Source: Escherichia coli
GTDB lineage: Bacteria > Pseudomonadota > Gammaproteobacteria > Enterobacterales > Enterobacteriaceae
Assembly: GCF_046105845.1 (NCBI RefSeq)
Contig: NZ_CP151004.1
Length of the DNA stretch: 64,000 bases
Reading direction: 5' to 3' (one strand)
In this document: positions 1-64,000 of the stretch, in pieces
Layout: each line of letters begins with the position of its first letter
Numbering within the stretch: the first letter of the stretch is position 1
Translations under genes and position numbers: made by a program
The notes under the pieces: model-generated
What the model saw: the letters and a program-made list of their open reading frames with translations, nothing else
Databases searched by the model: none
Told to the model about the DNA's origin: nothing

Positions 1-1132
1 GCGCATCATGTCCGCCGTCAACCTGACGCCAGAAAATGGATTCTTTTATAGGGTGTAATTGCGCATACAGCGCCTGATTGGCCCGCATGATCATCGGCTC
101 GCGAATACCCGCTTCCAGCACAATGCGCAGACCTTCGGCGCTAACTTGACCAGCTTTAAGTTGCTCAAGTAAAACACCTTCTTGCTGCCCGCCCCGATGC
201 GGCCACCAGTACGATCCTGACTGGCTTAATACACAGCCAAAGCGTTCAGGCCAGTGCAGTCCGGCATACAGCGCGGACAGCCCACCAAAACTCTGCCCGG
301 CGACCACGGTGCGATCGGCGCGATCGCTAAAAGGGGCAATAGCTTTCACCAGGGGTAATAACTCTTGCTGTACTGCCAGCCAGAAATCCGCATTACACGG
401 CAGTTCGTGGGCGCGGTGCGTGGTGTCGATAGCGTCGATCAACACATACACGGCGGGAGGAAGTTGCTGACGATGGGTCAGCGAAGTCAGCACAGGCCAG
501 ACGGGCATACTCTGCGCCCAAAATTCACCATCAAGCAAAACTGCCAGCGGGCGTTCTTCTGCTGTTGCATCGCCGGTGGTAAAAATCCATACACGGCGTG
601 AATTTTTCAACCGTTCACTTTTCCAGATAATTTCTTTGGCAGGCGTTTCTGGCGCTTGCGGACAATCCCATCCCGGTTGCAGAGGCGCTTGCGGCATTTC
701 GAGTGCAGAAACAGCGTGCCCTCGCCCGCCTTTCCAGCTTTGTGGATTCAGCGGATCGGCTATCGCCTGGGGTAATAGTTTTCGCCAGCCTTCACGTAAT
801 TCGAGGCGATCGGGGGATGGTGCAGAAAAAATGTCATCGCGTTCGGTGGGAATAAAACAGTAGCTGCCGCGCCAGTTGGCATTAAGTTGTGTCGTCCACT
901 GCCAGACGTTGGTACCTGCAATTCGCTGCATCGACTGGGGCTGGCTGTTCTGATGGTGATCGGTCACACCAGTGATGTAGACCCATACGCGCTTTATCGT
1001 CGAGTATTCTTCAGAACCTTGGGGATCACGCCACCAGAAAGTGACCTCAAACATTTCGTCATTCAGACGCTGCCATTCCGGGCCATGTTTCGACTGCCAC
1101 CAGCTCTCACTTCCTACTTTTAACGCCGTCAC
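1..1132 (-). CDS. fes: Enterochelin (ferric enterobactin) esterase Fes; 3' end truncated by window start
   Basis: Minus-strand translation from GTG at 1130-1132 gives VTALKVGSESWWQSKHGPEWQ..., matching the Fes N-terminus; no stop before position 1; divergent from fepA across a Fur-box region. Confidence 0.8.
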   Translation of the reverse strand, partial: MTALKVGSESWWQSKHGPEWQRLNDEMFEVTFWWRDPQGSEEYSTIKRVWVYITGVTDHHQNSQPQSMQRIAGTNVWQWTTQLNANWRGSYCFIPTERDDIFSAPSPDRLELREGWRKLLPQAIADPLNPQSWKGGRGHAVSALEMPQAPLQPGWDCPQAPETPAKEIIWKSERLKNSRRVWIFTTGDATAEERPLAVLLDGEFWAQSMPVWPVLTSLTHRQQLPPAVYVLIDAIDTTHRAHELPCNADFWLAVQQELLPLVKAIAPFSDRADRTVVAGQSFGGLSALYAGLHWPERFGCVLSQSGSYWWPHRGGQQEGVLLEQLKAGQVSAEGLRIVLEAGIREPMIMRANQALYAQLHPIKESIFWRQVDGGHDA

Positions 1133-1179
1133 ACCATAACCCCATGTTTACTGTGCAATTTTTTATTGATTGCAGAAAT

Positions 1180-1210
1180 ATATTGATAATATTATTGATA
1201 ACTATTTGCA
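1180..1210. promoter_or_regulatory. Fur box(es) in the fes-fepA bidirectional promoter region
   Basis: ttgataatattattgataactatttgc resembles the Fur consensus GATAATGATAATCATTATC; lies between divergent iron-uptake genes. Confidence 0.6.
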
Positions 1211-1374
1211 TTTGCAATAGCGTAATGGCGCGCCGTGGGAAGCGCGGACATTAATTAACCAACTGCACTGCGTGTCTTTCAGGATCAAAGGTTTTCGCGG
1301 TAGCGGGATGCGTCGTGTTGATGACGACCATGCCCGACAGTTGCAATTCGTGGCAAAAATGCAGGAATAAAACA

Positions 1375-3615
1375 ATGAACAAGAAGATTCATTCCCTGGC
1401 CTTGTTGGTCAATCTGGGGATTTATGGGGTAGCACAGGCACAAGAGCCAATCGATACTCCTGTTTCACATGACGATACCATTGTCGTTACCGCCGCCGAG
1501 CAGAACTTGCAGGCACCTGGCGTTTCGACCATCACCGCAGATGAAATCCGCAAAAACCCGGTTGCCCGCGATGTGTCGGAGATCATCCGTACCATGCCAG
1601 GCGTTAACCTGACCGGTAACTCCACCAGTGGTCAGCGTGGTAATAACCGCCAGATTGATATTCGCGGCATGGGTCCGGAAAACACGCTGATTTTGATTGA
1701 CGGCAAGCCGGTAAGCAGCCGTAACTCGGTGCGTCAGGGCTGGCGTGGCGAGCGCGATACCCGTGGTGATACCTCCTGGGTGCCACCTGAAATGATTGAA
1801 CGTATTGAAGTTCTGCGTGGTCCGGCAGCTGCGCGTTATGGCAACGGCGCGGCGGGCGGCGTGGTTAACATCATTACCAAAAAAGGCAGTGGTGAGTGGC
1901 ACGGCTCGTGGGACGCATATTTCAATGCGCCAGAACATAAAGAGGAAGGTGCCACCAAACGCACTAACTTTAGCCTCACCGGTCCGCTGGGCGACGAATT
2001 CAGCTTCCGCTTGTATGGCAACCTCGACAAAACTCAGGCTGACGCGTGGGATATCAACCAGGGCCATCAGTCCGCGCGTGCCGGAACGTATGCCACGACG
2101 TTACCAGCCGGGCGCGAAGGGGTAATTAACAAAGATATTAATGGCGTGGTGCGCTGGGACTTCGCGCCTCTGCAATCACTCGAACTGGAAGCGGGCTACA
2201 GCCGCCAGGGTAACCTGTATGCGGGCGACACCCAGAACACCAACTCTGACTCCTATACCCGCTCGAAATATGGCGATGAAACCAACCGTCTGTATCGCCA
2301 GAACTACTCGCTGACATGGAACGGCGGCTGGGATAACGGCGTGACCACCAGCAACTGGGTGCAGTACGAACACACCCGTAACTCGCGTATTCCGGAAGGT
2401 CTGGCGGGCGGTACCGAAGGGAAATTTAACGAAAAAGCGACACAGGATTTCGTCGATATCGATCTCGATGACGTGATGCTGCACAGCGAAGTTAACCTGC
2501 CGATTGATTTCCTCGTTAACCAGACGCTGACGCTGGGTACGGAGTGGAATCAGCAGCGGATGAAGGATTTAAGTTCCAACACCCAGGCGCTGACCGGAAC
2601 GAATACCGGTGGCGCTATTGATGGCGTGAGTGCCACCGACCGTAGCCCGTATTCAAAAGCAGAAATTTTCTCGCTGTTTGCCGAAAACAACATGGAGCTG
2701 ACTGACAGCACCATCGTAACGCCGGGGCTGCGTTTCGATCATCACAGTATTGTCGGCAATAACTGGAGCCCGGCGCTGAACATATCGCAAGGTTTAGGCG
2801 ATGACTTCACGCTGAAAATGGGCATTGCCCGTGCTTATAAAGCGCCGAGTCTGTACCAGACTAACCCGAACTACATTCTCTACAGTAAAGGTCAGGGCTG
2901 CTATGCCAGCGCGGGCGGCTGCTATCTGCAAGGTAACGATGACCTGAAAGCGGAAACCAGCATCAACAAAGAGATTGGTCTGGAGTTCAAACGCGACGGC
3001 TGGCTGGCGGGCGTCACCTGGTTCCGTAACGATTATCGCAATAAGATTGAAGCGGGCTATGTGGCTGTAGGGCAAAACGCAGTCGGCACCGATCTCTATC
3101 AGTGGGATAACGTGCCGAAAGCGGTGGTTGAAGGTCTGGAAGGATCGTTAAACGTACCGGTTAGCGAAACGGTGATGTGGACTAATAACATCACTTATAT
3201 GCTGAAGAGTGAAAACAAAACCACGGGCGACCGTTTGTCGATCATCCCGGAGTATACGTTGAACTCAACGCTGAGCTGGCAGGCACGAGAAGATTTGTCG
3301 ATGCAAACGACCTTCACCTGGTACGGTAAGCAGCAGCCGAAGAAGTACAACTATAAAGGTCAGCCAGCGGTTGGCCCGGAAACCAAAGAAATCAGTCCTT
3401 ACAGCATTGTGGGTCTGAGCGCGACCTGGGATGTGACGAAGAATGTCAGTCTGACCGGCGGCGTGGACAACCTGTTCGACAAACGTTTGTGGCGTGCGGG
3501 TAATGCCCAGACCACGGGCGATCTGGCAGGGGCCAACTATATCGCCGGTGCCGGGGCGTATACCTATAACGAGCCGGGACGTACGTGGTATATGAGCGTA
3601 AACACCCACTTCTGA
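1375..3615 (+). CDS. fepA: TonB-dependent outer membrane ferric enterobactin receptor FepA (746 aa)
   Basis: ORF 1315..3615; product starts MNKKIHSLALLVNLGIYGVAQA (signal peptide), has a TonB box-like DDTIVVTA and C-terminal ...YMSVNTHF; start placed at the internal ATG 1375. Confidence 0.93.
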   Translation: MNKKIHSLALLVNLGIYGVAQAQEPIDTPVSHDDTIVVTAAEQNLQAPGVSTITADEIRKNPVARDVSEIIRTMPGVNLTGNSTSGQRGNNRQIDIRGMGPENTLILIDGKPVSSRNSVRQGWRGERDTRGDTSWVPPEMIERIEVLRGPAAARYGNGAAGGVVNIITKKGSGEWHGSWDAYFNAPEHKEEGATKRTNFSLTGPLGDEFSFRLYGNLDKTQADAWDINQGHQSARAGTYATTLPAGREGVINKDINGVVRWDFAPLQSLELEAGYSRQGNLYAGDTQNTNSDSYTRSKYGDETNRLYRQNYSLTWNGGWDNGVTTSNWVQYEHTRNSRIPEGLAGGTEGKFNEKATQDFVDIDLDDVMLHSEVNLPIDFLVNQTLTLGTEWNQQRMKDLSSNTQALTGTNTGGAIDGVSATDRSPYSKAEIFSLFAENNMELTDSTIVTPGLRFDHHSIVGNNWSPALNISQGLGDDFTLKMGIARAYKAPSLYQTNPNYILYSKGQGCYASAGGCYLQGNDDLKAETSINKEIGLEFKRDGWLAGVTWFRNDYRNKIEAGYVAVGQNAVGTDLYQWDNVPKAVVEGLEGSLNVPVSETVMWTNNITYMLKSENKTTGDRLSIIPEYTLNSTLSWQAREDLSMQTTFTWYGKQQPKKYNYKGQPAVGPETKEISPYSIVGLSATWDVTKNVSLTGGVDNLFDKRLWRAGNAQTTGDLAGANYIAGAGAYTYNEPGRTWYMSVNTHF

Positions 3616-3654
3616 TGCTAACGTCAGATTGTTGACAAAGTGCGCGTCGTTCAT

Positions 3655-3752
3655 GCCGGATGCGGCGTGAACGCCTTATCAGGCCTACAAAAATCTTGTC
3701 AATTCAATATATTGCAGGACCACGTAGGCCTGATAAGCGTAGCGCATCAGGC
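3655..3752. repeat. BIME: pair of inverted REP elements
   Basis: gccggatgcggcgtgaacgccttatcaggcctac ... gtaggcctgataagcgtagcgcatcaggc, the typical REP palindromic unit in the fepA-entD intergenic region. Confidence 0.8.
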
Positions 3753-3780
3753 AGTTTTGCGTTTGTCATCATTCTCTAAT

Positions 3781-4410
3781 ATGGTCGACATGAAAACTAC
3801 GCATACCTCCCTCCCCTTTGCAGGACATACGCTGCATTTTGTTGAGTTTGATCCGGCGAGTTTTCGCGAGCAGGATTTACTCTGGCTGCCACACTACGCA
3901 CAACTGCAACACGCTGGACGTAAACGTAAAACAGAGCATTTAGCTGGACGGATCGCTGCTGTTTATGCCTTGCGGGAATATGGCTATAAATATGTGCCCG
4001 CTATCGGCGAGCTACGCCAACCTGTGTGGCCTGCGGAGGTATACGGCAGTATTAGCCACTGCGGGACTACGGCATTAGCCGTGGTATCTCGTCAACCGAT
4101 TGGCATTGATATCGAAGAGATTTTCTCTGTACAAATCGCAAGAGAATTGACAGACAACATTATTACACCAGCAGAACACGAGCGACTCGCAGAATGCGGT
4201 TTAACCTTTTCTCTGGCGCTGACACTGGCATTTTCCGCCAAAGAGAGCGCATTTAAGGCAAGCAAGATACAGGCCGCTCAAGGTTTTCTGGATTATCAGA
4301 TAATTAGCTGGAATAAACAGCGGATCATCATTCGACTAGAGGATGAGCAGTTTGCTGTGCACTGGCATATAAAAGAAAAGATAGTCATAACGCTGTGCCA
4401 ACACGATTAA
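3781..4410 (+). CDS. entD: Enterobactin synthase 4'-phosphopantetheinyl transferase EntD (209 aa)
   Basis: Within ORF 3640..4410; start placed at ATG 3781 (MVDMKTTHTSLPFAGHTLHF...), giving 209 aa; immediately downstream of fepA as in E. coli. Confidence 0.85.
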   Translation: MVDMKTTHTSLPFAGHTLHFVEFDPASFREQDLLWLPHYAQLQHAGRKRKTEHLAGRIAAVYALREYGYKYVPAIGELRQPVWPAEVYGSISHCGTTALAVVSRQPIGIDIEEIFSVQIARELTDNIITPAEHERLAECGLTFSLALTLAFSAKESAFKASKIQAAQGFLDYQIISWNKQRIIIRLEDEQFAVHWHIKEKIVITLCQHD

Positions 4411-4531
4411 TTGACAACTTCTGGTACGATTCGCCCGCAGCCATTGCTGACCGCGGGCGAAAGTGTAAAGCAGGTGCCTTACCATCCTGACCTGACAACC
4501 GGATATGCGGGGATTGCTCCCAACACAACGG

Positions 4532-4684
4532 CTACTTCTTCGGTTCGTAAGCGAGAACAGCCTTAAACTCAATATTACGTTCCTTCACCGTAAACTCACA
4601 CAGCGAGTCTCCGACCAGAAGCGTAAATCCCAGCACCGTTAAACACAGCACTATGACTGCCACAAGGGCATATTTCGTCAGCAT
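4532..4684 (-). CDS. hokE: Hok family host-killing membrane toxin (50 aa), copy 1
   Basis: [50 protein letters not shown]; small hydrophobic Hok-type peptide; start placed at the internal ATG of ORF 4532..4720. Confidence 0.85.
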
Positions 4685-4784
4685 GTTTATATTGCCTCCA
4701 TGCGAAGAAGGGACTACCATCCAAATTGTTCAGGTTTGGGTAGGTAGCCCCAGGGTTGATAGAAATATCGTCCTGGGGCTTCAT
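4596..4784 (-). CDS. mokE: mok (modulation of killing) reading frame overlapping hok, copy 1
   Basis: 62-aa ORF in a different frame overlapping the hok 5' region, the canonical hok/mok arrangement; conserved in copy 2. Confidence 0.55.
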
Positions 4785-5035
4785 CTTTCCAGACCTCAGA
4801 GTTAACCTGAAACCGGAAAGCTTCAGGCACCCGCCGTTATCTTACCCTTCCTCAGCAAAATAGCTGTTTATTTATACAGTGAATCCTGTTTCGGACTTCT
4901 GTTGGCAAAACTGATCATTGCCCTTAAAACGACATCGCCCGCAGCCATTGCTGACCGCGGGCGAAAGTGTAAAACAGGTGCCTTACCACCCTGACCTGAC
5001 AACCGGATATGCGGGGATTACTCCCCGCACAACGG

Positions 5036-5188
5036 CTACTTCTTCGGTTCGTAAGCGAGAACAGCCTTAAACTCAATATTACGTTCCTTCACCGTAAACT
5101 CACACAGCGAGTCTCCGACCAGAAGCGTAAATCCCAGCACCGTCAAACACAGCACTATGACTGCCGCAAGGGCATATTTCGTCAGCAT
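5036..5188 (-). CDS. hokE: Hok family toxin (50 aa), copy 2 (V8A relative to copy 1)
   Basis: [50 protein letters not shown]. Confidence 0.85.
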
Positions 5189-5288
5189 GTTTATATTGCC
5201 TCCATGCGAAGAAGGGACTACCATCCAAATTGTTTGGGTTTGGAGTGGCAGCCCCAGGGTTGATAGAAATATCGTCCTGGGGCTTCAT
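5100..5288 (-). CDS. mokE: mok reading frame overlapping hok, copy 2
   Basis: 62-aa ORF with 3 substitutions relative to the copy 1 mok; same overlap geometry. Confidence 0.55.
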
Positions 5289-5622
5289 CTTTCCAGACCT
5301 CAGAGTTAACCTGAAACCGGAAAGCTTCAGGCACCCGCCGTTATCTTACCCTTCTTCAGCAAAATGGCTGTTTATTTATACAGTGAGTCCTGTTTCGGAC
5401 TTCTCAATCCTCATTTGATCAACTGAAGCTGAACCCGTTTTTTTTCTGCATGCCTCAATCGTCAAAATTCTTCGCCACCAGTCCGCACTGCCATAACTTG
5501 TCATATTGCAAAATGTAGCCAATTTGCTTCAGTCACCATCATCAAAAAAAGAAACATTCCAGAACTTCCGCATCTCGCCCAGTCGCTCCCACTTCTATAC
5601 TGAATAGAAAACGCCAACATAA

Positions 5623-6750
<1,128 letters not shown>

Positions 6751-6815
6751 GCCGGGAATTGCCTTACAGAAGAATATCCCTGACAATGGTGTTTTAACTT
6801 ACATTTAACAATGTT

Positions 6816-7064
6816 ATGAAACACCCTTTAGAAACCTTGACCACCGCAGCAGGCATTTTGCTGATGGCTTTCCTTTCTTGCCTGCTGCTGCCCGCCCCCG
6901 CACTGGGGCTGACGCTGGCACAAAAACTGGTGACCATGTTCCATCTGATGGATCTTAGCCAGCTTTACACTTTATTGTTTTGTCTGTGGTTTTTAGTGCT
7001 GGGCGCTATTGAGTATTTTGTTCTGCGCTTTATCTGGCGACGCTGGTTCTCGCTGGCGGATTAA
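6816..7064 (+). CDS. ybdJ: Small inner membrane protein YbdJ (82 aa)
   Basis: ORF 6816..7064, hydrophobic 82-aa product; synteny. Confidence 0.8.
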
Positions 7065-7128
7065 ACGTCGATTATCGCCGAACTTCGCGGCATACTTTGC
7101 TTATTCTCCTTCGCCTAAAGGAACGTTT

Positions 7129-7497
7129 ATGGATAAGCAATCACTGCACGAAACGGCGAAACGCCTGGCCCTTGAGTTACCCTTTGTCGAGCTTTGCTGG
7201 CCTTTTGGCCCGGAGTTCGATGTTTTTAAAATTGGCGGCAAGATTTTTATGCTGTCGTCGGAGCTGCGCGGCGTCCCCTTTATCAATCTGAAGTCCGATC
7301 CACAAAAATCCCTGTTAAATCAGCAAATATACCCGAGCATCAAGCCAGGGTATCACATGAATAAAAAGCACTGGATTTCAGTGTATCCCGGCGAGGAAAT
7401 CTCCGAAGCGTTACTTCGCGATCTGATCAACGATTCGTGGAATCTGGTGGTTGATGGTCTGGCTAAACGCGATCAAAAAAGAGTGCGTCCAGGCTAA
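7129..7497 (+). CDS. ybdF: YbdF (MmcQ/YjbR-like DNA-binding fold protein), 122 aa
   Basis: Start placed at ATG 7129 ([19 protein letters not shown]...) inside the longer ORF 7009..7497, which overlaps ybdJ. Confidence 0.8.
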
Positions 7498-7590
7498 AGC
7501 GGGAATCTATAGCGCATTTTTCTCGCTTACCATTTTTCGTTGAACCTTGTAATCTGCTGGCACGCAAAATTACTTTCACATGGAGTCTTT

Positions 7591-8244
7591 ATGGATATCA
7601 TTTCTGTCGCCTTAAAGCGTCATTCCACTAAGGCATTTGATGCCAGCAAAAAACTTACCCCGAAACAGGCCGAGCAGATCAAAACTCTCCTGCAATACAG
7701 CCCATCCAGTACCAACTCCCAGCCGTGGCATTTTATTGTTGCCAGCACGGAAGAAGGTAAAGCGCGTGTTGCCAAATCCGCTGCCGGTAATTACGTGTTC
7801 AACGAGCGTAAAATGCTTGATGCCTCGCACGTTGTGGTGTTCTGTGCAAAAACCGCGATGGACGATGCCTGGCTGAAGCTGGTTGTTGACCAGGAAGATG
7901 CCGATGGCCGCTTTGCCACGCCAGAAGCGAAAGCCGCGAACGATAAAGGTCGCAAGTTCTTCGCTGATATGCACCGTAAAGATCTGCATGATGATGCGCA
8001 GTGGATGGCAAAACAGGTTTATCTCAACGTCGGTAACTTCCTGCTCGGCGTGGCGGCTCTGGGTCTGGACGCGGTACCCATCGAAGGTTTTGACGCCGCC
8101 ATCCTCGATGAAGAATTTGATCTGAAAGAGAAAGGCTACACCAGTCTGGTGGTTGTTCCGGTGGGTCATCACAGCGTTGAAGATTTTAACGCTACGCTGC
8201 CGAAATCTCGTCTGCCGCAAAACATTACCTTAACCGAAGTGTAA
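7591..8244 (+). CDS. nfsB: Oxygen-insensitive NAD(P)H nitroreductase NfsB (217 aa)
   Basis: [23 protein letters not shown]...; start at ATG 7591 within ORF 7540..8244. Confidence 0.93.
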
Positions 8245-8303
8245 TTCTCCCTTGCCGGGCATCTGCCCGGCTATTTCCCCTCAGATTCTCCTGATTTGCA
8301 TAA

Positions 8304-9599
<1,296 letters not shown>

Positions 9600-9601
9600 T
9601 T

Positions 9602-9645
9602 AAAAAAACCGCTCTCATCGAATGGATGAGAGCGGACATCGTTTT
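9602..9645. terminator. Bidirectional rho-independent terminator between convergent ybdG and pheP
   Basis: Hairpin ccgctctcatc-gaatg-gatgagagcgg flanked by an A-tract and a T-tract. Confidence 0.7.
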
Positions 9646-9666
9646 GTCGGATGTAGCGTGAATGCC

Positions 9667-11043
9667 TTATTTCCGACGCAGCGTTTTAAACGCTACAAAC
9701 AGGAATACAATCCACACTGGCAGCAGAATCGCTGACAAGCGCATATCATCCATCGTGCACATCAGCAGCAAAATCATGCCGAGGAAGGCGATGCAGAGAT
9801 AGTTGCCGAACGGATAGAGCAGCGCCTTAAACTGTGTTTCACGTCCCTGACGTCGCATCGCCGCGCGAAAACGCAGATGCGCCAGGCAGATCATAATCCA
9901 GTTCAACAGCAGCGTTGCTACCACCAGCGCCATCAGCAGACCAAACGCTTTTTGCGGCAGCAGATAGTTGATTAACACCACCAGCGAAGTGATGGCTCCG
10001 GAAAGCATCAGCGAGTTAATCGGCACGCCGCGACGGCTGACGCGAGTCAAAAACTTCGGTGCATTACCCTGCACAGAAAGGCCAAACAGCATCCGACTGT
10101 TAGAGTAAACCCCGCTGTTATACACCGATAATGATGCTACCAGAATGACGAAGTTCAGCGCAGAAGCTACCACGTTGCTGTCGAGATTATGGAAAATCAT
10201 CACAAACGGGCTACTGTTGGATTTCACTTCCACCCACGGATAGAGTGCCAGTAAAACCACCAGTGAACCGATATAAAACAGCAGGATTCGATACACCACC
10301 TGATTCACTGCTTTCGGGATGCTTTTTTCCGGATCGCGCGCTTCAGCCGCAGTAATCCCAATCAGCTCCAGACCGCCGAAGGAGAACATAATTACCGCCA
10401 GCGACAAAATCAGCCCATTCCAGCCGGTGGCGAAGAAACCACCGTAGCGCCAGAGGTTGTCGATACTGGCTTTCTCGCCGCCGTGACCAGAAAACAGCAG
10501 CCACAGGCCAAAGCCGATCATACCGATGATTGCCAGCACTTTAATCAGCGCAAACCAGAACTCGGTTTCGCCATATAAGCGCACGTTCACCAGGTTAACG
10601 GCGTTGATGATAATAAAGAAGGCGGCAGCCCAAATCCACGTTGGAACATCCGGGAACCAGTACTGCATATAGATGCCCGCAGCGGTCAGCTCTGCCATTC
10701 CCACCAGCACGAACATTACCCAGTAGTTCCAGCCAGAGAGGAAGCCCGCAAACGGTCCCCAGTATTTATAGGCAAAGTGGGCAAATGAACCGGATACCGG
10801 CTCTTCGACCACCATCTCGCCGAGCTGGCGCATAATCAGGAAAGCGATGATCCCGGCGACGCCGTAGCCCAGCAATACAGCCGGACCCGCCATCTGAATC
10901 GCCGGGCCAATGCCAAGAAACAGACCAGTACCAATTGCGCCACCCAGCGCAATCAGTTGAATATGACGGTTATGTAATCCGCGATGAAGCGTCGGCTCTT
11001 GATTCGACGCAGTATCTTCCGATACGGTTGACGCGTTTTTCAC
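9667..11043 (-). CDS. pheP: Phenylalanine-specific APC family permease PheP (458 aa, GTG start)
   Basis: Product ...KNASTVSEDTASNQEPTLHRGL...; start placed at GTG (plus-strand cac 11041-11043) to match the known MKNAS... N-terminus. Confidence 0.9.
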   Translation of the reverse strand: MKNASTVSEDTASNQEPTLHRGLHNRHIQLIALGGAIGTGLFLGIGPAIQMAGPAVLLGYGVAGIIAFLIMRQLGEMVVEEPVSGSFAHFAYKYWGPFAGFLSGWNYWVMFVLVGMAELTAAGIYMQYWFPDVPTWIWAAAFFIIINAVNLVNVRLYGETEFWFALIKVLAIIGMIGFGLWLLFSGHGGEKASIDNLWRYGGFFATGWNGLILSLAVIMFSFGGLELIGITAAEARDPEKSIPKAVNQVVYRILLFYIGSLVVLLALYPWVEVKSNSSPFVMIFHNLDSNVVASALNFVILVASLSVYNSGVYSNSRMLFGLSVQGNAPKFLTRVSRRGVPINSLMLSGAITSLVVLINYLLPQKAFGLLMALVVATLLLNWIMICLAHLRFRAAMRRQGRETQFKALLYPFGNYLCIAFLGMILLLMCTMDDMRLSAILLPVWIVFLFVAFKTLRRK

Positions 11044-11144
11044 GCCTTTCCCCTGTGTGTCTTTTTTGTTGAGGGGCACCTTTTAACATTTAGTGCCCAT
11101 CGTCGCAAGACACAATCCACACGGTTAAACCGGGTATCCTGCTT

Positions 11145-14100
11145 TTATTTCCGTACCCGATGTCGGTGCAGCCACATCAGCTTATACGCCGCCGGGATAA
11201 TAAACAGCGACAGCAAAGGCGCGGTGATCATGCCGCCAATCATCGGCGCGGCAATCCGGCTCATCACCTCTGATCCTGCCCCCGTTCCCCACAGAATCGG
11301 CAGCAGACCAGCGATAATCACCGCCACCGTCATCGCTTTCGGGCGCACGCGCAGGACAGCGCCGTGATACAACGCCTCATCCAGCTTCTGCTCGCTGAAT
11401 GTTTGCGGATTATTCAACGACGGCTCGGCCTCTATGGCGTGACGTAAATACATCAGCATCACCACGCCAAATTCGGCGGCGACTCCGGCGAGGGCAATAA
11501 AACCGGTGCCCGTCGCCACGGAAAGATGAAAGCCCATCCACCACAGCAACCAGATGCCGCCCACCAGCGCAAACGGTACGCTGCTGATAATCAGCAACGC
11601 TTCGCCCACCCGACGGAACGCCAGATACAACAGCACGAAGATGATCATCAACGTCATCGGCACCATGAGTTTCAGCTTATGGTTGGCGCGCTCCAGTAGC
11701 TCGAACTGCCCGGAGAATGCCACGCTGGTGCCCGGTTTTAACTGCACTTTTTCAGCTATCGCTTTTTGCAAATCGTGAACCACCGACACCATGTCACGAT
11801 CGCGGGCATCGATATAAATCCAGCTCGTCGGGCGCGCATTCTCGGTTTTCAGCATCGACGGTCCGGTAGAGACTTTAACGTCGGCCACGTCTGCCAGGGT
11901 GATTTGCTGCTTCATCGGCGTCAGGATCGGCAACTGGCGCAGCGCCTGCGGACTATCGCGCCAGCTTTGCGGATAACGCAGATTAATTGGATAACGGGCA
12001 ATCCCTTCCACCGTTTCGCCAACCATCGCCCCGCCCACCGCAGATGTCACAAACAACTGCACATCCGCCACCGTCATACCGTAACGCGCGGCTTTTTCAC
12101 GGTTAATCTCAACGTTGATATAGCGCCCACCTTCCAGACGTTCAGCAAGGGCAGAAGCCACGCCTGGCACCGTTCGTGCCACTTCTTCAATTTGCTCCGC
12201 CATCGCGTCGATATCCGCCAGCACAGTGCCGGAAACTTTAATGCCGATGGGGCTTTTAATGCCAGTCGAGAGCATATCGATACGGTTACGAATTGGCGGC
12301 ACCCACAGATTCGCCAGCCCCGGCAGCCGCACGGTGTTATCCAGTTCCTCGATGATTTTGTCCATCGTCATGCCTGGCCGCCACTGATCTTGTGGCTTAA
12401 GCTGGATGGTCGTTTCTACCATCTCCAGCGGAGCAGAATCGGTGGCGGTTTCCGCTTTCCCGGTTTTGCCAAATACCCGCGCCACTTCAGGTACGCTCAT
12501 AATCAGCTTGTCGGTTTTTTGCAGCATACTCGCCGCCTCTGCTGCGGAAATCCCCGGCAGCGTCGATGGCATATATAACAAGTCGCCTTCATTAATCTGC
12601 GGTAAAAATTCCCCGCCAACTTTATTGAGCGGCCAGAGAATCGTCAGCACCGAAAGCGCTGCCACCAGCAGCGTGGTTTTCGGCCAGTGCAGTACTTTCA
12701 GCAACAGCGGATGATAAACACGAATCAAGAAGCGATTGAGCGGGTTACTGCTTTCTGGCGGAATTTTGCCACGGATCCAGTAACCCATCAGGATAGGGAT
12801 CACTACGATCGCCAGCAGCGCCGCGCCCGCCATCGCATAGGTTTTGGTGAACGCCAACGGGCCAAACAGACGCCCTTCCTGCCCTTCCAGGGTGAAGATC
12901 GGGATAAACGACAGTGTGATAATCAGCAGACTGATAAACAGCGCCGGACCCACTTCAACAGACGCATCGGTAATCACCTGCCAGCGCGTTTTATTATCCA
13001 GCGTGGCGTCAGGATGCTGGTGCTGCCACTCTTCCAGCCGTTTATGCGCATTCTCGATCATGACGATAGCGGCATCGACCATCGCCCCGACGGCAATCGC
13101 AATACCGCCCAGCGACATAATATTGGCGTTCAGTCCCTGAAAGTGCATGACAATAAAAGCAATACACAACCCCAGCGGCAACGAAATAATCGCCACCAGC
13201 GCCGAGCGCACATGCCAGAGAAACAGCGCACAGACTACCGCCACCACAATAAACTCTTCCAGCAACTTGCCGCTGAGGTTGTCGATGGCGCGGTCAATGA
13301 GCTGGCTGCGATCGTATGTTGTAACTATCTCCACGCCTTCCGGCAGACTGCTTTTCAGCGTTTCCAGTTTGTCTTTCACGGCGGCGATCACTTCTCGGGC
13401 GTTTTTGCCGGAGCGCAGGATCACCACCCCGCCCGCCACTTCGCCTTCGCCGTTCAGTTCGGCAATGCCCCGGCGCATCTCCGGGCCAATCTGGACCTTC
13501 GCAACATCGCGCAGATAAACGGGCACGCCATTTTCACTGGCTTTTAAAACGATGTGATTAAAGTCGTCGAGCGTTTGCAGATAGCCGCTGGCGCGCACCA
13601 TATATTCCGCTTCCGCCAGTTCGATCGACGAACCGCCCGCTTCCTGGTTTGAAGCATCCAGCGCGCTTTTTACTTCGGCGAGACTGATACCATATTGCGC
13701 CAGGCGCTGGGGATCGATAACCACCTGATACTCTTTCACCACGCCGCCCACCGACGCCACTTCCGCAACGTCAGGGATGGTTTTTAGCTCATATTTGAGA
13801 AACCAATCCTGCAATGAGCGTAAATCGGCCAGATCGTGCTTACCGCTGCGATCCACCAGTGCATATTCATAGATCCAGCCAACACCCGTGGCATCTGGTC
13901 CCAGCTCGGCGCTGACTCCCGCAGGCAGCTTACCCTGTACCTGGTTGAGGTACTCCAGCACCCGCGAACGCGCCCAGTACGGATCGGTACCATCTTCGAA
14001 AATGACATACACATAAGAGTCGCCAAACTGCGAGAAACCGCGCACAGTCTTCGCGCCAGGCACCGACAACATGGTGGTGGTTAGCGGATAAGTCACCTGA

Positions 14101-14288
14101 TTTTCAACGATTTGCGGTGCCTGACCGGGATAGCTGGTTTTAATAATCACCTGCACATCGGAGAGATCCGGCAGCGCATCCACTGGCGTATTAATGATGG
14201 TCCAGGTGCCCCAGATACTCAGAAACAACGCGCCCATCAGCACCAGAAAACGGTTCGCCACCGAGCGACGAATAATCCATTCAATCAT
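11145..14288 (-). CDS. cusA: RND copper/silver efflux inner membrane pump CusA (1047 aa)
   Basis: ORF 11145..14288, HME-RND transporter; last gene of cusCFBA. Confidence 0.95.
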
Positions 14289-14299
14289 TGGTTATTCCC

Positions 14300-15523
14300 T
14301 CAATGCGCATGGGTAGCACTTTCAGAGCGCATCCGCTCCAGTGCGCCAGAAATATTGGCTTCGGAATCAATCAGGAACAGGCCGCTGGAAACCACCTTTT
14401 CACCTTCCGCCAGACCAGAGCGTAACGCGGTGACGCCTTGCGATGCCTGGAAAACGGCAACGCGTTTCGGTACAAAGCGTCCGTCGGCATCAACGGTAAT
14501 CACCCGCTGTTCACTGCCGGTATCAATCAGCGCCTGTGACGGAATGAGCAGCATCGGTTCGCTGGTGGTATTGAGTTGCAACCAGGCGTTCATGCCCGGT
14601 TTTAGCGACTCGTCGGCGTTGTCGACTTCCAGACGCAGCTGCAGCGTGCGGGTCGCGGCATCCACGCCGGGTAGCAGCGTCCATTTGCGAATGGTGAGTG
14701 TTTTATCAGGTCGCGCCGGAACGGTGAGCGTAAACTGCGAGGCATCTTTCACCAGCCAGGCGATGGACTCCGGGATCGCTGCAGTGACCCACACCGGGTC
14801 CATACCCTGAATTTTCGCGACCACATTATCTTTGGCGATATTCATTCCCGCGCGCAGATCAAACGCGGTGATCACGCCATCAATGGGCGCTTTGAGCGTA
14901 AAGCGAGTCTGTATTTTTTGCGTGGCGATCAGGCGGCGAATATCCGCCTCCGGCATTCCCGCCAGTCGCAGTCGCTCAAGAATGCCTTCAGTCTGGGTCG
15001 CCGTACCGCCGGTTTCGCGCAGCAGTAAATACTCACTCTGCGCTTCCACCCAGTCGGGAATGGTCAGGTCGAGAAGCGGTGTGCCCTTTTGTACTTTATC
15101 GCCCACCGTAAGCGGATACACCTTGTCGATAAATCCGGCAGCGCGAGCCTGCACAATGGCATACTGATACTCGTTGTAACTGACATTCGCCGGGAAACTC
15201 TGGGCAAAAGTCAGCGGCCCGCGCGTGACGGTAGCCGTTTTCACCCCCAGATTCTGCGTCTGGGTCGGGTCAATGCGTACACCAGACGCAGAACTCTCTT
15301 CATCGGCATATTTCGGCACCAGATCCATATCCATAAACGGCGATTTACCTGGTTTATCGAACCGCGTATTGGGATACATCGGGTCGTACCAGAATAAGAT
15401 TTTACGTTCTGCGGTCGGCGTTTTTTCTGCGGGCGGTTCAGCCTTTGCAAACCAGGTAAAACCTGCCGCAGAAATAATACCGCCCGCGATCATGCTGCCG
15501 ATAATAAGCGCGATTTTTTTCAT
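14300..15523 (-). CDS. cusB: Copper/silver efflux membrane fusion (periplasmic adaptor) protein CusB (407 aa)
   Basis: ORF 14300..15523; operon position between cusF and cusA. Confidence 0.93.
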   Translation of the reverse strand: MKKIALIIGSMIAGGIISAAGFTWFAKAEPPAEKTPTAERKILFWYDPMYPNTRFDKPGKSPFMDMDLVPKYADEESSASGVRIDPTQTQNLGVKTATVTRGPLTFAQSFPANVSYNEYQYAIVQARAAGFIDKVYPLTVGDKVQKGTPLLDLTIPDWVEAQSEYLLLRETGGTATQTEGILERLRLAGMPEADIRRLIATQKIQTRFTLKAPIDGVITAFDLRAGMNIAKDNVVAKIQGMDPVWVTAAIPESIAWLVKDASQFTLTVPARPDKTLTIRKWTLLPGVDAATRTLQLRLEVDNADESLKPGMNAWLQLNTTSEPMLLIPSQALIDTGSEQRVITVDADGRFVPKRVAVFQASQGVTALRSGLAEGEKVVSSGLFLIDSEANISGALERMRSESATHAH

Positions 15524-15538
15524 CTCATTAAACCTGGG

Positions 15539-15871
15539 TTACTGGCTGACTTTAATATCCTGTAATAAAGAAAGGTTGCCCTGCTGGACAAAATTAAACG
15601 CCACTTTGTCGCCGGTTTTAATTTCACTCATTTTCGTCTGCGGGGTGATGGTAAAGCGCATGGTCATCTCCGGCCAGTTCACGGCTACAATCGGATCGTG
15701 ATGGATGGTGATTTTTTTGCTTTCCAGATCAACACCTTTTACCACCCCAGTGGCGCTAATGACCTGTGGTTTTGCTTCGCTCGTGGTTTCATGATGATGT
15801 TCGTTAGCCTGGGCATTAAAGCCAATAATGGTAAACAGACTGAACATTGCGACTTGCAGTGCTTTTTTCAT
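15539..15871 (-). CDS. cusF: Periplasmic copper/silver chaperone CusF (110 aa)
   Basis: ORF 15539..15871; signal peptide plus small periplasmic domain; His-rich N-terminal segment. Confidence 0.93.
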   Translation of the reverse strand: MKKALQVAMFSLFTIIGFNAQANEHHHETTSEAKPQVISATGVVKGVDLESKKITIHHDPIVAVNWPEMTMRFTITPQTKMSEIKTGDKVAFNFVQQGNLSLLQDIKVSQ

Positions 15872-15894
15872 TTATTCTCTCCTGGAGTTAAAAA

Positions 15895-17277
15895 TTATTG
15901 CTGCCAACCGCCACCAAGTGCGGCATATAAAGAAATTTCGTTAACCTGACGGGCATAATTCAGGTCAAGTAAGGTTTGTCGGGTTGCAAATAAAGAACGC
16001 TCGGCATCCAGCACTTCCAGATAACTTACCGCGCCGTGCTGATATAATGCCCGCGCCCGTTGCAAAGTAATTTGCAGCGACGCCAGATAACGCTGCTGGG
16101 CGCTGATTTGATCGTTCAGGCTTTGACGTAATGCCAGCGCATCTGCCACTTCTTTAAAGGCGTTCTGGATTTTCTGTTCATAATTCACTACCGACTGCTG
16201 CTGGCGAATTTCGGCGATATCCAGATTGGCCTGGTTGCGTCCGGCATTAAAAATGGGGATCTCAATTTTCGGAATAAAATTCCACATCCCGCTGCTGGCG
16301 TTAAATAATGACGACAGATCGCTGCTGGCGGTTGATATTCCGCTGGTCAGGCTTATAGATGGGAAAAATGCCGCGCGTGCGGCCCCAATATTGGCATTAG
16401 CCGCCATTAACGCGTGTTCAGCTTCCATAATATCCGGGCGCTGCAATAAGATTTGCGACGACAAGCCCGCCGGTAATTTAACGCTTTGCAGGCTGTCGCT
16501 GTTTACTGTCTGCGCTTGCGGCAGCTTGCCGTAGCTTCCCAATAACAGTTGCAATGCATTATTCGCCTGCGCCAGTTCCCCCTGACGTTTAGCGATGTCA
16601 CTGCGGGTACTTTCTATCACCCCGCGAGCCTGTTCCAGCGCCAGAACATTGCTGCTACCGGTCAACAGTTGTTTTTCGACAAACGCATATGACTGCTGAT
16701 AATTACGCAGCGTTTCTTCGGCGATTTGCAATTGCGCATACGCCAGCTGCTGATTGAAATAGCTTTGCGCGACATTAGAAACCAGCAGAATATGCACCGC
16801 GCGCTGGGCTTCCTCCGTGGCTAAATAATTTTGGCGCTCGGCTTCGCTCATGTTCTTTAAGCGACCGAAAAAATCGAGATCAAAGCTGGCGTTAAGGCCA
16901 GTCGAGAACTCCCGCGTCGTGGCTGAATCGCCTTTAAGATTGCCGCTCCAGCTGCCGCTGCCCTCGCCATTGAGCTGTGGGTAGCGGTCGGTATCGGTCA
17001 GACGATATTGCGCCCGCGCTTCCTGCACTTTCAGCGTCGCCATGCGCAAATCCCGGTTATTCACCAGCGCCTCGCTAATCAGCGTCTTCACCTGATTATC
17101 AACAAAAAAGGTGCGCCAGCCCGCGTTCTGGTAGTTATCTGCTGCGTTAACCAGGCCGTTCTGGCTGAGTGAGAACTGCTGCGGCACGGGCATTGCCGGA
17201 CGCTGATAATCCGGTGCCAGTGAACAACCGGTTAGCGCAAGGGCCACACAAAATGGCAGAAGTTTACAAGGAGACAT
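15895..17277 (-). CDS. cusC: Outer membrane factor CusC (lipoprotein, TolC-like)
   Basis: MSPCKLLPFCVALALTGCSLAPDYQRP... with lipobox LTGC; first gene of cusCFBA. Confidence 0.93.
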   Translation of the reverse strand: MSPCKLLPFCVALALTGCSLAPDYQRPAMPVPQQFSLSQNGLVNAADNYQNAGWRTFFVDNQVKTLISEALVNNRDLRMATLKVQEARAQYRLTDTDRYPQLNGEGSGSWSGNLKGDSATTREFSTGLNASFDLDFFGRLKNMSEAERQNYLATEEAQRAVHILLVSNVAQSYFNQQLAYAQLQIAEETLRNYQQSYAFVEKQLLTGSSNVLALEQARGVIESTRSDIAKRQGELAQANNALQLLLGSYGKLPQAQTVNSDSLQSVKLPAGLSSQILLQRPDIMEAEHALMAANANIGAARAAFFPSISLTSGISTASSDLSSLFNASSGMWNFIPKIEIPIFNAGRNQANLDIAEIRQQQSVVNYEQKIQNAFKEVADALALRQSLNDQISAQQRYLASLQITLQRARALYQHGAVSYLEVLDAERSLFATRQTLLDLNYARQVNEISLYAALGGGWQQ

Positions 17278-17346
17278 AGGCTCATAATTTCTGGTGATTT
17301 TATGCTGCCAACTTTACTCGCCAGGCTCTGATTTTCCGGTGACAGG

Positions 17347-17368
17347 AAAATGACAAAATTGTCATTTT
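17347..17368. promoter_or_regulatory. CusR box (palindromic operator) in the cusC-cusR divergent promoter region
   Basis: aaaatgacaaaattgtcatttt, a perfect inverted repeat of the type bound by CusR. Confidence 0.75.
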
Positions 17369-17433
17369 GCCAATAAGCGATTGCCATCTGATCCCGCTAC
17401 TCTAGAATTGCCCGGGCAACATGCGGAGGAAAT

Positions 17434-18117
17434 ATGAAACTGTTGATTGTCGAAGATGAAAAGAAAACCGGAGAATACTTGACCAAAGGGTTAACCGAAG
17501 CCGGTTTTGTGGTCGATTTGGCCGACAATGGGCTGAATGGCTACCATCTGGCGATGACCGGTGATTATGACCTGATAATTCTCGATATTATGCTGCCGGA
17601 CGTGAACGGCTGGGATATCGTGCGCATGTTGCGTTCCGCCAATAAAGGGATGCCGATTCTGTTGCTTACCGCGCTTGGTACCATTGAACATCGCGTCAAG
17701 GGGCTGGAGTTGGGGGCGGATGACTACCTGGTGAAGCCGTTCGCTTTTGCTGAACTGCTGGCGCGGGTGCGCACCCTACTACGGCGCGGAGCGGCGGTGA
17801 TTATCGAAAGTCAGTTTCAGGTTGCCGATCTGATGGTCGATCTCGTCAGCCGCAAAGTCACCCGTAGCGGCACGCGCATCACGTTGACCAGTAAAGAATT
17901 TACTTTGCTGGAGTTTTTCCTCCGCCATCAGGGTGAAGTGCTGCCCCGCTCGCTTATCGCCTCGCAGGTGTGGGACATGAATTTCGACAGCGACACTAAC
18001 GCTATTGATGTGGCGGTGAAGCGGCTGCGCGGCAAAATCGACAATGATTTTGAACCAAAGTTGATTCAGACCGTGCGCGGCGTGGGTTACATGCTTGAGG
18101 TGCCGGATGGTCAGTAA
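17434..18117 (+). CDS. cusR: Copper-responsive OmpR-family response regulator CusR (227 aa)
   Basis: [25 protein letters not shown]...; receiver plus winged-helix domains. Confidence 0.95.
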
Positions 18118-19549
18118 GCCATTTCAGCGCCCGTTTTCGCTGGCAACCCGCCTGACCTTTTTTATCAGCCTGGCCACCATCGCGGCGTTTTTCGCCTTTG
18201 CCTGGATCATGATCCACTCAGTAAAAGTGCATTTTGCCGAGCAGGATATTAATGATTTAAAAGAGATTAGCGCCACTCTTGAACGGGTACTTAATCACCC
18301 TGACGAAACGCAAGCCCAACGCTTAATGACGCTGGAAGATATCGTCAGTGGTTATTCCAATGTGTTGATTTCCCTGGCAGATAGCCACGGTAAAACGGTG
18401 TATCACTCCCCCGGTGCGCCGGATATCCGCGAGTTTACGCGTGACGCCATACCCGATAAAGACACGCGGGGCGGTGAGGTGTATCTCCTTTCCGGCCCGA
18501 CGATTATGATGCCGGGCCACGGTCACGGGCATATGGAACACAGCAACTGGCGGATGATTAGCTTGCCGGTTGGCCCACTAGTGGACGGCAAACCGATTTA
18601 TACGCTCTACATTGCGCTTTCGATCGATTTTCATCTTCATTACATAAATGATTTGATGAATAAACTTGTAATGACCGCATCGATCATTAGCATCCTGATC
18701 GTCTTTATCGTGCTGTTGGCGGTACATAAAGGTCACGCGCCGATCCGCAGCGTCAGCCGTCAAATCCAGAATATCACCTCGAAAGATCTCGACGTTCGCC
18801 TTGACCCGCAGACCGTGCCGATTGAGCTGGAACAGTTGGTACTGTCGTTCAACCATATGATCGAGCGTATTGAGGATGTCTTTACCCGCCAGTCCAATTT
18901 CTCAGCGGATATCGCCCACGAAATTCGTACACCAATTACGAATCTCATCACGCAAACGGAAATCGCCCTCAGCCAGTCGCGCAGCCAGAAGGAGCTGGAA
19001 GATGTGCTCTACTCTAATCTCGAAGAGCTGACGCGAATGGCGAAAATGGTCAGCGATATGCTGTTTCTCGCCCAAGCCGATAACAACCAGTTAATCCCCG
19101 AAAAGAAAATGCTCAACCTGGCGGATGAAGTCGGCAAAGTGTTCGATTTTTTCGAGGCATTAGCGGAAGATCGCGGCGTGGAGTTGCGGTTTGTTGGTGA
19201 CGAATGTCAGGTTGCGGGCGATCCGCTGATGCTGCGTCGGGCGTTAAGCAACCTGCTTTCTAATGCCCTGCGTTATACGCCAACCGGAGAGGCAATTGTA
19301 GTGCGCTGTCAAATGGTCGATCACCAGGTGCAAGTTACCGTCGAAAACCCCGGTACGCCCATTGCGCCCGAACACTTACCGCGATTGTTTGACCGTTTCT
19401 ACCGCGTTGACCCCTCCCGCCAGCGAAAAGGTGAAGGTAGCGGCATTGGGCTGGCGATAGTGAAATCAATTGTTGTCGCGCATAAAGGCACGGTTGCGGT
19501 AACGTCGGATGCGCAGGGGACAAGGTTTGTTATCATATTACCCGCTTAA
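18107..19549 (+). CDS. cusS: Copper/silver sensor histidine kinase CusS (480 aa)
   Basis: [19 protein letters not shown]...; start at ATG 18107, overlapping the cusR 3' end by 11 nt. Confidence 0.93.
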
Positions 19550-19698
19550 TCCTTCAGCAAACGGCAACTTTTATAACCAGTGTAAAAATAACGTGCCGCA
19601 ATAGTCATACCTATTAATGGTAAAAAGCTGTCACAATTCATAAAAAACCTTAATATACGCCACCCTAAACATAACCAGCGTTAATGTAAGGTTTTTGT

Positions 19699-21936
19699 GT
19701 GGACTGGCTTCTTGATGTTTTTGCTACCTGGCTCTACGGCTTAAAAGTAATCGCGATAACGTTAGCGGTCATCATGTTCATCAGCGGGCTGGACGATTTT
19801 TTTATTGATGTCGTCTACTGGGTACGCCGCATTAAACGCAAGTTGAGTGTTTATCGCCGCTACCCGCGAATGAGTTACCGCGAACTGTATAAACCAGATG
19901 AAAAACCGTTAGCGATTATGGTTCCGGCGTGGAATGAAACGGGCGTCATCGGCAATATGGCCGAGCTGGCGGCGACCACGCTCGACTATGAAAACTATCA
20001 TATCTTTGTTGGCACCTACCCCAACGACCCCGATACTCAGCGTGATGTTGATGAAGTGTGCGCTCGCTTCCCAAACGTGCATAAGGTAGTCTGCGCGCGT
20101 CCTGGCCCCACCAGCAAAGCCGACTGCCTGAACAACGTGCTGGACGCCATCACCCAGTTTGAGCGTAGCGCCAATTTCGCTTTTGCTGGTTTTATTCTGC
20201 ATGACGCCGAAGACGTAATTTCACCGATGGAATTGCGTCTGTTCAACTATCTGGTCGAGCGTAAAGATCTGATTCAGATCCCGGTATACCCATTCGAACG
20301 CGAATGGACGCACTTCACCAGCATGACTTACATTGATGAGTTTTCAGAACTGCATGGCAAAGATGTTCCGGTGCGTGAAGCCCTCGCCGGACAGGTGCCC
20401 AGCGCAGGCGTCGGTACTTGTTTCAGCCGCCGCGCCGTGACCGCACTGTTAGCTGACGGTGACGGTATTGCTTTCGACGTGCAGAGTCTTACTGAAGATT
20501 ACGACATTGGTTTCCGCCTGAAAGAAAAAGGTATGACGGAAATTTTTGTCCGTTTTCCGGTGGTGGACGAAGCCAAAGAACGCGAGCAGCGTAAATTTTT
20601 ACAGCACGCACGGACGTCAAACATGATCTGCGTGCGCGAATATTTCCCCGATACCTTTTCGACTGCGGTTCGACAAAAATCTCGCTGGATCATCGGCATT
20701 GTTTTCCAGGGCTTTAAAACCCACAAATGGACCTCCAGCCTGACGCTGAACTACTTTCTCTGGCGCGACCGCAAAGGGGCAATCAGTAACTTTGTCAGCT
20801 TCCTCGCGATGCTGGTGATGATCCAGCTTTTGCTGTTACTGGCGTATGAAAGTTTGTGGCCCGATGCCTGGCATTTCCTTTCTATTTTCAGCGGCAGCGC
20901 ATGGTTAATGACCCTGCTGTGGCTAAACTTTGGTTTGATGGTTAACCGCATCGTGCAGCGGGTGATTTTTGTCACTGGCTACTACGGTCTGACGCAGGGG
21001 CTGCTATCTGTCCTGCGTCTTTTCTGGGGCAACCTGATTAACTTCATGGCCAACTGGCGCGCGTTAAAACAGGTACTTCAACACGGCGATCCACGTCGCG
21101 TCGCGTGGGATAAAACAACGCATGACTTCCCCAGCGTGACTGGCGATACCCGCTCGTTGCGCCCGTTAGGCCAAATTCTGCTGGAAAATCAGGTCATCAC
21201 TGAAGAACAACTCGATACAGCACTGCGTAATCGCGTCGAAGGTCTACGCCTGGGCGGTTCAATGCTGATGCAGGGGCTGATTAGCGCCGAACAGCTGGCA
21301 CAGGCGCTGGCAGAGCAAAACGGCGTGGCGTGGGAGTCGATCGACGCCTGGCAGATCCCTTCATCACTGATTGCCGAAATGCCGGCCTCCGTGGCGCTGC
21401 ATTATGCAGTACTGCCGCTGCGTCTGGAAAATGATGAGTTAATTGTCGGCAGTGAAGATGGTATTGACCCGGTTTCGCTGGCGGCCCTGACGCGTAAAGT
21501 CGGATGCAAAGTGCGTTACGTCATTGTTCTGCGGGGACAAATTGTCACGGGGTTACGCCACTGGTATGCGCGCCGACGCGGTCACGATCCGCGGGCAATG
21601 TTGTACAATGCGGTTCAGCATCAGTGGCTCACGGAACAGCAGGCCGGTGAAATCTGGCGGCAATATGTGCCGCATCAGTTCCTGTTCGCCGAAATACTGA
21701 CCACGCTCGGTCATATTAATCGTTCAGCAATTAACGTGTTGTTATTGCGCCATGAACGTAGTTCTCTGCCGCTCGGCAAGTTTTTGGTCACCGAAGGCGT
21801 TATCAGCCAGGAAACGTTGGATCGCGTCCTGACAATTCAACGCGAATTACAAGTTTCGATGCAATCACTATTACTCAAAGCAGGTTTAAACACAGAACAG
21901 GTTGCGCAACTGGAGTCCGAAAATGAAGGAGAATAA
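19699..21936 (+). CDS. nfrB: NfrB: inner membrane family-2 glycosyltransferase with a C-terminal cyclic-di-GMP-binding (MshEN-type) domain; phage N4 adsorption protein B (745 aa, GTG start)
   Basis: ORF 19699..21936; MDWLLDVFATWLYGLKVIAIT...; GTG at 19699; followed by nfrA and ybcH as in E. coli. Confidence 0.9.
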   Translation: MDWLLDVFATWLYGLKVIAITLAVIMFISGLDDFFIDVVYWVRRIKRKLSVYRRYPRMSYRELYKPDEKPLAIMVPAWNETGVIGNMAELAATTLDYENYHIFVGTYPNDPDTQRDVDEVCARFPNVHKVVCARPGPTSKADCLNNVLDAITQFERSANFAFAGFILHDAEDVISPMELRLFNYLVERKDLIQIPVYPFEREWTHFTSMTYIDEFSELHGKDVPVREALAGQVPSAGVGTCFSRRAVTALLADGDGIAFDVQSLTEDYDIGFRLKEKGMTEIFVRFPVVDEAKEREQRKFLQHARTSNMICVREYFPDTFSTAVRQKSRWIIGIVFQGFKTHKWTSSLTLNYFLWRDRKGAISNFVSFLAMLVMIQLLLLLAYESLWPDAWHFLSIFSGSAWLMTLLWLNFGLMVNRIVQRVIFVTGYYGLTQGLLSVLRLFWGNLINFMANWRALKQVLQHGDPRRVAWDKTTHDFPSVTGDTRSLRPLGQILLENQVITEEQLDTALRNRVEGLRLGGSMLMQGLISAEQLAQALAEQNGVAWESIDAWQIPSSLIAEMPASVALHYAVLPLRLENDELIVGSEDGIDPVSLAALTRKVGCKVRYVIVLRGQIVTGLRHWYARRRGHDPRAMLYNAVQHQWLTEQQAGEIWRQYVPHQFLFAEILTTLGHINRSAINVLLLRHERSSLPLGKFLVTEGVISQETLDRVLTIQRELQVSMQSLLLKAGLNTEQVAQLESENEGE

Positions 21937-33370: not shown

Positions 33371-33840
33371 ATATATTCCTTCAATCTCATTTATCGACTC
33401 CACATCCGTATATAACCGATTACTTTATTTAAGACACTTATAGTAGTAAATTCCTTTTTATCCTCTAAGAATGTCTTAATTGAAAATATGCACTCTATTC
33501 TAAAAAATAGAGAGCCCCGTTAGATGAATACTTCCGCGCAAAATATATTCAACACAAATATAGACCTGAAGCGGTAAATTACCAGGCTGAAAATTCTTTT
33601 TATATTGTCAGGTATTTCTTAAATTATCTTAATCCTTTGACAAGGAAATAAGTCAGTTCCAGATTTACAACGCCATCATGGACGAAAAATGAAGCTTTCA
33701 ATCTCAGCGACAGTGCGCCTCACCTTCGCACGAGGTCGCTTCACGCGATAAATCTGAAACGAAACCTGACAGCGCGCCCCGCTTCTGACAAAATAGGCGC
33801 ATCCCCTTCGACCTACGTAACAGATGGAATCCTCTCTCTG

Positions 33841-34707
33841 ATGGCAGCAAAGATTATTGACGGTAAAACGATTGCGCAGCAGGTGCGCTCTGAAGTTGCT
33901 CAAAAAGTTCAGGCGCGTATTGCAGCCGGACTGCGGGCACCAGGACTGGCCGTTGTGCTGGTGGGTAGTAACCCTGCATCGCAAATTTATGTCGCAAGCA
34001 AACGCAAGGCTTGTGAAGAAGTCGGGTTCGTCTCCCGCTCTTATGACCTCCCGGAAACCACCAGCGAAGCGGAGCTGCTGGAGCTTATCGATACGCTGAA
34101 TGCCGACAACACCATCGATGGCATTCTGGTTCAACTGCCGTTACCGGCGGGTATTGATAACGTCAAAGTGCTGGAACGTATTCATCCGGACAAAGACGTG
34201 GACGGTTTCCATCCTTACAACGTCGGTCGTCTGTGCCAGCGCGCGCCACGTCTGCGTCCCTGCACCCCGCGCGGTATCGTCACGCTGCTTGAGCGTTACA
34301 ACATTGATACCTTCGGCCTTAACGCCGTGGTGATTGGCGCATCGAATATCGTCGGTCGCCCAATGAGCATGGAACTGCTGCTGGCAGGTTGCACCACCAC
34401 CGTGACTCACCGTTTCACTAAAAATCTGCGTCACCACGTAGAAAATGCCGATCTGTTGATCGTTGCCGTCGGCAAGCCGGGCTTTATTCCTGGTGACTGG
34501 ATCAAAGAAGGCGCAATTGTGATTGATGTTGGCATCAACCGTCTGGAAAATGGCAAAGTTGTGGGCGACGTCGTGTTTGAAGACGCGGCTAAACGCGCCT
34601 CATACATTACGCCTGTTCCCGGCGGCGTTGGCCCAATGACGGTTGCCACGCTGATTGAAAACACGCTACAGGCGTGCGTTGAATATCATGATCCACAGGG
34701 TGAGTAA
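33841..34707 (+). CDS. folD: Bifunctional 5,10-methylene-tetrahydrofolate dehydrogenase/cyclohydrolase FolD (288 aa)
   Basis: [30 protein letters not shown]... Confidence 0.95.
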
Positions 34708-34708
34708 C

Positions 34709-34921
34709 ATGGCGACATTTTCTTTAGGTAAACATCCGCACGTTGAGCTGTGCGACTTGCTGAAACTGGAAGGCTGGAGCGAAAGCGGCGCGCAGGCGAA
34801 AATCGCGATTGCCGAAGGCCAGGTGAAAGTCGACGGTGCGGTTGAAACGCGCAAACGCTGCAAAATCGTTGCCGGGCAGACAGTGAGTTTTGCCGGTCAC
34901 AGCGTACAGGTTGTTGCCTGA
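34709..34921 (+). CDS. ybcJ: S4-like RNA-binding protein YbcJ (70 aa)
   Basis: MATFSLGKHPHVELCDLLKLEGWSESGAQAKIAIAEGQVKVDGAVETRKRCKIVAGQTVSFAGHSVQVVA; ATG 1 nt after the folD stop. Confidence 0.85.
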   Translation: MATFSLGKHPHVELCDLLKLEGWSESGAQAKIAIAEGQVKVDGAVETRKRCKIVAGQTVSFAGHSVQVVA

Positions 34922-35028
34922 TCCCTTTCCCGGCCTGTAACAACAGGCCGGTTCTCTTTTCAGACTTTTGCCCTCTACGCCCCGTTCATCCATGCTGATA
35001 GCATCGACATTTTGCCGAAGCGATCATC

Positions 35029-35550
35029 ATGCCAACCGTTATTACGCACGCCGCCGTTCCCCTTTGCATTGGTTTAGGGTTGGGTTCGAAAGTCATCCCT
35101 CCGCGTCTTTTATTTGCCGGAATCGTCCTGGCGATGCTGCCTGATGCCGACGTATTGTCGTTTAAATTTGGCGTTGCTTACGGCAATGTTTTTGGTCATC
35201 GCGGGTTTACCCATTCGCTGGTGTTTGCGTTTGTTGTCCCGCTGTTATGTGTGCTGATTGGACGTCGATGGTTCAGGGCTGGGCTGATTCGCTGCTGGCT
35301 GTTTTTAACCGTCTCGTTGTTATCGCACAGCTTGCTGGATTCGGTAACCACTGGCGGTAAGGGCGTTGGCTGGCTGTGGCCGTGGTCAGATGAACGCTTT
35401 TTCGCTCCCTGGCAGGTGATTAAAGTCGCGCCGTTTGCATTGTCTCGTTACACCACGCCGTACGGACATCAGGTGATTATTTCTGAATTGATGTGGGTAT
35501 GGTTGCCGGGGATGCTACTGATAGGAATGTTGTGGTGGCGCAGACGATAA
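35029..35550 (+). CDS. ybcI: Inner membrane protein YbcI (173 aa)
   Basis: ORF 35029..35550, polytopic membrane protein; synteny. Confidence 0.85.
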   Translation: MPTVITHAAVPLCIGLGLGSKVIPPRLLFAGIVLAMLPDADVLSFKFGVAYGNVFGHRGFTHSLVFAFVVPLLCVLIGRRWFRAGLIRCWLFLTVSLLSHSLLDSVTTGGKGVGWLWPWSDERFFAPWQVIKVAPFALSRYTTPYGHQVIISELMWVWLPGMLLIGMLWWRRR

Positions 35551-35585
35551 CCGGATGCGAAAACTCGCATCCGGCAATAGCGCAA

Positions 35586-36971
35586 TTACTTACGACGCCA
35601 GGTGGTCCCTTGCGGGCCATCTTCCAGCACGATCCCCATCTCGTTAAGACGGTCACGCGCCGCATCTGCCGCCGCCCAGTCTTTCGCTTTACGGGCATCC
35701 AGACGCTGTTGAATTAACGCTTCAATCTCAGCCACTTCACTGTCGTCTGCCTGCGCGCCGCTTTGCAGGAACGCTTCCGGTTCTTGCTCCAGCAGGCCCA
35801 ATACAGCGGAAAGTTTACGCAGATGAGACGCCATTGCATTCGCCGCTGCCATATCTTCTGCTTTCAGACGGTTCACTTCACGGGCCATATCAAACAGCAC
35901 GGAATAGGCTTCCGGGGTGTTGAAATCGTCGTCCATCGCTTCAATAAAGCGCGCTTCAAACGCTTCGCCACCGGCAGGCGCAACGGTTTTATCTGTGCCA
36001 CGCAGCGCAGTGTAGAGACGCTCCAGCGCCGCACGTGCCTGCTTCAGGTTCTCTTCGCTGTAGTTCAGCTGGCTGCGATAGTGGCCTGACATCAGGAAGT
36101 AACGCACGGTTTCCGCGTCGTAGTATTTCAGCACATCGCGCACGGTAAAGAAGTTACCCAGCGATTTGGACATCTTCTCGCGGTCAACCATCACCATCCC
36201 GGAGTGCATCCAGTAGTTTACATACTGACCATCATGGGCACAGGTGGACTGCGCGATTTCATTCTCGTGGTGCGGGAACATCAGGTCAGAACCGCCGCCG
36301 TGGATATCAAAGTGGTTACCCAGCTGCTTGCAGTTCATTGCCGAACATTCAATGTGCCAGCCTGGACGGCCCGCGCCCCACGGAGACGGCCAGCTCGGTT
36401 CGCCCTCTTTCGACATCTTCCACAGAACGAAGTCCATCGGGTTGCGTTTGTCATCAACCACGTCAACGCGCGCGCCAGCCTGCAACTGGTCGAGATCCTG
36501 ACGCGACAGCACGCCATAAGTTGGATCGGTCGGTACGTCAAACATCACGTCGCCGTTGTCCGCCACATAAGCGTGACCTTTGGCGATAAGTTGCTCAGTG
36601 AGTTCAATAATTTCTGCGATATGGTGCGTCGCGCGCGGCTCCATATCCGGGCGCAGAATGTTCAAAGCATCAAAATCTTTGTGCATTTCGGCGATCATGC
36701 GATCCACCAGCGCTACAAAGCTTTCGCCATTTTCATTGGCGCGTTTGATGATTTTGTCATCGATATCGGTAATGTTACGCACATACTTCAGCTTATAGCC
36801 GAGGAAACGCAGGTAACGCGCAACCACGTCAAAGGCAACAAAGGTACGCCCGTGACCGATATGACAGAGATCGTAAACGGTGATTCCACACACGTACATG
36901 CCGACTTCCCCGGCGTGAATAGGCTTAAATTCCTCTTTTTGGCGTGTCAGAGTATTGAAGATTTTTAGCAT
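35586..36971 (-). CDS. cysS: Cysteine--tRNA ligase CysS (461 aa)
   Basis: [44 protein letters not shown]... with HIGH and KMSKS motifs. Confidence 0.95.
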
Positions 36972-37144
36972 CGAAGATTCCGTTTAGACATGTGTGGGTA
37001 ATTGAGTTGCGTATAATACCCATATTTCCCGCGCGAATCAGCATACATTGCGTGATGATCCGATCGTGCGGTTATGCTATAACACCACCCTATATATGAC
37101 CCGAACCGGGTTGAAGCACCAATCAAACGGAACAGGATGCAAAA

Positions 37145-37639
37145 ATGGTTACTTTCCACACCAATCACGGCGATATTGTCATCAAAACTTTTGACGATAA
37201 AGCACCTGAAACAGTTAAAAACTTCCTGGACTACTGCCGCGAAGGTTTTTACAACAACACCATTTTCCACCGTGTAATCAACGGATTTATGATTCAGGGC
37301 GGCGGTTTTGAACCGGGTATGAAACAAAAAGCCACCAAAGAACCGATCAAAAACGAAGCCAACAACGGTCTGAAAAATACCCGCGGTACGCTGGCAATGG
37401 CCCGTACTCAGGCACCGCACTCTGCAACTGCACAGTTCTTCATCAACGTGGTTGATAACGACTTCCTGAACTTCTCTGGCGAAAGCCTGCAAGGTTGGGG
37501 CTACTGCGTGTTTGCTGAAGTGGTTGAAGGCATGGACGTGGTAGACAAAATCAAAGGTGTGGCAACCGGTCGTAGCGGTATGCACCAGGACGTGCCAAAA
37601 GAAGACGTTATCATTGAAAGCGTGACAGTTAGCGAGTAA
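37145..37639 (+). CDS. ppiB: Peptidyl-prolyl cis-trans isomerase B (cyclophilin) PpiB (164 aa)
   Basis: [58 protein letters not shown]... Confidence 0.95.
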
Positions 37640-37641
37640 TC

Positions 37642-38364
37642 GTGGCGACACTCTTTATTGCAGATCTTCATCTCTGCGTGGAAGAACCGGCGATCACCGC
37701 CGGTTTTCTGCGTTTTTTAGCGGGGGAAGCCCGCAATGCCGACGCGCTGTATATTCTTGGCGATCTGTTTGAAGCGTGGATTGGCGACGACGATCCCAAC
37801 CCACTCCATCGCCAGATGGCGGCAGCGATCAAAGCGGTGTCCGATTCCGGTGTTCCCTGTTATTTCATTCATGGCAACCGTGATTTTCTGCTCGGCAAAC
37901 GCTTTGCCCGTGAAAGCGGCATGACGTTATTGCCGGAAGAAAAGGTGCTCGAATTGTATGGTCGCCGGGTATTGATTATGCATGGCGACACGCTGTGCAC
38001 CGATGACGCCGGTTATCAGGCTTTTCGCGCCAAAGTCCACAAACCCTGGCTGCAAACGCTATTCCTCGCCCTGCCGTTGTTTGTGCGCAAACGCATTGCC
38101 GCGCGAATGCGAGCGAACAGCAAAGAAGCCAACAGCAGTAAATCGCTGGCGATCATGGACGTTAACCAAAACGCGGTGGTCAGTGCGATGGAAAAACATC
38201 AGGTGCAATGGCTGATTCACGGGCATACCCATCGCCCGGCAGTACATGAACTTATCGCCAATCAGCAACCTGCTTTCCGCGTCGTGCTGGGTGCCTGGCA
38301 TACTGAAGGTTCAATGGTGAAAGTCACGGCAGATGACGTTGAGCTGATTCATTTTCCGTTTTAA
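37642..38364 (+). CDS. lpxH: UDP-2,3-diacylglucosamine pyrophosphohydrolase LpxH (240 aa, GTG start)
   Basis: [26 protein letters not shown]...; calcineurin-like phosphoesterase motifs; GTG at 37642. Confidence 0.93.
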
Positions 38365-38394
38365 ATACCCGCAACTTTGCTGATTTCACAGCCA

Positions 38395-38410
38395 CGCAAC
38401 CGTTTTCCTT
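38395..38410. promoter_or_regulatory. PurR box upstream of purE
   Basis: acgcaaccgttttcct resembles the PurR operator consensus ACGCAAACGTTTTCNT. Confidence 0.6.
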
Positions 38411-38480
38411 GCTCTCTTTCCGTGCTATTCTCTGTGCCCTCAAAAGCCGAGAGTTGTGCACCACAGGAGTTTTAAGACGC

Positions 38481-38990
38481 ATGTCTTCCCGCAATAATCC
38501 GGCGCGTGTCGCCATCGTGATGGGGTCCAAAAGCGACTGGGCTACCATGCAGTTCGCCGCCGAAATCTTCGAAATCCTGAATGTCCCACACCACGTTGAA
38601 GTGGTTTCTGCTCACCGCACCCCCGATAAACTGTTCAGCTTCGCCGAAAGTGCCGAAGAAAACGGTTATCAGGTGATTATTGCGGGCGCAGGCGGCGCAG
38701 CGCACCTGCCTGGCATGATTGCCGCCAAAACGCTGGTGCCAGTGCTGGGCGTGCCAGTACAGAGCGCCGCACTGAGCGGTGTCGATAGCCTCTACTCCAT
38801 CGTACAAATGCCGCGCGGCATTCCGGTGGGTACACTGGCGATTGGTAAAGCTGGCGCGGCAAACGCGGCGTTACTGGCAGCACAAATTCTTGCAACTCAT
38901 GATAAAGAGCTACACCAGCGTCTGAATGACTGGCGCAAAGCCCAGACTGACGAAGTGCTGGAAAACCCGGACCCGCGAGGTGCGGCATGA
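38481..38990 (+). CDS. purE: N5-carboxyaminoimidazole ribonucleotide mutase PurE (169 aa)
   Basis: [52 protein letters not shown]... Confidence 0.95.
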
Positions 38991-40054
38991 AACAGGTTTG
39001 CGTCCTCGGTAACGGGCAGTTAGGCCGTATGCTGCGTCAGGCAGGCGAACCGTTAGGCATTGCTGTCTGGCCAGTCGGGCTGGACGCTGAACCGGCGGCG
39101 GTGCCTTTTCAACAAAGCGTGATTACCGCTGAGATCGAACGCTGGCCGGAAACCGCATTAACCCGCGAGCTGGCGCGCCATCCGGCCTTTGTGAACCGCG
39201 ATGTATTCCCGATTATTGCTGACCGTCTGACTCAGAAGCAGCTTTTCGACAAGCTTCACCTGCCGACCGCACCGTGGCAGTTACTTGCCGATCGCAGCGA
39301 GTGGCCTGCGGTGTTTGATCGTTTAGGTGAGCTGGCGATTGTTAAGCGCCGCACTGGTGGCTATGACGGACGCGGTCAATGGCGTTTACGCGCCGATGAA
39401 ACCGAACAGTTACCGGCTGAATGCTACGGCGAATGTATTGTCGAGCAGGGCATAAACTTCTCTGGTGAAGTGTCGCTGGTTGGCGCGCGCGGTTTTGATG
39501 GCAGCACCGTGTTTTATCCGCTGACGCATAACCTGCATCAGGACGGTATTTTGCGCACCAGCGTCGCTTTCCCGCAGGCCAACGCACAGCAACAAACACA
39601 AGCCGAAGAGATGTTGTCGGCGATTATGCAGGAACTGGGCTATGTGGGCGTGATGGCGATGGAGTGTTTTGTCACCCCGCAAGGTCTGTTGATCAACGAA
39701 CTGGCTCCTCGTGTGCATAACAGCGGTCACTGGACACAAAACGGTGCCAGCATCAGCCAGTTTGAGCTGCATCTGCGGGCGATTATCGATCTGCCGTTAC
39801 CGCAACCGGTAGTGAATAGTCCGTCGGTGATGATCAACCTGATTGGTAGCGATGTGAATTATGACTGGCTGAAACTGCCGCTGGTGCATCTGCACTGGTA
39901 CGACAAAGAAGTCCGTCCGGGGCGTAAAGTGGGGCATCTGAATTTGACCGACAGCGACACATCGCGTCTGACCGCGACGCTGGAAGCCTTAATTCCGCTG
40001 CTGCCGCCGGAGTATGCCAGCGGCGTGATGTGGGCGCAGAGTAAGTTCAGTTAA
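38987..40054 (+). CDS. purK: N5-carboxyaminoimidazole ribonucleotide synthase PurK (355 aa)
   Basis: ATP-grasp protein; start overlaps the purE stop (atga). Confidence 0.95.
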
Positions 40055-40072
40055 CCTGGTGCTCATTTGATT

Positions 40073-40152
40073 GCCGGATGCGGCGTGAACGCCTTATCCG
40101 ACCTGTGGAAACAGTGATATTTCCAGGTCGGATAATCAGCATCGCATCAGGC
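40073..40152. repeat. BIME: pair of inverted REP elements
   Basis: gccggatgcggcgtgaacgccttatccgacct ... aggtcggataatcagcatcgcatcaggc. Confidence 0.8.
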
Positions 40153-40173
40153 ACAAATACCGAATGCCTACGA

Positions 40174-41067
40174 CTACAGCGAAATACAGGTCCCCGCTTC
40201 GCCCGCCAGCGTCTCTTCAATCCGCGATAACGCCCCAATCCACGCAGGTTTACCACGGCTTCTGACATAGCCACTCACCGCAGTCACCTTCGGCCCCATC
40301 GAACCATCGGCTTTGGCAAATGGCGCTAACTCATCCGGTGTGGCATGGCGAATGGCACGTTGCTGCGGCGTTCCCCAGTTTTCATATACCGCATCAGCAT
40401 CGGTGAGGATCACCAGTCCATCGGCATTAATCTGCTCGGCAAGCAACGCAGCGGCGAGATCTTTATCAATCACCGCTTCACTCCCTGCTCCGTCATCCGT
40501 CACCGGCACACCGCCGCCGCCACTGCAAATTACCACATGCCCCTCTTTGAGCAACAACTCAATGGCTTCGCTGTCGAGAATTTTACGCGGTTGCGGAGAC
40601 GCCACCACCCGGCGTAAATATTTACCATCACGTTTCATCTGCCAGCCATAAGCCGCTTCCAGTGCCTCTTGTTCTTCTGGCTGATAAACCGGACCGATAA
40701 ACTTCTCTGGCTGCAAAAACGCCGGATCATCAGGCGAAACTTCAATGCGCGTCAGCACCGTCGTGACAGGCGGCATCTGCGGCTGTGCGCCCAAACTCTG
40801 CGCCAGCATATAGCCAATCATCCCCTGGCTTTCCGCAACCAGCACATCCAGCGGATACGGTTCTACCTCTTTCCACGCCAGATTCTGCAATGCCAGCAGC
40901 CCCACCTGCGGCCCGTTGCCGTGAACAATCGCCAGCCGATAAGAACGGGCCAGGCGCGCCAGCGCGGGTACAGCACTGGCGATATTGCGATATTGATTTT
41001 CTGCCGTCAGCGCCTCACCGCGCTGGAGTAAGGCGTTGCCCCCAAGAGCCACAACCAGTGTTTTCAT
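40174..41067 (-). CDS. arcC: Carbamate kinase (YbcF/ArcC-like), 297 aa
   Basis: [39 protein letters not shown]...; amino-acid kinase fold; last gene of the fdrA-ylbE-ylbF operon; gene symbol follows the K-12 synonym (ybcF) as I recall it. Confidence 0.85.
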
Positions 41068-41879
41068 GGTTTTCCTTGTAATAATTGTTGGCCAAGCCAG
41101 AACCCCAGCAGCGTATCTGCCCCTGACGTATGCCCCAGCGCCAGCAGCGAATCAATCGCAACAGCGGTACGTTTCGGGCAACTCAGAGCATGAACAAAGT
41201 GCAGGAGTGGCGAGGCGAAATATCCTTGCGCGGCATAACGTAAATAACTGACGCTCACCGCAGTGGTAACGAGTTGAAGATGGTCGGAACAGGCAAAAAA
41301 ATGGCGACCGGAGCGCGCATCTAAAGCGCCATAATACCAGGCCGCCAGCAGCATTCCGCTCAGCGTGTCATCATGACTTGGCGTTAATCCCGGACCTTTA
41401 CCCAGCCAGTGCCGCCAGTCGGTCTTCACGCCATTGAGCGCGGCCTGAAAACAGTGGCGAAACTGGCGTAATTCAGCAGGCAGCGGATCGCTTGTCGCCA
41501 TCGCCAGTGGCCCGAAAAGCCCGGTTTCCTCCGCGCGTTGCATCCATGCAACGGCAAGCGGTTGAGGATGCGCAGGCGGCGTAATACGCAGCAGATAATA
41601 ACGCTGTGGCTGTTTAACCGTGAAACGCCCGAGGCGAATCCCTTGTGCCACAACCTGTGGTCGTTCATTGCCGCATAATCCACCGCATAACGCATCGAAT
41701 TGCGCGCGGCGAAGCACCCATCCGCCGGGGCCGAAACCACTACCCTGACGATGCAGCGTTAACAGTTCGCCGCTTTCCGTCATCAGGTTAATCGCCCGCC
41801 GCCACACTCCCGCTAACCGCCAGGACTGGCGATAATTCGGTGCGCTACTAATGGCAAGCAGAGGATGGATGATCGTCAT
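41064..41879 (-). CDS. ylbF: YlbF (DUF2877 family protein), 271 aa
   Basis: ORF 41064..41879; 4-nt overlap with the downstream carbamate kinase start. Confidence 0.8.
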
Positions 41880-41889
41880 TGTGCGTTCC

Positions 41890-43149
41890 TCAACCTATCC
41901 CCATGCTTTCAGCCAGTGCTTCCAGCGCTTGTTCAAAGCAGGCCAACGGTGCCCGCACAGTGCCTGCGCCAATCTGCCCGATCCCCGCCTCTTTATGGGC
42001 GATACCGGTATTGATGAGTGGCGTAATGCCGGTTTCTACCACGCGACGAATATCCAGCCCCAGGCACGCGCCCTGGAAATCCCAGCCGGGGATCTGCAAC
42101 TGCATATTGCGTTCAAGATAAATTTCCGCCATCTCTTCAGATACCGCCCTGGCCGCTTCCATGCCACCCGCACCGACAAAGCGCGTTACGCCAGGTGCTG
42201 CGATCATCGCCGCTCCGCCAATACCAAAGGTTTCGGTAATTGCGCTATCGCCCATATCCGGGTTCGCCTGCTCCTGCGAGAAGCCGGTGAAAAACAGACC
42301 TTGGGGAGTGTTTACAGGCGCAGTAAACCAGCGTTCGCCCAGCCCGCTGACCCGAATCCCGAACATATTGCCGTTGCGGGTCATTGCCGTGACGATGCTG
42401 CCTGCGCGGATCATCGCACCAGCATCCATCGCCGCCTTGCAGTAAGCCATCGCGAGGTTAAGGAAGAACTGATCGGTCACGCTGAGGAAATCCATCACTT
42501 CCGCAATGTGCTGTTTATCATGATCGAGGCGTGCAATTTGTGGGGCCAGCGTACGCATTAACAGTGCTGAGGAAGCAATATTGCGTTGATGGAACTCATC
42601 GCCCATGGTAATGCCCTGCGCCATCATTGCCGTGAGATCGATACCGCGCTCCATGCGCCCCAGCGCCGCGCTTAATACTGGCATTAACACATCGCGCATC
42701 CAGCGATGGCGAGTCAGGACATCTTCGCCGTAAGCGCCAAAACGCATCACTTTGCCGATACCTTCGTTGAGGTTGCAGTACGCCCGGTTGCCGTCGGTCA
42801 CGTTCTCGACCACCAGCATCGGCATACTGGCAGAAGTAATACCGCCCATTGGCCCGACGGCATTCACATGGTGACAAGGAATGAAGTTCACTTCCCCCTG
42901 CTCCAGTATTGCCAGCGCCTGCGCTTCATCTTTCGCCCAGCCTTCGAACAGACATGCGCCCACGCACGCCCCTTTCATGGGTCCGGTCATCTCCTGCCAG
43001 CGCATTGGCGGCCCGGCGTGAAGCAGTGTTTTGCCCTTGTTTAGTTCGCTGATAAGTGAAGAAGCCGGTTGCACATCCAGCCAGTGTGGACGAGCGCGAC
43101 GAATTTGTTCGATAACCGCAGCATTGGCTTGCGCCACTGATGTAAACAT
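41890..43149 (-). CDS. ylbE: YlbE (DUF1116 family protein), uninterrupted 419-aa ORF
   Basis: ORF 41890..43149 between fdrA and ylbF, with no frameshift or internal stop. Confidence 0.85.
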
Positions 43150-43158
43150 GGGAACCCC

Positions 43159-44826
43159 TTATTGCAAACGTTCTAATAAACGAGCCAGTTTTTTATTGCC
43201 GCCGGCGACTGGCGACCATTGGTAATGCACAACCGGTTTGCTGGCGCTTTGTAGCTCCAGCGCAAAGCTGCGTAATCCGATGTTAATCACGGCGACGTTT
43301 TCCAGTAATGACGGTGTGTGTTGCTGTGCGGCAGGCGAGAGCGGATGAATTAACGCTGCCGCCAGCAAGGTGGCTTCCGGTAGCGAACTCACGACAGCAA
43401 TCCCCGCATCTTCCAGCGTGGCGATTTGCTGCGAGCGGCATTGCGGGTCACGTTCGGTACCTGTCACCGTGGCAATGGCGTACAGCGGTTGGCTGTCTGA
43501 ACGCGCGGCACAGGCTTTTTGCCAGGCGCTCACCAGCGAGGCGGCAGGATCGGCGGTCGCACCGAAGCCAATCACGACATCAAGCAGCAACACGCGCACT
43601 TGCGGTTTAGCGCCGAGATCGGCAATTAACTGGTTGCGTAAGGTTGGGTCGATCATCGGATGGGGACGCCCGACGGTGTAGAAATCATCGCCAAGGTCAA
43701 TGATCTGGTGACCATCGGCGTCGAGCATCATGCCGTGATGATGGGTATCGTCGGCTTCCACGCCAAGGTGTCCGGCAAGTAATCCCGCCGCTTCAGCAGC
43801 CAGCGTACCGCCGGTATACAAACCGCAAATAAATCCGCTGCTGACAGGTGCTATTGCGTTACGTCGCGCCGTGACGCGTGAAAGCAGGCAAGCCAGGCGT
43901 GCGGCCTCATCCAGCGAGGAGGCAAACCAGACATTTTCGTCGCGGGCCACCGCCGGGGTATAACCTAAAAACAGCGCCACCGTCGGTTTGCCGGTTGCTT
44001 TCATGGCATTAACAATTTTCAGACGCACAGCTTCGGCAGGTGGTTTTGAAACAAATGCCAGCACTTCGCTTTTCTCGTCTGCACTGAGCATTTCCAGCGC
44101 CGTCAGCGCACTGATGCCGCCCACTTCACGGCTGAGGTCGCGCCCGCCAAGGCCAATCGCGTGAGTAATTCCCTCCCCTGCCAGCGCAATCTGCGAACAC
44201 AGCTCCTGAATCCCGGTACCGGAAGCGCCAATGACGCCAATATTGCCTTCCGGCATCACGTTAGCAAAAGCCAGCGGCGTGGCGGCAATCATCGACGTAC
44301 CGCAGTCTGGCCCCATCACCAGCAAGCCTTTTTCCCGCGCGCGGGTTTTAAGTTGGATTTCATCTTCCAGCGTGACGTTATCGGAGAACATCATCACGTT
44401 GAGGTTGCGATCCAGCGCCTGATTCGCCAGCTCCGCCGCATACTCGCCAGCCACTGAAATCAGCGCCAGACTGGCGTCGGGTAATTTCTGACAGGCACTG
44501 TCCCAGCGACGCACCTGCGTCAACGCCTGGCTGCTGCCTGAACCCTGCGCCAGTTGTTTTAGCGCCTCTTCAAGCTGCTGCATAACCGCCTGCGCGATCC
44601 CCGCATCCGCCGCTTCGCTACGAATTGCCACGCAAATATCGTTCGGCGTGGCGTGATTAAAATCGTCATGCCAGAAACCTGTCGTCTCTAATAACGCTTT
44701 ATTGGCAGGCGTACCCATCATTACAGAAACATCATCAACATTTTCTGATTCGCTAAGTTTTCGTGAAATAATCATTAAACTGACCGAATCCTGAAAACAC
44801 CCTTTTTTAATAAAGGCGTGGATCAT
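43159..44826 (-). CDS. fdrA: FdrA (CoA-binding, succinyl-CoA synthetase alpha-like fold), 555 aa
   Basis: ORF 43159..44826; first gene of the operon divergent from allD. Confidence 0.85.
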   Translation of the reverse strand: MIHAFIKKGCFQDSVSLMIISRKLSESENVDDVSVMMGTPANKALLETTGFWHDDFNHATPNDICVAIRSEAADAGIAQAVMQQLEEALKQLAQGSGSSQALTQVRRWDSACQKLPDASLALISVAGEYAAELANQALDRNLNVMMFSDNVTLEDEIQLKTRAREKGLLVMGPDCGTSMIAATPLAFANVMPEGNIGVIGASGTGIQELCSQIALAGEGITHAIGLGGRDLSREVGGISALTALEMLSADEKSEVLAFVSKPPAEAVRLKIVNAMKATGKPTVALFLGYTPAVARDENVWFASSLDEAARLACLLSRVTARRNAIAPVSSGFICGLYTGGTLAAEAAGLLAGHLGVEADDTHHHGMMLDADGHQIIDLGDDFYTVGRPHPMIDPTLRNQLIADLGAKPQVRVLLLDVVIGFGATADPAASLVSAWQKACAARSDSQPLYAIATVTGTERDPQCRSQQIATLEDAGIAVVSSLPEATLLAAALIHPLSPAAQQHTPSLLENVAVINIGLRSFALELQSASKPVVHYQWSPVAGGNKKLARLLERLQ

Positions 44827-45142
44827 AACAACTCCTTAAAAATTGCACCCATGGCAATTGCACGAGCAGTGTTAATGTGGCAATTACGGTATCGATGACA
44901 ACGGGTAAATAAGGTGATGAATATCACACAGGGATTATTAACAAAAGAATTCAAATAACCGCCATGTTATTACGCGTTACTTTTTAATAAGCGTGGTTGT
45001 TTTAAAAACCAGGTTAAAAGCGAGCGGATTATCAAATAAATTCTAACTATATTTTTTTGCCTGTCTGGATCACATAATCCAGATATTTTCCCTGTATGTT
45101 AATTGCAGTCATGCTTCACACCGTCGTTAAAAAGGAAGACAG

Positions 45143-46192
45143 ATGAAAATCAGTCGGGAAACACTCCACCAGCTAATCGAGAATAAACTCTGCCAGGCTG
45201 GGTTAAAACGTGAGCACGCTGCAACCGTGGCTGAAGTATTGGTTTACGCCGATGCCAGAGGGATCCACTCTCATGGCGCGGTGCGTGTTGAATACTACGC
45301 AGAACGCATTTCAAAAGGCGGCACCAACCGTGAACCGGAATTTCGTCTTGAAGAAACCGGGCCGTGTTCGGCAATTTTACATGCCGACAATGCCGCCGGA
45401 CAGGTCGCGGCGAAAATGGGTATGGAACATGCCATCAAAACCGCCCAGCAAAAAGGCGTTGCGGTGGTCGGTATCAGCCGGATGGGTCACAGCGGCGCAA
45501 TCTCTTATTTTGTACAGCAGGCAGCTCGCGCCGGGTTAATTGGCATTTCGATGTGCCAGTCCGATCCAATGGTGGTGCCGTTTGGCGGCGCGGAAATTTA
45601 CTACGGAACTAACCCACTGGCCTTTGCCGCGCCGGGAGAAGGCGACGAGATCCTTACCTTTGATATGGCGACTACCGTACAGGCATGGGGAAAAGTGCTC
45701 GACGCCCGCTCGCGTAATATGTCTATCCCGGATACCTGGGCGGTCGATAAAAACGGAGCACCAACAACCGATCCATTTGCAGTTAACGCCCTGCTCCCTG
45801 CCGCCGGACCGAAAGGGTATGGCCTGATGATGATGATTGACGTCCTCTCAGGCGTCTTACTCGGCTTACCGTTCGGGCGACAGGTTAGTTCGATGTATGA
45901 CGATTTACACGCCGGGCGTAATTTGGGGCAATTACATATCGTTATTAATCCGAACTTTTTCTCCTCCAGCGAACTATTCCGTCAACATCTTAGCCAGACC
46001 ATGCGCGAATTAAATGCCATAACCCCCGCGCCCGGTTTTAACCAGGTTTATTATCCCGGACAGGATCAGGATATTAAACAACGCAAAGCCGCCGTCGAAG
46101 GCATCGAAATTGTTGATGATATTTACCAGTATTTAATTTCCGACGCGCTTTATAACACGTCATACGAAACGAAAAATCCCTTTGCGCAATAA
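45143..46192 (+). CDS. allD: Ureidoglycolate dehydrogenase AllD (349 aa)
   Basis: Malate/L-lactate dehydrogenase-2 family; MKISRETLHQLIENKLCQAGLKREHAATVAEVLVYADARGIHSHGAVRVEYY... Confidence 0.9.
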   Translation: MKISRETLHQLIENKLCQAGLKREHAATVAEVLVYADARGIHSHGAVRVEYYAERISKGGTNREPEFRLEETGPCSAILHADNAAGQVAAKMGMEHAIKTAQQKGVAVVGISRMGHSGAISYFVQQAARAGLIGISMCQSDPMVVPFGGAEIYYGTNPLAFAAPGEGDEILTFDMATTVQAWGKVLDARSRNMSIPDTWAVDKNGAPTTDPFAVNALLPAAGPKGYGLMMMIDVLSGVLLGLPFGRQVSSMYDDLHAGRNLGQLHIVINPNFFSSSELFRQHLSQTMRELNAITPAPGFNQVYYPGQDQDIKQRKAAVEGIEIVDDIYQYLISDALYNTSYETKNPFAQ

Positions 46193-46213
46193 TTATTGAG
46201 ACAGGACTTTCTT

Positions 46214-47449
46214 ATGATTACACATTTCCGTCAAGCCATAGAAGAAACGCTGCCCTGGCTTTCCTCTTTTGGCGCTGACCCAACGGGTGGTATGACCCGT
46301 TTACTTTATTCGCCGGAATGGCTGGAAACTCAGCAGCAATTTAAAAAAAGAATGGCAGCAAGCGGGCTGGAAACACGTTTCGATGAAGTGGGGAATTTAT
46401 ATGGTCGCCTGAGTGGCACCGAATATCCACAGGAAGTGGTTCTGAGCGGTTCGCATATCGATACCGTGGTTAACGGCGGTAACCTCGACGGGCAATTCGG
46501 CGCGCTGGCGGCGTGGCTGGCAATTGACTGGCTGAAAACGCAATACGGCGCGCCGTTACGTACGGTCGAAGTGGTGGCGATGGCAGAAGAAGAAGGCAGC
46601 CGCTTCCCGTATGTCTTCTGGGGCAGTAAAAATATCTTTGGGCTGGCGAATCCTGACGACGTGCGGAATATCTGTGATGCCAAAGGAAATAGTTTTGTCG
46701 ATGCGATGAAGGCTTGCGGATTTACTCTGCCGAACGCCCCACTAACTCCGCGTCAGGATATTAAAGCCTTTGTCGAACTGCATATCGAACAGGGCTGTGT
46801 GCTGGAAAGTAATGGGCAGTCAATTGGCGTGGTGAATGCAATTGTCGGGCAGCGTCGTTATACGGTGACGCTGAACGGCGAATCAAACCATGCAGGCACC
46901 ACGCCGATGGGTTATCGTCGTGATACGGTTTACGCTTTCAGTCGCATTTGCCATCAGTCGATCGAAAAAGCGAAAAAGATGGGCGACCCGCTGGTGCTGA
47001 CCTTTGGCAAGGTGGAGCCGCGTCCGAATACGGTGAATGTGGTGCCGGGTAAAACCACGTTCACCATTGATTGTCGTCATACCGATGCTGCCGTGCTGCG
47101 CGATTTCACCCAACAGTTAGAAAACGACATGCGGGCGATTTGCGATGAAATGGACATTGGTATTGATATCGATTTATGGATGGACGAAGAACCCGTGCCG
47201 ATGAATAAGGAGCTGGTCGCCACCCTGACAGAATTGTGTGAAAGTGAAAAACTGAATTACCGGGTGATGCACAGTGGTGCCGGGCACGACGCGCAAATTT
47301 TCGCGCCTCGCGTGCCGACCTGCATGATTTTCATTCCCAGCATCAACGGGATCAGCCATAACCCGGCGGAACGCACCAATATTACCGACCTTGCCGAAGG
47401 GGTCAAAACGTTGGCACTCATGCTTTATCAACTTGCCTGGCAGAAATAA
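46214..47449 (+). CDS. allC: Allantoate amidohydrolase AllC (411 aa)
   Basis: M20 peptidase family; start at ATG 46214 (MITHFRQAIEETLPWLSSFGADP...). Confidence 0.9.
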   Translation: MITHFRQAIEETLPWLSSFGADPTGGMTRLLYSPEWLETQQQFKKRMAASGLETRFDEVGNLYGRLSGTEYPQEVVLSGSHIDTVVNGGNLDGQFGALAAWLAIDWLKTQYGAPLRTVEVVAMAEEEGSRFPYVFWGSKNIFGLANPDDVRNICDAKGNSFVDAMKACGFTLPNAPLTPRQDIKAFVELHIEQGCVLESNGQSIGVVNAIVGQRRYTVTLNGESNHAGTTPMGYRRDTVYAFSRICHQSIEKAKKMGDPLVLTFGKVEPRPNTVNVVPGKTTFTIDCRHTDAAVLRDFTQQLENDMRAICDEMDIGIDIDLWMDEEPVPMNKELVATLTELCESEKLNYRVMHSGAGHDAQIFAPRVPTCMIFIPSINGISHNPAERTNITDLAEGVKTLALMLYQLAWQK

Positions 47450-47459
47450 GGAGTTATAA

Positions 47460-48245
47460 ATGGGATATTTAAATAACGTCACCGGTTACCGCGATGATTT
47501 ACTGGCTAACCGTGCGATTGTTAAACACGGTAATTTCGCGCTGCTAACCCCGGACGGTCTGGTAAAAAATATTATTCCGGGCTTTGAAAATTGTGACGCG
47601 ACAATCCTCTCCACGCCAAAGCTGGGTGCCTCTTTTGTTGATTATCTGGTCACACTGCATCAAAACGGTGGTAACCAACAGGGCTTCGGTGGTGAAGGAG
47701 TTGAAACGTTCCTGTATGTGATCTCTGGAAATATCACTGCCAAAGCTGAAGGGAAAACATTTACCTTAAGCGAAGGTGGCTATCTTTATTGCCCGCCAGG
47801 CTCCTTAATGACGTTTGTTAACGCCCAGGCCGAAGACAGCCAAATCTTTTTATATAAGCGCCGCTATGTTCCGGTAGAAGGCCATGCACCGTGGCTGGTT
47901 TCTGGCAATGCCAGCGAGCTCGAACGCATTCATTATGAAGGCATGGACGATGTTATTCTGCTGGATTTTCTGCCCAAAGAGTTAGGTTTTGATATGAACA
48001 TGCATATCCTCTCTTTTGCGCCAGGTGCCAGCCACGGTTATATCGAAACTCACGTCCAGGAACACGGTGCCTATATTCTTTCCGGTCAGGGGGTTTATAA
48101 CCTCGACAATAACTGGATCCCGGTGAAAAAAGGCGATTACATCTTTATGGGCGCTTATTCCTTACAGGCCGGTTATGGCGTAGGGCGTGGTGAAGCGTTT
48201 AGTTATATTTACTCGAAAGATTGCAACCGCGACGTAGAGATTTAA
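47460..48245 (+). CDS. allE: (S)-ureidoglycine aminohydrolase AllE/YlbA (cupin), 261 aa
   Basis: ORF 47460..48245; bicupin protein downstream of allC. Confidence 0.88.
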   Translation: MGYLNNVTGYRDDLLANRAIVKHGNFALLTPDGLVKNIIPGFENCDATILSTPKLGASFVDYLVTLHQNGGNQQGFGGEGVETFLYVISGNITAKAEGKTFTLSEGGYLYCPPGSLMTFVNAQAEDSQIFLYKRRYVPVEGHAPWLVSGNASELERIHYEGMDDVILLDFLPKELGFDMNMHILSFAPGASHGYIETHVQEHGAYILSGQGVYNLDNNWIPVKKGDYIFMGAYSLQAGYGVGRGEAFSYIYSKDCNRDVEI

Positions 48246-48374
48246 GTCATACCACTCGCCTGATTATTTTTAGCTATGTTGGATTTTGCCACGGTTTATA
48301 CCGTGGCTTTTTTTGCGGTAAATTCAGGTAAAAAACGGATGCGGGATAAAATGCATCCGCTCTAATGGCAAGAG

Positions 48375-49520
48375 TCAGTTTTTAATTCCCTGACCTATTT
48401 TAATGGCGCAGGCAATATTTCGTGCGCTGTTGAAGAGATTGGTTTCACCGCTGGCGAGCACTTCGGCTAAAGGTGCCAGACGTGGCAAAATGCTGAACAC
48501 CGCGTCAATGCCGTACTGGTGCACCACTTCCACGCCGTCACCCAATACGCCAGCAATCCCAATCACCGGGACATTAAACTGCTTCGCCACCGACGCCACG
48601 CCCAGCGGTGCTTTACCGCCTGCCGTTTGCGAGTCGATGCGCCCTTCCCCGGTGATCACCAGCGCTGCGCCCTGCACCGCCTGCTCCAGGTTGACCGCCC
48701 GCAGTACAATCTCAATACCCGGTTTAATATCCGCATTGAGGAATACCGCCGCCGCAATACCCATCCCGCCCGCCGCGCCGCCGCCCGTCATCTGGCAGAC
48801 GTTGATTTCAGTTTGCTGTTGTAAAACACGGGCGTAATTTTGCAGCCCCTGCTCCAGCTCTTCGACCATTTCCGGCGTTGCCCCTTTTTGCGGGCCGAAC
48901 ACCGCCGCCGCGCCGCGTGCCCCTACCAGCGGATTATCAACATCACATGCGACTTCAATATGGCAGTTCGCCAGACGCGGATCGCATTCATCCATCTCAA
49001 TTCTTGCCACGCGCGCTAAATTGCCGCCGTTAGCCGCCAGCACCTGGCCGTCGGCATCGAGAAAACGCACACCAAGCGCCTGCGCCATGCCCATACCGCC
49101 GTCGACCGTCGCACTGCCGCCAATGCCGAGAATAATATGGCGAATGTCGTTATCCAGCGCATGCCGAATTAACTCCCCCGTACCAAAACTGGAGGCCAGC
49201 AACGGATTACGCTTTTCAGGCGCGACCAGCATCAGGCCACTTGCTGCCGCCATCTCAATCACCGCCGTTTTCCCGTCGCCGGTAAGGCCATAAAAAGCAT
49301 TCACTTTTTCGCCCATCGGCCCGCAGACTTCAAGCGTCACGATGTTGCCGCCCGTCGCGGCGACCATCGCATCCACCGTCCCTTCGCCGCCATCCGCTAT
49401 CGGCAAACAGATATAGTGCGCATCGGGAAAGAGGGTCGAAAACCCGGCTTTAATTGCCTGACAACATTTTTCTGCACTTAAGCTCTCTTTAAAAGAGTCT
49501 GGCGCAATGACAATCTTCAT
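48375..49520 (-). CDS. glxK: Glycerate 2-kinase GlxK (381 aa)
   Basis: [27 protein letters not shown]...; start at the internal ATG (plus-strand cat 49518-49520). Confidence 0.9.
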
Positions 49521-49541
49521 TATCAATCCTTTTTCAACAAA

Positions 49542-50849
49542 TTATTCGATGCGTTCCCACGGAATAAGGTTATCCATAAGAACAGCCAGTAAAATCCCGA
49601 CCAGTAAGCCGTTACTGAGCAGAGGACGAAGCGTTAATGGAAGGTCTTGCAGATACACAGGCGGTAATGCCATTAAAAATATGCCGACAAATAACGGCAA
49701 TGCGAGTCGATAAATATTGCGAGCGGTAAACGTGATTTGCTGGCTAAAAACCAGCGCGGAAAAGAGTAAAGGCAGATAAGAAACCAGCATGACCGCGCTA
49801 CTCACTGGTAAGGGGATACTGCAAAACAGACGCGTGAGTGCCGGAACCAGCGCCACCAGCAGGCAAATAACGCTGCCATAAATAAACGAACGCCGCGTGT
49901 AATCGCCAGTCTGGGTTAATAAACCAATGGATGAAACAAACGGTGAAAATGGAACTACCGCCAGCGGTACGGTTATCAGCGTCATAAATCCGGTCGCCAC
50001 AAAGCTACGACGATAACGCGTATTCCCCGCGCCCTGCTGCGGATAAAAAACATCCGTGCCCCGAATCGCACCGTAGGTATTGCTGATATTTACCAGACCT
50101 GTAATCACCGCCGTCAGAATAATTCCCGGCGACAAAGCACCGCCACTGCCGAGCGGGAACCACTGCCAGTGCAACTCACCGGAGAGCGAATGCGAAGAAG
50201 GAAAGCAAAAGTACCACAATAACCAGCCGGTTATCGTGCCGACCAGCAGGCCATAACGGGCAAAACGTTGCGGCAGAAAGATAATCATCGCCAGTACCAG
50301 GCACATCACCGCGACCGAGAGTGCGAACGGCGGTAACTGAATTTTAAAATTCGGGTCGGCTATGCCAAACGGCAGCCCGAGCATACCCTTGAAAAAGATA
50401 GTGGTCAGCTGCGCGCCCAGCATCAACATAAACAAGACCATCACCGACGGCGTAAATAACCGCGCCAGACGATGACCTAATCCGCTAAAACCAATCAACA
50501 TCGTCAGCACGCCAGAGAGCGCAATTCCCACCGCCAGGCTGGTAGCGATATCGTTGATCGGTGTCCCGCGCGATGCTTCGCCAAGGGTGATAGTAAGGAT
50601 GGTTCCCCACCACAGGCCACCCGGTCCTTCCATAATAGCGCGACGATGACCGCAAAACGCCTGAGCGAAGCAGGCCAGTGCGGTAGCAAGAAAAGCATAT
50701 TGCGTGAGCGTAAGCAGGCTACTTTGCGGCAACTGAAAAGCAGAAAGTAGCGTAGGAGGAACCACAACCGTGTTGCAAAAAATAAAGAAAAACCACTGAA
50801 ATCCTGATAACAGGCTTTCGCGGCTGACTGCAAAATTGAACATAAACAC
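49542..50849 (-). CDS. ybbY: Putative purine/nucleobase permease YbbY (NCS2 family)
   Basis: 435-aa polytopic membrane ORF between allB and glxK. Confidence 0.85.
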   Translation of the reverse strand: MFMFNFAVSRESLLSGFQWFFFIFCNTVVVPPTLLSAFQLPQSSLLTLTQYAFLATALACFAQAFCGHRRAIMEGPGGLWWGTILTITLGEASRGTPINDIATSLAVGIALSGVLTMLIGFSGLGHRLARLFTPSVMVLFMLMLGAQLTTIFFKGMLGLPFGIADPNFKIQLPPFALSVAVMCLVLAMIIFLPQRFARYGLLVGTITGWLLWYFCFPSSHSLSGELHWQWFPLGSGGALSPGIILTAVITGLVNISNTYGAIRGTDVFYPQQGAGNTRYRRSFVATGFMTLITVPLAVVPFSPFVSSIGLLTQTGDYTRRSFIYGSVICLLVALVPALTRLFCSIPLPVSSAVMLVSYLPLLFSALVFSQQITFTARNIYRLALPLFVGIFLMALPPVYLQDLPLTLRPLLSNGLLVGILLAVLMDNLIPWERIE

Positions 50850-50899
50850 ACCTTAACCGGAGAATGCCCGCCGCAAGGACGGGCATTGCAGGGGCCAGA

Positions 50900-52261
50900 T
50901 TACTGCTGATGTTTAAGGATAAATTGACCTTTCGGCGCAACAGGGAAGCCCTGTTCAATGTCGTAAATCACATCACCACGTAAGATGGTTTTCGTGATAC
51001 GCGCGCCAATGGTACGGCCAACATACGGGCTGACTTTGTGGCGATATTCCAGATCGTCATTGGTAAGAACATAGCTGCTATTCGGCTGAATGAAGACGAA
51101 GTCGGCATCTTTTCCTGGGGCGATACGGCCTTTTTGCTGCAGACCGAAAATATCTGCTGCGTTAGTCGCCATTAATTTGCCGAACATTGGCAGAGACATT
51201 CCGCGTTTCTGTACCGCTTCATCGAACATCACGTCCATACAGTTTTGCAGACCGGCAATACCGCCCCATGCTTCCATGATGTTGCCGGCTTTCATTTCCG
51301 GAGGGCATGGTGAGTGGTCGGAAACCAGGCAGTCGATTTCACCGTTAAATAGTTTTTCCCACATGCCTTTCTGGTTTTCCAGATCGCGGATCGGCGGTGA
51401 ACACTTCGCCAGAGTACCGATTTCTTCGAACTGATCGGTATCCAGTACAAAGTAATGCGGGCAGGATTCACAGGTAACATCCTGGCCTTCCTGACGTGCA
51501 CGAGTCACTTCCTCAACACCTTCCGGGCTGCTGATATGGCAAACGTGCAGACGGCAACCAGCAACTTTCGCCAGGTACAGCACGCGGCGAATCGCTTCCA
51601 CTTCGGTAAATACCGGACGCGAAGCCACATAGTCATGTGCGGTTACGCGACCTTCACTTTTCGCTTCTTCGCCCAGTGCATCACAGATCAGCGCGTTTTC
51701 GCAGTGAACCAGCACCGGCTGCCCCAGTTCGCCCAGCTTCTGCGCACCTTTGAAGAACTGCCAGTCGTTTACATCACGGAAGTCGTTGTCGATACCGCGA
51801 TCGCCACAGGTCGCAACGAAGCATTTGAAGCCGACAACGCCCACTTCATCCAGCTCATGCAGACGGTCGATGTTGTAAGACACCAGGCCACCGAGTTGTG
51901 CCGCATCGATAGTCAGCTTGCCTTTGGCGGCATCAAACTTCAGTTCAATCGATGCGCGGTCAACCGTTGCAGGCAGCTGGTTGAGCGGCATTTCGATCAT
52001 GGTGGTGATACCGCCTTTTGCCGCTGCGCGAGTGCCAGTTTCATAACCTTCCCAGTGGCTACGACCCGGTTCAGAAATATGGGTGTGCGCATCAACCATG
52101 CCCGGCGAAACCACCAGACCAGACGCATCCATCACTTCTTTTGCATCACCCAGATCCTGACCGATAGCAGCAATTTTCCCGCCTTTAACGGCGATATCTA
52201 CAACGCGAGCTTCGTTTTCTAAAATAACGGTGCCGTTTTTAATGATTAAATCAAAAGACAT
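50900..52261 (-). CDS. allB: Allantoinase AllB (453 aa)
   Basis: [38 protein letters not shown]...; cyclic amidohydrolase with metal-binding His motifs. Confidence 0.95.
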
Positions 52262-52320
52262 AACAAACTCCTTGTAAAATACAGATTGGTTTTTAACTCA
52301 ATGTTCAATATCGGGATTAA

Positions 52321-53775
52321 TTAACCTATGGTTTTTTGCTCTCCTGTTTTTTCTGCTGTTGTACGTTTCTTTAATAAGGCGTAGGCCGCAAAGGCGACGA
52401 TGACGCCGACAAACCATGAAACACGAGATAACGGTTCCATAAAGGGAATAAACTTACCGCCAAGAGATAAAATAACGGCCACCAGAGTTACTGAAAACGC
52501 AGTGAGGTTAAAACCGTTATCGTAATATTTATAATCGCCAGGTGCGGTGTACAGTTCATCAAGATTAATTTGCCCACGCATCACCACAAAATAATGCGCC
52601 ATCATGACACCAATTACCGGACCCAGCATTCCGCCGATAATATCGAGGAACAGATAAATACTGTCCTGATTTTCCATTAATTTCCACGGGCAGATCAGCA
52701 GGCTGATAATACTGGCAATCAGTACGCCGTTTTTATAGGTCAGTTTTGTCGGTGCAATAGCGGCAATCTGATAACCGGCCGGAATAATATTACCGGTGGC
52801 GTTAGTGGAGATAGTTGTCATCAGAATAACCAGTACCGCAAAGAACGAGGCGAACAGGCTGTCCCAACGCTGAACAATATCCAGCACGTTCCAGGTATCA
52901 GCGCCGTAGTGAATACTGGCTCCGGCAATAATACATACCCCGGCGACAGCAAACAGAATATAGGCCACAACTAAACCCAGCGTTTGCCCCAGCGCTTGCT
53001 CACGAAACGAGTGGGCGTTTTGCGTAAAGTCGGATGCGCTCACCGCCGGTGCTGCCCATACCGCAACTACCGCGTTAATCACCACCAGGAACAGGAAGCC
53101 ACTGTTTTCTGCTTTCTGAATACCGCTCGGAATGTAGTCAAAGATTGGACCGAGCCCGACCAGCGAAATCGCCCAAAGCGCCATACCGCCGAAAACGATA
53201 TAGATGCACGGGTTAAGAATGGCGGTGAATTTATTTAAAACTTTGCCACCGCCGAAACCGATTCCGACGTTCACCAGCCAGAAGAGTAAGAAAGTGATTA
53301 AGCCCGGTAGAGAAAGCCCTAACAGGGTAAAATCACCACCGAGAGTTAAAAATCCCGGCCAGATTTTGCCAATCAGGATCAAGCAGGCCAGTGACCCCGC
53401 GTAACATTGCAAGCCAAACCACATAATGGCAGCAATCCCGCCTCTTAATAATCCGGGAAACAGTGCACCACGTACGCCGTAAGAAGCACGCAGGATCATG
53501 GCAAAAGGCACACCGTATTTACTGCCCGCAGCACCGTTTAATACCATTACCGCGGCAATGAAAAAGGCGCTGATGATAATTGCCAGCATAATACTAAAGG
53601 TAGACAAGCCGAGAATAAAAAAGCCGCCGACCATCACATAATTGGGAACGTTATGAACCGAACCCATCCATAAGGTAAAATAGTTAAATGTTTTCCAGGT
53701 CCGCTGACTTTGCGTTTTCGGCAATAGATCTTCGCTATAGCCGCGTTGCTGGAATAGTTTTCTCTGATGTTCCAT
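52321..53775 (-). CDS. allP: Allantoin permease AllP/YbbW (NCS1 family), 484 aa
   Basis: ORF 52321..53775 upstream of allB. Confidence 0.9.
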   Translation of the reverse strand: MEHQRKLFQQRGYSEDLLPKTQSQRTWKTFNYFTLWMGSVHNVPNYVMVGGFFILGLSTFSIMLAIIISAFFIAAVMVLNGAAGSKYGVPFAMILRASYGVRGALFPGLLRGGIAAIMWFGLQCYAGSLACLILIGKIWPGFLTLGGDFTLLGLSLPGLITFLLFWLVNVGIGFGGGKVLNKFTAILNPCIYIVFGGMALWAISLVGLGPIFDYIPSGIQKAENSGFLFLVVINAVVAVWAAPAVSASDFTQNAHSFREQALGQTLGLVVAYILFAVAGVCIIAGASIHYGADTWNVLDIVQRWDSLFASFFAVLVILMTTISTNATGNIIPAGYQIAAIAPTKLTYKNGVLIASIISLLICPWKLMENQDSIYLFLDIIGGMLGPVIGVMMAHYFVVMRGQINLDELYTAPGDYKYYDNGFNLTAFSVTLVAVILSLGGKFIPFMEPLSRVSWFVGVIVAFAAYALLKKRTTAEKTGEQKTIG

Positions 53776-53945
53776 AAATCCCTCTTAATTTCACGTATCG
53801 AATAACGTTGTTTTAATCTAGCTATGAGGAACAAATAAAATAAAAAATATTATTTTTAATGCTGAAGCAACATCTTTGGCTGCTTTCTTTTTTTAATATT
53901 GCTGGCCGATTCATTTTCTGATATCGGCCATTTTTATTGCGGGTA

Positions 53946-54824
53946 TCAGGCCAGTTTATGGTTAGCCATTAATTCCAGCGCCAGCACTAACGCAGAGTGA
54001 TCCAACTGGCTGCCACCGTTTGCCGCACAGGTATTAAATAACTCCTGGCAGGTCGCAGTGTTTGGCAGGTTCAGCGCAAGTGCTTTCGCACTTTGCAGTG
54101 CCAGGTTGAGATCTTTCTGGTGCAGCGCAATTTTAAAACCTGGATTAAAGGTGCGTTTAATCATGCGCTCACCGTGAACTTCCAGAATACGTGAGGAAGC
54201 AAAGCCGCCCATCAGCGCCTGGCGCACACGTACCGGATCCGCTCCGGCTTTTGAAGCAAATAGCAGGGCTTCAGAAACCGCTTCAATATTGAGCGCCACG
54301 ATAATCTGATTTGCCACTTTGCAGGTTTGACCGTCGCCGTTACCGCCCACGAGGGTGATATTTTTACCGAGCAGTTCAAACAGCGGTTTAACACGTTCAA
54401 ATACCGCTTCGTCGCCGCCAACCATAATCGACAACGTCCCTTCACGCGCGCCGATTTCACCGCCGGAGACGGGCGCATCGAGATAATCGCCGCACAGTTC
54501 ATTCACCTGACGAGCGAAACGTTTAGTTTCGATCGGGGAAATGGAGCTCATATCAACAATGGTTTTGCCCTTCAGCGAGGTTTTGGTACAACCATTTTCA
54601 CCAAACAGAACTTCTTCAACCTGTGGCGTATCCGGCACCATAATAAAAATGATGTCCGATGCTTCCGTTACCTGGCGCGCAGTTTCAACACTGACGGCAC
54701 CCAGTGACAGTAATTCATCAGCAACCGGACCAATGGTTGTGACATGCAGTTGATGACCGGCACGCGCCAGATTAATGGCCATCGGTGTACCCATAATGCC
54801 TAAGCCAATAAATCCCAGTTTCAT
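53946..54824 (-). CDS. glxR: Tartronate semialdehyde reductase (2-hydroxy-3-oxopropionate reductase) GlxR, 292 aa
   Basis: MKLGFIGLGIMGTPMAINLARAGHQLHVTT...; NAD-binding GXGXXG motif. Confidence 0.93.
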   Translation of the reverse strand: MKLGFIGLGIMGTPMAINLARAGHQLHVTTIGPVADELLSLGAVSVETARQVTEASDIIFIMVPDTPQVEEVLFGENGCTKTSLKGKTIVDMSSISPIETKRFARQVNELCGDYLDAPVSGGEIGAREGTLSIMVGGDEAVFERVKPLFELLGKNITLVGGNGDGQTCKVANQIIVALNIEAVSEALLFASKAGADPVRVRQALMGGFASSRILEVHGERMIKRTFNPGFKIALHQKDLNLALQSAKALALNLPNTATCQELFNTCAANGGSQLDHSALVLALELMANHKLA

Positions 54825-54923
54825 AATTAACCTCTTTTAAATTTCGCTTTTCCTGAATTCAGACAACACGATCCCCTGCCGACTTAGCGACCTAAAAAAG
54901 CATTGTCTGAATAGCGTTACGTT

Positions 54924-55700
54924 TTAACGGTACGGATCCATCCAGCGTAAACCGGCTTCCGTGGTGGTTTGGGGTTTATATTCACACCCAACCCAACCGT
55001 TGTAGTCAGAATTTTCAATTACCGTAAAGAGATATTCGTAATTAATTTCTCCGGTTCCCGGTTCGCCGCGATGCGGATTATCGGCAATTTGCAGGTGACC
55101 AATTTTATCCGCCCATTGAGTCATAGTGTTGGTTAATTCACCTTCCATCCGCTGCATGTGATAAATGTCATACTGAATTTTCAAATTGCAGCAACCAACA
55201 TCATCAATCAGTTTCAGCGCCTGCCGAGTTCCGGTGAGATGGAAACCAGGAATATCAAAATGGTTGATAGGTTCAATCAGTAATAAAATATCTTCTTTCA
55301 TCAGCATATTCGCGGCATAACGCAGGTTTTCTACAAGCGTTGTGTGAATCTGTTCACTGCTGAAACCAGCCGGCGTTTTACCAACCAGACAGTTAATTTT
55401 TTTATTACCCAGCGCACGAGCATAACGAATCGCTGCTGCTACGCCATCCCGAAACTCTTCTTCACGACCAGGAATACAAGCAATACCCCGCTCGCCCGCC
55501 GCCCAGTCACCTGCCGGTAAATTGTGCAACGTATGTTCGAGTTTATTACTCGCCAGCACCTGTTTTAATTCTTCAATGTCATAGTCATAAGGGAACATAA
55601 ATTCAACGCCGCGAAAACCACACTGCGCAGCTTTCTCAAAACGGGCGAGAAAATCATATTCACCAAATAACATCGATAAATTAGCAGAGAAACGTAACAT
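54924..55700 (-). CDS. hyi: Hydroxypyruvate isomerase Hyi (258 aa)
   Basis: MLRFSANLSMLFGEYDFLARFEKAAQCGFRGVEF...; TIM-barrel sugar isomerase fold. Confidence 0.93.
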   Translation of the reverse strand: MLRFSANLSMLFGEYDFLARFEKAAQCGFRGVEFMFPYDYDIEELKQVLASNKLEHTLHNLPAGDWAAGERGIACIPGREEEFRDGVAAAIRYARALGNKKINCLVGKTPAGFSSEQIHTTLVENLRYAANMLMKEDILLLIEPINHFDIPGFHLTGTRQALKLIDDVGCCNLKIQYDIYHMQRMEGELTNTMTQWADKIGHLQIADNPHRGEPGTGEINYEYLFTVIENSDYNGWVGCEYKPQTTTEAGLRWMDPYR

Positions 55701-55712
55701 TATTTATCTCCC

Positions 55713-57494
55713 TTATTCATAGTGCATGAAGCAGGTTTCAGTCGGTGCGTCCACTGCGTTATCGGCGATATCTTCAAATTCCATGACGTTATCCAGTTCG
55801 CTGCCCATCGAAATATTGGTCACACGCTCGAGAATAACTTCCACGACTACCGGTACCCGATATTGCGCCATTAAGGCTTTCGCCTGTTCAAAGGCTGGTG
55901 CAATATCTTCCGGTTTGAAAACGCGAATCGCTTTACAACCTAAACCTTCCGCTACTTTTACGTGGTCGACGCCGTAACCGTTCACTTCACTGGAGTTAAT
56001 ATTTTCGAACGCGAGCTGTACGCAGTAATCCATATCAAACGCGCGCTGCGACTGGCGAATCAGCCCCAGATAGGCGTTATTGACCAGTACATGGATGTAC
56101 GGAATGTTGAACTGTGCGCCAACGGCTAATTCTTCAATCAGGAACTGGAAGTCGAAGTCACCGGAAATCGCCACCACATTGCGCTCTGGATCAGCGGCAC
56201 ACACGCCCAGCGCCGCCGGAATGGTCCAGCCCAACGGGCCTGCCTGCCCACAGTTGATCCAGTGGCGGTCTTTAAAGACATGCAGCATTTGTGCCGCAGC
56301 GATTTGTGACAGACCAATGGTGGTGACATAACAAACATCGCGACCAAAGGCTTTGTTCATCTCTTCATACACGCGCTGCGGTTTCACCGGCACATTGTCG
56401 AAGTGGGTTTTGCGCAGCAAAGTGCGTTTGCGCTGCTGGCAGTCGGCGACCCATTCTTTACGACACGGCAGACGACCCGCTTTTTGCATCTCCTGCGCCA
56501 CTTCAACCAGCAGTGTCAGCGCCGCTTTAGCATCAGAGACAATGCCGAGATCCGGACACAGCACGCGGCCAATTTGCGTCGGCTCAATATCGATATGAAC
56601 GATTTTGCGCCCTTCGGTGTATTTCTCTACCGAACCGGTATGACGGTTCGCAAAACGGTTACCGATACCAAACACCATGTCGGACGCCAGTAGCGTTGCG
56701 TTACCGTAACGATGCGCGGTTTGCAGACCCACCATCCCGGCCATCAGTTCGTGGTCATCCGGGATACAGCCCCAGCCCATCAGCGTTGGGATCACCGGAA
56801 CGCTGGTCAGTTCAGCAAACTGTTGTAGCAGTGCAGCTGCGTCAGCATTGATTACCCCGCCCCCGGCAACAATCACCGGACGTTCGGCCTGAATTAACAT
56901 TTCTACCGCTTTTTCGATCTGCATACGGCTGGCAGCAGGTTTGTAGACCGGCAGCGGTTCGTACATGTCAGGATCAAACTCGATTTCCGCAACCTGAACG
57001 TCGAACGGTAAATCCACCAGTACCGGACCCGGACGACCAGAACGCATCAGGTGAAACGCCTGTTGCAGCACGCGAGGCACCAGCGCCGCTTCACGAACTG
57101 TAACCGCCATTTTGCTGACCGGTTTAGCAATTGCTTCAATATCTACGGCCTGAAAATCTTCTTTATGCAGACGGGCGCGCGGTGCCTGGCCGGTAATGCA
57201 CAGAATAGGAATGGAATCAGCAGAAGCGGAATAGAGCGCGGTGATCATGTCCGTGCCCGCAGGACCGGAAGTCCCCAGACATACGCCGATATTCCCTGCC
57301 GTTGCGCGGGTATAACCTTCCGCCATGTGCGAAGCACCTTCCACATGACGCGCCAGAATGTGACGAATACCGCCGTGCTTACGCATCGCTGAGTAGAACG
57401 GATTGATTGCAGCTCCCGGAACGCCGAAGGCGGTGGTGATACCTTCTTTCTCCAGCACATACATTGCCGCGTCAACGGCTCTCATTTTTGCCAT
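55713..57494 (-). CDS. gcl: Glyoxylate carboligase (tartronate-semialdehyde synthase) Gcl, 593 aa
   Basis: Start at the internal ATG ([34 protein letters not shown]...) of the 623-aa ORF; ThDP enzyme family. Confidence 0.93.
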
Positions 57495-57514
57495 TTTATT
57501 CCTACCTCTATTAA

Positions 57515-64000: not shown

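Follow-up and report, generated by a model that had tools for sequence, protein, structure and literature searches.

Two extragenic repeats assigned to BIME-1 and a REP cluster of another class in a 64,000-nucleotide window of Escherichia coli

BIME-1 elements, also named RIB (reiterative IHF BIME) or RIP (repetitive IHF-binding palindromic) elements, have been known since the early 1990s. They are defined as one Y-type and one Z1-type REP (palindromic unit) in single copy, separated by a long conserved linker (L) that often contains an IHF site (PMC3333891, PMC2817692). BIME-2 elements combine Y and Z2 units with a short S linker, form tandem arrays and carry gyrase sites. Between strains, BIME-1 elements are present or absent and BIME-2 elements vary in length (PMC1187871). 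BIME-2, built of Y and Z2 units, is enriched for gyrase cleavage, whereas IHF sites show a slight depletion (PMC6379681).

The effect of REPs on expression has been described in several gene arrangements. Stabilisation by REPs is context-dependent and coupled to partial Rho-dependent termination. REPs in tandem gene pairs are associated with upstream-biased expression, and those in convergent pairs with raised expression of both genes. The effects vary widely between loci and there is no general effect on half-life (bioRxiv 10.64898/2026.03.23.713779).

Here we describe three REP loci in one stretch of E. coli DNA (contig NZ_CP151004.1, assembly GCF_046105845.1), of which all 64,000 nucleotides are referred to as the window. 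A first-pass annotation had reported the same BIME architecture at three places, between fepA and entD (3655-3752), after purK (40073-40152) and before ybbP (61777-61874). The naming of these elements as BIMEs made of REPs was correct, as was the gene context, and matches to the Y-type and Z1-type REP patterns fall on the positions given. The element at 61777-61874 lies after ybbP in the transcriptional sense, not before it, as this gene is on the minus strand. A common architecture was confirmed for the fepA-entD and ybbP elements (copies 1 and 2 hereafter) but not for 40073-40152, where the spacer is unrelated and the second REP is of a shortened Z2-like type (Table 1). We conclude, with a probability of about 0.9, that 3624-3781 and 61746-61890 are members of the BIME-1 (RIB/RIP) family and that 40072-40153 is a reduced BIME-2 or an atypical cluster allele. 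The annotation under the matches is fepA-entD, purK-ybcF, and dinQ with ybbP. No REP or RIP repeat features are annotated at these sites in the current K-12 RefSeq record.

Table 1. REP units, linkers, flanks and adjoining genes at the three loci, numbered from the first letter of the window
Feature	Position	Strand	Remarks
fepA	1315-3615	+	stop codon 3613-3615
Copy 1, left flank	3624-3653	+	begins 8 nt past fepA stop; 121-copy consensus has ~28 conserved nt left of Y REP (TCAGATTGCTGACAAAGTGCGCTTTGTTC)
Copy 1, Y-type REP	3654-3688	+	pattern match 3655-3687, 0 mismatches; hairpin -15.1 kcal/mol
Copy 1, L motif (long linker)	3689-3723	+	ATTCAATATATTG at 3701-3713, one mismatch against IHF core WATCAANNNNTTR
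Copy 1, Z1-type REP	3724-3753	-	exact pattern match 3724-3752; tail-to-tail with Y REP
Copy 1, right flank	3754-3781	+	family consensus ATTTTGCGTTTGTCATCAGTCTCAA; imperfect inverted repeat of left flank; ends just before entD start region
entD	starts 3790 or 3781 (ATG at both)	+	start taken from K-12 annotation
purK	ends 40054	+	
purK locus, Y-type REP	40072-40105	+	variant tail CCGACCTG; pattern match 40073-40105; 18 nt past purK stop
purK locus, spacer	40106-40123	no strand	18 nt, TGGAAACAGTGATATTTC; unrelated to L motif
purK locus, shortened Z2-like REP	40124-40153	-	~30 nt; not Z1
ybcF	ends 40174	-	convergent with purK
Copy 2, left flank	61746-61775	+	weaker match to family flank
Copy 2, Y-type REP	61776-61810	+	pattern match 61777-61809, one mismatch
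Copy 2, L motif	61811-61845	+	exact IHF core AATCAATATATTG at 61823-61835
Copy 2, Z1-type REP	61846-61875	-	exact pattern match 61846-61874; 15-16 nt downstream of ybbP stop on ybbP transcript
Copy 2, right flank	61876-61890	+	truncated; abuts ybbP stop codon
ybbP	stop codon 61891-61893	-	

Copies 1 and 2 each consist of one Y-L-Z1 unit with no tandem iteration. Both are extragenic and located at gene 3' ends, copy 1 after the fepA stop and copy 2 after the ybbP stop. Copy 1 occupies essentially all of the 174-nt space between fepA and entD. The Z1 REPs of the two copies are 100% identical, followed by the Y REPs (91%) and the central segments (78%). The left flanks (68%) and right flanks (57%) are less similar, and identity over the whole 158-nt stretch is 79%. 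The Z1 units of both copies are shorter than the Z2 units at the purK locus of K-12. The units at 3724-3752 and 61846-61874 are named after what we take to be the Z1 consensus. The left and right flanks presumably correspond to the 'A' and 'B' motifs of the older BIME nomenclature. In strain SCPM-O-B-8794 the orthologue of copy 2 has a left flank that is more A-like than that in the window.

The Y REP pattern matched with 0 or 1 mismatch at the three loci and had zero matches in 100 shuffles of the window; the same number of shuffles gave zero matches to the Z1 REP pattern. The central segments (approximately 36 nt) both contain AATCTTGNNAANTCAATATATTGCA exactly, at 3692-3716 and 61813-61837. 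This L pattern has 22 specified bases and was not matched in 100 window shuffles even when 3 mismatches were allowed. Because of this exact shared pattern, the centres of 3655-3752 and 61777-61874 cannot be called unrelated, which was the outcome that the first-pass annotation had itself named as refuting its observation. For the central segment, gapped global alignment separates poorly from chance, with 28 matches where the best of the random 35-mers had 26, and the pattern and shuffle test was used in its place. The warning that the repeats could confuse assembly or read mapping is of minor weight. The longest exact run common to both copies is approximately 32 nt (by eye from the repeat and alignment output), so the problem is confined to very short reads or small k-mers.

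The self-repeat analysis of the window extended the similarity past the ends first reported, to 3629-3772 and 61751-61894. The family was collected by scanning one genome per species for an exact pattern inside L, which returned at least 120 stretches. Among the matches listed, 27 family members each are from E. albertii and E. whittamii, and more are from Pseudocitrobacter and from E. coli-labelled representatives. In a consensus of 121 copies, drawn from several Escherichia and Pseudocitrobacter genomes, conservation continues past the REPs by approximately 28 nt on the left side and 25 nt on the right. Each flank is an imperfect inverted repeat of the other, and the unit taken whole is an imperfect palindrome. 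Given these conserved flanks, the unit is about 155 nt long, roughly 3624-3781 and 61746-61890, rather than about 100 bp as first described. This agrees with the 140 bp given for BIME-1 (PMC1187871). Copy 1 in its entirety is 90% identical to the family consensus. The IHF core is found within one mismatch in 119 of the 121 copies and exactly in 8, although conservation of L is inflated in a sample picked by an exact pattern within it; copy 1 is one mismatch off. Some of the listed matches fall in metagenome bins or short contigs that carry the labels Desulfosporosinus, Methylobacterium, Bacteroides, Alistipes, Collinsella, Alkalicoccobacillus and a Thermoproteota archaeon. These are probably enterobacterial contamination of public assemblies or the product of mis-binning.

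The REP pair at 40072-40153 is of a different class from BIME-1, and probably represents a short form of a BIME-2 or atypical cluster that varies between strains. Its spacer (40106-40123) has no match to the central L pattern. The second REP can be aligned with Z2 of the K-12 allele only if an internal deletion is allowed. The K-12 allele at purK-ybcF has the order Y, Z2, truncated Y-like unit, Z2 and is approximately 77 nt longer than that of the window, which has a single REP pair in place of tandem copies. Many allele lengths of this cluster are found among 5,426 complete E. coli genomes, and no more than 12 records reach 99% identity with the allele of the window. The shortened Z2-like unit, together with the change of both tails to CCGACCTG, indicates a decayed or rearranged allele.

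Copy 1 is present at the same site in K-12, in SCPM-O-B-8794 (a species representative) and in E. whittamii. Against E. whittamii, 6 of the 174 aligned intergenic positions differ (96.6% identity), whereas identity at third codon positions is 82% for fepA and 75% for entD (approximately 21% different overall; binomial p ~1e-11). This reduced divergence could in part be due to unusually fast third positions in the two genes and not to constraint on the repeat. All four fepA-entD orthologues have in common seven locus-specific differences from the family consensus, which points to vertical descent under constraint and not to replacement by another copy. The best identity for the fepA-entD junction (3300-4100) among the 5,426 genomes is 98.3%; the values for the ybbP and purK loci are 100% and 99.8%. 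As no genome exceeds 98.3%, this segment looks like a divergent or recombinant allele.

Copy 2 likewise has orthologues at its own position in SCPM-O-B-8794 and E. albertii. It is 91-93% identical, compared with 79-85% at ybbP third positions. In E. albertii and SCPM-O-B-8794 purK is just 1.4-2 kb from ybbP, and the allantoin gene region of E. coli is therefore absent there. Within E. coli the ybbP locus of the window is 100% identical to that of strain AST215. Copy 2 with the left context of the window (a dinQ-like gene) is found in 1,317 of the 5,426 genomes. The side of the element that faces away from ybbP varies within the species. K-12 has no BIME at ybbP and has the rhsD region instead; an ST131 strain likewise has no BIME, and has tssD and a DUF2931 gene. 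In genomes that are devoid of the ybbP BIME-1, homology to the window is lost at 61885-61889. Strain A0 34/86 has the arrangement Y-S-Z2-Y-L-Z1 directly between mnmH and ybbP. The presence or absence of the ybbP copy and the variable length of the purK cluster both fit the published rule for BIME-1 and BIME-2 (PMC1187871).

The 3' flank of ybbP (approximately 61180-61890) appears to be a hotspot for strain-specific inserts, with rhsD in K-12, tssD and the DUF2931 gene in ST131 and a dinQ-like module in the window. This module (61240-61745), which adjoins the BIME-1 in the 1,317 genomes, contains an ORF for a dinQ-like type I toxin at 61518-61673 (named dinQ by NCBI in AST215). An Rfam AgrB match lies at 61240-61328 on the minus strand. 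A hairpin, AAAAAAACCGACATGACAGTCGGTTT, is repeated at 61240-61273 and 61719-61745.

Each REP folds as a hairpin and the entire unit can be folded as one long hairpin (-65 kcal/mol, z = -7). The minimum-energy fold of copy 1 pairs the left flank with the right flank. Across 120 distinct copies the stem of the Y REP is paired in 94.4% of cells and that of Z1 in 96%, with a few double changes. The small stem within L is paired in only 62% of cells, a rough value given that the sample was chosen by the L pattern, which biases the stem-pairing test. The difference between L and the REP stems suggests that L is conserved as sequence, in the manner of a protein site, and not as an RNA stem.

The L stem is also the stem of the Rfam model ES036 (RF02751, CssrF). 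On one rival reading the central segments are genes for an sRNA of this family, which the REPs merely flank. The model scores 40.3 bits at 61811-61853, above the gathering score of 37.6, and 36.9 bits at 3690-3731, just under it. CssrF itself was reported from Shigella flexneri, as a Northern band of approximately 290 nt from the dacB-yhbZ interval (PMC3071730). However, the full length of the 43-nt model is taken up at both loci by the L motif and the first bases of the Z1 tail, and of 14 further BIME-1 loci, all from other species, it matches 5. It therefore describes the repeat and not one gene. The low pairing of the L stem argues in the same direction. The promoter scan of 3400-4000 found no promoter-like site and that of 61100-62000 found a sole site outside the BIME-1 element, and both copies lie within longer transcription units or at the 3' ends of these. 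We consider sRNA genes at these positions very improbable. It is just as hard to believe that the elements are ordinary intrinsic (Rho-independent) terminators that are alike by accident. They do place G+C-rich hairpins at gene 3' ends, but a poly-U tract is absent from most REPs (bioRxiv 10.64898/2026.03.23.713779) and in the terminator scan neither BIME-1 contained a hairpin followed by a U-tract. Locus 2 has a distinct hairpin, ending in a T-rich tail, upstream at 61724-61745. At locus 1 entD follows on the same strand with no promoter-like site between it and fepA. The two genes are co-transcribed. A chance likeness of G+C-rich palindromes has no credibility given the shuffles and the at least 120 homologous copies in other genomes. 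All three of these readings were rejected.

A further rival reading takes the elements as purely selfish, non-autonomous mobile DNA (REPIN- or MITE-like, moved by a REP-associated tyrosine transposase) that has no host function at these loci. The family is multi-copy, each unit with its inverted flanks forms an imperfect palindrome, the ybbP copy is found in some strains only, and a non-autonomous transposable nature has been suggested for BIMEs (PMC2817692, PMC3333891). Nevertheless, both copies are retained at the same sites in other Escherichia species, which argues against recent movement. Their divergence is far below that of neighbouring third codon positions and locus-specific signatures have been kept. 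The transposase gene of E. coli is flanked by Y and Z2, which are BIME-2 parts, and not by Z1 (PMC2817692). Moreover, DNA of mobile origin can still serve the host today. The elements probably arose as non-autonomous mobile DNA, but the copies described here are old and fixed in place; that they are selfish and nothing else is possible but rather doubtful.

The functions of the BIME-1 copies and of the purK cluster are proposed here by analogy. At the DNA level, IHF would bind and bend the L motif between the two REPs, as the literature on BIME-1 suggests (PMC3333891, PMC2817692). The main text of an IHF ChIP-seq paper makes no mention of repeats or of these genes. At the RNA level, the REP hairpins would be expected from published work to block 3'-to-5' exonucleases and to cause partial Rho-assisted termination. 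The three loci fit the published contexts, as fepA and entD stand in tandem and the genes at the other two loci are convergent. In the fepA-entD operon the REP effect would yield more fepA than entD message. In the convergent pairs (dinQ-like/ybbP and purK/ybcF) the palindromes would act in both directions. The role of mRNA 3' stabiliser put forward in the first-pass annotation is thus plausible on the same analogy. The accompanying suggestion of gyrase binding was misplaced for the two BIME-1 copies, as gyrase cleavage belongs to BIME-2 (PMC6379681). Because only the purK locus appears to be of BIME-2 lineage, it could apply at most there.

Two of the loci invite further remarks. Liang, Rudd and Deutscher reportedly found in 2015 that ribosomes can stall where a REP follows a stop codon within approximately 15 nt. 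The Z1 REP of copy 2, 15-16 nt past the ybbP stop, is near the distance at which REPs are reported to interfere with translation termination. The fepA-entD BIME-1 may be a selected control element internal to the operon, which would set the ratio of FepA, an abundant receptor, to EntD, a low-level enzyme, by means of a REP decay block and partial termination, possibly modulated by IHF. This is an unlikely proposal that draws on sequence comparison: the element fills the whole 174-nt space, the seven locus-specific bases have been kept since before the split of E. coli and E. whittamii, and 6 of 174 positions differ against approximately 21% of neighbouring third codon positions. Its slow divergence makes this copy a simple case in which to test whether a repeat tunes the expression of genes in one operon.

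Several other features were seen in the window. A hok/sok type I toxin-antitoxin module is tandemly duplicated at 4431-5336 with a unit of 504 nt and copies that are 96-98% identical. Rfam sok matches are found at 4676-4832 and 5180-5336 on the minus strand. The corresponding place in K-12 holds one hokE/sokE only, with IS186 after it. A solitary degenerate REP-like palindrome (GTCGGATGTAGCGTGAATGCCTTATTTCCGAC) is located at 9646-9677, just after a terminator-like hairpin (by eye) at approximately 9609-9636. A tRNA-Arg gene (anticodon TCT) is found at 26776-26852 on the minus strand, which we take to be argU, the site of the DLP12 prophage in K-12. The spacing of fepA and purK in the window suggests that there is no prophage at this tRNA gene. 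The Rfam enterobacterial sRNA STnc480 is matched at 48252-48318 on the minus strand with 84.9 bits.

The length and class of these elements have consequences for their annotation. Masking and annotation should treat the BIME-1 unit as approximately 155 nt and not 100 nt. BIME subtypes should not be pooled when IHF or gyrase binding is inferred. Matches to ES036 at BIME-1 sites are to be read as repeat matches and not as sRNA genes.

Among the described systems, ES036 aligns with both BIME-1 loci but acts as a model of the repeat and is not evidence of a gene. The REPINs of Pseudomonas and the REP doublets associated with RAYTs are also compound repeats of two inverted REPs and a spacer (PMC2817692, PMC3116915). 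Their REP sequences differ from those found here, and the copies in the window are old and positionally fixed. The purK locus resembles BIME-2 and atypical BIMEs in the Y REP, the short spacer, the apparently Z2-derived REP and the variation in length (PMC1187871). It differs in having one pair only and a Z2-like unit cut to approximately 30 nt, and the two BIME-1 copies do not belong to this class. Copies 1 and 2 are like BIME-1 in the tail-to-tail arrangement of Y and Z1 around an L linker with an IHF-type site, and in forming a single extragenic unit of approximately 140-155 nt at gene 3' ends that is present or absent between strains (PMC3333891, PMC1187871). K-12 contains the same fepA-entD copy. 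A long-known repeat family explains everything observed. No material difference from BIME-1 was found, copy 2 departing only in its weaker left flank and in a right flank shortened by the ybbP stop.

Follow-up and report, generated by a model that had tools for sequence, protein, structure and literature searches.

A probably natural two-copy tandem of the chromosomal hokE/sokE type I toxin-antitoxin module between entD and ybdK in Escherichia coli

The single-copy hokE of Escherichia coli K-12 is a textbook SOS-regulated type I toxin locus. PMC2826370 lists hokE among the SOS-induced toxin genes with a Lex box and cites LexA control in K-12. HokE amplified from E. coli genomic DNA (MG1655 or LR27) has been used as a previously characterised toxic control, and Hok islets of 2-6 copies have been described (bioRxiv 10.1101/2025.08.07.668861). 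According to three sources, the chromosomal hok loci tested do not show post-segregational killing, and the K-12 loci are regarded as inactivated (bioRxiv 10.1101/2025.08.07.668861, PMC7232551, PMC12214031). The tandem arrangement of hokE is also already known. RefSeq annotates two hokE genes, and the arrangement has been published for strain NRG857c.

Here we describe such a tandem in a 64-kb stretch of E. coli DNA, which we call the window. Situated between entD and ybdK, the locus is very probably the chromosomal hokE/sokE type I toxin-antitoxin system in a naturally occurring tandem form with two copies, one of long standing in Escherichia and polymorphic there. We base this description on the anatomy of the sequence, on its predicted folds, and on how the tandem is distributed in the population. 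Each unit has a LexA box, an RF01794 leader, a mok-like frame, an antisense Sok gene with its promoter, a 50-codon hok, and a 5'-3' fold-back. An earlier note on this DNA had identified a hok/mok type I toxin-antitoxin locus, and Pfam, Rfam, and RefSeq all bear out this identity. The Pfam family PF01848 (HOK_GEF) is matched with E = 2.5e-8 over model positions 1-42 of 42. Rfam RF01794 is matched once per copy, at 4676-4832 (84.1 bits, copy A) and 5180-5336 (80.3 bits, copy B), against a gathering score of 59; both matches are full length (1-157) and on the hok-sense strand. Both Hok peptides are identical to RefSeq HokE alleles, and in many genomes the orthologous site between entD and ybdK carries the RefSeq annotation 'hokE (x2)'. 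The NCBIfam Hok models scored under their curated cut-offs, with 49.2 and 47.7 bits against 89 for NF007290 (HokA equivalog), and 40 and 38.9 bits against 73 for NF007279 (Hok subfamily). These two models represent other Hok subgroups; RefSeq names these exact peptides HokE all the same. The earlier note named neither hokE/sokE nor the LexA boxes, nor did it mention that the tandem is common, annotated, and published.

The tandem consists of two direct repeats of 470 nt each on the minus strand, which is the strand of the hok-sense genes of both units. Copy A (4431-4900) is proximal to entD and second in the direction of hok transcription, while copy B (4935-5404) is proximal to ybdK and first. 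A 34-nt spacer (4901-4934, minus strand) separates the copies, and the period of the repeat is 504 bp. The full alignment shows 16 differences between copy A and copy B, or 96.6% identity. The repeat finder output gave 4431-4730 and 4935-5234, with 98% identity and a spacing of 504. Tandem Repeats Finder reported no repeat here, because its longest period, 500, is below the 504-bp period. The tandem direct duplication with a 504-bp period proposed in the earlier note is thus confirmed by both the repeat finder and the full alignment, although its unit of about 472 bp and its count of about 20 differences must be corrected to 470 bp and 16.

Short reads can lead to mis-assembly of tandem repeats of about 500 bp, and the two copies might be a single hokE locus wrongly expanded in the assembly, or a duplication that arose recently in this genome alone. 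We consider this extremely improbable, as no other observation speaks for it. The copies differ at 16 sites, and the same junction and spacer recur in 2,505 complete genomes, as well as outside E. coli in other species of the genus. Furthermore, each copy is nearer to its relative in another strain than to its neighbor: the nearest orthologue of copy A is copy A of locus L002, with 7 differences, and that of copy B is copy B of L002, with 5. The existence of these A-like and B-like orthologues, with the same spacer, in other strains and in E. whittamii also bears out the earlier claim that the tandem is neither recent nor an artefact. On these sequence comparisons, the assembly-artefact reading is effectively refuted.

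Of 5,426 complete E. coli genomes, 2,505 (about 46%) contain the copy-to-copy junction, with up to 3 junctions per genome. The junction was used as the query for counting because a whole-locus query fails, since a single copy aligns to both halves; the count includes some genomes in which IS421 interrupts the copy on the ybdK side. Identity to the locus in the window does not exceed 98.6% in any complete E. coli genome. Homologous spacers are found in all of the tandem loci sampled, including those of E. whittamii and Escherichia sp. MOD1-EC7003, and a search of the present-day flanks found no source for the spacer. The presence of the same spacer in E. whittamii indicates that the duplication is, as judged by sequence, old and polymorphic, with 1-4 copies.

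The earlier note described an intact 50-codon hok and an overlapping mok frame in each copy, and we found that all four frames are open. The hokE CDS of copy A (4532-4684, minus strand) matches Pfam HOK_GEF and encodes 50 aa with V8, preceded by the SD GGAGG at 4695-4699. The CDS of copy B (5036-5188, minus strand) encodes 50 aa with A8 and is identical to K-12 HokE; the V8A difference between the two toxins had been read correctly. Among the 49 units sampled, 23 encode the HokE of copy A, more than any other HokE allele. In copy A, the codon for Tyr46 at 4547-4549, a TAC with G as the next base, is the reported TadA editing site, and hokE mRNA was reported to be 40% edited, giving Cys46 (PMC12214031). 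The mok-like frames have 62 codons each and are located on the minus strand at 4596-4784 in copy A, with a GAGG SD at 4794-4797, and at 5100-5288 in copy B, with the GAGG SD at 5298-5301. In both copies the mok-like frame overlaps hok; in copy A, the 89 nt at the start of hok are shared, read in a different frame. Mok substitutions do exist between the copies, but there are four of them (T14A, Y15T, L17P, and N49D) rather than the three first reported. The length of the mok-like frame varies among hokE alleles, being 62, 83, 22, or 17 codons, and the frame is not conserved.

Upstream of each hok, there is a motif match to the LexA (SOS) operator core, CTGT-N8-ACAG, at 4864-4879 in copy A and 5368-5383 in copy B. 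These are the only two matches in the window, and the core is present in 33 of the 33 units compared. The 20-mer at hokE matches 15 of 20 positions of the LexA consensus. A putative Sok promoter can be read on the plus strand at 4692-4720 in copy A, with a -35 element TTGCCT (4692-4697), a 17-nt spacer, and a -10 element TACCAT (4715-4720), and at 5196-5224 in copy B. The Sok +1 would then be at 4728, seven nt past the -10, and this spacing matches the annotated start of K-12 sokE. A generic sigma-70 scan gave no promoter at threshold, the Sok and hok promoters matching only about 8 of 12 positions. The Sok promoter segment is nearly invariant, with pi = 0.011 in 33 units. From the register of the K-12 sokE ncRNA (L001:2719-2778), the predicted antisense RNAs are 61 nt each, SokE-A at 4728-4788 and SokE-B at 5232-5292, both on the plus strand. 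The predicted SokE-A has a single-stranded 5' tail, a hairpin, and a U-rich end (-24.8 kcal/mol), and it spans the mok start codon.

We propose the following mechanism for each module. The LexA operator would adjoin the hok promoter region. The hok mRNA, of about 400 nt, would fold its 5' end back on a 3' element, giving a closed molecule with the mok ribosome-binding site paired. Translation of the mok-like frame would be expected to drive the translation of hok, and the product would be the 50-residue Hok membrane toxin. Sok, of about 61 nt, would be transcribed within the leader from a promoter of its own and pair over the mok start, and the duplex would be destroyed by RNase III. We infer the 3' trimming, the refolding, the Sok-triggered RNase III decay, the SOS induction, and the TadA editing from the R1 hok/sok paradigm and the K-12 hokE literature.

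The predicted full-length hokE mRNAs are 402 nt each on the minus strand, 4431-4832 for copy A and 4935-5336 for copy B. The 5' ends were taken from the start of the Rfam RF01794 model; if the promoter overlaps the LexA box, the transcript would instead begin about 30 nt upstream of these ends. The MFE is -164.1 kcal/mol for copy A (z = -6.47 vs shuffles) and -172.8 kcal/mol for copy B (z = -6.97). In the MFE structure of copy A, a tac-like 5' element, GGGUGCCU, at 4825-4832 pairs with an fbi-like 3' element, AGGCACCU, at 4472-4479, with probabilities of 0.89-1.0; the corresponding minus-strand elements in copy B are at 5329-5336 and 4976-4983. This predicted closure consists of eight pairs in both copies, with probabilities of 0.88-1.0, and it holds in silico for three alternative 5' ends. 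The mok SD is predicted to be paired inside the leader hairpin of the full-length fold. When the mRNA is truncated at the 3' end in silico, the MFE structure of copy A changes to a tac/ucb-like stem, while copy B keeps the closed leader hairpin. With respect to inactivating changes in the hok SD or the fold-back elements, the fold-back pairing is predicted to be intact in both copies. The reading frames and most of the regulatory elements bear out the statement in the earlier note that both toxins look functional, but the 3' UTR hairpin of copy A is an exception.

This GNRA-loop hairpin, on the minus strand, has the form GGGG-N6-CCCC in copy B (5008-5031), where it corresponds to the IS186/IS421 insertion site in K-12 and other strains. 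In copy A (4504-4527), TT at 4522-4523 replaces CG, and the folding energy is -10.5 kcal/mol, compared with -18.3 kcal/mol for copy B. The TT variant was absent from all 7,965 places found in 5,366 E. coli genomes, where the best match was 54 of 56; the 56-nt 3' UTR probe had been searched against 5,426 complete genomes, of which these 5,366 matched. It is possible, though on balance rather unlikely, that one copy, most likely A, is weakened or decaying, since the CG>TT change would destabilise the hairpin that should protect the processed, translatable mRNA from 3' exonucleases, and toxin would then be made only from copy B. The energy difference and the private nature of the variant are consistent with this. 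In addition, the truncated hok mRNA of R1 needs the equivalent stem-loop for stability, and single substitutions that weaken it abolish toxicity (PMC9841398). However, the hairpin of copy A can still fold at the cost of one wobble and one mismatch, the remaining elements are intact, and its Hok is the commonest allele. The 3' ends of the copies also differ. Both have a terminal 13-bp hairpin, an inverted repeat on the minus strand at 4431-4460 in copy A and 4935-4964 in copy B. The hairpin of copy B is followed by a U-run, as the first bases of the spacer in the mRNA sense, UGUCGUUUUA, supply a U-rich tail, and the hairpin and T-run at 4964-4935 were flagged as terminator-like. The terminal hairpin of copy A has no U-run, which could be counted as a further weakness. 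But the U-run is missing from every entD-proximal or single copy in the sampled loci, so its absence is not a defect specific to this window.

The copies differ most in the 5' tail of Sok and its target. SokE-A and SokE-B differ at 6 positions, of the 16 in the whole unit, and all of these fall within Sok nt 4-18, while 39 nt of Sok are identical between the copies. For the 22-nt Sok tail, the predicted duplex energies are -42.8 and -44.4 kcal/mol for the cognate pairs and -25.8 and -25.7 kcal/mol for the cross pairs, a loss of about 17 kcal/mol. For the 11-nt seed of SokA, the predicted energy goes from -15.3 to -7.2 kcal/mol on hokB, while the SokB seed on hokA has two G-U wobbles and -11.8 kcal/mol. 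These calculations suggest that each Sok would prefer its own mRNA, and that cross-pairing would be only partial and asymmetric.

Does selection maintain this divergence? If it did, the co-resident copies would be insulated as two independently controlled toxin channels, in parallel to OrzO/OrzP and the Sib RNAs. We think that this is improbable, even though several observations point toward it. Besides the clustering of 6 of the 16 differences within 15 nt and the energy lost in the cross duplexes, the Sok-tail segment has pi = 0.189 compared with a unit mean of 0.047 (33 units), next to the almost invariant Sok promoter. In all 19 of the multi-copy loci sampled, the copies at one locus differ in tail class, with nine ordered combinations. 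Under random assortment, such mismatch has P = 0.003 for all loci and 0.016 for distinct configurations, with the loci being phylogenetically non-independent. Moreover, a variable region of 3 nt is enough for discrimination in Zor/Orz (PMC3919570). On the other hand, the inter-copy spacer is as diverse as the tail, with pi = 0.188, so the tail may be simply unconstrained. Any change in the tail is automatically matched on the antisense partner, and paralogues that separated long ago would come to have different tail classes with no help from selection. The 39 identical Sok nucleotides and the SokB seed on hokA also mean that cross-repression may persist. Since the tail is no more diverse than the spacer, its diversity does not demonstrate selection for Sok insulation.

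Hypervariability of the Sok tail by diversifying selection was considered as an explanation, and it was demoted to a minority reading on account of the equally diverse spacer. It is likewise doubtful that the 5' tail of Sok, together with its target, serves as a specificity 'barcode' that comes in at least four discrete classes across Escherichia, with the co-resident copies kept in different classes. If it did, a two-copy strain would run two insulated SOS-inducible toxin channels, and the cross-talk in the present tandem would be asymmetric, with SokB seeding on hokA and SokA not seeding on hokB.

As a discovery, the tandem hokE matters little, as it is real but ordinary, and it is annotated in thousands of genomes. 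It is K-12 that is atypical, with its one IS-interrupted hokE copy. Given that about 46% of complete E. coli genomes have the junction, studies of SOS, persistence, or RNA editing with hokE in wild strains need copy-specific probes. Furthermore, with the cluster of differences in the Sok tail, experiments could ask at little cost how much divergence is enough to insulate RNA pairs that are fully antisense in cis. For Zor/Orz and Sib/Ibs, unlike hok/sok, this question already has an answer.

The hokE/sokE of K-12 (b4415 / b4835) is at the same site next to ybdK, with a HokE identical to that of copy B and a homologous Sok register, leader, LexA core, and 3' UTR. The K-12 unit has 6 differences from copy B over the 390 nt retained before IS186. 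However, K-12 has one copy, in which IS186 in the 3' UTR hairpin parts the fbi element and the terminal hairpin from the gene, whereas the window has two uninterrupted copies. The mok-like frame of K-12 runs in frame into hok, with 83 codons, in contrast to the 62-codon overlapping frame found here. The AIEC strain NRG857c has Hok-2.1 and Hok-2.2 at the same locus with the same 504-bp period, at 577,301 and 577,805 (Bustamante et al. 2020, PMC7232551). The Hok peptides of NRG857c were reported to be identical, while those in the window differ at V8A (PMC7232551). As in the window, RefSeq has two or more hokE between entD and ybdK in many genomes, including O157:H7.

The hok/sok of plasmid R1 shares with hokE the Hok/Gef peptide, the mok-like leader frame, and a closure of the tac/fbi type with the mok SD sequestered. 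It also shares the cis-antisense Sok, with a promoter overlapping the hok SD, and the 3' stem-loop followed by the fbi element. R1 Hok is about 44% identical to HokE, and the plasmid Hoks in PLSDB share about 40-48% identity with HokE. Unlike the plasmid-borne R1 locus, hokE in the window is chromosomal and has a LexA box upstream. Cys46 is produced by RNA editing in HokE and is encoded in R1 Hok (PMC12214031). The chromosomal hok loci tested also differ from R1 in lacking post-segregational killing (bioRxiv 10.1101/2025.08.07.668861).

The zorO-orzO / zorP-orzP pairs of EHEC and ibs-sib are likewise near-identical tandem modules in one intergenic region, and the Orz- and Sib-type antitoxins, like the SokE copies, differ in a short stretch at the 5' end of the pairing region. 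However, Orz is divergently encoded, with 18-19 nt of complementarity, whereas Sok is complementary to its target in cis along its whole length of about 61 nt. Discrimination was shown experimentally for Orz and Sib, and for the SokE copies it is predicted from duplex energies. In tisB/istR-1 and symE/symR, as here, the LexA box is upstream of the toxin gene only, and the antitoxin promoter is LexA-independent (PMC2826370). These systems are unlike hokE in that they have unrelated toxins, different mRNA activation, and single-copy loci.

Two complete direct repeats of 470 nt lie 504 bp apart, at 4431–4900 (copy A, the entD-proximal unit) and 4935–5404 (copy B, the ybdK-proximal unit), with their genes on the minus strand and a 34-nt spacer between them (4901–4934). 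The tandem hok/mok duplication described in the earlier note is therefore present, although alignment of the copies gives 16 differences (96.6% identity) and not the roughly 20 claimed. Each copy has an intact 50-codon hok (4532–4684 and 5036–5188, minus strand), overlapped in a different frame by a 62-codon mok-like frame (4596–4784 and 5100–5288, minus strand). The Hok V8A difference is confirmed, but Mok differs by four substitutions, T14A, Y15T, L17P, and N49D, where three had been counted. Tandem Repeats Finder reported no repeat at the two copies because it covered only periods up to 500. Among the hokE loci compared in other genomes, the mok-like frame varies through one-nucleotide indels: it has 83 codons in K-12 and O157 copy A, where it continues in frame into hok, and 22 codons (with a stop upstream of the hok Shine-Dalgarno (SD) sequence) or 17 codons in other alleles. 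Either leader translation per se suffices, or many alleles are impaired. In many genomes, PGAP annotates the counterparts of an ORF antisense to hok/mok, which has 84 codons at 5009–5263 and 45 codons in copy A at 4505–4642 (plus strand), as 'hypothetical protein' or as pseudogenes with frameshifts. This ORF is most likely an incidental consequence of the hok sequence and not a gene.

Both copies are located between entD (fepA-entD, plus strand, ends at 4410) and ybdK (5632–6750). This is the chromosomal position of hokE/sokE in K-12, which has one hokE copy followed by IS186, whereas the window has two copies. Many genomes, O157:H7 among them, have two hokE genes here in the RefSeq annotation, and strain EC42405 has three. 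The window Hok peptides match Pfam HOK_GEF (E = 2.5e-8); that of copy A is the most frequent HokE allele (23 of 49 sampled units), and that of copy B is identical to K-12 HokE. Both fall under the curated cut-offs of the NCBIfam Hok models, which cover other Hok subgroups. HokE shares only about 40–48% identity with plasmid Hok proteins, so hokE is a chromosomal lineage. Pfam, Rfam, and the RefSeq hokE annotation agree that the type I toxin–antitoxin reading was real and correctly interpreted. In several tandem-bearing genomes (L011, L013, L019, and L020), copy A adjoins a gene for an SDR-family oxidoreductase and not entD, so the left flank of hokE differs among lineages. In the fepA-entD interval, at 3625–3731, Rfam hits to ES036/CssrF (36.9 bits; gathering score 37.6) and to the REP-like element naRNA4 fell below threshold, and a mechanical ORF of 256 codons from 3640 exceeds the RefSeq-annotated 621-bp entD.

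Rfam RF01794 ('sok') matches 4676–4832 at 84.1 bits and 5180–5336 at 80.3 bits (gathering score 59). Since these matches are on the hok-sense strand and end at the hok start codon, they represent the hok leader, not Sok, and should not be used as 'sok antitoxin' coordinates or strand. Sok was positioned from the K-12 sokE annotation, and adding 504 to the coordinates of copy A parts gives those of copy B. The predicted Sok of copy A (4728–4788, plus strand) has a conserved promoter (–35 TTGCCT, 4692–4697; 17-nt spacer; –10 TACCAT, 4715–4720) and begins with an unpaired 5' tail of about 10 nt that leads into a hairpin and a U-rich end, with the mok start codon (4782–4784) within its span. The mRNA was folded as 402 nt, from the Rfam anchor at 4832 to the unit end. 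In the predicted fold, the 5' 8 nt (GGGUGCCU) pair with AGGCACCU at 4472–4479, with 5'–3' pair probabilities of 0.88–1.0 in both copies, and the mok SD GAGG (4794–4797) is sequestered within the leader hairpin; three alternative 5' ends leave both features unaffected. The mRNAs are much more stable than shuffled controls (z = –6.5 and –7.0). Downstream of hok are a GNRA-loop hairpin (4504–4527 in copy A), an element like fbi, the 3' element whose pairing closes the mRNA, and a terminal 13-bp hairpin (4431–4460 in copy A). In K-12 and three sampled genomes (L001, L021, L024, and L025), IS186/IS421 is inserted in one or both copies at the identical point of the GGGG-N6-CCCC 3' UTR hairpin (5008–5031; 4504–4527), a motif in keeping with the known preference of IS186 for G-run/C-run targets.

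A 15-nt stretch (4731–4745; 5235–5249), corresponding to Sok nt 4–18 and its target, holds six of the 16 differences; others lie within the 50 nt nearest the promoter, within hok (V8A plus one synonymous change), and within the 3' UTR. A C/T difference at 4470/4974, two bases 3' of the fbi element, would change a G-C to a G-U pair if the mRNA starts at least two bases upstream of the anchor. In hok/sok, antisense binding is accelerated by the U-turns that YUNR motifs form. The Sok-target hairpin loop of copy A (4727–4735, minus strand) has such a motif, CUGA, while that of copy B (5231–5239, minus strand) is CCCAAACAA, without U, so Sok may capture the two mRNAs at unequal rates. Two adjacent differences at 4522–4523, TT in copy A and CG in copy B, weaken the 3' UTR hairpin of copy A to –10.5 kcal/mol, compared with –18.3 in copy B. 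Across 5,366 complete E. coli genomes, none of the 7,965 sites that matched has this TT, which reduces the G-run of the hairpin to three. As single substitutions that weaken the equivalent R1 stem-loop abolish toxicity (PMC9841398), copy A may be attenuated.

At their 5' ends, both units have the invariant block CTGTATAAATAAACAG, a CTGT-N8-ACAG LexA core (4864–4879 and 5368–5383). The 64-kb window has no further match to this core, which is kept in 33 of 33 compared units. In both copies, the Tyr46 codon TAC is followed by G (4547–4549 and 5051–5053), the site at which about 40% of hokE mRNA reportedly undergoes A-to-I editing that yields a Cys codon (PMC12214031). The earlier note overlooked both the core and the editing site. 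In the mechanism that we infer from the R1 hok/sok and K-12 hokE literature, LexA would repress hok transcription, and the full-length mRNA would be inert until slow 3' trimming back to the GNRA hairpin allowed the 5' end to refold, making the mok SD accessible along with the Sok target. Sok, which is abundant and unstable, would pair with the target, and RNase III would destroy the duplex. A drop in Sok, or a rise in hok mRNA after DNA damage, would then permit translation of mok and hok, and Hok, partly Y46C through TadA recoding, would enter the inner membrane. Chromosomal hok loci that have been tested did not mediate post-segregational killing (bioRxiv 10.1101/2025.08.07.668861).

The duplex energies of cognate Sok–hok pairs are –42.8 (copy A) and –44.4 kcal/mol (copy B) for the 22-nt tail and –15.3 and –15.0 kcal/mol for the 11-nt seed. 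The cross pairs give –25.8 and –7.2 kcal/mol, with two seed mismatches, for SokA (from copy A) on the copy B mRNA, and –25.7 and –11.8 kcal/mol, with two G-U wobbles, for SokB on the copy A mRNA. The other 39 nt of Sok do not differ. By analogy with OrzO/OrzP, in which specificity is set by a variable region of 3 nt (PMC3919570), insulation of the copies would most likely be partial and asymmetric. In a comparison of 33 units, π is 0.189 for the tail segment, 0.047 on average for the unit, and 0.011 for the adjoining Sok promoter and hok SD. There are four tail classes, and co-resident copies are of unlike class in all 19 sampled multi-copy loci, in nine ordered combinations (random assortment, P = 0.003 for all loci and 0.016 for distinct configurations, the loci being phylogenetically non-independent). 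Against a role of selection in this pattern, the spacer is equally diverse (π = 0.188), and the data do not separate drift from selection. Diversity is lower at the third codon positions of hok (0.068) and in the flank toward ybdK (0.063). Given its equality with the spacer, the tail behaves like unconstrained sequence, and any change in it is matched automatically in the antisense partner. That the tails are specificity barcodes insulating co-resident copies, the sole reading with some novelty, thus has suggestive but confounded support, and we consider it rather unlikely.

Copy number across E. coli was surveyed with a 95-nt query across the copy-to-copy boundary. Of 5,426 complete E. coli genomes, 2,643 contain this junction (2,505 of them at ≥80% coverage), up to three times per genome; the count includes some genomes in which IS421 truncates the ybdK-side copy. 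Among GTDB species representatives, E. whittamii, Escherichia sp. MOD1-EC7003, and a second E. coli-labelled representative have the tandem, and E. albertii and Escherichia sp. E1V33 have one copy. E. whittamii has about 850 bp extra between the ybdK-side copy and ybdK (L017, 3665–4523). The spacer is homologous across every tandem locus and does not derive from the present flanks, which argues for one old origin of the tandem, followed by loss and gain via unequal recombination. The units are mosaic across strains; the nearest relatives elsewhere differ from copy A at 7 and from copy B at 5 positions, against 16 between the copies. At both the hokE locus (4300–5700) and the 8 kb of flanking core genes from ybdK to cusA (5600–13600), the best identity of any of the 5,426 genomes to the window is 98.6–98.7%, so complete E. 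coli assemblies apparently contain few members of the Escherichia lineage to which the source belongs.

The tandem hokE is a common polymorphism of a known locus, already annotated and published. In AIEC NRG857c, the duplicated Hok-2.1 and Hok-2.2 start 504 bp apart (PMC7232551), as in the window. Tandem duplication is a recognized hallmark of type I loci (PMC2887945), and 10% of Hok genes are reported to be in islets of 2–6 copies arising from local duplication (bioRxiv 10.1101/2025.08.07.668861). The predicted fold of the window units has the same closed architecture, by pairing of the 5' tac and 3' fbi elements, as R1 hok (PMC9841398).

Follow-up and report, generated by a model that had tools for sequence, protein, structure and literature searches.

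Among the known systems closest to the locus analysed here is hok/sok of plasmid R1, in which the hok mRNA is closed by pairing between its tac and fbi elements, as part of a mechanism summarised in PMC9841398. Related loci are found on bacterial chromosomes. According to Pedersen & Gerdes 1999, as cited in PMC2654758 and PMC7232551, the hok loci of Escherichia coli K-12 are disrupted by IS elements, point mutation or rearrangement. The same authors, as relayed by a 2026 preprint on Hok (bioRxiv 10.1101/2025.08.07.668861), are credited with the statement that IS-free chromosomal hok loci of other strains do not bring about post-segregational killing. The HokE peptide is toxic when expressed, and tandem hok ‘islets’ arise by local duplication (bioRxiv 10.1101/2025.08.07.668861). 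Duplicated, IS-free hokE has been described in the adherent-invasive strain AIEC NRG857c, where the copies are termed hok-2.1 and hok-2.2 (PMC7232551), and has been noted in E. coli W (PMC3032704). IS186 itself, a member of the IS4 family, inserts with high specificity at the sequence GGGG(N6/N7)CCCC (Lee et al. 2016, PMC5009759).

In the window, by which is meant the whole 64-kb stretch of DNA analysed, the gene order is fepA (to 3615, plus strand), entD, two hok-type units on the minus strand, and ybdK. It is judged, with a probability of about 0.9, that this is an undisrupted wild-type chromosomal hokE type I toxin-antitoxin locus, lying between entD and ybdK and made up of two hok/sok units of 504 bp in tandem. 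The units are defined by a direct repeat with a period of 504 bp, which starts at 4431 and again at 4935, and by alignment the homologous stretches are 4431-4900 and 4935-5404. The original prediction, that entD ends at 4410 and that the first hok unit begins about 20 bp further on, proved exact, as the TAA stop codon of entD occupies 4408-4410 and the repeat runs from 4431. The identity of EntD is borne out by its Pfam domains, 4PPT_N (67 bits) and ACPS (62 bits). The anatomy of the locus was established directly in this analysis, as were the absence of IS186, the exact insertion point in K-12 and the distribution of the alleles across genomes. The features are as follows.

3790-4410, plus strand: entD (4'-phosphopantetheinyl transferase), 206 aa; from the open reading frame (ORF) list and the entD annotation of syntenic genomes.
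4411-4430, no strand: entD-hok spacer of 20 bp, without IS186; from the sequence, the K-12 alignment running through unbroken.
4431-4900, minus strand: hok/sok unit 1, entD-proximal and complete; direct repeat with unit 2, Rfam RF01794.
4431-4460, minus strand: terminator-like 3' terminal hairpin of unit 1; inverted repeat, 14-bp stem in the minimum-energy fold.
4472-4479, minus strand: fbi-like element of unit 1, AGGCACCU in the mRNA; pairs with the mRNA 5' end in the predicted fold.
4509-4522, no strand: unit 1 counterpart of the IS186 target, GGGGATTGCTCCCA, one base short of GGGG-N6-CCCC; MG1655 alignment and motif scan.
4532-4684, minus strand: hok ORF of unit 1, 50 aa, V8 allele; translation and hokE annotation in related genomes.
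4596-4784, minus strand: mok-like overlapping ORF of unit 1, 62 aa, in a frame other than that of hok; ORF list and translation, assigned by position only.
4728-4788, plus strand: Sok-like antisense RNA of unit 1; blastn with MG1655 sokE, 4746-4788 at 97.7% and its 5' part at 4728-4739.
4825-4832, minus strand: 5' end of the unit 1 hok mRNA, tac-like GGGUGCCU; Rfam model start at 4832 and pairing with the fbi-like element in the predicted fold.
4901-4934, no strand: linker of 34 bp between units 1 and 2; alignment.
4935-5404, minus strand: hok/sok unit 2, ybdK-proximal and complete; direct repeat, Rfam RF01794.
4935-4964, minus strand: terminator hairpin of unit 2; terminator-like site at 4964-4935.
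4976-4983, minus strand: fbi-like element of unit 2; predicted 5'-3' closure.
5013-5026, no strand: perfect IS186 target motif GGGGATTACTCCCC, unoccupied; the sole GGGG(N6/N7)CCCC in the 64-kb window by motif scan.
5036-5188, minus strand: hok ORF of unit 2, 50 aa, identical to K-12 HokE; translation against MG1655 hokE.
5100-5288, minus strand: mok-like overlapping ORF of unit 2, 62 aa, intact; ORF list and translation, assigned by position only.
5232-5292, plus strand: Sok-like antisense RNA of unit 2; blastn with MG1655 sokE, 5236-5292 at 98.2%.
5329-5336, minus strand: 5' end of the unit 2 mRNA; Rfam match ending at 5336 and 5'-3' closure in the predicted fold.
5632-6750, plus strand: ybdK, the opposite flank of the hokE locus; ORF list and annotation of syntenic genomes.

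Both units are recognised by the Rfam sok model (RF01794), at 4676-4832 with 84.1 bits and at 5180-5336 with 80.3 bits, against a gathering score of 59. The two toxin ORFs match the Pfam family HOK_GEF (PF01848) with 34 bits (4535-4684) and 32.1 bits (5039-5188), the cut-off being 22, and the Hok peptide of unit 1 differs from that of unit 2 and from K-12 HokE by the single change A8V. Pfam returned no match for the mok-like ORF of unit 1. Weak matches to the Rfam family mir-1990 at 4732-4796 and 5234-5302 were set aside as chance, scoring 21 bits against a gathering score of 63; they reflect the Sok hairpin. A simple promoter scan of the locus found no strong sigma-70 consensus promoter, and the hok and sok promoters were therefore left unassigned.

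For folding, the full-length mRNAs were presumed to run on the minus strand from 4832 to 4425 and from 5336 to 4925. The folds are markedly more stable than those of shuffled controls, with z-scores of -6.9 for unit 1 and -6.4 for unit 2, and an 8-bp closure between GGGUGCCU and AGGCACCU is predicted for both units in the minimum-energy as well as the centroid structures. This predicted pairing of the mRNA ends would mirror the tac/fbi closure of the R1 hok mRNA. By analogy with the R1 paradigm, we infer a regulatory mechanism in which the full-length hok mRNA would be inert through its 5'-3' pairing; slow trimming of the 3' end would then allow it to refold and become translatable, whilst Sok would pair with the mok translation start region and lead to decay of the mRNA. 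When the unit 2 mRNA was folded in 3'-truncated form, the canonical tac/ucb rearrangement was not clearly reproduced.

The equivalent region of K-12 MG1655 has the order ybdK, sokE, hokE, IS186B (insL2), entD, fepA, with IS186B at NC_000913.3 608007-609351. The original prediction correctly has an IS186 between hokE and entD in K-12; the element does not, however, correspond to the spacer at 4411-4431 where its absence had been placed, but to a point about 100 bp further in. The IS186 proper of MG1655 is 1,339 bp long, has perfect 23-bp terminal repeats and is flanked by a 10-bp direct duplication, GGATTACTCC. Once the element and one copy of the duplication are removed, MG1655 is colinear with the window. 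Insertion took place within the hok transcription unit, 11-21 nt beyond the stop codon of hok, in what is the 3' UTR. Situated after this stop codon and before the fbi-like element, the K-12 IS186 cuts the toxin ORF off from the 3' fold-back (fbi) element and the terminator. Studies of hokE in K-12 are accordingly studies of an IS-disrupted allele. The empty counterparts of the K-12 site in the window are 4511-4520 in unit 1 (GGATTGCTCC) and 5015-5024 in unit 2 (GGATTACTCC, identical to K-12).

Searches for any trace of the element in the window gave uniformly negative results. The IS186 terminal repeat CATAAGCGCTAACTTAAGGGTTG, which does occur at the homologous site in MG1655 and in O104:H4, has no match in the 64-kb window with up to three mismatches allowed. 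Comparison of the window with the whole MG1655 IS186B by blastn and with the transposase InsL by tblastn yielded chance-level matches only (E of 0.25 or more). Alignment of the window to K-12 minus the IS has no gap at the insertion site, and there is no target-site duplication or footprint at either site, with GGATTGCTCC (4511-4520) and GGATTACTCC (5015-5024) each present as a single copy. The absence of a transposase ORF between entD and hok, remarked upon in the original prediction, thus holds for IS186 repeats, DNA and transposase across all 64 kb, and the alignment with MG1655 at the entD-hokE junction contains no IS186 remnant. The description of the hok locus as uninterrupted likewise stands as far as IS186 is concerned, with the correction that it comprises two tandem units, against a single one in K-12.

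Other differences from K-12 were seen, both in the locus and beyond it. Relative to both window units, K-12 sokE lacks one nucleotide in the loop of the Sok hairpin (at about 4770 and 5274), a deletion that also falls within the mok-like ORF, and has a T-to-A change close by. The flank from ybdK to cusA (5632-17000; 11.4 kb) shares about 97.5% identity with K-12, and among 5,426 complete E. coli genomes none is more than 98.4% identical to it. The source lineage is not represented among these genomes and could be Shigella or a divergent lineage of E. coli. The cryptic prophage DLP12 is absent from the window: at about 26774-26823 (argU) the equivalent of K-12 position 586,054 joins that of 564,801 directly. 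Towards the far end of the window, a 124-bp stretch at 61771-61893 matches the region between fepA and entD of K-12 with 87% similarity and is probably a REP-type repeat like that at about 3620-3760.

The distribution of hokE alleles was surveyed in the 5,426 complete E. coli genomes with a coverage cut-off of 80%. The collection is biased towards laboratory K-12 derivatives and clinical clones, and the counts are to be read as indicative rather than as population frequencies: 2,898 genomes are uninterrupted from the 3' end of entD across the K-12 insertion point, 1,717 have the K-12-type junction between the entD flank and IS186, 284 have IS186 at the K-12 site in reverse orientation, and 2,388 have the unit 1/unit 2 junction that marks two tandem units (query window:4840-4900-5000). 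Overall, IS186-bearing hokE alleles number about 2,000 of the 5,426; insertion at this hairpin with a 10-bp duplication is found in K-12 and in roughly one third of sequenced E. coli. In the 2011 outbreak strain O104:H4 2011C-3493, IS186 is present in both units (2240-3577 and 4091-5429 of the extracted locus); the two copies point in opposite directions, each flanked by a 10-bp duplication of its own, GGATTGCTCC. Taken together, the K-12-type, reverse-orientation and O104:H4 two-unit insertions amount to no fewer than three separate entries of IS186 into the hokE hairpin, with both orientations and both units represented.

The two-copy IS-free arrangement is annotated in O158:H23, O157:H7 and many other strains. 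An IS-free allele with a single unit is found in WCHEC035148, which is identical to K-12 minus the IS at 558 of 563 positions. The bodies of single units are not all of one kind, that of UTI89 being of the unit 1 type and those of K-12 and WCHEC035148 of the unit 2 type. This suggests that single-unit alleles arose more than once, by different unequal crossovers from a two-unit ancestor. Recombination between a pair of IS186 elements, each in its own unit as in O104:H4, was considered as the origin of the K-12 single unit and rejected; it is unnecessary given the IS-free allele of WCHEC035148, and the O104:H4 copies are inverted relative to each other.

Some further rearrangements were observed around the units. 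Strain 4/1-1 (NZ_CP023844.1 609424-620372) and similar genomes carry, between entD and unit 1, an island of about 11 kb whose ten genes for sugar utilisation include a transketolase, a regulator, an FGGY kinase, a ribose-type ABC transporter and two SDR oxidoreductases; the island is absent from the window, and in 4/1-1 the likeness to the hok side of the window ends at 4430/4431. Another IS route is seen in WP3-W18-ESBL-07, where IS150 lies in the upstream, promoter-side part of unit 2 (4352-5721 of the extracted locus).

Outgroups were sought by scanning species-representative genomes with a degenerate pattern for the HokE N-terminus, which returned six loci. Two tandem IS-free units are present in E. 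whittamii, Escherichia SCPM-O-B-8794 and Escherichia sp. MOD1-EC7003, and one IS-free unit in Escherichia sp. E1V33. IS186 is therefore absent from the hok locus in all four of these non-coli Escherichia genomes. The units are 94-97% conserved across Escherichia species. They lie beside fepA-entD in E. whittamii, SCPM-O-B-8794 and E1V33, and no fepA-entD match was found beside those of MOD1-EC7003. The remaining loci are from Klebsiella spallanzanii (1683-2549, tandem) and Klebsiella indica (2492-2838; both in coordinates of the extracted locus), whose hokE-like units are about 77% identical and have the same 3' hairpin. In E. whittamii, unit 2 and ybdK are separated by about 780 bp (approximately 3666-4440), most of which is unmatched to the 227-bp intergenic region of the window.

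With the uninterrupted state in the majority of genomes, IS-free outgroups, the WCHEC035148 allele and at least three entries of IS186, we infer by parsimony, on the basis of four outgroup genomes, that the IS-free two-unit state is most likely ancestral and that K-12, with one unit and IS186, is derived. The suggestion in the original prediction that the locus is possibly ancestral is to this extent supported. If so, K-12 represents a derived state at hokE, and the intact duplicated locus would be the state of most wild E. coli and of sister Escherichia species.

The site of insertion offers an explanation for its repeated use. The 10 bp at 5015-5024 are the same sequence as the duplication flanking the MG1655 IS186, and the GGGG-N6-CCCC sequence around them forms a hairpin in the mRNA that follows the hok stop codon and precedes the fbi-like element. 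This hairpin, GCGGGGAG(T/C)AATCCCCGC, is kept in all outgroup homologues compared, Klebsiella included. The 3' UTR of the hok mRNA therefore has a conserved element, the GGGG-N6-CCCC hairpin, that happens to fit the target of IS186, and this match accounts for the recurrent insertion of IS186 here. In the literature examined, no statement was found that places the IS186 site in a hairpin conserved in the hok 3' UTR and matching the IS186 motif.

Unit 1 of the window departs from this pattern. At 4522-4523, within the hairpin at 4507-4526, it has AA on the plus strand where all others have CG. The two substitutions disrupt the GGGG-N6-CCCC motif and make the 3' UTR hairpin weaker; elsewhere this hairpin does not vary, in E. 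coli, other Escherichia species and the Klebsiella homologues alike. They are private to the window among the sequences compared, the best full-length match to 4490-4550 among complete E. coli genomes being 96.7%, and they were not found described in the literature examined. It is tentatively proposed, as an idea that falls somewhat short of an even chance, that the hairpin serves as a built-in landing pad for IS186 through which E. coli lineages, independently of one another, repeatedly cut hok off from its fold-back element, and that unit 1 may have escaped by means of its two private substitutions. Were this true, IS186 insertion would constitute a recurrent, possibly selected, route to disarming the hokE toxin.

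The intact state of the window locus could also be secondary, if an IS186 like that of K-12 had once been present and was later removed, whether through precise excision or through recombination with an allele free of the element. Alleles bearing the element are common, as the figure of about 2,000 in 5,426 indicates, and E. coli frequently exchanges alleles by recombination; moreover, the hokE region is mosaic, with unit bodies that differ between single-unit strains. Precise excision of IS186 would leave an identical empty site. Excision is, however, very rare, with a single case, counting any IS, among 857 IS events (PMC5009759), and neither IS186 site in the window has a footprint or an extra duplication. 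All four non-coli Escherichia loci are IS-free, and the private substitutions of unit 1, together with a flank no more than 98.4% identical to that of any complete E. coli genome, indicate a separate lineage rather than a recent import. Secondary loss is accordingly regarded as very improbable, and it is highly likely that IS186 never entered hokE in the lineage of the window, or left no trace there, and that the locus is intact.

An intact hokE sequence does not prove activity, and it might be argued that the two units are decaying remnants, free of IS elements but silenced by point changes, for example in the promoters or in the hairpin of unit 1, in which case the term ‘uninterrupted’ would be functionally meaningless. 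The failure of the promoter scan to find a consensus promoter could be read in this way, as could the two private substitutions in the unit 1 hairpin and the published tests in which IS-free chromosomal hok loci were without post-segregational killing. On the other hand, both Hok ORFs, the mok-like ORFs, the Sok homologues and the predicted 5'-3' closures are all intact, and the units are 94-97% conserved across Escherichia species; the HokE peptide is, in addition, toxic on expression. Decay of this kind is considered rather unlikely, though a good deal less so than secondary loss of IS186, and the reading of the locus as an undisrupted wild-type hokE is retained.

Comparison with K-12 MG1655 hokE/sokE (b4415/b4835) reveals a shared position between entD and ybdK, a unit 2 Hok that equals K-12 HokE, a Sok homologue at 98%, and 3' UTR sequence flanking the K-12 IS that is also present in the window. 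The difference is that K-12 has one unit and a 1,339-bp IS186, whereas the window has two units and no IS. With hokE of NRG857c and E. coli W the window shares two tandem copies about 504 bp apart and the lack of an IS; the differences are allelic only, with unit 1 of the window carrying its private double substitution in the 3' hairpin. IS-free duplicated hokE is thus an ordinary strain polymorphism that has already been described. The added value of the present analysis is modest, and lies in the exact anatomy of the locus and in placing the K-12 IS186 within a hairpin that is conserved in the hok 3' UTR and fits the IS186 motif.

With hok/sok of plasmid R1, the window locus has in common a Hok/Gef toxin, an overlapping mok-type ORF, a Sok-type antisense RNA (RF01794) and a predicted mRNA closure of the tac/fbi type. 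The plasmid system, however, brings about post-segregational killing, whilst the window locus is chromosomal and tandemly duplicated, and killing or plasmid stabilisation is reported to be absent for other chromosomal hok loci. As for the IS186 hot spots of Lee et al. 2016 (PMC5009759), the site that is occupied in K-12 and empty in the window is likewise a perfect GGGG-N6-CCCC at which insertion has recurred in both orientations; it differs in that the motif here is an RNA hairpin conserved in the 3' UTR of hok.

Follow-up and report, generated by a model that had tools for sequence, protein, structure and literature searches.

The short stretch of DNA between the divergent genes cusC and cusR raises two questions: whether this E. 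coli strain has kept the native control region of the copper/silver efflux system, and whether a single symmetric CusR site is a sufficient description of it. The window is the whole stretch analysed, 64,000 nucleotides long, and all coordinates refer to it. The intergenic region occupies positions 17278–17433 (156 bp), between the cusC ATG at 17277 on the minus strand and the cusR ATG at 17434 on the plus strand. The first-pass annotation, made from the letters of the DNA, described a perfect CusR palindrome placed centrally between the two genes, a cusS gene starting 11 nt before the cusR stop, and an intact textbook arrangement. We put the probability at about 93% that the region is the known native E. 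coli copper/silver efflux control region with all its defining elements unaltered. No argument against this reading was found in the sequence itself. A cus control region with a CusR box is already known, and the locus is a positive control rather than a discovery.

All six cus genes are present, and none contains an internal stop. On the plus strand lie the response regulator gene cusR (17434–18117, 227 aa; NCBIfam NF007346, 507.9 bits, cut-off 420) and the sensor histidine kinase gene cusS (18107–19549, 480 aa from the ATG at 18107; NF007345, 979 bits, cut-off 423). The minus strand carries cusC, the gene of the outer-membrane channel (15895–17277, 460 aa; NF007347, 903 bits, cut-off 598), followed by the rest of the target operon (11145–15871), which is 95–99.6% identical to K-12. 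This part consists of cusF (15539–15871; NF007348, 200 bits, cut-off 143) and, from the list of open reading frames, cusB (14300–15523) and cusA (11145–14288). CusR was called by an equivalog model and CusS, CusC and CusF by subfamily models, and all of them exceeded the curated cut-offs. Compared with K-12 MG1655, CusR is identical at 227 of 227 residues and has the phospho-acceptor D51, and CusS is identical at 465 of 480 and has H271. CusC shares 453 identical residues with the 457-aa K-12 protein and carries three extra C-terminal residues; for CusF, CusB and CusA the identities are 105/110, 403/407 and 1043/1047. The locus is flanked by pheP, nfrB, nfrA and ybcH, which are the neighbours of the E. 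coli cus locus in K-12 and in the annotation of strain 19KM1831. The divergent cusRS/cusCFBA arrangement is also annotated in K-12, 19KM1831 and SK1144.

The two regulatory genes overlap. The open reading frame of cusS is listed from a TTG at 18095, and the ATG at 18107 is preceded by GAGG at 18097–18100. The cusR stop codon TAA occupies 18115–18117, and the cusS ATG begins 8 nt ahead of its first base. By the coordinates of the open reading frames this makes an 11-nt overlap on the plus strand (18107–18117), so that the 11 nt given in the first-pass annotation hold when the stop codon is counted in. The annotations of K-12 and 19KM1831 contain the same overlap; in K-12 it lies at 594760–594770 on the reverse strand, where cusS ends at 594770 and cusR starts at 594760. 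The start codon of the kinase gene thus lies within the 3' end of the regulator gene, with a GAGG ribosome-binding site before it, as in an overlapping two-component operon. From this layout we infer that cusR and cusS may be translationally coupled.

The CusR box lies at 17347–17368 (no strand assigned) and reads aaaatgacaaaattgtcatttt, that is, AAAATGACAA-AA-TTGTCATTTT. The repeat finder gives two arms of 10 nt each (17347–17356 and 17359–17368) that are 100% complementary and surround a 2-nt centre, AA. The box is symmetric at 20 of 22 positions. Since the AA centre is not self-complementary, "perfect inverted repeat" is exact and the "perfect palindrome" of the first-pass annotation is slightly loose. 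The centre of the box (17357.5) is 2 nt from the midpoint of the spacer (17355.5); 69 nt remain on the cusC side and 65 nt on the cusR side, and the site is central, as had been claimed. The annotation had proposed an alignment with the characterised box. The published E. coli site, AAAATGACAAnnTTGTCATTTT, quoted as a secondary citation in PMC11195947 and placed there between cusRS and cusC(F)BA, matches 17347–17368 with 0 mismatches. When at most 3 mismatches are allowed, AAAATGACAANNTTGTCATTTT occurs at one site of the 64-kb window; 100 shuffles that preserve dinucleotides gave no site. Inside the box, positions 17350–17365 (no strand assigned) form a 16-bp core, ATGACA-AAAT-TGTCAT, with a 6-4-6 layout that agrees at 12 of 12 positions with the family core, whose consensus is ATKACANNNNTGTMAT.

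The region was also compared with other E. coli genomes. The spacer has the same length as in K-12 (595444–595599) and is identical to it at 154 of 156 positions; it is identical throughout to that of strain SK1144. Both differences from K-12 are outside the box: T for C at 17306, and G for A at 17346, the base immediately to the left of the box. The 22-nt box itself is the same as the K-12 box of Yamamoto and Ishihama 2005, as far as the latter is cited in PMC11195947, PMC10920338 and bioRxiv 2020.08.17.251918. Gene order, the length of the overlap and the CusR protein are likewise shared with K-12. The differences are the two spacer substitutions, 15 of 480 CusS residues, a cusC that is 3 codons longer, and the lack of a dispersed repeat between cusC and cusF. 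Among 5426 complete E. coli genomes, 5335 have the cus region. Of 5334 E. coli records, 5148 carry the box and 8 flanking nucleotides without any change, 184 show a single mismatch and 2 show two; the median is one copy per genome. A 40-mer with the G at 17346 is found exactly in 3379 of 5232 E. coli records. The same G raises an adjoining 10-nt inverted repeat (17331–17340 / 17342–17351) to 90% complementarity.

At the far end of cusC the window also differs from K-12. The gap between cusC and cusF is only 23 nt here (in the area of 15872–15906); in K-12 about 125 nt are inserted at this point. The insertion is a dispersed repeat, of which E. coli genomes have a median of 6 copies, and we take its sequence to contain both ERIC primer sequences. 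At 15904–15906 the window has TGG where K-12 has TGA, so K-12 CusC is 3 residues shorter. The junction is of the window type in 3724 of 5426 genomes and of the K-12 type in 1608. Over a larger distance (8000–32000), the best full-length match among the 5426 complete genomes reaches only 98.6% identity over 24 kb, which means that either the strain is not closely represented in the collection or the stretch is mosaic.

Several other features of the window were recorded. A tRNA-Arg gene (anticodon TCT, argU-like; 26776–26852, minus strand) lies directly between an envY-like open reading frame (25969–26730) and a fimZ-like one (27032–27727). Its neighbourhood is as in strain 19KM1831, and no prophage adjoins the tRNA. 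In K-12 this tRNA is the site of the DLP12 prophage. Two tandem matches to the sok antitoxin RNA (4676–4832 and 5180–5336, minus strand; 84 and 80 bits) match two hokE toxin genes in the annotation of the closest genome. Further Rfam matches above the gathering score are STnc480 (48252–48318, minus strand), AgrB (61240–61328, minus strand; 51.4 bits against a gathering score of 40) and ES036 (61811–61853, plus strand). By a rough extrapolation from gene order, the AgrB and ES036 matches are probably near the RHS element and the ylbG region of the closest genome.

The regulation of this sequence has been described in K-12. CusR binds the CusR box in the K-12 spacer and turns on both operons (PMC10920338). 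By ChIP-chip, CusR gave one peak in the genome, at the cus spacer (bioRxiv 2020.08.17.251918), and unphosphorylated CusR also gave a single peak there in gSELEX (PMC8249747). PcusC responded to 2 mM copper in Reg-Seq (PMC12132413), and the cusR promoter is described with one site and about 5-fold autoregulation (PMC9725139). CusR binding and copper-dependent activation of both operons are reported for the K-12 sequence, whose box is identical to ours. Unphosphorylated CusR is said to repress cusCFBA (PMC8249747); given this statement, the box may not be purely an activator site.

A second question is whether the box is all that CusR sees. On the cusC side, at 17340–17344, the minus strand contains a third half-site, TGTCA (TGACA on the plus strand), 11 bp from the cusC-proximal arm and in direct repeat with it. 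The cusR side of the box is without such a half-site. Related loci were taken from a CusR scan with one genome per species, an arbitrary sample that gave at least 80 loci among the matches listed; one was from Citrobacter (98% identity), the single enterobacterial locus of the sample, and the regulators of the rest were 45–70% identical to CusR. Such a sample suffices to define the family core, though not to resolve an enterobacterial footprint in detail. Over the 200 nt that precede each regulator gene, the core was scored as AT[GT]ACA-N4-TGT[AC]AT, with a threshold of at least 11/12. It turned out that 22 of 79 homologous loci among the matches listed have the core upstream of the regulator at this threshold; inside the gene and after shuffling the count was 0/79 in both cases. 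In these 22 loci among the matches listed, the centre of the site is a median of 71 nt from the regulator start codon, compared with 76 in the window. Across loci the bases of the half-sites vary little or not at all, and conservation does not extend to the A/T-rich outer part of the E. coli box. The consensus of the core is the experimentally defined AgrR box (PMC7380067).

We then aligned 23 sites on the core, the window and the 22 loci from the matches listed. On the target-gene side, TGT[CA]A at the 11-bp offset was exact in 10 of 23 and agreed at four or more of five positions in 14 of 23 (among the matches listed). At the same offset on the regulator side the corresponding counts, among the same matches, were 2/23 and 3/23, and the background over all other offsets was 2/1978 exact and 35/1978 at four or more of five. 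Similar flanks were seen in only one pair of the aligned loci, so that the recurrence of the third half-site does not come from redundancy. In many of the CusR/CopR-type loci among the matches listed (L002–L042), a weakly conserved element, G.CAGG (17327–17332 in the window), follows the third half-site at a distance of about 11 nt, which puts it at roughly -28 to -23 of the predicted target promoter. It may represent a fourth half-site in degenerate form, or else a part of the promoter. The sequence AAAATGGCA inside the first cusC codons (17250–17258) resembles a CusR half-site and is complementary to 17360–17369 at 9 of 10 positions. It is single and unpaired, and we set it aside as an operator element, since it is probably a chance half-site.

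Related regulators have operators of the same build. The AgrR box of Cupriavidus metallidurans and the CopR sites of Pseudomonas share with the E. coli site the 16-bp core, a phased flanking half-site in direct repeat, and a location that either overlaps the -35 region of the target promoter or lies immediately ahead of it. The extra in-phase direct repeat occurs at some AgrR/CopR operators. In the E. coli box alone, the symmetry continues on the outside (AAA...TTT) and on the inside (A...T), which gives arms of 10 nt. At AgrR operators the extra repeat contributes to binding and activation, with footprints of roughly -74 to -32, and mutation and interference data show that it aids binding of the cognate regulator (PMC7380067). 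TGACA motifs occur several times in the CopR footprints of P. putida (PMC12428095). For CusR at the E. coli cus locus, no statement that it uses the third half-site was found in the literature searched; the equivalent has been shown for AgrR.

The position of the third half-site takes on meaning relative to the cusC promoter. On the minus strand, TAAAGT at 17311–17316 is the putative -10, because a -10-like hexamer stands at this fixed distance from the core (outward index 33) in 13 of 23 loci among the matches listed. With this hexamer, cusC transcription would start near 17303–17305, the centre of the box would be near -53.5, and the third half-site would cover about -40 to -36. No -35 match at a proper spacing to TAAAGT was found on the cusC side. 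With the third half-site standing in place of a -35, PcusC is likely to be activator-dependent. On the plus strand, the promoter scan gave a candidate cusR promoter, TTGCCA-16 nt-TAGAAT (17381–17408), which matches the consensus at 10 of 12 positions. Its start would be near 17415 and the centre of the box near -57.5. No mapped transcription start of cusC or cusR was found in the literature searched, which excluded the original footprint and primer-extension papers.

CusR and PhoB are both candidate users of the third half-site. Together with the cusC-proximal arm it forms an 18-mer on the minus strand, TGTCATTTTCCTGTCACC (17338–17355), consisting of two TGTCA-type direct repeats with 11-bp periodicity, as in a Pho box. 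We consider it somewhat probable that this direct pair is a PhoB site, that it serves the induction of cusCFBA by phosphate starvation, and that the third half-site is there for PhoB and not for CusR. In classical pho promoters the PhoB site replaces the -35 and lies about 10 bp upstream of the -10; here 22 nt would separate the 18-mer from the putative -10, a longer gap that may count against the PhoB assignment. The experimental data speak for it. PhoB ChIP-seq in K-12 lists TGTCATTTTTCTGTCACC at cusR/cusC (coordinate 595521), and cusC expression was 208 in the wild type versus 50 in the phoB deletion (PMC10294691); an earlier study by ChIP-chip, EMSA and reporters had also named cusR and cusC (PMC3465305). 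The window 18-mer is identical to the K-12 site at 17 of 18 positions, the one difference being the 17346 substitution at position 10, a spacer base that varies among the listed PhoB sites (PMC10294691). However, the PhoB enrichment at cusR/cusC was modest, 3 compared with 14–20 for phoE and phoA (PMC10294691). Compared with a Pho box such as that of pstS, CTGTCATAAAACTGTCAT, the site has the same two TGTCA half-sites in direct repeat 11 bp apart and is reported to be bound by PhoB in K-12 ChIP, but its spacer is T/C-rich and not A-rich, its distance to the putative -10 is longer, and its upstream half-site doubles as an arm of the CusR palindrome.

The distant loci weigh in the other direction: the third half-site is found at the same offset in CusR/CopR/AgrR-type loci, and the extra direct repeat of AgrR serves the cognate regulator (PMC7380067). 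From this comparative analysis we tentatively suggest that CusR itself, and not only PhoB, may use the third half-site in E. coli, as part of an ancestral asymmetric operator that would make PcusC strictly copper-dependent. Binding of PhoB adds to the explanation of the palindrome as a CusR site and does not exclude it.

A different cusC promoter would change this geometry. It would consist of TTGGCA (17311–17306), a 16-nt spacer and AATTAT (17289–17284), would give an almost leaderless mRNA, and would centre the box near -80. This pair is the only candidate that the consensus scan gave on the cusC side (9/12), and the substitution at 17306, at about -2 of the start predicted from TAAAGT, improves its first hexamer from the K-12 TTGGCG to TTGGCA. 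AATTAT, however, ends 6 nt before the cusC ATG and leaves no room for a ribosome-binding site. The hexamer shared by 13 of the 23 loci among the matches listed stands at the position of TAAAGT and not of AATTAT, and the footprints of related activators reach -32 to -40, consistent with the TAAAGT promoter. We regard the TTGGCA promoter as improbable and keep TAAAGT.

Another regulator is known to bind the box, and the palindrome could in principle be mainly the operator of HprR (YedW), so that the locus would answer H2O2/HOCl and not copper. In gSELEX, HprR gave its single strongest peak in the cusRS/cusCFBA spacer (PMC8249747), and its recognition sequence is described as that of CusR, bound with a different affinity (PMC8249747, PMC9302797). 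The box at hprR-hiuH, CATTACAAAATTGTAATG, has the same 6-4-6 layout and an identical AAAT spacer, and both CusR and HprR bind it (PMC9302797, PMC8249747); its half-sites are ATTACA, compared with ATGACA here, and it belongs to a separate locus outside the window. But HprR has a box of its own at hprR/hiuH (PMC9302797), and the regulator that is adjacent to our site and conserved together with it is CusR, with the same sequence as the characterised protein. For PcusC, induction by copper is documented, and so is ChIP of CusR at the site (bioRxiv 2020.08.17.251918, PMC9725139, PMC12132413). At msrP, a shared target, it has already been indicated that copper induction is lost without cusR and kept without hprR (PMC9302797). 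A locus that answers mainly to HprR is very unlikely; where HprR uses the box, this is cross-talk that adds to CusR control and does not replace it.

We give practically no weight to the idea that the repeat arose by chance or works as a hairpin in RNA, be it a terminator or an attenuator: its RNA form can fold into an A/U-rich hairpin of 9–11 bp, but the repeat appears in 0 of 100 shuffles and hardly varies within E. coli, the predicted fold does not surpass those of shuffled sequences (z = -0.56 and -1.23), the terminator scan found no T-run terminator at the repeat, which lies upstream of both predicted starts, conservation across species is in the half-site bases and not in pairing, and no Rfam family was found at the cus control locus, and the z-scores, the terminator scan and the Rfam search led us to reject an RNA structure. 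We also compared the spacer with plasmids by blastn (words of 11 bases). No sil/pco operator was detectable at the DNA level; the only matches were E. coli records whose cus loci are of the chromosomal type and, over part of its length, a Klebsiella cusR.

With CusR as the regulator that the palindrome serves, the elements can be put together as follows. CusS would sense periplasmic Cu(I)/Ag(I) and phosphorylate CusR on D51, and a CusR dimer would then bind the inverted repeat at 17347–17368. From this single central site both divergent promoters would be activated, cusCFBA leftwards and cusRS rightwards, the latter as positive autoregulation. Translation of cusS would begin at the ATG inside the end of cusR, from a ribosome-binding site located in cusR codons, so that both proteins would come from one mRNA. 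PcusR, with a near-consensus -35 and -10, could be active at a basal level. PcusC would have a -10 and no -35; in that place, at about -40 to -36, stands the third TGTCA half-site, in phase and in direct repeat with the proximal arm.

The textbook arrangement named in the first-pass annotation is thus intact, with an identical CusR and an unchanged box, but as a description it is incomplete: the third half-site with the PhoB site, and the use of the box by HprR, are missing from it. These additions have already been published for K-12 or for homologous systems. The proposal that the region may serve as an internal control seems fair to us. The genes, the operator and the overlap had been named correctly from the raw sequence; as a calibration point, this supports confidence in the other regulatory calls of that annotation, and does not verify them.

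For the strain itself, the result means that its chromosomal copper/silver efflux system is complete and presumably functional, and that operator and regulator are unaltered. The "single symmetric CusR site" is too simple a picture: there are three in-phase half-sites, and their layout is asymmetric towards the efflux operon. The half-sites of the spacer are used by at least three regulators of the OmpR family, CusR, HprR and PhoB, as the literature already contains in pieces. If the third half-site is used by CusR, the palindrome-bound dimer would bring additional CusR to about -40 to -36, replacing the -35 at PcusC, and PcusR, which is without a third half-site and has near-consensus hexamers, would be only mildly autoregulated. 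The asymmetry of the operator would then be ancestral to the CusR/CopR-type loci of the beta- and gamma-proteobacteria.

Follow-up and report, generated by a model that had tools for sequence, protein, structure and literature searches.

What kind of control region separates the sfm fimbrial operon of Escherichia coli from the divergent gene folD: a silenced promoter, an invertible switch, or the relic of a dying operon? The preliminary description of the window (the whole 64,000-nt stretch of DNA analysed here) had presented the spacer as a long, strongly AT-rich, non-coding control region of a horizontally acquired, nucleoid-protein-silenced operon. The anatomy, composition, conservation, indel boundary, and absence of inversion reported below come from the present analysis, and H-NS occupancy, H-NS repression, and the effect of SlyA were taken from the literature.

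The spacer measures exactly 470 bp from the sfmA start to the folD ATG, as first described (Table 1). SfmA is an ATG-started protein of 180 aa, 100% identical to K-12 SfmA, and the same sfmA/folD pair is found in the K-12 and strain C4 annotations. At the spacer, the chromosome of the window shares 99.9% identity with strain C4 and 98.9% with K-12, and it is reversed relative to the K-12 map. Beyond sfmA, the minus strand carries sfmC, sfmD, sfmH/fimH, and sfmF, with fimZ convergent with sfmF. The five structural genes and fimZ are intact open reading frames both here and in K-12, and the GC content of the fim/sfm cluster is 44.9%.

Table 1. Features of the sfmA-folD spacer and its surroundings (positions are those of the window)
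Feature	Position	Strand	Basis or remark
argU, tRNA-Arg UCU	26776-26852	-	Other boundary of the sfm-fimZ insertion
fimZ	27095-27727	+	Only regulator gene kept in the cluster; 72% identical to Salmonella FimZ
sfmA	32828-33370	-	Start codon (complement) at 33368-33370
sfmA-folD divergent intergenic spacer	33371-33840		470 bp, 38.7% GC overall; sequence and open reading frame list
AT-rich tract	33373-33690		Composition and rank; corresponds to the published folD/sfmA promoter island
H-NS consensus TCGATAAATT, 9/10 match (TCGATAAATg)	33388-33397	-	Inside the sfmA leader
Predicted sfmA -10, TATATT	33557-33562	-	Projection of the Salmonella +1 and hexamer list
Stretch aligned to the Salmonella FimZ footprint (putative)	33599-33638	-	Degenerate AATAAGA-like boxes TTAAGAT, TTTAAGAAAT, and ATAAAAAGA
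GC-normal, fast-evolving stretch	33691-33765		41-58% identity to relatives
H-NS consensus, 8/10 match (gCGATAAATc)	33745-33754	+	Core CGATAAAT
Predicted folD core promoter	33766-33794	+	Promoter scan and 16-taxon alignment
Predicted folD 5' leader	33795-33840	+	GGAAT...CTCTCTCTG before the ATG; highly conserved
folD	33841-34707	+	ATG at 33841

The composition of the spacer is uneven. The tract next to sfmA (31.4% GC, against 51.4% for the window) is the lowest-GC stretch of the 64 kb: segments of 318 bp that are equally GC-poor make up 0.06% of the total, and every one of them overlaps this tract. The folD-proximal 150 bp (33691-33840) have a GC content of ~54%, so that the strong AT-richness first ascribed to the whole 470 bp holds for ~320 bp only. 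The AT-rich part contains seven -10-like hexamers, compared with a window mean of 1.7. The spacer was confirmed as non-coding. Its open reading frames are only 20-48 aa long and lie in parts that are poorly conserved, or deleted or diverged even in E. albertii; these small frames were considered as genes and rejected as spurious because the parts that hold them are deleted or diverged even in that species. An Rfam scan of positions 24000-36000 (E <= 1) matched argU alone and nothing in the spacer, so the spacer contains no known RNA element.

At the folD end, the promoter scan predicted a promoter of the sigma-70 type, consisting of a -35 element CTGACA (33766-33771), a 17-nt spacer, and an extended -10 element TGaCAAAAT (33786-33794). 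In an alignment of the folD upstream region from 16 taxa, this promoter block is invariant from E. coli to Serratia, and the sequence upstream of 33766 is lineage-specific. The promoter is also present in sfm-less E. coli. Over the 75-bp folD core (33766-33840), identity to the window is 96% in E. albertii, 87% in Salmonella, and 87% in C. werkmanii; in the spacer outside this core, it is 50-66%, 41-54%, and 35-46%, respectively. Between E. coli and E. albertii, SfmA is ~75-80% identical and FolD 99%, and the sfm regulatory region and SfmA thus diverge far faster than their flanks. From the promoter scan and the alignment, we infer that the invariant block functions as the folD promoter, and the 75 bp at folD would represent an ancestral core-genome promoter with its leader. 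Two regulatory units make up the spacer and adjoin each other back to back: the promoter and leader of folD, which are ancestral, and the edge of the fim/sfm insertion.

The extent of the insertion was determined by comparison with other genomes. Among 5,424 complete genomes of E. coli that gave a match, 4,184 carry the whole region, with an identity of at least 95% in the spacer, and ~23% are without the cluster. In the remaining E. coli genomes, the match begins only at window position ~33703 or ~33757. In one sfm-less E. coli genome, argU and folD are direct neighbours at a distance of 270 bp, and in another, IS elements abut folD. The junction alignment placed the breakpoint to the sfm-less genomes at ~33757 on the folD side; on the other side, ~115 bp adjoining argU are near-identical in sfm-less and sfm-positive strains. 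The next ~70-100 bp of the argU-folD spacer (sfm-less locus L002, 5815-6084, compared with window 26853-27094) aligned poorly, at ~60-65%. This divergence on the argU side is above the E. coli norm, which may mean that the 'empty' allele is old or was imported by recombination.

The surroundings of folD were also inspected in a FolD-based genome scan, which covered a haphazard sample of Gammaproteobacteria to which Salmonella did not belong; the Salmonella locus (L085) was found by homologue search. A tRNA-Arg(UCU) gene lies 180-400 bp upstream of folD, in divergent orientation, at 17 of 25 loci among the matches listed. This adjacency was seen in Kluyvera, Enterobacter, Leclercia, Superficieibacter, Erwinia, Pantoea, Photorhabdus, and Rosenbergiella, and further in Salinivibrio, Photobacterium, Vibrio, and Aeromonas. 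Among the taxa sampled, the cluster stands between argU and folD only in E. coli, E. albertii, Salmonella, Citrobacter, and Pseudocitrobacter. Since argU and folD are adjacent across most of the sampled Gammaproteobacteria, adjacency is taken as the ancestral state, and since few genera have the cluster, it is taken to have been inserted beside a tRNA gene long ago. The ~395 bp of the spacer outside the folD core would be the edge of this ancient fim/sfm insertion of ~6.9 kb between argU and folD.

In published work, sfm is described as orthologous to Salmonella fim, which occupies the same locus; sfm predates the split of the genera, and phylogroup B2 and E. fergusonii have since lost it (PMC3559732, PMC3604780). 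The earlier wording 'horizontally acquired' is therefore apt for an ancient insertion relative to the ancestral gene order, and not for a recent gain by E. coli, as the cluster is shared with Salmonella, Citrobacter, Pseudocitrobacter, and E. albertii. Panyukov and Ozoline proposed Salmonella as the donor (PMC3661553); this proposal is not favoured here because Citrobacter, Pseudocitrobacter, and E. albertii also have the cluster at this site. The argU flank (~25900-26852) carries no prophage in the window, and in strain C4, which is near-identical, argU is followed by envY. In K-12, the argU flank is occupied by the 21-kb DLP12 prophage with intD.

Published binding and expression data bear on the silencing of the operon. 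The spacer is the promoter island '557105_351 folD(-)/sfmA(+)' in Table 1 of Panyukov and Ozoline 2013, where it is associated with foreign-gene predictions (PMC3661553). The K-12 position 557105 and the length of 351 correspond to window positions ~33350-33700, that is, to the AT-rich tract. The island was H-NS-bound in the ChIP-chip sets of Kahramanoglou and Oshima, and it was scored 'K', not 'A', with H-NS occupancy absent from some published datasets (PMC3661553). As a listed member of the promoter islands, it does not differ from the others: it is AT-rich, dense in promoter-like signals, H-NS-bound, and transcriptionally silent. According to Korea et al. 2010, as cited in PMC5797941, sfm is cryptic, poorly expressed in the laboratory, and repressed by H-NS, and the operon promotes adhesion to eukaryotic cells when it is placed under a constitutive promoter. 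Overproduction of SlyA raised sfmHF transcripts 2.6-fold (PMC5797941). The view of the operon as silenced by a nucleoid protein is thus borne out on a literature basis, by the published H-NS ChIP-chip (PMC3661553) and by the H-NS repression and SlyA effect (PMC5797941).

The spacer was also searched with the high-affinity H-NS consensus TCGATAAATT as quoted in PMC3661553. Two matches were found (Table 1), and motif enrichment relative to composition-matched shuffles was marginal (P = 0.06). Taken together, the AT-rich ~320 bp are very probably the H-NS-silenced promoter and leader of sfmA, a region of transcriptional control standing back to back with the ancestral folD promoter. H-NS would coat the AT-rich DNA and keep sfmACDHF silent in the laboratory, and sfm expression would need SlyA-type anti-silencing, activation by FimZ, or both.

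That the spacer is the control region of sfm, as had been assumed, is supported by its position and by its orthology with the experimentally mapped fimA promoter of Salmonella at the same locus (PMC3203922). In Salmonella, the motifs AAAATAAGA and ATTAAAAGA lie at -100 to -92 and -51 to -43 of fimA, and the FimZ footprint covers -98 to -47 (PMC3203922). These motif positions place the fimA +1 at L085 9807, the footprint at 9709-9760, and the length of the leader at 194 nt, within a folD-fimA spacer of 546 bp (L085). When projected onto the window by alignment, the footprint falls on the stretch given in Table 1 and the fimA +1 at ~33554. The block 33545-33639 is 54% identical to the Salmonella footprint and core promoter, with a 12-bp gap between the AAGA boxes, a weak match. 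Transcription of sfmA is predicted to start at ~33550-33554, with a leader of ~180 nt (33371-33554).

The sigma-70 scan of the sfmA strand returned no -35/-10 pair that passed, and this strand has four competing -10-like hexamers, those at 33497-33502 and 33542-33547 among them, so the sfmA start is uncertain. Given the identity of 54% and the 12-bp gap, control of sfmA by FimZ is not established in E. coli. A weak match without a -35/-10 pair fits an activator-dependent sfmA promoter. FimZ would bind the degenerate AATAAGA-like boxes ~45-85 bp upstream of the predicted start, as it does at the orthologous fimA of Salmonella.

The two regions have much in common. In Salmonella enterica, the fimA region likewise lies between folD and a divergent major-subunit gene, where it is controlled by FimZ, FimY, FimW, Lrp, and H-NS. 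Both have a long leader (194 nt in Salmonella, ~180 nt predicted in E. coli), AATAAGA-like boxes upstream of a weak promoter, and fimZ at the far end of the cluster, and neither inverts. The differences are that the spacer of E. coli, at 470 bp, is 76 bp shorter than that of Salmonella, at 546 bp, that the pilin-gene flank is 68.5% AT in E. coli vs 61.8% (PMC3661553), that the sequences outside the folD core are as dissimilar as given above, that E. coli is without fimY, fimW, STM0551, and fimI, and that sfm is cryptic, unlike the Salmonella promoter with its natural expression. The spacer was already known both as a catalogued promoter island and as a diverged ortholog of the Salmonella fimA promoter region. 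Added here are its separation into 75 bp and ~395 bp, the genome-wide inversion test, and the ancestral adjacency of argU and folD across Gammaproteobacteria.

As previously described, fimZ lies at the far end of the operon next to argU. The fimZ-argU interval is 242 bp (26853-27094), compared with ~2.9 kb in Salmonella L085, and holds no fimY, fimW, or STM0551; tblastn with Salmonella FimY, FimW, and STM0551 gave no match in the 64-kb window. No remnant of fimI was detected by tblastn or blastn in the sfmA-sfmC gap, and the gene is absent from the window. In Salmonella, the fimA promoter is controlled jointly by FimZ, FimY, and FimW, and it is inactive in E. coli (PMC11316696). With fimY, fimW, and fimI lost, the E. 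coli circuit is partly decayed, in line with its crypticity. In the literature searched, no paper with natural sfm expression or with FimZ binding at sfmA in E. coli was found.

Three minor observations concern the leaders and the neighbouring gap. The sfmA-sfmC gap (32609-32827; 219 bp, 34.7% GC) is the site of fimI in Salmonella and Citrobacter, and a SELEX peak of the RpoH holoenzyme has been reported in this spacer (PMC5493296). Putative hairpins in the minus-strand RNA of the sfmA leader are located at 33429-33479 (UUAAGACA...UGUCUUAA) and at 33490-33515 (CUCUAUU-loop-AAUAGAG, followed by AUAUUUUC), and neither shows clear conservation in E. albertii. A structured sfmA leader RNA (~190 nt) was considered and found unconvincing: the folding z-score was -1.78, and 12 of 200 shuffles folded as well. 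The relatives are too diverged for covariation. The Salmonella fimA leader contains an annotated gene of 64 aa (L085 9817-10011) that overlaps the fimA start, has no Pfam match, and is probably spurious.

The same pace of divergence and loss could be read in another way, in which the AT-rich tract is a drifting relic of a dying operon, bound by H-NS merely for its AT-richness and with no working sfmA promoter or FimZ site. Divergence is indeed very fast: identity to E. albertii is 58-66%, compared with 96% in the folD core, and that to Salmonella is 41-54%, compared with 87%. The losses of fimI, fimY, and fimW and the ~23% of E. coli genomes that miss the cluster point in the same direction. 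Natural Sfm expression is without report, a deletion is present in the donor strand of sfmA (PMC3604780), and the AT enrichment relative to Salmonella was interpreted as mutational (PMC3661553). Against this, the five structural genes and fimZ have stayed intact here and in K-12, adhesion to eukaryotic cells is promoted by constitutively driven sfm, and SlyA raises the level of sfmHF transcripts, the last two as given in PMC5797941. Diversity of sfmA within E. coli is low (pi = 0.7%; PMC3604780), and the spacer is well conserved among its carriers, both of which also speak against a relic. We consider the relic unlikely and a silenced promoter region the better account. The comparison with Salmonella illustrates how a regulatory region loses its partners (fimY, fimW) and drifts towards AT while the structural genes stay intact.

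A third possibility is a switch like fimS, in which a promoter segment of ~300-350 bp in front of sfmA would be flipped by a tyrosine recombinase at inverted repeats. The spacer does contain an 8-nt perfect inverted repeat, ATTTATCG/CGATAAAT, at 33389-33396 and 33746-33753, which brackets 349 bp, a span that resembles the 314-bp fimS element (PMC11316696). This is the longest perfect inverted arm in the spacer at a spacing of 100-500 bp and the only inverted repeat with a spacing of ~350 bp that was found, and the pairing is not significant. Among 300 dinucleotide shuffles, 8 nt was the commonest outcome (138 shuffles), and 122 shuffles (41%) had arms of at least 9 nt. The search for repeats of 9 bp or longer thus upheld the initial impression that no flanking inverted repeats are present, the maximum of 8 nt being within chance.

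The window does not contain the fimS repeat TTGGGGCCA. In strain C4, which is 99.9% identical, neither the cluster nor the 12 kb flanking it on each side carry an annotated recombinase gene, and in K-12, the only nearby integrase is intD of DLP12. Inversion was also searched for directly by flipping 33397-33745 between the 8-nt repeats and comparing this query with 5,424 complete E. coli genomes. The inverted form across the junctions was found in none of the 5,424 genomes, and the direct form was found in 4,184, which agrees with the initial view that there is no invertible switch. The orthologous Salmonella promoter was likewise reported not to invert (PMC11316696). A fimS-like switch is effectively refuted and is given next to no probability. 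The ATTTATCG/CGATAAAT repeat represents the H-NS motif core and not a site for a recombinase.

Control by competition of Dam and Lrp at GATC sites, as in pap, or by slipped-strand repeats has equally little to recommend it. Lrp binds four sites in the orthologous fimA promoter of Salmonella (PMC3203922), which would suit a pap-like switch, but the 470 bp of the spacer contain no GATC at all, compared with 4 per kb in the window. As to slipped-strand mispairing, homopolymers do not exceed 6 nt, and the only tandem repeat is (CT)4, which stands just before the folD ATG in the ribosome-binding region. The Dam and slipped-strand versions are refuted by the sequence itself, and their probability is negligible. 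The control of sfm is transcriptional and does not rely on DNA inversion, Dam methylation, or slipped-strand repeats.

Among other fimbrial systems of E. coli, fimS of the type 1 fimbriae is similar in being AT-rich, associated with H-NS and Lrp, ~300 bp long, and located upstream of a chaperone-usher major-subunit gene. The sfm spacer differs from it in having no 9-bp inverted repeats, no gene of the fimB/fimE type in the cluster, and no inverted form in the 5,424 genomes. The cryptic yad, yeh, and elf/ycb operons of K-12 (Korea et al. 2010) belong with sfm in phenotype: they too are poorly expressed, repressed by H-NS, and raised by SlyA, and the spacers upstream of yadN, yehD, and elfA are likewise listed as promoter islands (PMC3661553). 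Unlike these operons, sfm has a linked response-regulator gene, fimZ, and adjoins a tRNA gene.

The spacer is a case of the textbook type, an anciently acquired fimbrial operon silenced by H-NS beside a housekeeping promoter, and in this respect it has little wider importance. As its acquired part of ~395 bp and its ancestral part of 75 bp are cleanly separable, it offers a handy natural system in which to ask how silencing ends before it reaches a neighbouring core promoter. The inverted pair with the CGATAAAT core is specific to E. coli, and its outer site lies 13 bp from the folD -35 element. It might be imagined that a bridged H-NS hairpin nucleated at this pair encloses the sfmA promoter and leader and ends at the boundary, so that folD escapes, possibly along with some coupling between the fimbrial operon and folD. 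We regard this as rather improbable.

The folD promoter also overlaps a regulatory site known from Salmonella. The 'Lrp-binding motif 1' of Salmonella PfimA (GCTATTTT, at -308 to -301) was reported to be essential for fimA activation (PMC3203922), and GCTATTTT is the sequence of the invariant folD -10 (33789-33794) in reverse complement. The site corresponds to window 33789-33797 and to L085 9499-9507 in Salmonella. The published gamma mutation (PfimA1225) replaces exactly the folD -10 bases, and the mutant was described as forming small colonies with faster-growing extragenic suppressors, in a paper that never mentions folD (PMC3203922). Because Lrp motif 1 overlaps the folD -10, the gamma phenotype may partly reflect a damaged folD promoter; judged from the sequence overlap, a contribution of a folD promoter defect is plausible. 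If Lrp motif 1 and the folD -10 are one and the same element, the promoters of the fimbriae and of one-carbon metabolism may be coupled.

Follow-up and report, generated by a model that had tools for sequence, protein, structure and literature searches.

In the divergent promoter region between fdrA (allF) and allD of Escherichia coli, a perfect inverted repeat overlaps a heptamer, GATCACA (45068–45074, plus strand), that is conserved far beyond the genus whereas the repeat itself is not. The heptamer combines four bases from the end of the left arm with the first three of the spacer, and it holds the Dam sequence GATC. From the observed conservation, spacing and loss of the right arm, we consider it probable that the functional unit is this one-sided sequence, serving as an activator or RNA polymerase contact that overlaps the −35 region of allD. 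With similar confidence, our best reading of the symmetry is that it is an Escherichia-specific coincidence of ordinary frequency, laid over an older one-sided promoter element. GATCACA would then be a deeply conserved allD promoter element, apparently undescribed in open-access text. E. coli uses allantoin strictly under anaerobic conditions, and how the allD promoter is controlled is only partly understood: the promoter needs AllS, and ArcA was put forward in 2025. A conserved unit at about −36, rather than a palindrome, shows experimenters which bases to mutate.

The window (the whole stretch of 64,000 nucleotides that was analysed) is from E. coli: the 601 bases round the site match 5,351 of 5,426 complete E. 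coli genomes at 95–99% identity, and the RefSeq annotation of the matching genomes, from which we took the gene names, places allD and fdrA beneath the match. The first gene of the allFGHK operon, fdrA (43159–44826, minus strand; RefSeq annotation and PMC12535856), is separated from allD (45143–46192, plus strand, with its ATG at 45143), which encodes ureidoglycolate dehydrogenase, by an intergenic region of 316 bp (44827–45142, 36% G+C); allC (46196–47449) and allE (47460–48245) follow downstream of allD. A preliminary description had reported a palindrome in this region, about 60 bp upstream of allD. We confirmed both its context and its sequence: ctggatcacataatccag lies at 45065–45082, with 6-bp arms (CTGGAT and ATCCAG) round the 6-bp spacer CACATA, and its end is 60 bp from the allD ATG. 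The sequence is identical in K-12 MG1655 and in E69. It extends to an imperfect inverted repeat with 9-bp arms and one mismatch, TGTCTGGAT/ATCCAGATA (45062–45085), which a scan scored as terminator-like.

Inverted repeats of this kind are common in the window. We counted 279 perfect 6-bp inverted repeats with spacers of 0–12 bp, equivalent to 1.38 per 316 bp, and 68% of shuffled intergenic regions carried at least one. The frequency of the palindrome is therefore ordinary. The real intergenic region contains six such matches, although one nested repeat accounts for two of them. Across species, the arms are fully complementary (6/6) only in Escherichia, that is, in the window and in E. whittamii, whereas only 1–4 of the 6 positions pair in 35 other species. 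At the position of the right arm, Citrobacter has ATCAAT or TTAGAT, Klebsiella TTTAAG and Serratia TTCCCC, and the right-arm columns of the anchored allD upstream alignment carry 0.1–0.5 bit. The preliminary description had taken the palindrome for a candidate operator and had named conservation across Enterobacteriaceae as a check on it. The arms are not kept in orthologous promoters, and the palindromic operator fails on that comparison; what survives of the proposal is that a cis-regulatory element is present here, because the GATCACA that runs from the left arm into the spacer is conserved although the palindrome is not.

Could the full 18-bp palindrome nevertheless be a genuine operator, confined to Escherichia, for a dimeric regulator such as AllR or another repressor? 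We judge this very improbable. The dyad is perfect, extends to 8 of 9 bp and is kept in both E. coli and E. whittamii, and 4,850 of 5,305 E. coli genomes are identical over 45050–45105. However, the lack of any change over these 18 bp between the two species is not significant at their divergence, and outside Escherichia the dyad is not conserved and its frequency fits chance. The likeness to operators of the IclR-family regulator AllR is likewise partial. Two AllR-type operators of the form TTGGAA-N5-TTCCAA occur in the same gene cluster, upstream of gcl and in the allA/allS intergenic region (TTGGAAAAATTTTCCAA, 57515–57531; TTGGAATATTTTTCCAA, 58965–58981), and the outer arms of the palindrome share TGGA and TCCA with them. 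By contrast, the palindrome reads CTGGAT-N6-ATCCAG, so that 4 of 6 arm bases agree, the inner arm base differs and the spacer is one base longer. Furthermore, deletion of allR left expression of allF'-lacZ unchanged, and no AllR site was predicted in the region (PMC12535856).

The same repeat might instead act as RNA, either as an intrinsic terminator or as a hairpin in the 5' leader, and we regard this as extremely improbable. Apart from the terminator-like score, the argument for it is the stability of the hairpin in E. coli (−10.9 kcal/mol, z = −7 against shuffles). In E. whittamii the value is −6.5 kcal/mol, and in 16 other species it ranges from −4.4 to 0 kcal/mol, mostly between 0 and −2.9, so that the structure is absent in 16 of the 18 species tested. 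Moreover, fdrA diverges and no gene reads into the repeat on the plus strand, the T-run is TTTT followed by CCC, and the repeat lies upstream of the inferred start of allD transcription. A search of Rfam gave no family match, only a meaningless sub-threshold hit to a eukaryotic family.

We examined the conservation of the heptamer in a scan for AllD that took one genome per species and yielded 80 loci. All seven positions of GATCACA are invariant in 37 allD upstream regions from at least 15 genera, covering Enterobacterales and Photobacterium, although this invariance arises in part by selection, as the set was anchored on exact matches to GATCACA. The columns that flank the heptamer carry 0.1–1.0 bit. 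Outside the anchored set, seven further Proteus species have GATCACG, and the element is absent from the allD upstream regions of Wohlfahrtiimonas and of one Photobacterium. Downstream lies a conserved TAnnnT, which in the window is TATGTT (45095–45100, plus strand) and represents the putative −10 hexamer of allD. It reads TATGTT in E. coli, TATTTT in Klebsiella, TACATT in Serratia, Erwinia, Providencia and Proteus, and TACTAT in Photobacterium. The gap between GATCACA and TAnnnT is 20 bp in every locus that bears the element except that of Serratia marcescens UMH3, in which it is 19 bp. Across 38 AllD-orthologue loci of about 7 kb, GATCACA-N20-TAnnnT occurs once per locus and always directly upstream of allD; K-12 and E. 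coli TW08637 also carry it there. The heptamer itself is found three times in the window, against 7.2 copies expected by chance, and the other two copies (at 8400 and 47717) lie outside the intergenic region.

Genera that retain divergent fdrA and allD genes are Escherichia, Citrobacter, Klebsiella/Raoultella, Superficieibacter, Atlantibacter, Buttiauxella, Serratia, Budvicia, Pragia, Providencia, Erwinia and Pantoea. In Photobacterium, allFGH precede allD on the same strand; Budvicia diplopodorum has allA and an IclR-family gene upstream of allD; and in Proteus mirabilis a homologue of allD (about 70% identity) is located between serS and pflA/pflB, outside the allantoin cluster. All three keep the element. 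The Proteus loci that we examined retain GATCAC(A/G)-N20-TAnnnT, most of them with a second GATC 10 bp downstream. Because GATCACA persists where fdrA is not divergent, we conclude that it belongs to allD and not to the divergent arrangement.

A natural disruption of the element exists in E. coli GCEC19 (NZ_CP137765.1), in which an IS1 interrupts GATCACA just ahead of allD. Typical Enterobacteriaceae allD/fdrA loci were also found on contigs labelled Chryseobacterium sp. 18061 and Sporobacter termitidis (a metagenome-assembled genome, MAG). The first of these is nearly identical to the locus of Citrobacter sp. 18056, and both assemblies are probably mislabelled or contaminated.

All coordinates for the allD promoter rest on the conserved TAnnnT. 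Taking it as the −10 hexamer, we infer a transcription start at about 45107, and GATCACA would then span about −39 to −33; the activating role and the identity of the bound factor are likewise inferred. There is no TTGACA-like −35 hexamer 17 ± 1 bp from the putative −10; ATCACA shares 4 of 6 bases with TTGACA, but its spacer is 20 bp. Given that no usable −35 hexamer is present at the normal 17-bp spacing, we read the allD promoter as activator-dependent. In this model, GATCACA would be the promoter-proximal contact of an activator that touches RNA polymerase, and AllS would bind further upstream, at about 45000–45050 (roughly −110 to −57). As to what binds the heptamer, a CRP-type half-site is a reasonable possibility, although short of probable; a promoter-proximal site of AllS is a more tentative one; and another factor or a Dam-linked control is doubtful.

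The case for CRP begins with the sequence itself, because GATCACA is an extended half-site of the CRP consensus (..AGATCACATTT), and GATCACG, the Proteus variant, is a form of half-site common among real CRP sites. We scored the region with a matrix derived from 39 CRP sites whose Kd is 10 nM or less (Footprint-seq, PMC12871828 Table 1). The proximal half at allD reaches 11–13.5 bits in all but the three Proteus sequences (3.6–5.1 bits). As a full CRP site, however, the E. coli 20-mer scores 1.4 bits and ranks 242nd of 63,981 positions in the window, compared with 10.2–22.4 bits for the training sites; its proximal half contributes +12.2 bits and its distal half is anti-consensus (−10.8 bits). 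The whole 20-mer scores 10–15 bits in Atlantibacter, Rahnella, Providencia, Budvicia diplopodorum, an Erwinia MAG and Serratia DD3. Only 1 of 37 species has the key distal G, so that conservation here does not concern an ordinary CRP dimer site. According to the Footprint-seq preprint, CRP binding at the weakest sites depends chiefly on one half-site, and the allD site is not among the sites of 10 nM or less in its table, from a total of 1,217 sites reported overall (PMC12871828).

The layout of the allD promoter resembles that of class II CRP promoters with one good half-site, of the galP1 type. The galP1 promoter reads TCACA-N21-TATGGT; here, G-A-TCACA-W-W-T stands 20 bp upstream of a TATGNT −10, the −35 hexamer is missing, and the would-be 22-bp site is centred at 45066.5. 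This centre precedes the first base of TAnnnT by 28.5 bp and would lie at about −40.5 or −41.5, depending on where transcription starts. The anti-consensus distal half in E. coli and the over-conservation of the leading 'GA' set it apart from the galP1 type.

Consistent with a class II layout, the partner promoter has a full CRP site. This site, GGTGA-TGAATA-TCACA (44911–44930, centre 44920.5), scores 18.5 bits and ranks first of the 63,981 positions in the window, its GTGA-N6-TCAC core is invariant across genera in the intergenic alignments, and it corresponds to a novel site bound by CRP in vitro (NC_000913.3 546586; estimated Kd 9.8 nM, PMC12871828 Table 1). The putative −10 hexamer of allF, TACCGT (44886–44891, minus strand), lies 21 bp from the CRP half-site, and both this spacing and the TAnnnT hold in cross-genus alignments. 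The site is centred at −41.5 relative to TAnnnT, which gives the allF promoter the appearance of a class II CRP promoter. The similarity suggests the same layout for the allF and allD promoters of the oxamate branch, and catabolite control of both may follow. The comparison also reveals a difference: the 'GA' that precedes TCACA is invariant at the allD element, whereas at the genuine CRP site, 146 bp distant, these two bases vary without restriction, which points to a constraint on the allD element beyond that imposed by CRP.

The alternative centred on AllS holds that GATCACA is its promoter-proximal activation site, with an AllS tetramer reaching the −35 region from an upstream recognition site. 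LysR-type activators typically have a second site that overlaps −35, and the position of GATCACA would fit such an activation site if transcription starts at about 45107. A LysR-type dyad is present upstream at a conserved distance, although it is degenerate in E. coli: the sequence TTTTAA-N8-TTAAAA (45000–45019; PMC12535856 and our alignment) aligns with TTAGAA-ATA-TTCTAA in Erwinia and Pantoea and with GTTAGA-TTAT-TTCTAAC in Wohlfahrtiimonas. This dyad may be the ancestral AllS box. Expression of both allD and allF depends on AllS, according to Rintoul 2002 as cited in PMC12535856, and allF'-lacZ requires AllS and ArcA (Kim & Kim 2025; PMC12535856).

Against this alternative, GATCACA bears no resemblance to the dyad half-site TTCTAA(C), and its conservation exceeds that of the presumed recognition site, which is the reverse of the usual LysR pattern. 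The centre of the dyad, at about −97, is around 60 bp from GATCACA and far for one tetramer. The two features also occur separately: Wohlfahrtiimonas has the dyad without GATCACA, and Proteus has GATCAC(A/G)-N20-TAnnnT upstream of an allD homologue that lies outside any allantoin cluster. Published binding data point the same way. A lysate from cells overproducing AllS shifted the fragment from −203 to −144 relative to the allF ATG (44970–45029), the PRODORIC AllS site is centred at −181 (about 45007), and an ArcA lysate shifted the fragment from −142 to −83 (44909–44968) (PMC12535856). The palindrome, at −239 to −256, falls outside both shifted fragments, as does GATCACA outside the AllS-shifted one, and the published AllS site is about 60 bp further upstream of allD. 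The suggestion in the preliminary description that the palindrome is an operator for AllS does not agree with these positions, and for GATCACA itself we hold a proximal AllS contact to be possible but tentative.

Among further features of the upstream region, an A/T-rich block, GATTATCAAATAAATTCTAAC (45027–45047), is nearly invariant in Enterobacteriaceae, with an invariant TCTAAC. It contains TTCTAAC, the half-site of the LysR-type dyad, and may be a second AllS contact or a site of DNA bending. The published AllS region is poorly conserved among Enterobacteriaceae. A GATTAT...AATTC element at 44933–44952 resembles GATTATCAAATAAATTCTAAC.

Because all seven bases of GATCACA are invariant, two beyond what CRP needs, and because the element persists in Proteus outside the cluster, a different reading can be put forward, although we consider it unlikely: a regulator with no link yet known to allantoin catabolism would recognise GATCACA, or the heptamer would be a switch sensitive to Dam methylation. 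If it were true, part of the unexplained anaerobic or nitrogen control of allD would lie in an element conserved from Vibrionaceae to Enterobacteriaceae. The narrower proposal that methylation of the conserved GATC alters the binding of a regulator at the allD promoter seems improbable to us. It would account for the invariance of the G and A before TCACA (37/37), which vary in the neighbouring CRP site, and for the two GATC sites 10 bp apart in Proteus species; in addition, the taxa that carry the element all belong to groups that have Dam, as is generally known. However, a single GATC within a wholly conserved heptamer needs no methylation to explain it, and the CRP consensus half-site itself includes GATC.

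Several other factors were considered and rejected. A genome-wide map of sigma-54 has no site in the intergenic region, and GG-N10-GC is absent; the FNR motif TTGAT-N4-ATCAA fails at the distal half and at the C of ATCAC; and the ArcA direct repeat TGTTA needs an A where GATCACA has its invariant C. Inspection by eye gave no fit to LexA (CTG-N10-CAG), a DnaA box, IHF, Fur, a SoxS/MarA box, PhoB, CreB or MerR-type spacer dyads. Predicted OxyR (−224) and SoxS (−237) sites abut the palindrome, and deletions of the corresponding genes raised allF'-lacZ only slightly (PMC12535856).

Two observations concern ArcA. The CRP site on the allF side lies inside the −142/−83 fragment, whose shift by a crude lysate Kim & Kim 2025 ascribed to ArcA. 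Near allD, TATGTTAATTGCAGTCATG (45095–45113) includes ATGTTAA, which overlaps the putative −10 hexamer. We take ATGTTAA to be a good match to the ArcA direct-repeat element, and it could bear on the proposed control of allD by ArcA.

Finally, an inverted repeat of the form AATTGC-N7-GCAATT is located at 44841–44859, just upstream of the allF Shine–Dalgarno sequence, and is terminator-like on the minus strand. Conservation of this repeat extends from E. coli as far as Klebsiella and Superficieibacter and shows no covariation; in the 5' region of allF it could act as an operator or form a hairpin in the leader.
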